Part shown: one piece after another, positions 1 through 13,045 of the stretch | Position numbering within the stretch: the first letter of the stretch is position 1 | Layout of the letters: each line of letters begins with the position of its first letter | DNA from: a virus | Strand: one strand, 5' to 3' | Length of the DNA: 13,045 nucleotides | Virus genome (UHGV): UHGV-0111502 | The notes under the pieces: generated by a model | Told to the model about the DNA's origin: nothing | What the model saw: only the letters and a program-made list of their open reading frames with translations | The model's database searches: none | Translations under genes and position numbers: made by a program

Positions 1-49
1 CACAGCACAAAGTGCATGAAGGAAAGGTGTTATATCCATTACGCCTCCT

Positions 50-754
50 TTATCCGATATCGCTTCGGGAAGTTAATAACAACTTTAATTCTGACTCAAG
101 TTCATCAACTCTTTCAGTCAGTTTCTGGATATGGTGAATCAGTGGAACAACCAGACGTTCGTACATTACACCTTCGGCAACAAGGCCATTGCTGGAAATA
201 GCTTCAGGAGCATCATCTTCGTTAGCTGGTCGCCAGTGTACAAACTGAGGGGCAATTTCTCCTACTTCCTCGGCAATCAATCCGTAGAACCCCCAGTCAC
301 GCCTGTCATTTTCGCATTGCGACCTGTACCACACAGGGCGCATCCTGAAAATGACATCGGCGTGCTCTGAATCTATCGTCTCTACTGAATGTTTATAGCG
401 AATAGACGATGTTGACCGCAGTACAGACGAAATTGCAGGGTCAGGATTAAGATAAAGGTTTGCCGCCGCTGTAGTCGTGCCCAATCCCCACAAATAAAAC
501 GCTTCACGGCCAGTCAACGGGTAAAAATCTCCACCATAACGACCGCTTTCCAGATCGTTCACTTCCAGTTTGTTTTTCAGCTTATTATCAACTTCAGTTT
601 TTGTGTATCTGGTACTGATATCCTGCTTTGCACTGGTCATATCAGTCTGAAGCGTTGATACTTTTCCGTTAATTGAGGAAATATCTTCCTTAGTTTTACT
701 GACATCTCCCTTTAGCGTGGTGATATCTCCTGGAATTACTGTCGATGTAGCCAT
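50..754 (-). CDS. Tail fibre/tail spike-like protein with N-terminal coiled-coil-like region and C-terminal intramolecular-chaperone (peptidase S74-type) domain
   Basis: 234-aa ORF; ATG at 754-752 preceded by GAGGGAG Shine-Dalgarno. N-terminal heptad-like repeats (DITTLKGDVSKTKEDISSINGKVSTLQTD). C-terminal block SSIRYKHSVETID...DWGFYGLIAEEV...NGLVAEGVMYERLVVPLI...ELESELKLL resembles tail-fibre C-terminal auto-chaperone domains. Family call from memory, not a search. Confidence 0.55.
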   Translation of the reverse strand: MATSTVIPGDITTLKGDVSKTKEDISSINGKVSTLQTDMTSAKQDISTRYTKTEVDNKLKNKLEVNDLESGRYGGDFYPLTGREAFYLWGLGTTTAAANLYLNPDPAISSVLRSTSSIRYKHSVETIDSEHADVIFRMRPVWYRSQCENDRRDWGFYGLIAEEVGEIAPQFVHWRPANEDDAPEAISSNGLVAEGVMYERLVVPLIHHIQKLTERVDELESELKLLLTSRSDIG

Positions 755-763
755 TTGTCTCCC

Positions 764-1045
764 TCACATCCAGCCACGAAGTTGATGCTCAACAACAACC
801 GCGTATTTATCGAATATTGACGATTTTTTTGCATCATTAATGATGCGCACGTTTACAAAATATCCGTCTTCCTTAACACATACCGGTTCGCCATCTTCAG
901 TCAGTTCTCCGGTTTCTTTGTACACGTTACCTATCACGTCAATAAGAATATCATCCTGCATCGACTCGTCATCATAATAGCCAATACTCTCCATAAAGGC
1001 CGAAAAGTCGGCCCTGTCTGCAAATTTGAGTGTTAAATCTTTCAT
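764..1045 (-). CDS. Hypothetical small acidic protein (93 aa) within the tail-fibre cluster
   Basis: ATG at 1045-1043 overlaps the TGA stop of the upstream gene (ATGA) and is preceded by GGGGGAGAG Shine-Dalgarno; the stop at 764 lies within the ribosome-binding region of the next gene. No family recognised. Confidence 0.45.
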   Translation of the reverse strand: MKDLTLKFADRADFSAFMESIGYYDDESMQDDILIDVIGNVYKETGELTEDGEPVCVKEDGYFVNVRIINDAKKSSIFDKYAVVVEHQLRGWM

Positions 1046-2228
1046 TTAATACTCTCCCCCATTTGCGCATCAGTTAATTCTTTATGCCAGATACGCAGAT
1101 TACGGATATGACCAAAAAGATGATACTCCCCATTAGTGCCCTGCCCTCCAATTCGCAATACTGCCCGTGGAACAATTGAAGTCCATGTTGTTTTTGCCGC
1201 AACAGATAATTCACCATTACATACGGCCTGAACATCTCCATCAGCGCCACAACGGAAGCCTGAAATGATTTTCCTCTGGGTTGTTGCCACATATTTATTA
1301 CACCCTCCCATAGAAATAAAAGGAGAACCGGCATCAGAGAAATTATTACCACGGAATCCATGCGTGAACAGACCATTTTCCTGATAATCTTTAACATTAA
1401 AGATTAATGGTGATTTGCTGGGAGGGATATCCCAGTTTTTATTAACTTCAACAAGAGCACTGAATGGTAATCGGTGAATATTGTTTCTTACAGGTATTGT
1501 CACCATGTCGCTGGAGCGAGTGCCAGGAGCCCCTTCAGTAATGATAAATGACGTCCTGTACGACCCAATCTCCGCCTGAGGCATCGCAATATCTAACGTA
1601 GAGCCATTGGGGATAATACTGATTCCAGGCATCGCCAGGATTTCAAATCTTGAGCTGATTATCATTTCCGCATCTGCAAAAAGAGTGGCGGTAAACAACC
1701 ACCATTCACCGACTCTTTCTGCCGTCACCGTCACATTATTTCCATGAACAACATTTCCCGTAACAGGATCCAGAGCTGCATCTGAATGAAAAACAAACGC
1801 ACCATTATCAGACATTTTTCCGAACCTTGCACGACACCGGGAATTATCACTTTTCGTCAGACACGATATCGTCGTATAAGAACCTGCCGGGCAGGTGTAA
1901 GCATCATTCGTGTTTACAGCAATTGCCTGATATCCTTGTGCTGTCGGATTTTCATTAATAACAGTTATCCTTCCATAGTTAAACCCCTTATCACTGTCGA
2001 ACGACTCAACAGACACACTACCCGTGTTATTCCATGCTTCTGGTGTATTTGAATTTCTGAAATAGTTTGTTCTCTGTCCTTCAATCAGCAAACCTTCTCG
2101 TTCAAATCGCGGTTCGTCAACTTCAGCAACGGTTAATACACCTGATTTATTAATGTATGTTGCACCTGATGCGCGTTTGAAGCTAACAACCTTATCGGAT
2201 GGCATTTTAATAACATCATCACCTACGG

Positions 2229-5017
<2,789 letters not shown>

Positions 5018-5043
<26 letters not shown>

Positions 5044-5563
5044 TCAGCAACCCCGGTATCAGTTCATCCAGCGCGGCTGCTTTGTTCATGGCTTTGATGA
5101 TATCCCGTTTCAGGAAATCAACATGTCGGTTTTCCAGTTCCGGAAAACGCCGCTGCACCGACAGGGGGATCCCGTCGAGAATACTGGCAATTTCACCTGC
5201 GATCCGCGACAGCACGAAAGTACAGAATGCGGTTTCCACCACTTCAGCGGAGTCTCTGGCATTTTTCAGCTCCTGTGCGTCGGCCTGTGCACGCGTAAGT
5301 CGGTGGCGTTCGTACTCAATAGTCCCTGGCTGGAGATCTGTCTCGCTGGCCTGCCGCAGTTCTTCAACTTCCCGGCGCAGCTTTTCGTTCTCAATTTCAG
5401 CATCCCTTTCGGCATACCATTTTATAACGGCGGCAGAGTCATAAAGCACCTCATTACCCTTGCCACCGCCTCGCAGAACGGGCATTCCCTGTTCCTGCCA
5501 GTTCTGAATGGTACGGATACTCGCACCGAAAATGTCAGCCAGCTGCTTTTTGTTGACTTCCAT
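5018..5563 (-). CDS. nu1: Terminase small subunit (lambda Nu1-like, 181 aa)
   Basis: 181-aa ORF MEVNKKQLADIFGASIRTIQNWQEQGMPVLRGGGKGNEVLYDSAAVIKWYAERD... matches lambda Nu1 as remembered (N-terminal DNA-binding fold), and lies immediately downstream of the cos region. Confidence 0.95.
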
Positions 5564-5790
5564 TGTTCATTCCACGGCCAAAAACAGAGAAAGGAAACGA
5601 CAGAGGCCCAAAAGTTCGTTTTCAGCACCTGTCGTTTCCTTTCTTTTCAGGGGGTATTTTAAATAAAAACATTAAGTTACGACGAAGAAGAACGGAAACG
5701 CCTTAAACCGGAAAATTTTCATAAATAGCGAAAACCCGCGAGGTCGCCGCCCCGTAACCTGTCGGATCGCCGGAAAGGACCCGCAAAATG
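5564..5790 (-). other. cos: Lambda-type cos region: cosN 12-nt cohesive-end sequence, flanking cosQ side, and cosB with Nu1-binding repeats
   Basis: Plus-strand aggtcgccgccc at 5741-5752 is the reverse complement of the lambda cohesive end GGGCGGCGACCT. The adjacent cgtaacctgtcggatcgccggaaaggacccg (5753-5783) is the reverse complement of the lambda right-end sequence. Between cosN and the Nu1 start there is a perfect 13-bp inverted repeat, aaggaaacgacag (5591-5603) and ctgtcgtttcctt (5629-5641), plus a related aacggaaacgcc near 5690-5702, consistent with R-type Nu1 sites. Confidence 0.85.
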
Positions 5791-5951
5791 ATAATGATTA
5801 TCATCTACATGTCACAACGTGCATCTACGCCATCAAACCACGTCAAATAATCAATTATGACGCAGGTATCGTATTAATTGATCTGCATCAACTTAACGTA
5901 AAAACAACTTCAGACAATACAAATCAGTGACACTGAATACAGGGCAACCTC

Positions 5952-6185
5952 ATGTCAACGAAGAACAGAACCCGCAGAACAACAACCCGCAACATCCGCT
6001 TTCCTAACCCAATGATTGAACAAATTAACATCGCTCTTGATCAAAAAGGGTCCGGGAATTTCTCAGCCTGGGTCATTGAAGCCTGCCGCCGAAGACTGTG
6101 CTCAGAAAAAAGAGTTTCGCCTGAAGCAAACAAAGAAAAGAGTGACATTACTGAATTGCTCAGAAAGCAGGTCAGACCAGATTGA
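5952..6185 (+). CDS. Small basic protein resembling the lambda right-end ORF (lambdap79/YlcI-like, possibly DUF3950-type)
   Basis: 77-aa ORF MSTKNRTRRTTTRNIRFPNPMIEQINIALDQKGSGNFSAWVIEACRRRL...; ATG at 5952; lies on the opposite strand next to cos, as the corresponding small ORF does in lambda. Family name recalled, not verified. Confidence 0.55.
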   Translation: MSTKNRTRRTTTRNIRFPNPMIEQINIALDQKGSGNFSAWVIEACRRRLCSEKRVSPEANKEKSDITELLRKQVRPD

Positions 6186-6242
6186 AGCAATTTAGATAAT
6201 CGTGCAGACTAGGTACCCTCATATCACATGGAAGGTACTACA

Positions 6243-6653
6243 ATGGCTCAGGTTGCCATTTTTAAACAAATATTCGATAAAGTGCGAAATAATTTAAACT
6301 ATCACTGGTTTTATTCTGAACTAAAACGTCACAATGTCTCACATTACATTTACTATTTAGCCACAGAGAATATTCATCTTGTTCTTGAAAACGATAATAC
6401 GGTTTTAATAAAAGGACAGGGTAAGGTTGTAAATGTAAGATTTTCAAAAAATAAATGCCTTATAGAAGCCACCTTAAAAGGATTCAAATCAGGAGAGTTA
6501 TCATTTTACGAATACAGGAAAAATCTTGCTACAGCAGGGGTTTTCAGATGGATTACAAATATCCACGAAAACAAAAGGTATTACTATACCTTTGATAATT
6601 CATTACTCTTTACTGAGAACATTCAGAACACTACACAAATATTTCCGCACTAA
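6243..6653 (+). CDS. ybcV: YbcV-like prophage protein (DUF1398-type), AT-rich moron
   Basis: ORF track begins at 6228, but the ATG at 6243 is preferred because it follows a GGAAGG Shine-Dalgarno at 6230-6235. Product [58 protein letters not shown]...; markedly AT-rich; position and orientation match ybcV in DLP12-type prophages as remembered. Confidence 0.5.
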
Positions 6654-6836
6654 ATCATAACGTCCGGTTTCTTCCGTGCCAGAACCGGACTCGCTGGCAT
6701 GATGAAATATGTGTACCCGGTAACCCCGGTGTGCATCGTTTTTGATTATTCCCGCACACTCGCGCAGAAGGAATTCCCCGTCGGGCTACGGTCATGGTTA
6801 ATGCGGGAATACGGCGACGATACAGCGCATAATGTG

Positions 6837-7385
6837 TCAGGCTTGAATACCTTTATCGAATCCCGGTAATAAAAACTGTCCCTGTCTCTCCAGACGTTCC
6901 AGCTTTGCAAGCAATTGAGGTTTTTTCGTTCTCCCCCAGCGATTGAGCAGACGGCCTGACATGCTGGCGACATCCTTCTCTTTCATGTACTCCAGCATTA
7001 CGGCGTTACGTTCTGCTTCATAACTTTCGCTGTACTTACGGAGTTCTGCTGACATCCAGTTAAACGCATTGATATAGGCTTCTTTAACAGCATCGGCTTT
7101 TGCTCCGTTAAATCCCATAACCAGCATAACGAAGCCACTAAAGTCCATGCGGTAGTAAATCTGTTTCTTGTCAAAAATCCCTAAGTCATTGATTTTCTCG
7201 ACGGCCCAAAAATGGGTTGTCGAGAATTCCTCAGAACATCTCAAACATTTAATAGCCCTAATCACATGCTGATGGCGTTTACCAAATGCCCTGGCAATCT
7301 GGAAGGTGTCAGTTACCGGTTGACCTTCTGCTGCGGTAACTAACTGGCGAAAGTCGAAGTCATGATTCGCAATTAATTCATTCAT
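6837..7385 (-). CDS. Phage regulatory protein, Rha family (antirepressor-like)
   Basis: Conserved Rha-type blocks LVTAAEGQPVTDTFQIARAFGKRHQHVIRAI and FDKKQIYYRMDFSGFVMLVMGFNGAKADAVKEAYINAFNWM. The ORF track start at 7454 is a GTG; the internal ATG at 7385 (MNELIANHDFDF...) is the preferred start, but this is uncertain. Confidence 0.55.
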   Translation of the reverse strand: MNELIANHDFDFRQLVTAAEGQPVTDTFQIARAFGKRHQHVIRAIKCLRCSEEFSTTHFWAVEKINDLGIFDKKQIYYRMDFSGFVMLVMGFNGAKADAVKEAYINAFNWMSAELRKYSESYEAERNAVMLEYMKEKDVASMSGRLLNRWGRTKKPQLLAKLERLERQGQFLLPGFDKGIQA

Positions 7386-7603
7386 GGCGTTGCCTGCTTC
7401 TTTGAAATGAACCTTTGCCGCACAGGAAACCAGCCCACCGAGGCTCGCCAGCACTAACTGGTATCCTCAAAGGCCCATTCCAAAGGGTCAGGTTCGGTGT
7501 TTATTGTGCGCTGCGGTGCGCGGTGAAATACCGGTACAAAAATGCCCCGCATCTGCGAGGCATTTTCCTGAAAGTCACTTGTTAAATTTCAGTGAAATTA
7601 AAA

Positions 7604-8062
7604 TTATTTTAAGCACTGCGTCCTGATGTACTCCTGCAGGTAGTTAACCTGCGCGGTTATCCTGTCGATTCCACTTCGGAGACGGTAATAATTGAGTTCA
7701 GCATCTGCTGTAAGTCCTGGGCTTTCTCCATCGCCCATGCCGCTGGCTCCGGTCGTTGACTTTGCACAGGTGGCGGCGACTTGCAGGCGCTTACGCCCAG
7801 CAGAAACATCAGCACGGAGACTTTCGATAGTCGCGTTAGCATCAGCAAGCTCCTTTGTGTATCTTGCGTCGAGTTCTGCTACATCACGTTGACGCTTCCG
7901 CATGTCAGCGATGGTGGCGGTCGCCTGCTTCAGCTCACTGACTTTTTTATCTCGCTGTTCTTTGTAGGCGATGGCGTTATCACGGTAATGATTGACCGCC
8001 CACGACAGGCAGACGATGATGCAGATAACCAGAGCGGAGATAATCGCGGTTACTCTGCTCAT
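7604..8062 (-). CDS. Rz: Spanin, inner-membrane subunit (Rz-like)
   Basis: [40 protein letters not shown]... has an N-terminal transmembrane helix followed by a coiled-coil periplasmic domain, very similar to lambda Rz as remembered. The ATG at 8062 overlaps the upstream stop (ATGA) and follows a GGGGGA Shine-Dalgarno; the track start at 8074 is a GTG. Confidence 0.85.
7657..7842 (-). CDS. Rz1: Spanin, outer-membrane lipoprotein subunit (Rz1-like), embedded out of frame inside Rz
   Basis: ORF lies entirely within Rz in another frame. The ATG at 7842 follows an AAGGAG Shine-Dalgarno; the product [20 protein letters not shown]... has a signal peptide with lipobox VSAC followed by a proline-rich segment ([16 protein letters not shown]), typical of Rz1. 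Confidence 0.75.
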
Positions 8063-8256
8063 TGTTTCCCCCACAAACAGACTTCACGCTCAATCTCACG
8101 GCGAGTCATCAGTCCTTTCCATTGATTACCGCCAGCGTATGTCCAGCGCCGTAGCTGATCACATGCGCCTTTAATATCACCCTGGTTTATTTTGCGAAGA
8201 AGCGTCGATGTTCTGAAATTGCCAGCACCCGTTGTTAACTTATCCATGGATTTCAT
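8059..8256 (-). pseudogene. Lysis-cassette remnant: in-frame fusion of a pinholin (S21/EssD-type) N-terminus to the C-terminal about 55 codons of a phage-21/RrrD-type lysozyme
   Basis: 65-codon [68 protein letters not shown]. Its first 6-10 residues match the dual-start N-terminus of the phage 21 pinholin (MKSMDK...) as remembered; the remainder matches the extreme C-terminus of the RrrD/R21-type endolysin. The catalytic N-terminal region and most of the holin are absent. A GAGGTGGGG Shine-Dalgarno is retained upstream of the ATG. Confidence 0.65.
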
Positions 8257-8829
8257 AACCCCACCTCGCAGACAAAGCGGGTGTAAATTGAGGGAATACT
8301 ACGAAACGTAACAGACTCGGAGTCAGTGAATAACTCAGGTATTGGGTTATCAGCTAATATCGAGACTCAAAAAATGGAAAAACCCGCTCGACGGCGGGTT
8401 TAAGCTGTGTGACGAAGTAACCACTCTTAACAGCATAACCAATTTTTTACGTACGTAAACTACTAAATGATATTTGCGAGAATGCTACCGAGTATTGAAA
8501 ACACCACTACAAATACATAAGCAAATCTCAACAAATAACCAACAAATAATTTCCAGCGTTATTTTTAGCCAATTTAAATTGAACCTTCAAATTATAGAGC
8601 ACTTATAAATAACAGCCATTAATATAAATTGGCTAATAGATTTATTTTTATTCAGCCAAGAGCCATGAATAGGATTCGATAGAAAAAAGTTCAGATAAAA
8701 ATAGAGATCTACTTCACAAATTAAACGAGAAACCAAAACTTACATCTTGAAATAATCACATTGATTAGATGAATATTTATCGCGCAGTGACATCATTTTT
8801 TAATAATAGTTCAAAAAAAAGGGCTCACG

Positions 8830-9912
8830 ATGAAAAAATTAACAGTGGCAATTTCTGCTGTAGCTGCATCAGTACTGATGGCGATGTCTGCTCAGGCAGC
8901 TGAAATTTATAATAAAGACAGTAACAAGCTGGATCTGTACGGGAAAGTTAATGCTAAGCACTACTTCTCCTCTAATGATGCAGATGATGGTGATACTACT
9001 TATGCCCGTCTTGGCTTCAAAGGTGAAACCCAAATCAACGATCAACTGACTGGTTTCGGTCAGTGGGAATATGAATTCAAAGGCAACCGCGCTGAATCTC
9101 AAGGTTCTTCCAAAGACAAAACCCGTCTTGCATTTGCAGGCCTGAAATTTGGTGATTACGGCTCAATCGATTACGGCCGTAACTACGGTGTAGCATACGA
9201 CATCGGTGCGTGGACTGACGTCCTGCCAGAATTCGGTGGTGATACCTGGACCCAAACAGATGTGTTCATGACTGGTCGCACTACTGGTGTTGCAACTTAT
9301 CGTAACAACGACTTCTTTGGTCTGGTCGATGGCCTGAACTTTGCTGCTCAGTATCAGGGTAAAAATGACCGCACTGACGTAACTGAAGCCAATGGTGATG
9401 GTTTCGGTTTCTCCACTACTTATGAGTATGAAGGATTCGGCGTGGGTGCAACCTATGCTAAATCAGATCGCACTGACGGTCAGGTCGCCTATGGTAAGAG
9501 CAAATTCAATGCCTCCGGCAAAAATGCGGAAGTATGGGCTGCAGGCCTGAAATATGATGCGAACAATATCTATCTGGCTACCACATATTCTGAAACTCAG
9601 AATATGACCGTTTTTGGTAATAACCATATTGCAAACAAAGCACAAAACTTTGAAGCAGTAGCACAATATCAGTTTGACTTCGGTCTGCGCCCATCTGTTG
9701 CTTACCTTCAGTCAAAAGGTAAAGACCTTGGTGTTCATGGTGACCGAGACTTAGTCAAGTATGTCGATGTCGGTGCTACTTACTACTTTAATAAAAACAT
9801 GTCCACTTTTGTTGATTACAAAATCAACTTAATTGACGATAGTAAGTTTACCAAAACAGCTGGTATTGATACTGATGATATCGTTGCTGTAGGTCTGGTT
9901 TACCAGTTCTAA
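8830..9912 (+). CDS. nmpC: Phage-encoded outer-membrane general porin (NmpC/Lc/OmpC-OmpF family), full length with signal peptide
   Basis: 360-aa [26 protein letters not shown]|[25 protein letters not shown]... ending in the porin C-terminal signature ...[12 protein letters not shown] at 8830, TAA at 9910-9912; oriented opposite to Q and the late genes, as nmpC/lc are in DLP12/PA-2-type phages. Confidence 0.9.
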
Positions 9913-9920
9913 TCTGATTA

Positions 9921-9959
9921 CGAAAAAGATATGTTGCGGGAGGCGTTGCCTCCCCAACA
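9921..9959 (-). terminator. Candidate intrinsic terminator on the minus strand (tR'-like), just downstream of the putative late promoter and just before the antisense porin
   Basis: Plus-strand 9932-9959 tgttgcgggaggcgttgcctccccaaca forms a 12-bp stem with one bulge and a 3-nt loop; on the minus strand the hairpin is followed directly by UAUCUUUUUCGU (reverse complement of 9920-9931). Confidence 0.45.
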
Positions 9960-10025
9960 TATAAGTGGCTCCCTCAAGCCACTTCCTTTAGAAGCACAAC
10001 CTTGCATCTAACTATATAAACCTTC

Positions 10026-10062
10026 TGTTATATATTACCCTTTATTTTTGGGGGCGTCTCAA
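10026..10062 (-). promoter_or_regulatory. Candidate Q-dependent late promoter (PR'-like)
   Basis: On the minus strand: TTGAGA (complement of 10057-10062), an 18-nt spacer, then TAATAT (complement of 10032-10037). It lies about 65-75 bp downstream of the Q stop, similar to the Q-to-PR' spacing in lambda; the predicted short transcript would end at the 9921-9959 terminator. Motif-based inference only. Confidence 0.4.
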
Positions 10063-10085
10063 CGCCCCATTTTTAATAATTTTTA
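10043..10085 (+). terminator. Candidate intrinsic terminator on the plus strand (end of the porin transcript / 3' UTR)
   Basis: GC stem GGGGCGT(10051-10057)/ACGCCCC(10062-10068) with loop CTCA, followed on the plus strand by AUUUUUAAUAAUUUUU. On the minus strand it is followed by an A-run, so it is unidirectional. Confidence 0.45.
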
Positions 10086-10101
10086 GTAAACAATTGGCAT
10101 A

Positions 10102-10485
10102 TTAATTAGAGTTATTAACAACGATATCCATCTCTAACCGGATATCTAATGCCATTAACATCCCTTCAATTATGCCCTCAGCCTTTTGTAACCTTTTCCC
10201 GATATAACCATCAGAGCAGCAATGCTTACCTGCCAGTGACATGAATGTCATACCGACTATATAATAATCTACTAATAAATCGTGCAAATCGCTGTTGTTC
10301 TTTTTCAGACGGGCCATGCACCCGCAAATGATCATCGCGTCATCGTCACAACATTGCGGGCGAGATTTTACTTTTGAAGGAATTAATCCCTTAAAACCGG
10401 CAGCAATGGACGACCAGGTCACATCCTCATGATTATTTGCCGCCCATGCGCCCCAGCGTTCAAGAACCATCTGAATATCACGCAT
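10102..10485 (-). CDS. quuD: Late-gene antiterminator Q (phage 82/QuuD type, 127 aa)
   Basis: [62 protein letters not shown]... matches the 82-type Q/QuuD sequence as remembered, including the Cys-rich zinc-binding region. The true ATG at 10485-10483 overlaps the upstream stop (TAATG); the track start at 10494 is a GTG. Confidence 0.8.
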
Positions 10486-11342
10486 TATTCGCACTCACCA
10501 ACCAGATTGAGAATGACCGCTGCACCGTCGTCTTCCATGCATTCACCCTTACCACTTGCCAGAAACCAGCGGCACACCTCCACGGCTTCAGCGCGTGTCA
10601 CCGGTTTGATGGTTGCCAGCAATTTTTCAAGGTAGCGCTCGCGGTCATATACCGATTCGTGATGCTCAGAGTAACCAAACTCATCGCCCTGTTCTTTAGT
10701 TGCAGTGTGGCGAACACTGTAGAGCCAGTCCCAGTAAACGAACTCGCGAACAACATCAGACAGCGTATAAGGCTCAGGCAGCACATCGCGATATCCATCA
10801 ACAAATGCCCGACGCTGTTCATCAATTTCGTTCATGCGGCTGCCGCCAATGCTTCCGGCTTTTTTCTCTGCCGCAGTCCAGCCCCAGAGATGATCGTTGA
10901 TAAATTTCTGGGAAGACCTGATGACCCGCTCTGCTTCCACATCTTCGAGCGCTGCTTCATAGCTACCAAACGTAGCCCTGACTGATGCCGCTTTTTTGAT
11001 GTTCTCCCGGGCGTTCCTGATAACCTGCGCAGGGTTATCCATGCCGATGATGCCGAACGCAACTTGGAAAGGTTCGTAACCATTCGCCAGCAGATAACGC
11101 GAATAGCGTTCCTGAGCCTCTTTTGGGGAAATTTTAATTTTCACCAGCGCAGCCTCAGCAGCATCCAGATGTGCGGGTTCGTTCAGACGGATAACCTCCA
11201 GCACCCAAAGATAAGCATCAGTCTGCTTATGCCCGGTGATTCTCCGTTGCTCTGGCAGGGGCTTGATGTTTGCGAGGGCGGAGCTGTACGCTGCCGTCGG
11301 GATGGTGAATAGTGCTTTATGTTCGTTATTATCAGTACGCAT
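10485..11342 (-). CDS. Uncharacterised 285-aa protein in the nin-region position between the primase-like gene and Q
   Basis: Long ORF with typical coding composition. Its ATG at 11342-11340 overlaps the stop of the Toprim gene (TAATG) and its stop overlaps the Q ATG (TAATG), so it is translationally coupled on both sides. No family recognised by inspection. Confidence 0.6.
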
Positions 11343-12310
11343 TACGCAACCGCCTTTTTCTTATGGAAAACCAGCTCTCGAACCTGATCACCGTTCATGA
11401 GCATATTGTTGAAATCATCGTGATCCGGCCAGTACACGCTCACGCGCTGCAGGTCATTCTTTGCCATCAGATTGGCATGAGCACATTCGCAAGCCGCAGC
11501 CAGCCCGGTGGCGCTGTTCTCGTCACGGTCGGCAAAAATAATCAGGTGCAGAACACCAGCTGGTACGCGAAACTTTTTCATAAAGCCGCTGTTAATGGTT
11601 GCCCAGGTGTTCACGTTATAAATCTGGTGCGCTGACAGCGCTGTTTCGATGCCTTCGGCGATACCCAGAGTGCTGGCGACAGGAAACATGCGGATAGCTA
11701 CAGAACGAGCGTGATCCAAATAGTTATCTTCCTGCAGGGATTTGAGGCGCTTTGCACTGCTACCGATATCTGCTTTTTTATCACCATCAAGCAGAGTCTG
11801 GTGCAGATAGCACAACTCCCCTTTATCGTCCGTAGCAAGTGAATAAAGAGACTGGAACACACTCCCGTTGTGTCTCTGCCTGGCATTGAACCGGATCGCC
11901 TCAGCAGGAAGACTGAATATTCCACGAGAATTAAGATACGCTGCGCCGGATGTACCACGCAGTGCCTCCAGTTTTGAAAACTTGCTCAATACCCGTTTGC
12001 GTAAGCTGGTGGCGCTGCTGGTTACCGGGATTTTAACCCGTTGGTAATCATTACCGATCAGGCGGTCTATTTCGGTACAAATCTCGTTAAATGGCTTCGC
12101 CTGTGTCAGGGTGACAAGTTTCATACCATCGCCACTACCACATACACAGATCCACGTTCCTGCACCGTCGCGGTCGTCAATTCGGAACTTGCCACGTGCA
12201 CCGCATACCGGGCATTCACCCTTGAAGTGATTTTTTCCGGTTATCGGCGGCAGACCGAAGTGCTCTAATATTTCAGGCCAGCGGCCTTTCGCTGCATCTG
12301 CTGTTTTCAT
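11342..12310 (-). CDS. Primase-like protein: N-terminal zinc-ribbon (CxxC...CxC) plus Toprim-type domain
   Basis: 322-aa ORF. N-terminus GECPVCGARGKFRIDDRDGAGTWICVCGSG is a primase-type zinc-binding motif. C-terminal half has an acidic Toprim-like signature (LHLIIFADRDENSATGL...YWPDHDDFNNM). ATG at 12310 lies 1 nt after the helicase stop. Confidence 0.65.
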   Translation of the reverse strand: MKTADAAKGRWPEILEHFGLPPITGKNHFKGECPVCGARGKFRIDDRDGAGTWICVCGSGDGMKLVTLTQAKPFNEICTEIDRLIGNDYQRVKIPVTSSATSLRKRVLSKFSKLEALRGTSGAAYLNSRGIFSLPAEAIRFNARQRHNGSVFQSLYSLATDDKGELCYLHQTLLDGDKKADIGSSAKRLKSLQEDNYLDHARSVAIRMFPVASTLGIAEGIETALSAHQIYNVNTWATINSGFMKKFRVPAGVLHLIIFADRDENSATGLAAACECAHANLMAKNDLQRVSVYWPDHDDFNNMLMNGDQVRELVFHKKKAVA

Positions 12311-12311
12311 C

Positions 12312-13045
12312 TTACTGACTCAGATTGTTTATATTTTTCTGGAGTTGGTGCTTTGCCTGCATGATGCGCCAGGCCTCACTGCCTGCCGGTATCTCACGTC
12401 GTTCATCACGTTCCTGAGATAAATCAATCGTTGTTTGTGCGTTTTCAGTGACCTTCTGAACCCGCTGGTGGCCTTTGGCAAACCGGATCAGTTTGTGTCT
12501 GATGTAGTTATTTACCTCAGGGGTAATTTCCATCGGAAAGTTACTCAGTCCGTCAGGCCACTCACCGAACTTTTCCCGGAAAGTGTGAGCACACCATCCG
12601 TCACTGACTGGACGCCCCAGCGAAGCACGCTGGCGCTGATAAAATTTGATCTGACTCCACCAGGACTGTTTCTCTGCCTTCGTCGACTGATGCTGATTTT
12701 TACCCAGCTTATTAAGTTTGCGGCTAGTGTCAGTATCAACGTCTTCACCTCGCAGCGGCTTGTGTCCACATTTCGGGCAAACATAGACGCCTGCTGGCTT
12801 CATGTAGTGGCATTGAGGGCATTCATGTGGCAGTTTTTCGGCCCGTTCCTCAACTGCCCGGCGCGCGCTTTCCTCCATGCCGTCAGACTTACCGGGAAGC
12901 TCGTCGTACTCGATTGAATCCGGATAACCCAAACGGTGCACGGTGCCGCTGTGATCGAAGATAAGGCAGGACTCTTTACCCGGTGCGGTGCGCAGCCCAC
13001 GCCTGAGCGCCTGCAACCAGCGAATTTCGCTTTTTGTTGTCCTGG
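12312..13045 (-). CDS. Helicase (SF2-like) C-terminal portion with zinc-ribbon; gene continues beyond the window edge
   Basis: Reading frame is open to the window end. ...EIRWLQALRRGLRTAPGKESCLIFDH resembles helicase motif VI (Q-x-x-G-R-x-x-R), followed by the Cys pairs CPQCHYMKPAGVYVCPKCGH. The track start at 13016 is a TTG inside the frame, not a real start. Confidence 0.65.
   Translation of the reverse strand, partial: RTTKSEIRWLQALRRGLRTAPGKESCLIFDHSGTVHRLGYPDSIEYDELPGKSDGMEESARRAVEERAEKLPHECPQCHYMKPAGVYVCPKCGHKPLRGEDVDTDTSRKLNKLGKNQHQSTKAEKQSWWSQIKFYQRQRASLGRPVSDGWCAHTFREKFGEWPDGLSNFPMEITPEVNNYIRHKLIRFAKGHQRVQKVTENAQTTIDLSQERDERREIPAGSEAWRIMQAKHQLQKNINNLSQ

Follow-up and report, generated by a model that had tools for sequence, protein, structure and literature searches.

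The lysis region of the window (the whole 13,045-nucleotide stretch of virus genome UHGV-0111502) raises a question of origin and of consequence. Directly upstream of an Rz gene, where holin and endolysin genes would be expected, lies a single ORF of 65 codons. The first-pass annotation, made from the letters alone, viewed this ORF as the start of a phage-21-type pinholin gene fused by deletion to the tail of a lysozyme gene, with the spanins left intact. Here, we asked whether the ORF is such a remnant, how it arose, what was lost with the missing DNA, and in which prophages the deleted allele occurs.

The fusion ORF and its two parents

The ORF (8059..8256, minus strand) was present as described, and was composed of essD codons 1-10 followed by codons 111-165 and the stop of an rrrD-type lysozyme gene. 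In the holin-derived part (8227..8256, minus strand), both start codons, Met1 and Met4, are kept, and the ten residues are identical to those of EssD from E. coli ECCWS199 and from K-12. The MKSMDK sequence had been ascribed to a holin, and this was borne out: in relatives, the same ten codons, with upstream DNA that is identical over more than 570 bp, open an intact EssD of 71 aa (Pfam PF04971, 'Bacteriophage P21 holin S', E 2e-35). The S21 68/71 nomenclature for holin and antiholin has been described previously (PMC9239132).

The endolysin-derived part (8059..8226, minus strand; codons 111-165 and the stop) represents the C-terminal lobe only, based on Pfam and on identity to the intact relative. 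The last 56 residues of the product, which ends in CLWGKQ, correspond to residues 110-165 of the ECCWS199 lysozyme with 56/56 identity, and 54/56 match K-12 RrrD, whose type of tail has K153 and Q164, in agreement with the proposed RrrD/R21-type origin of the tail. At the joint, a glycine (Gly10 of EssD, Gly110 of the lysozyme) is common to both parents. Residues 9-56 of the fusion aligned with positions 78-125 of the 125-position Phage_lysozyme model (PF00959, E 1.4e-15), such that the match was confined to the C-terminal part of this family, and the same Pfam search of the fusion returned no holin match. Over residues 1-165, the lysozyme of the intact relative aligned with two solved chains, 4zpu (RrrD) and the 165-aa lysozyme 3hde (E ~1e-103).

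Two cases had been named in advance as incompatible with a fusion, and neither was found. There was no full-length small protein collinear with the ORF; the database cluster that contains the 65-aa sequence is represented by the full-length, 165-aa RrrD, and the PHROG and Pfam matches of the fusion are partial endolysin matches. In addition, an intact holin or endolysin gene was absent from 8257-8829, where the sole minus-strand ORF of at least 40 aa has 49 aa. This TTG-start ORF (8736-8587, minus strand) was considered as a hidden lysis gene and rejected, as it had no PHROG match and its DNA is intergenic in intact relatives. Judged from its sequence, the fusion ORF is what is left, as a pseudogene, of the S-R part of a lysis cassette.

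A deletion between two GGGTG copies

Compared with the intact cassette of ECCWS199 (L001), the window lacks 515 of the 713 bp of the full essD-R segment, close to the earlier estimate of about 500 bp. The absent segment is L001 9221-9735 or 9226-9740, the choice being ambiguous within a repeat. The junction, expected near 8221-8227, was located in a single kept copy of GGGTG at 8226..8230 (minus strand). The intact cassette contains two copies, at L001 9221 and 9736, which are 515 bp apart, fall in holin codons 9-11 and endolysin codons 109-111, and sit inside an imperfect repeat, ACAACG[TG]GGTG. Both sides of the joint are otherwise conserved: identity to L001 was 99.7% for window 8226-10485 and 99.9% for 5461-8235, with exact matches of 105 and 181 bases on the two sides directly beside the joint. 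The signature of a short-direct-repeat deletion is present, with the repeat at both ancestral ends, one copy left and both sides exact. We conclude with high confidence that one 515-bp deletion between the two GGGTG copies inactivated the essD-rrrD-Rz/Rz1 lysis module of a DLP12-type cryptic lambdoid prophage.

Such a deletion would have occurred by slipped-strand or illegitimate recombination between the short direct repeats, with one copy kept. The description of the event as an in-frame deletion does not hold in the strict sense, since 515 is not divisible by three and two different frames were joined. Because S and R overlap out of frame (ATGA) and 515 equals 3n+2, the holin frame runs into the endolysin frame. 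The outcome is a 65-codon ORF with the holin Shine-Dalgarno sequence, both holin starts and an endolysin stop that overlaps the Rz start. A random deletion has a prior of one in three of giving an in-frame outcome, and the open frame is thus uninformative on selection. The event is ordinary deletional decay of a prophage.

Functional parts lost and retained

The deletion takes 61 of the 71 holin codons, both transmembrane domains included, and 109 of the 165 endolysin codons, among them those for the hydrophobic SAR segment at the N-terminus and for the catalytic motif E35-X8-D44-X5-T50 (defined as E-X8-D/C-X5-T; PMC9239132). In the intact relative, the catalytic motif lies at residues 35/44/50 and the SAR hydrophobic peak at residue 8, that is, within the deleted residues 1-109, and the fusion begins at 110/111. 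When transmembrane potential was gauged with a 19-residue Kyte-Doolittle window, the maximum hydropathy was -0.35 for the fusion, 1.72 for EssD, 2.11 for the SAR segment of the lysozyme and 2.63 for Rz. The fusion has neither the two transmembrane domains in ~68-71 aa of a pinholin nor the SAR domain and catalytic motif of a SAR endolysin; homology to the C-terminal lobe of the latter is present.

The translation signals are kept, as had been noted. The dual-start N-terminus (Met1, Met4) is accompanied by a ribosome-binding site, the Shine-Dalgarno-like GAGGTGGGG of essD (8259..8267, minus strand), which is identical in K-12 and ECCWS199, and at the other end the Rz start overlaps the fusion stop in an ATGA at 8062-8059. 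Retention of MKSMDK and GAGGTGGGG is a matter of descent from the holin gene and no sign of holin function.

Both spanin genes proved intact, again in line with the first-pass annotation. Rz (7604..8062, minus strand; 152 aa) matched positions 1-125 of 126 in PF03245 (E 3.6e-39) and, over its full length, PHROG 13 (E 3e-78), and is identical to Rz of the intact-cassette strain ECCWS199. It is a full-length i-spanin with an N-terminal transmembrane domain, whose hydrophobic segment reaches the hydropathy of 2.63 at residue 4, and a periplasmic coiled-coil part. Rz1 (7657..7842, minus strand; 61 aa), encoded in the +1 frame of Rz, matched PF06085 (E 2.4e-20) and PHROG 3198 (E 7e-29). It has the features of an o-spanin, including a VSAC lipobox and a proline-rich mature part, and AAGGAG is found 7 nt before its ATG. 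At the DNA level, Rz1 does not differ from that of L001 and L002.

The surroundings of the cassette are likewise preserved. The porin-essD intergenic DNA (8257..8829, minus strand), the regulatory region of the lysis operon, is unchanged, being collinear and identical with that of intact relatives; within it, a terminator-like hairpin (8401-8380) precedes a T run. A strong hairpin (-20 kcal/mol) with a T run was predicted by folding just after Rz (7538..7567, minus strand), and is likely the terminator of the lysis operon. An intact OmpC/NmpC-type porin gene (8830..9912, plus strand; PF00267, E 1.9e-151) lies between Q and the lysis genes, as is typical of DLP12. Also intact is quuD (10102..10485, minus strand; PF06530, E 1.2e-53), which codes for the Q antiterminator and is the regulator upstream of the late/lysis transcript. 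A sigma-70 promoter scan of 7400-10600 predicted no sites in 8257-8829 and, overall, fewer than in shuffled sequence, and an Rfam search across the whole window gave no RNA families.

If the operon is transcribed, a peptide of 65 or 62 aa would probably be made. With no transmembrane segment, SAR export signal or catalytic E-D-T residues, it should be cytoplasmic and inert, and intact Rz and Rz1 may still be translated. Spanins work only once peptidoglycan is degraded. Since they need this prior degradation, the module would no longer be able to lyse the cell, as far as can be judged from the anatomy of the cassette. The function lost is that of a host-retained DLP12 lysis module, not the release of viable phage.

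Prophage identity and distribution of the deleted allele

In the two complete genomes that carry the deletion, the element lies between argU/intD and appY/ompT. The contig to which the window belongs shows the appY side but not the argU/intD side, as it ends inside a helicase gene of a different early-region type; window 10486-13045 belongs to a prophage type found at mlrA in other strains. At ~2287-2291, the portal gene is truncated and joined to a fibre fragment, and no capsid or tail-shaft genes are found from there to appY. The element is a DLP12-type cryptic prophage of E. coli, which was already defective before the loss of lysis is counted.

The allele is rare. A 45-mer spanning the junction was detected in 2 of 5,426 complete E. 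coli genomes, one from Viet Nam and one from Ecuador. Strains 2017.11.01CC and PSS-10 are among the carriers. Both flanks occurred in one place in 2,133 complete genomes, and in every such case among the matches listed the two were spaced 1,013-1,033 bp apart, not 501 bp. The junction was absent from 50,697 phage genomes, IMG/VR and GTDB species representatives, and 345 deposited phage records matched the intact cassette region. The exact 65-aa protein was called on at least 24 contigs (24 examined of 47 indexed blocks), including human-gut metagenomes; its accessions include BDD34565.1, BEB82834.1, CAM7438717.1 and CAM7481452.1. All carriers with a recorded source came from humans or human-gut metagenomes.

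Carrier loci are closely related. Ten of the 11 compared showed 0-1 base differences over 5.2 kb around the joint, and in the eleventh (L014) the match reaches only to the end of Rz. Among complete genomes, the second rare junction of the window, at ~2287-2291, was found in the two carriers and in no others. Downstream, the 24 contigs examined fell into no fewer than eight configurations, and the carrier configurations at the DLP12 locus are all derivable from a window-like one. By parsimony, a single origin of the allele is most likely. The DLP12 lineage that carries it is rare, has a private portal-to-fibre deletion, and has since decayed further in several different ways. The flanks do not differ between the intact and the deleted allele, so the deleted lineage has no private SNP by which it could be told apart. 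In the draft contig L014 (GCA_965182725.1), the allele adjoins a different, apparently complete structural module with a P27-type terminase and a contractile tail; if this join is real, the allele was moved by recombination.

Alternative explanations

A rare joint in a metagenomic sequence could be an assembly or sequencing artefact that hides an intact essD-rrrD, and some features of the window are of this kind: it matches a metagenome-assembled contig (ERZ1304020 NODE_1188) at 100% identity, and the part at 10486-13045 from an mlrA-sited prophage type makes contig chimerism conceivable. However, two independent complete genomes, one Vietnamese and one Ecuadorian, have the identical junction, as do isolate drafts and several metagenomes of different projects, and one exact microhomology joint across platforms is not expected from assembly collapse; an artefact has a negligible probability and is effectively refuted already. 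A real deletion might still have recurred at a GGGTG hotspot, given that the repeat exceeds 5 bp if a 2-base gap is allowed and that carriers show many downstream structures and two upstream contexts. Yet the two complete-genome carriers have a second private junction in common that no other complete genome contains, the structures of the carriers at the DLP12 locus all derive, in nested fashion, from a single configuration, 10 of the 11 loci are nearly identical over 5.2 kb, and the joint occurs in no deposited phage or IMG/VR contig, versus the 345 phage records with the intact region. Recurrence is therefore highly unlikely.

Two further proposals concern meaning rather than origin. The fusion product could be a newly arisen small protein with a function of its own, such as the control of other pinholin/SAR-endolysin cassettes within the same cell, considering that translation signals and both starts are kept, the ORF is open to the original stop and the exact sequence is conserved among carriers. 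This conservation is trivial, however, because the whole 5-kb region is nearly identical; moreover, the ten holin residues, none of which is membrane-embedded, make pairing with holin transmembrane domains impossible, the endolysin fragment has no catalytic lobe, and no such family exists, with a full-length RrrD as cluster representative and only partial PHROG/Pfam matches. We regard a new function as very improbable. The loss of holin and endolysin could instead have been selected in this lineage. The K-12 module is lytic when overexpressed, and restoring the module in Shigella led to more peptidoglycan release and lower virulence (PMC7918800); carriers with a recorded source are human or human-gut metagenomes, and the allele is old enough for several further downstream rearrangements. 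On the other hand, it is very rare (two complete genomes against 2,133 with both flanks together), its confinement to one lineage, from which other prophage DNA is being lost as well, is expected of neutral erosion, and an engineered K-12 essD-ybcS double deletion was near wild type for vesicle production (PMC7918800), which leaves adaptive loss a slim prospect. The bolder forms of these ideas, namely Shigella-like selected loss of the module in human-gut E. coli, cutting self-lysis and release of peptidoglycan fragments, or recombinational spread of the allele into a complete prophage (L014), are together also improbable; if the latter were true, it would imply a lysis-defective but structurally intact phage.

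Annotation and implications

Having weighed these alternatives, we retain a single 515-bp deletion followed by further erosion of one lineage. In RefSeq, the fusion ORF of the two complete genomes is a partial rrrD pseudogene ('lysozyme RrrD, incomplete, missing N-terminus'), and in GenBank it is labelled 'glycoside hydrolase family protein' or 'hypothetical protein'. It is best handled as a pseudogene, a holin-start::endolysin-tail remnant, of little importance beyond annotation. Links to biofilm, cell-wall turnover and vesicle production have been described for the K-12 DLP12 lysis module. The carriers, in which holin and endolysin are both disrupted and the spanins intact, are accordingly natural double mutants that could be used as controls. 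They also form a small, clean nested-deletion series in one cryptic prophage.

Comparison with known lysis systems

The nearest known system is the DLP12 module of K-12, essD-rrrD(ybcS)-rzpD/rzoD, also called Dlm, which is the S-R part of the old qsr' region; a literature search found no paper matching DLP12, essD and rrrD together. As in the window, K-12 DLP12 has quuD, an opposite-strand porin gene, essD, rrrD and Rz/Rz1 in this order. The ancestral EssD is identical to K-12 EssD at 71/71 residues, and the leader with its Shine-Dalgarno sequence is identical over 21 aligned bases before the ATG. Unlike K-12, the window has neither EssD residues 11-71 nor RrrD residues 1-109, and it carries a different spanin allele, with 60% identity of Rz to RzpD and 39% identity of Rz1 to RzoD. 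In addition, a Rha-family gene follows the cassette where K-12 has borD, and the porin gene is intact, in contrast to nmpC of K-12, which IS5 interrupts.

The phage 21 cassette (pinholin S68/antiholin S71 and SAR endolysin R21) was compared via PF04971 and PDB 4zpu, 3hde and 3hdf, its genome not being among the matches listed from the phage collection. In the intact system, the SAR endolysin is released by pinholin depolarisation (PMC6116005, PMC9239132). Of the phage 21 system, no working part is left in the window, which keeps only the ten N-terminal residues of the holin and, of the endolysin, the C-terminal third.

Natural loss of the DLP12 module has precedent in the E. coli/Shigella group, and plasmid-borne overexpression of the module lyses K-12 (PMC7918800). 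The Shigella and delta-SR losses described in the same study likewise remove DLP12 holin and endolysin function, and in the delta-SR case the spanins stay, as they do here. The present loss differs from those cases in that it came about spontaneously, through a microhomology deletion after which a fusion ORF is still open, and it is found in a rare lineage of E. coli, from human sources where these are recorded, rather than in Shigella.

A deletion within the lysis genes

Deletion of part of the lysis cassette was evident from comparison with complete E. coli genomes. In a megablast search with 7950-8450, 2,133 of 5,426 genomes held both flanks at one site, and in every such row among the matches listed the flanks lay as two segments 1,013-1,033 bp apart, versus 501 in the window. 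The best match, ECCWS199 (L001), was 100% identical and carried essD (71 aa), a 165-aa lysozyme gene and the same Rz as the window; identity to this locus was 99.7% over window 8226-10485 and 99.9% over 5461-8235. Base-by-base extension from both sides gave zero mismatches up to a pentamer, GGGTG, which occurred at 9221 and 9736 in L001 and as a single copy at 8226-8230 in the window. The window thus lacks a 515-bp segment, in agreement with the approximately 500 bp estimated in the first-pass annotation. With a 2-base gap allowed, the repeat extended further (ACAACG-GGTG versus ACAACGTGGGTG).

The term "in-frame deletion" used in that annotation is correct for the product but not for the event. 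Because essD and R are overlapping genes in different frames and 515 = 3n+2, translation would leave the S frame and continue in the R frame, yielding an in-frame fusion by what is not strictly an in-frame deletion. Since one in three random deletions would keep the frame open, this outcome gives no evidence for selection.

Ancestral EssD was identical to K-12 EssD, and the lysozyme tail of the fusion was identical to K-12 RrrD at 54 of 56 positions. Intact EssD matched Pfam PF04971, "Bacteriophage P21 holin S" (E 2e-35), and the intact lysozyme matched solved chains 4zpu (RrrD) and 3hde across all 165 residues (E ~1e-103 to 1e-104). The endolysin R21 is of the signal-anchor-release type and stays inactive in the membrane until depolarization by the pinholin S21 68; S21 71, made from an upstream start, is the antiholin form, and the lysozyme catalytic motif is E-X8-D-X5-T (PMC6116005, PMC9239132).

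The fusion protein

The fusion ORF (65 codons, minus strand) runs from an ATG at 8256 to a TGA ending at 8059. Protein comparison bore out the proposed holin start and endolysin tail: EssD residues 1-10 run directly into lysozyme residues 111-165, and Gly10/Gly110 is common to both. Pfam matched only residues 9-56, to Phage_lysozyme positions 78-125 of 125, which is the C-terminal part without the N-terminal two-thirds. Both the E35/D44/T50 motif and the hydrophobic N-terminal segment (peak at residue 8) of the intact relative's lysozyme lie within the deleted part. No hydrophobic stretch was found in the fusion protein with a 19-residue Kyte-Doolittle window (maximum -0.35, versus 1.72 for EssD, 2.11 for the lysozyme and 2.63 for Rz). 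Lacking these features, the predicted product could not be a holin, nor could it be a muramidase that is exported or active.

As had been noted, the holin ribosome-binding site (GAGGTGGGG, 8267-8259, minus strand, just 5′ of the ATG) and the ATGA overlap of the fusion stop with the Rz start (8062-8059, minus strand) are preserved. Because these translation signals are intact, the peptide may well be made in carriers; nothing suggests a function for it. RefSeq already flags the ORF as a pseudogene in two complete genomes ("lysozyme RrrD, incomplete, missing N-terminus"), and the holin-derived start is not recorded there. GenBank labels were "glycoside hydrolase family protein" or "hypothetical protein".

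Spanins and the remaining operon

Rz and Rz1 are intact, as first described. The i-spanin Rz (8062-7604, minus strand) is full length at 152 aa (PF03245, E 3.6e-39; PHROG 13, E 3e-78). The o-spanin Rz1 (7842-7657, minus strand; 61 codons) is embedded in the +1 frame of Rz and has a VSAC lipobox and a proline-rich mature part (PF06085, E 2.4e-20; PHROG 3198). The spanin alleles at 7604-8062 showed 60% and 39% identity to K-12 rzpD and rzoD.

We considered whether an intact holin or endolysin might be hidden upstream. The porin-essD intergenic region (8257-8829) was ordinary and identical to that of intact relatives, and ORF calls, alignment to these relatives and PHROG revealed no lysis gene within it. 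Terminator-like hairpins were observed in the lysis-operon leader (8380-8401, minus strand; -12 kcal/mol, with a T run, ~125 bp 5′ of the fusion start) and, stronger, directly 3′ of Rz (7538-7567, minus strand; -20 kcal/mol). Q and the lysis genes are separated by an intact, oppositely oriented OmpC/NmpC-type porin gene (8830-9912, plus strand; 360 aa), to which any Q-dependent late transcript would run antisense.

Having lost its holin and endolysin, the module would be unable to depolarize the membrane or cut peptidoglycan. It is established for the Rz/Rz1 system that spanins alone do not cause cell lysis.

Distribution and origin

The joint was traced with a 45-mer centered on it, for which either flank alone cannot seed a match. 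Among the 5,426 complete genomes it was present in only two, both of human source: 2017.11.01CC from Viet Nam and PSS-10 from Ecuador. Exact copies of the 65-aa protein were called on 24 contigs examined, among 47 indexed blocks, including isolate drafts and human-gut metagenomes; one metagenome contig (ERZ1304020 NODE_1188) was 100% identical to the entire window. In 10 of 11 carrier loci compared, the 5.2 kb around the joint differed by 0-1 bases; the exception was L014, described below. No such joint was detected in 50,697 deposited phage genomes, IMG/VR or GTDB species representatives, which fits an allele living only in a cryptic prophage.

Both complete-genome carriers have the element at the DLP12 site, flanked by tRNA-Arg/intD and appY-ompT. 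It retains neither capsid nor tail-shaft genes, and the prophage was thus already incapable of particle formation. The claim that the lysis cassette is disabled holds in that parts of S and R are lost, with the qualification that the DLP12-type prophage carrying it was itself already defective. At a second deletion joint (~2287-2291; window 2229-2918 and 1042-2265), the N-terminal part of a lambda-type portal gene runs into the C-terminal end of a "head spike/tail fibre" gene, with loss of every capsid and tail-shaft gene. A 45-mer across this portal-fibre joint occurred in exactly the same two complete genomes and no others.

Carriers differed downstream by further deletions (L006-L013 against window 1-5057; window-side breakpoints 5057, 4799, 4448, 3576 and 2491) and a 1,046-bp inversion. 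These deletions form a nested series across the packaging and fibre region and cleanly document the decay of one cryptic prophage. The inversion, in PSS-10 (L003 10823-11868; L005 14829-15874), corresponds to window 2383-3428 and spans the terminase A end, W and the portal start, splitting the terminase gene. Each of these rearrangements can be derived from a window-like arrangement. One deletion event in a single rare DLP12 lineage that is still eroding is the simplest reading. The first-pass observation is confirmed and its interpretation supported; the event is an ordinary case of a cryptic prophage decaying by deletion.

In a draft contig (L014 1-11977; GCA_965182725.1 contig 72), the match to the window was limited to the porin through the end of Rz. 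Downstream of the deleted cassette and Rz come HNH, a P27-type small terminase, large terminase, portal, protease, capsid and tail sheath, an apparently complete structural module, and the join passes through ~305 bp of common Rz 3′ sequence. This could be a lysis-defective yet otherwise intact prophage or a misassembly; the arrangement was in no complete genome. The left end of the window (10486-13045) encodes a helicase fragment, a toprim primase and a 285-aa PHROG 6204 protein, atypical of the DLP12 early region, and matches, at 99.9% identity, a complete lambdoid prophage that other strains carry at mlrA. The switch occurs at the quuD start, with 7 SNPs clustered at 10402-10459, and is either a real recombinant or a metagenome-contig chimera.

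Comparison with K-12 DLP12

The carrier gene order (quuD, opposite-strand porin, lysis genes, Rha-family gene, DUF1398, ylcI, nohD, terminase A, W, and a portal fragment joined to fibre fragments) has the same core as K-12 DLP12. The Rha-family regulator/anti-repressor gene (6837-7454) follows the spanins, where K-12 has borD. The porin gene is intact, whereas IS5 interrupts its K-12 equivalent, nmpC. In K-12 the module forms an active operon, with control by a Q-type antiterminator, RpoE and Hha reported in work cited by PMC7918800; its overexpression leads to lysis, and the module has been lost in Shigella (PMC7918800; PMC2408971). Since an engineered K-12 essD-ybcS (rrrD) double deletion had vesicle output close to wild type (PMC7918800), a strong host phenotype would not be expected from the natural deletion.

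Follow-up and report, generated by a model that had tools for sequence, protein, structure and literature searches.

The DNA analyzed here is a 13,045-nt stretch (the window) that belongs to a lambdoid prophage of E. coli. The genes and elements relevant to our analysis are the following:

Minus strand: large terminase, Nu1, Rha, Rz, and a holin remnant and, further along, the Q antiterminator and a primase-like gene
8462-8378, minus strand: late promoter-like TTTACG/TATGCT with a short leader and a terminator at 8401-8380, recognized by homology to the DNA after Q in Stx phages
8830-9912, plus strand: Lc/NmpC-type porin gene, 360 aa (open reading frame; Pfam Porin_1, E = 1.9e-151)
9913-10079, plus strand: the IpeX RNA region, a 167-nt porin 3' UTR reaching from the stop codon to the U run of the terminator
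10102-10485, minus strand: quuD, a Q21-family late antiterminator gene (annotation in identical genomes)

The porin gene is placed between the holin remnant and Q, on the strand opposite to both, and its product shares 91% identity with Lc of phage PA-2 and 63% with OmpC of E. coli K-12. Its stop codon occupies positions 9910-9912 and the Q stop codon is found at 10102, giving a spacer of 189 nt. The convergent quuD gene delimits the porin cassette on its downstream side; the QuuD protein matches Q21 in the PDB (6JNX/6P18, E = 1e-7) and shares 78-81% identity with Stx-phage Q proteins. With the porin gene directly 5' on the plus strand and quuD, holin, Rz, terminase, and Nu1 around it, the spacer has the genomic context of the small RNA IpeX.

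An IpeX-like sRNA had been put forward for the porin 3' region in the initial annotation. In the DNA downstream of lc in PA-2 (J02580), the sequence over the UTR equals that of K-12 and thus shows one mismatch to the window. Our alignment with the DLP12 nmpC-quuD spacer of K-12 MG1655, running from the porin stop codon to the Q stop codon (~190 nt), likewise supports the proposal: A10006 in the window, which is T in K-12, is the sole difference, and 165 of 166 UTR positions are identical. The Lc-type porin and the quuD neighbor point in the same direction. In 2006, Castillo-Keller, Vuong, and Misra reportedly placed ipeX between the nmpC stop codon and a predicted terminator, and reportedly noted an identical sequence downstream of lc in PA-2. 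Their abstract is said to describe a 247-bp untranslated region, as compared with ~140-167 nt from stop codon to terminator here and in K-12. We took the published boundaries of ipeX from the position reportedly given in that abstract and from the 167-nt length given in a review (PMC12197685); counted from the base after the stop codon, this length (9913 + 166 = 10079) ends within the terminator U run.

According to the same review, IpeX is made from the porin promoter within the porin transcript, and processing is required (PMC12197685). It has been assigned to DLP12 (PMC12197685 and further literature) and to PA-2 (further literature), and the literature describes repression of ompC and ompF by IpeX, with mixed accounts of its Hfq dependence. 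Our search revealed no sigma-70-like promoter for a separate IpeX transcript on the plus strand, and IpeX production would therefore rely on transcription of the porin gene, with processing as a possible further step. A search of Rfam at the gathering score and with E up to 10 returned no IpeX family and chance-level matches only (e.g., GcvB and RsaOG). An ipeX feature is also absent from the K-12 RefSeq table, though micF and micC are present there.

Because the K-12 nmpC-quuD spacer, where ipeX was described, matches the window but for one base, positions 9913-10079 (plus strand) are almost certainly the known ipeX locus and not merely an IpeX-like sequence. The locus itself was thus already known, and what is added here is a computed model of its pairing with the ompC leader. 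Taken as a whole, an ipeX gene in the porin 3' UTR of a DLP12/PA-2-type prophage, with pairing to the ompC and ompF leaders, is in our judgment a probable explanation of the region.

The predicted fold of the IpeX region comprises five elements, all on the plus strand:

9929-9962, plus strand: hairpin 1 (HP1), 15 pairs (fold; four pairs changed on both sides)
9963-9984, plus strand: hairpin 2 (HP2), 8 pairs, with the invariant loop CCCUCA at 9971-9976 (fold)
9988-10011, plus strand: hairpin 3 (HP3) (fold; three pairs changed on both sides)
10019-10047, plus strand: conserved single-stranded stretch, the proposed seed (complementarity and conservation)
10051-10075, plus strand: Rho-independent terminator with a 7-pair G+C stem, the loop CUCA, and a U run (fold and sequence)

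For the 167-nt RNA, the folding energy is -58.7 kcal/mol, compared with -30.6 +/- 3.6 kcal/mol for 200 dinucleotide shuffles, none of which was as good (z = -7.87). The plus-strand terminator that the initial annotation had noticed well past the porin stop is real: the stem-loop GGGGCGU-CUCA-ACGCCCC at 10051-10068, followed by AUUUUUAAUAA, lies 139-156 nt beyond the stop codon. It also holds that no terminator directly follows the stop, where HP1 lacks a U tail on the plus strand. The further hairpin described in between (gtggctccctcaagccac) exists as well, but its position is 9965-9982, one base off the 9964-9981 given for it, and two more pairs extend it to 9963-9984. HP1, which begins 17 nt past the stop codon and is the strongest hairpin, had been overlooked, as had HP3. 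CUUUUUCG comes after HP1 on the minus strand, and HP1 may serve in 5'-end protection or cassette insulation.

The HP2 loop CCCUCA resembles an anti-Shine-Dalgarno sequence and is complementary to (U)GAGGG of the ompC and ompF leaders, which makes it a second candidate contact with these leaders. HP3 is weakened in the window, where the SNP A10006 gives an A.A mismatch (MFE of -58.7 vs -62.9 in K-12), and its version in phage P7 has a perfect 11 pairs. Among 135 occurrences of the search motif, collected from the window and all fetched loci, A10006 is confined to the window and one identical locus (L002). A largely unpaired AU-rich stretch separates HP3 from the terminator, and the U-rich UUUAUUUUU ahead of the terminator stem, with AUUUUU behind it, gives the layout usually seen in Hfq-binding 3' modules.

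With the aim of assessing how widely this region occurs, we used a 351-nt query (window positions 9800-10150, covering the porin end, the spacer, and the quuD start) and obtained a match in 2504 of the 5426 complete E. coli genomes. A pattern scan of species-representative genomes returned E. coli only, plus one probably contaminated Streptomyces contig. The 135 search-motif occurrences were gathered from viral contigs scanned with the pattern, from BLAST hits, and from fetched loci, and 31 distinct UTRs were extracted from them automatically. These UTRs sort into three lineages (the DLP12/PA-2, L055, and P7 types), each of which, folded separately, gives the same layout of HP1, HP2, HP3, an unpaired stretch, and the terminator (z = -9.8, -8.4, and -5.7). 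In the L055 and P7 types, HP1 is retained although its sequence differs. In P7, a P1-like phage, the nmpC gene bears a homologous 3' UTR that is ~70% identical, and its downstream neighbor is ssb, not Q. Since the P7 UTR follows nmpC with no Q there, the RNA region travels with the porin gene and not with the Q/late-promoter module. The search pattern included the CCCUCA loop as a fixed element; the P7 sequence was recovered by BLAST, without use of the pattern.

A MAFFT alignment misplaced the P7 hairpins and was dropped in favor of a covariance model, with which 35 loci (34 distinct) were realigned. Across the 34 distinct homologues, 97.3% of the cells in this alignment are paired. Eight pairs changed on both sides, compared with 1.6 +/- 1.0 in column shuffles (0 of 500 as high) and 1-5 in slid controls. 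We regard this covariation as supportive of the hairpin layout rather than conclusive, because it comes from three lineages only and from an alignment fitted to the structure. In P7, the most diverged lineage, identity is 50-61% in the stems, 82% in HP2, and 80% at the unpaired positions 10019-10038, and 10019-10047 is the best-conserved unpaired segment across the lineages. This pattern is as expected if the single-stranded sequence, and not just the shape, is under selection.

The conserved unpaired segment contains sequences that match the leaders of both reported targets. AACCUUCUGUUAUAU (10019-10033) and CCUUUAUUU (10039-10047) are complementary to ompC positions -32..-6, and UAUUACCCUU (10033-10042) is complementary to the Shine-Dalgarno region of ompF. 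In the predicted ompC duplex, helix 1 (AACCUUCUGUUAUAU-AUAUAACAGAGGGUU) consists of 15 contiguous pairs, one of them G.U, and spans the Shine-Dalgarno sequence GAGGG, and helix 2 (CCUUUAUUU-AAAUAAAGG) consists of 9 pairs. The ompF match has 10 + 3 pairs, as compared with 24 for ompC. Interaction energies were computed as hybridization plus the opening of both partners, with K-12 ompC, ompF, and ompA and the phage porin gene each represented by its translation-initiation region, as follows:

MicC with ompC (positive control): site -31..-14, -17.4 kcal/mol
MicF with ompF (positive control): site -16..+11, -16.1 kcal/mol
IpeX 106-136 (window 10018-10048) with ompC: site -32..-6, -16.8 kcal/mol
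IpeX with ompF: site -15..+10, -10.3 kcal/mol
P7-type IpeX with ompF: site -15..+10, -15.8 kcal/mol
IpeX with ompA (negative control): site -74..-65, -4.3 kcal/mol
IpeX with phage porin mRNA (negative control): site -13..-6, -2.8 kcal/mol

The MicC and MicF controls were both recovered at their known sites, and opening the seed costs 4.4 kcal/mol. The predicted ranking, ompC > ompF >> ompA, agrees with the reported target pattern, in which OmpC and OmpF are lowered post-transcriptionally and OmpA is spared. In a shorter target context, the ompC value (-13.8) was reached by 1 of 611 dinucleotide shuffles of IpeX; the ompF value was reached by 62 of 611, which is not significant alone for the DLP12 type, and no shuffle reached both. 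In a background scan of K-12 (100 kb, both strands, 200 kb in all; 33,308 windows), the ompC hybrid energy of -26.7 was never reached (best background, -22.6), and 51 windows reached the ompF value and 3,995 the ompA value. Of 5,426 E. coli genomes, 5,367 carry an ompC leader with >= 99% identity.

Three other measures were discarded. When full-length IpeX was folded as a duplex with 210-nt targets, meaningless end-to-end duplexes resulted, and hybrid energy without accessibility chose sites buried in hairpins. The longest complementary run with G.U allowed is uninformative for AU-rich RNAs, in which shuffles average 10 pairs; even by this measure, ompC stood at 15 of 2000.

From these predictions we postulate the following course of events. 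The porin mRNA would carry IpeX as its 3' end, and the stretch 10019-10047 would pair with the ompC leader at -32..-6, with 15 pairs over the Shine-Dalgarno sequence and 9 upstream, at the site used by MicC. The same stretch would pair more weakly with the ribosome-binding region of ompF, the site of MicF, and either pairing would block translation. We lean toward plain antisense occlusion of the ribosome-binding site as the predicted mechanism. The phage porin mRNA is without these target sites, and therefore a lysogen would exchange its host porins for the phage porin. OmpC is the receptor of phage PA-2, and therefore such a porin swap would also provide superinfection exclusion.

The abstract of Castillo-Keller et al. 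(2006) reportedly states that the ompF effect is Hfq dependent and the ompC effect is not, a difference that the 24-pair ompC match and the 10 + 3-pair ompF match would fit. The same abstract is said to find no complementarity of ipeX to the required region of ompC and to suggest a mechanism other than base pairing. More tentatively, and with considerable room for doubt, IpeX could be viewed as a phage-borne mimic of MicC and MicF that uses one stretch for both targets, with the DLP12 lineage tuned to ompC and P7 to ompF. If true, this reading overturns the "no complementarity" view that has been attached to IpeX since 2006.

That earlier view corresponds to the strongest alternative, namely, that IpeX acts without seed pairing, indirectly, for instance by protein titration or through the HP2 loop CCCUCA, and that its complementarity to ompC is incidental. 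Beyond the reported lack of complementarity and the reported Hfq independence of the ompC effect, this alternative draws on HP2 and its loop being the most conserved element, with 17 of 22 columns invariant (the P7 stem has a U-A to A-U swap), and on the ompF match, which is not significant alone. The wording of the review (PMC12197685) also favors it. Nevertheless, an incidental match would have to fall exactly on the Shine-Dalgarno/MicC site of a known target, with 24 pairs and a predicted energy equal to that of the validated MicC-ompC pair, to be beaten by just one shuffle and by none of the genomic windows, and to lie within the conserved unpaired stretch beside the terminator. In addition, a long duplex could itself explain Hfq independence at ompC, and a shorter one Hfq dependence at ompF. 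We therefore consider action without seed pairing rather unlikely, and antisense pairing with the ompC and ompF leaders remains our preferred reading.

The region could also be an ordinary structured 3' UTR and terminator that stabilizes the porin mRNA and insulates the cassette from phage transcription, with no trans role in this strain. No independent promoter was found for it, HP3 is weakened by A10006, and HP1 with CUUUUUCG after it on the minus strand could stop read-through from the Q operon. Moreover, insertion elements separate the region from the porin promoter in K-12, 434B, and one further locus (L128). Such a purely structural role is nonetheless improbable: repression of OmpC and OmpF has been reported for DNA that matches this sequence almost base for base, P7 lacks the minus-strand T run, and the better conservation of the unpaired seed than of the stems in P7 (80% vs 50-61%) is left unexplained by structure alone.

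The late-control signals of the prophage bear on a further reading of the hairpins. In lambdoid phages, PR', the Q-loading site, and tR' normally come directly after Q (literature). The DNA that follows Q in Stx phages has no counterpart in 9913-10101, and no lambdoid PR'-qut-tR' arrangement was found there; its homology is at 8462-8378 instead, and therefore the porin gene and its 3' region (~8463-10101) are a cassette inserted between Q and PR'. We accordingly rejected, as barely credible, the reading of the hairpins as minus-strand PR', Q-loading site, and tR' elements: the canonical order with PR' right behind Q, the terminator-like HP1 plus T run, a minus strand that also folds well (z = -4.3), and a GTTTAC..TAAAAA motif past the Q stop that resembles the -35 part of PR' all speak for it, but the Stx-phage promoter/leader/terminator homology lies beyond the opposite end of the porin gene, no promoter-like site was found on the minus strand from 10101 to 9913, the homologous UTR follows the P7 porin gene where there is no Q, and the plus strand folds far better (z = -7.9).

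The locus is a classic example of a prophage that rewires the outer membrane of its host, with one transcript that would supply a new porin and carry a tail repressing OmpC and OmpF. Both of these host porins are phage receptors and entry routes for antibiotics. Since 2504 of the 5426 complete E. coli genomes contain the region, its effect on porin levels could extend to many clinical strains. The predicted pairing, if right, would also make the mechanism of IpeX an ordinary antisense block, to be placed alongside MicC and MicF.

Compared with known systems, the region is closest to IpeX of DLP12 and PA-2, with which it has in common its location (behind an nmpC/lc-type porin gene, with quuD facing it), its strand, its terminator, its length, and all but one base. 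The differences are the change from U to A at 10006, a private SNP within HP3, and the state of the porin gene: K-12 carries IS5 in this gene, 62 nt upstream of the stop codon, whereas the gene is intact in the window, and therefore IpeX can be made here from the porin promoter, as in PA-2. Leader RNAs of the StxS and lambda 6S type, which run from PR' to tR', resemble IpeX as a prophage source of sRNA between Q and the lysis genes; in the window, however, the element of this type is at 8462-8378 on the other strand, separate from the IpeX region.

The likeness to MicC and MicF concerns the predicted target sites. On ompC, the MicC site spans -31..-14 and the predicted IpeX site -32..-6, with similar predicted energies; on ompF, the MicF site spans -16..+11 and the predicted IpeX site -15..+10. 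IpeX contains both halves of the MicC 5' seed, GUUAUAU and CCUUUAUU, 5 nt apart, and P7-type IpeX has UUAUUUAUUACC in common with MicF, 12 nt that are identical to the MicF seed. The resemblance is in the predicted target site only, as the Rfam search (gathering score, E up to 10) returned no match to MicC or MicF. These two sRNAs are chromosomal, Hfq dependent, and equipped with a 5'-end seed, whereas IpeX resides in the 3' UTR of a prophage mRNA, has an internal predicted seed beside the terminator, and is not homologous to them overall.

Finally, DapZ, CpxQ, and MicL are 3' UTR-derived sRNAs that use the terminator of their parent mRNA. IpeX differs from them in being prophage-borne and in its full 167-nt form, which has three extra hairpins upstream of the predicted seed. 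It resembles them in its reported production from a longer transcript and in its layout: a conserved, accessible predicted seed lies just upstream of the terminator shared with the mRNA, with a U-rich stretch ahead of that terminator and a poly-U tail at the end.

The porin-ipeX cassette of this prophage is placed between Q and a late-promoter-like element. The minus-strand features that surround and accompany the cassette are as follows.

10066-10092, minus strand: stretch TTGTTTACTAAAAATTATT, resembling the -35 part of the lambdoid late promoter PR'
9918-9962, minus strand: hairpin 1 of ipeX read on the opposite strand, followed by CUUUUUCG
8378-8462, minus strand: late-promoter-like element (TTTACG ... 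TATGCT) with a short leader and a terminator (8401-8380), similar to Stx phages
8059-8256, minus strand: EssD-RrrD fusion ORF of 65 aa

The element at 8378-8462 shares ~79% identity with the DNA that directly follows Q in Stx phages and probably represents PR'/tR' together with a short leader RNA of the StxS type. Within the porin-quuD spacer, TTGTTTACTAAAAATTATT lies immediately 3' of the quuD stop codon and is similar to the -35 part (GTTTACG..TAAAAA) of the PR' element; the cassette junction may here have kept a remnant or a duplicated copy, or the similarity may be due to chance. On the same strand, hairpin 1 and the adjoining CUUUUUCG could halt transcription running on from the Q operon before it enters the porin gene in antisense, and the T run that follows this hairpin is absent in phage P7. 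In addition, a near-consensus sigma-70 promoter-like site was observed within quuD, on its antisense strand and directed away from ipeX.

10236-10265, plus strand: sigma-70 promoter-like site (GTGACA, 18-nt spacing, TATAAT; 11/12 consensus positions)

Comparison with the K-12 DLP12 prophage and strain ECCWS199 revealed that the ORF at 8059-8256 opens with the first ~10 codons of the holin EssD and continues with the last ~55 of the lysozyme RrrD, with ~0.5 kb missing between GGGTG microhomologies. The lysis cassette of the prophage is therefore defective.

Insertion elements have repeatedly cut ipeX off from the porin promoter, as seen in the fetched loci L128 (3870-4590) and L001 (3592-4786). 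In L128, an IS200-type transposase gene separates the porin stop codon from hairpin 1, and IS5 is located 62 nt upstream of the porin stop codon in both K-12 and phage 434B.

Among the 135 collected motif occurrences, A10006 is confined to the window and the genomes identical to it; this base is C in the P7 type and T in the others. It creates an A.A mismatch within hairpin 3, at a loss of ~4 kcal/mol. The hairpin 2 motif was also present on a 442-nt contig of Streptomyces alkaliterrae (NZ_VJYK02000722.1), where it probably stems from contamination of the assembly by E. coli or a phage.

P1-like phages carry a diverged form of ipeX.

Phage P7 (L010), 1714-1898, and locus L034: diverged IpeX homologue belonging to the nmpC gene

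This homologue has an 18-nt insertion ahead of the terminator. The seed of the P7 type, UUAUUUAUUACC, exactly matches part of MicF, and its predicted pairing with ompF (-15.8 kcal/mol) would be on par with that of MicF.

Follow-up and report, generated by a model that had tools for sequence, protein, structure and literature searches.

The protein of 285 amino acids that lies between the primase and Q genes of the virus genome UHGV-0111502, referred to here as X, is the product of a real gene under purifying selection. Judged from the loci compared, it is the last gene of a helicase-primase module and a dispensable occupant of the position held by the nin genes in lambda. Its family, which includes STM0902 of the Salmonella phage Fels-1, is catalogued and unstudied. 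The role that we tentatively favor is that of an early accessory protein that would act by binding another protein. The whole stretch of DNA analyzed, 13,045 nucleotides in length, is called the window.

Gene X and its junctions

An open reading frame of 285 codons at 10485-11342 had been predicted, with TAATG overlaps at its start and at its stop. The frame was confirmed and its strand, which the original prediction did not state, is minus; both overlaps were found in the sequence and in a RefSeq locus (Table 1). In that E. coli locus, which is 99.5% identical, the three genes are annotated at 11001-11969, 11969-12826 and 12826-13209, with equal 1-nt overlaps. An in-frame stop codon occurs seven codons 5' of the X ATG, so that the start of X cannot move upstream. 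Because the start of X overlaps the primase stop, translation of X is probably coupled to that of the primase, and the gene overlaps suggest that X is co-translated with its neighbors. A scan of the primase-X-Q stretch for promoters and terminators gave no candidate better than chance; Rfam and tRNA scans gave nothing relevant.

X is a real gene and not a chance reading frame. Purifying selection acts on it, with a dN/dS of 0.09-0.12 for four homologues at 79-93% identity, and its relatives fall into 390 protein clusters when grouped at 90% identity and into 136 when grouped at 50%.

The flanking genes are those that had been proposed, a primase upstream (Zn_Ribbon_Prim, DUF7146 and Toprim_3) and Q downstream (Phage_antitermQ, E 1e-53). 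The helicase part contained in the window matches residues 319-552 of the helicase of locus L003 (552 aa) with 99.6% identity. Read mechanically, the Q open reading frame begins at an in-frame GTG at 10494.

Table 1. Positions of X, its subdomains, its junctions and its neighbors in the window
Feature	Coordinates	Strand	Basis
X, ATG-initiated coding sequence, 285 aa	10485..11342 (stop included)	minus	ORF list, phrog_6204 match, homologues, AF2, dN/dS
X residues 1-165, N-terminal strap and putative first helical subdomain	10848..11342	minus	Alignment A2, AF2 secondary structure, short-form sequences
X residues 166-285, putative acidic C-terminal helical subdomain, net charge -11	10488..10847	minus	phrog_2887/phrog_19083, tblastn, charge calculation
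TAATG, overlap of primase stop and X start	11340..11344	minus	Sequence; identical overlap in RefSeq loci
TAATG, overlap of X stop and Q ATG	10483..10487	minus	Sequence
GGTGAG, Shine-Dalgarno-like, within the final X codons ahead of Q	10499..10494	minus	Sequence
Primase, 322 aa (Zn_Ribbon_Prim, DUF7146, Toprim_3; like the N-terminal half of P4 alpha)	11342..12310	minus	Pfam, phrog_510
SF2 DEAD/DEAH helicase, C-terminal part, and zinc ribbon; exits the window end	12312..13016	minus	phrog_16; annotation
Q antiterminator, QuuD type, 127 aa from ATG	10102..10485	minus	Phage_antitermQ E 1.2e-53; RefSeq quuD

Family membership and database comparisons

By its alignments X is a member of the Fels-1 STM0902 family, which corresponds to phrog_6204. 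Positions 1-285 of the phrog_6204 profile, of 286, align with residues 1-285 of X (E 2.4e-182). The profiles phrog_2887 and phrog_19083 match residues 170-285, and all three PHROGs are labelled as of unknown function; tblastn also gave matches confined to residues 172-285. A protein of Escherichia phage vB_EcoS-611R1 is 100% identical to X, and identity is 92% with the phi467 protein, 82.5% with Fels-1 STM0902 and 77.5% with the protein of Cronobacter phage ENT39118. X had been singled out as a candidate for an undescribed function. It falls into no characterized family, and to that extent the suggestion stands; it is not unique, given STM0902, phrog_6204 and the identical deposited phage protein. 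In the literature searched, STM0902 occurs solely in one microarray list, and searches for the WP accession and the PHROG identifiers gave nothing.

All of the family motifs seen in our alignment (alignment A2) are present in X: N..H..LF.IP, LP.Q..TG...D..LW, RY, FG, P.TL.D...E..YW..L...R, P....EA and IL.NL. The first two make up a conserved N-terminal strap, N5..H..LF.IP15 and LP30.Q..TG37..D42..LW46. The near-invariant residues of the family are mainly proline, glycine, tryptophan, phenylalanine and leucine. Six distant homologues matched the same PHROGs only, with the exception of the N-terminal head of one of them (P0133), which has a weak match to phrog_2308, itself labelled as of unknown function.

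No family model was found that would assign a function to X. Pfam returned a sub-threshold match to UPF0020 alone, NCBIfam returned no match, and PADLOC-DB returned no defence family at E values up to 0.1; the X family has no model in any of the three. The UPF0020 match would make X an RMKL-like SAM methyltransferase. We rejected this assignment because the score is under the cut-off (16.1 bits against 22.3, over 57 residues) and the AF2 model is all-alpha, with no strands. Sequence searches of the PDB, with the single X sequence and with a profile, gave no meaningful match, and a plasmid search gave prophage-like matches only. No catalytic or DNA-binding motif had been recognized in X by eye, which agrees with the missing family models, the headless N terminus and the acidic core described below. 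A match to NinB, NinG or Roi, which it had been said would make X ordinary, was likewise sought by profile; X matched none of these, nor NinH, in Pfam, PHROG or NCBIfam.

X as the last gene of a helicase-primase module

A survey of prophages and gene neighbors, proposed along with the original prediction, placed X in 97 of the 5426 complete E. coli genomes (1.8%) and its primase in 103. Every annotated E. coli case examined had the order helicase-primase-X, with X abutting the primase through a 1-nt overlap. The genes that follow X are variable, with at least four Q arrangements among the annotated loci examined: QuuD (127 aa), a 271-aa Q, a 141-aa Q past an 80-nt gap, and a DnaB-fragment scar followed by an 85-aa gene and a 116-aa Q. 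Phage vB_EcoS-611R1, with the identical X, carries a Q different from that of the window, and the homology stops exactly at the joint of X stop and Q start; identity is ~100% through X and ~25% directly past the GAATAATG joint. This drop in identity, together with the changing Q, indicates that the helicase-primase module ends with X. From these comparisons, Q modules are exchanged exactly at the X stop codon, and X travels with the helicase-primase pair and not with Q.

The same module also occurs in other forms. The primase is followed directly by Q in phage Fostie (primase 81% identical), in Yersinia phage YP3 (84%) and in an E. coli D53-1 prophage. Stx2a phages such as TL-2011c have a homologous primase followed by NinB-NinG-NinH-Q. 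Klebsiella phages have a 158-aa short form in the X slot, made up mainly of the C-terminal subdomain and retaining an 'N..H..FFTI' motif at its N terminus, with most of the counterpart of X residues 1-165 missing. Among phage records, primase homologues were present in 129 and X in 12. Since related helicase-primase phages without X exist, gene content marks X as dispensable at the nin slot. The proposal that X stands in for the nin region is therefore borne out, in that phages with homologous helicase-primase genes have NinB-NinG-NinH, nothing or the short form at this position.

X could be an essential component of helicase-primase replication, such as an origin binder or a helicase loader. 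Its tight coupling to the primase would suit such a role, as would the lack in this module of any recognizable initiator or loader of the O or P type. This idea is largely refuted by Fostie, YP3 and the D53-1 prophage, isolated phages and a prophage that have close helicase-primase pairs and no X. In addition, the Klebsiella phages retain only a remnant form, X is acidic and headless, and in one prophage (L009) an X homologue coexists with a complete rep_O and DnaB set. We found no sequence or fold similarity between X and replication initiators or helicase loaders (lambda O and P, DnaC-like proteins). An essential role of this kind is extremely improbable. Because the natural phages lacking X indicate that the replication module works without it, any role of X in replication would be modulatory only.

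The Stx2a phages, in which NinB-NinG-NinH hold the X slot behind a homologous primase, raise the question of whether X is an accessory of recombination or repair that functionally replaces NinB or NinG. Other neighbors could be read in the same way, as one locus (L011) has an SSB gene ahead of X and another (L009) has RusA shortly after it. All of these observations concern position. Set against them, X resembles none of Orf/NinB, Rap/NinG, RusA or the nucleases in sequence or fold, and its acidic core lacks features of nucleic-acid binding. We consider a recombination function very unlikely.

N-terminal heads and gene neighborhoods of the relatives

The wider family was sampled as representatives at 50% identity and as 44 loci from Pseudomonas, Azotobacter and many Betaproteobacteria. 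These distant members have the core motifs of X in common, and roughly half of them have an extra N-terminal head directly ahead of the N..H..LF.LP motif. The commonest head is a helix-turn-helix of ~45 aa resembling sigma-70 region 4, with Sigma70_r4_2 or HTH_23 matched in 13 of 67 aligned members. One distant member (P0164) has a Bro-N head, and two (P0217 and P0221) have a ParB/Srx-like head that was recognized by eye from a DG.HR..A.AAG box, without Pfam confirmation. In several relatives the head is a basic AERQRRYR segment. The alignment of P0133 to X begins at P0133 residue 44, and its helix-turn-helix sits in an extension of ~45 aa that is absent from X.

X itself has no helix-turn-helix match in Pfam, and a hidden upstream helix-turn-helix reached through an alternative start is excluded by the in-frame stop codon noted above. 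PGAP gives the name 'helix-turn-helix domain-containing protein' to many members of the family, while others are 'hypothetical protein' in RefSeq. Because the Fels-1 group has no N-terminal head, the helix-turn-helix name is misleading for X and for the group as a whole.

Head-bearing X homologues had a replicase within five genes in 28 of 32 loci, a count that was made after three hand corrections to the helix-turn-helix calls and that is inflated because many of the Pseudomonas loci are related (about 18 of them are one island family). Genes in the fetched loci were called with a simple, crude ORF caller. In Pseudomonas and Betaproteobacteria the head-bearing genes mostly lie immediately downstream of the replicase and the probable origin. 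The replicases are of many unrelated types: Toprim_3 with DUF927, DnaB, Zn-ribbon/DUF927, PriCT_2 with AAA_25, DUF3987, rep_O with DnaB_C, and Zn_Ribbon_Prim/Toprim_3/DUF927 with SSB. In a further locus (L005) a D5_N/DUF5906 replicase is found 5' of an X homologue that has a basic N-terminal segment and no helix-turn-helix. All-versus-all clustering of the neighbors in 48 loci revealed no conserved small partner gene; only replicases were common across contexts.

In the Pseudomonas and Azotobacter elements, arrays of GGGGAAC iterons in both orientations occupy a gap after the DUF927 gene that is probably an origin. X comes second past the iteron gap and is the final early gene ahead of the structural ones, being followed by tail genes or by a DUF5681 protein. 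Two observations argue against a link with replication: the tail genes come immediately after X in these Pseudomonas elements, and eleven headless non-enteric homologues have no replicase nearby. The latter are located at operon ends near integrases, with Bro-N or ORF6N neighbors.

The slot that comes after the replication genes is also the slot before the late genes, so synteny does not discriminate between a role in replication and one in late transcription. X might be an early-to-late transcription cofactor, with the head-bearing relatives acting as late activators and the headless form modulating RNA polymerase or Q-dependent late transcription. The resemblance of the commonest head to sigma-70 region 4 would fit, and an acidic core would suit an activation domain. 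In the window and in L011, X closes the early genes ahead of Q, and in the Pseudomonas elements it closes them ahead of tail or terminase-like genes. In the Q-less prophage L009, X is followed by a few small genes (Sequestin and RusA among them) and then by structural genes. Positions of this kind are the classic ones for late activators. However, the X of the window is headless, X does not co-vary with the Q type, homology breaks at the X/Q joint, and phages exist that have the same module and Q and no X. Several elements have no intergenic promoter region at this point, since their downstream genes overlap X. We regard a transcriptional role as improbable.

Predicted structure and charge

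The original prediction had suggested structure prediction followed by a structural search, and these produced a confident all-alpha model with no significant neighbor in the PDB or BFVD. The AF2 model, built from an alignment of 67 sequences, has a pLDDT of 91.1 and a pTM of 0.84. It consists of an extended N-terminal segment (residues 1-37) followed by about 14 helices, with no strands. As modelled, the fold is an orphan among the PDB and BFVD libraries. The weak, non-significant resemblances that were obtained are all to alpha-alpha scaffolds, namely helical-repeat mitoribosomal and OPR proteins, 14-3-3, TPR and IFIT proteins.

X has a net charge of -9, and its C-terminal subdomain alone has -11. 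The family core has a median pI of 5.3 and a net charge of -9; the N-terminal heads are basic, at +4 to +9. The near-invariant P, G, W, F and L residues and the contrast of an acidic core with basic heads point to a core that is non-catalytic and not itself DNA-binding. The N-terminal '(H/L)RxLFxLP' sequence was considered as a beta-clamp-binding motif and set aside; the canonical glutamine is missing, and the AF2 pLDDT of 81-88 in this segment was taken to mean an ordered segment and not a free linear motif.

An acidic, seemingly non-enzymatic protein with an orphan predicted fold could also be a counter-defence or host-takeover factor, that is, an optional early protein that binds and neutralizes a host immunity or housekeeping protein, as the products of many accessory genes in the lambda nin and early regions do. 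X is dispensable and patchy, sits in a slot of swappable accessory genes, is rare in E. coli (1.8% of genomes) and would be expected to be expressed early from the lytic operon; its headless relatives occur in accessory early-left regions by integrases. All of this is consistent with counter-defence. Nevertheless, in E. coli X was never seen apart from the helicase-primase pair, unlike morons, which shuffle freely, and about half of its relatives have DNA-binding heads by replicases, which is unusual for known anti-defence proteins. X is also unlike any solved anti-defence protein: comparison with Ocr, ArdA, Gad1, Tad, Acb and others gave no PDB sequence match and no fold match in PDB or BFVD. 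Such a factor is a possible but unlikely identity for X, and nothing in this analysis singles out defence or anti-defence from among the conceivable accessory functions.

A possible role for X

The explanation that we prefer, with some reserve, is that X is a dispensable accessory of the early, replication operon that acts by protein binding, the headless protein being a free adaptor or modulator of a partner that it has in common with DNA-tethered relatives. X would be made from the early-right operon as the last gene of the helicase-primase module. As a soluble, acidic, all-alpha protein with two predicted subdomains, it would act by binding another protein; protein binding is the most likely activity because there is no catalytic signature and no DNA-binding head. 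In about half of the relatives, a basic and interchangeable head would tether the core to DNA by the replicase and the probable origin, and the core would serve as an effector or recruitment module at or near the DNA of the replicating element. The headless X of the Fels-1 type would then act on that same partner untethered, as an adaptor or modulator. That partner would more likely be a conserved host factor than the phage replicase, given that the core adjoins many unrelated replicase types. The comparisons show X to be a real, conserved and dispensable gene tied to the helicase-primase module, in a family with an acidic core, modular heads and an orphan predicted fold; the protein binding, the link with replication and the partner of X are all things that we infer.

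A bolder form of this explanation, which we offer as a long shot, takes the core as a new effector fold that is spread across phages, satellite-like islands and prophages of the Gamma- and Betaproteobacteria. The heads would place the core by the replicase and origin, there to capture the conserved host factor, and the headless lambdoid form would be a free decoy or competitor, for the host factor or for the head-bearing versions of rival elements, as between phage and satellite. A head-bearing enteric relative of the P0133 type was not found by blastn in the complete E. coli genomes, and its absence weakens the model of a decoy acting within the species.

If the X core recruits or sequesters a conserved host protein, it would represent a new and widespread means by which elements with differing replicases handle their host. 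A family that is now named 'hypothetical' or, misleadingly, 'HTH domain-containing' in hundreds of prophages of enterobacteria, Salmonella Fels-1 among them, would also acquire a function. As natural alternatives behind homologous primases, full-length X, the 158-aa form, the empty slot and NinB/G/H give genetics a ready comparison set. For now X is of an ordinary kind, an as yet unstudied accessory of a mosaic slot. It is distinguished by its unusually clean anatomy and by a predicted fold without a match in PDB or BFVD.

Comparison with known systems

The closest system is Fels-1, where STM0902 is a full-length homologue of X in the equal order helicase-primase-X-Q, and the two show no difference in kind. 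The lambda nin genes (NinB/Orf, NinG/Rap, NinH and Roi) share with X the slot from the last replication gene to Q, and both they and X are dispensable. There is no sequence or fold similarity between them. Unlike the nin genes, X is a single gene that overlaps both neighbors and in E. coli is tied to one replication module without shuffling.

The alpha-alpha scaffold proteins are similar to X only at the level seen between unrelated helical proteins, so the resemblance is not evidence of homology; X has no repeat periodicity and no sequence relationship to them.

Modular phage regulators of the antirepressor type, with interchangeable DNA-binding heads (Bro-N, KilA-N, ORF6N and Rha), were reportedly described by Iyer, Koonin and Aravind in 2002. 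The X family is like these regulators in combining a variable N-terminal DNA-binding head with a conserved C-terminal module, and Bro-N and ORF6N genes are common among the neighbors of its members. It differs in that the X core is unrelated to their C-terminal parts, and X itself is headless. An identity of the core with an antirepressor C-domain was rejected, as hhalign comparison of the family profile with neighboring Bro-N, ORF6N and Rha proteins gave probabilities below 1%.

State of the prophage

The prophage carried by the window is defective: the lysozyme reading frame survives only as a C-terminal fragment, no holin gene was found between Q (the QuuD-type antiterminator gene) and Rz (window region 7604..10485), and the lambda-type portal gene is truncated, adjoining a reading frame for a 407-aa tail-fibre-like protein (window region 1042..2918). 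X, the gene for the 285-aa protein of the Fels-1 STM0902 family, is itself intact, though housed here in a cryptic remnant.

Features of the window and of loci carrying relatives of X or of its neighbouring primase
Feature	Location	Strand	Remark
Lambda-type portal, truncated	2229..2918	-	positions 2-171 of 354
Lysozyme, C-terminal fragment	8059..8256	-	Pfam positions 78-125 of 125
OmpC/NmpC/Lc-type porin, complete	8830..9912	+	Porin_1, E 1.9e-151
Strong hairpin terminator by porin gene/Q	10051..10068		
AF14 early-left operon	L003:2550-5589		189-aa "beta clamp domain-containing protein", ORF6N protein, SPFH protein, ParE-like toxin
DnaB-type helicase gene fragment, 2014C-3599	L062:5900-6091		
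Cargo after Q	L061:6568-10686		Hok/Gef, type I HsdM/HsdS pair
Cargo left of repressor, TL-2011c	L066:1-1390		restriction-methylase pair
GGGGAAC repeat gaps	L016:5610-5860, L023:5618-5862, L060:7556-7846		
Tail-gene stretches, Pseudomonas	L016:7747-8424, L022:8198-12171, L031:9007-12834, L025:7863-11228		

Relatives of X in E. coli and phages

Between X and a different Q, E. coli 2014C-3599 has part of a gene for a replicative DnaB-type helicase. This fragment sits directly at the end of X and has the look of a recombination scar left by an exchange with another lambdoid replication module. The prophage of E. coli AF14 has the same X as the window, and its early-left operon encodes the proteins tabulated above, among which the phage-encoded clamp-like protein is unusual. 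Cargo varies from strain to strain beside a common replication/Q backbone, as at L061 (which carries X) and in TL-2011c (which carries the homologous primase).

One representative match in the homologue search, P0184 (1324 aa, seven matched stretches), was omitted from every analysis. This long protein has several Pfam matches to unrelated families, none of them with an individually significant stretch, and the match appears spurious or repetitive.

Pseudomonas and Azotobacter elements

Integrative elements of Pseudomonas and Azotobacter bear relatives of X in which a basic DNA-binding N-terminal domain precedes the core. In these elements a gap of about 300 bp after the DUF927 replicase gene holds many GGGGAAC repeats in both orientations and is probably an iteron-type origin. 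In Pseudomonas loci, lambda gpI-like tail assembly and tape-measure genes come immediately after the replicase-X block, with no head genes between block and tail genes in the four loci tabulated. This odd gene order suggests islands inserted into the tail clusters of prophages or tailocins, or else very compact mosaic elements.

Porin gene beside Q

The window's porin gene lies directly after Q, on the opposite strand. This Q-porin order resembles the quuD-nmpC arrangement of the cryptic prophage DLP12.
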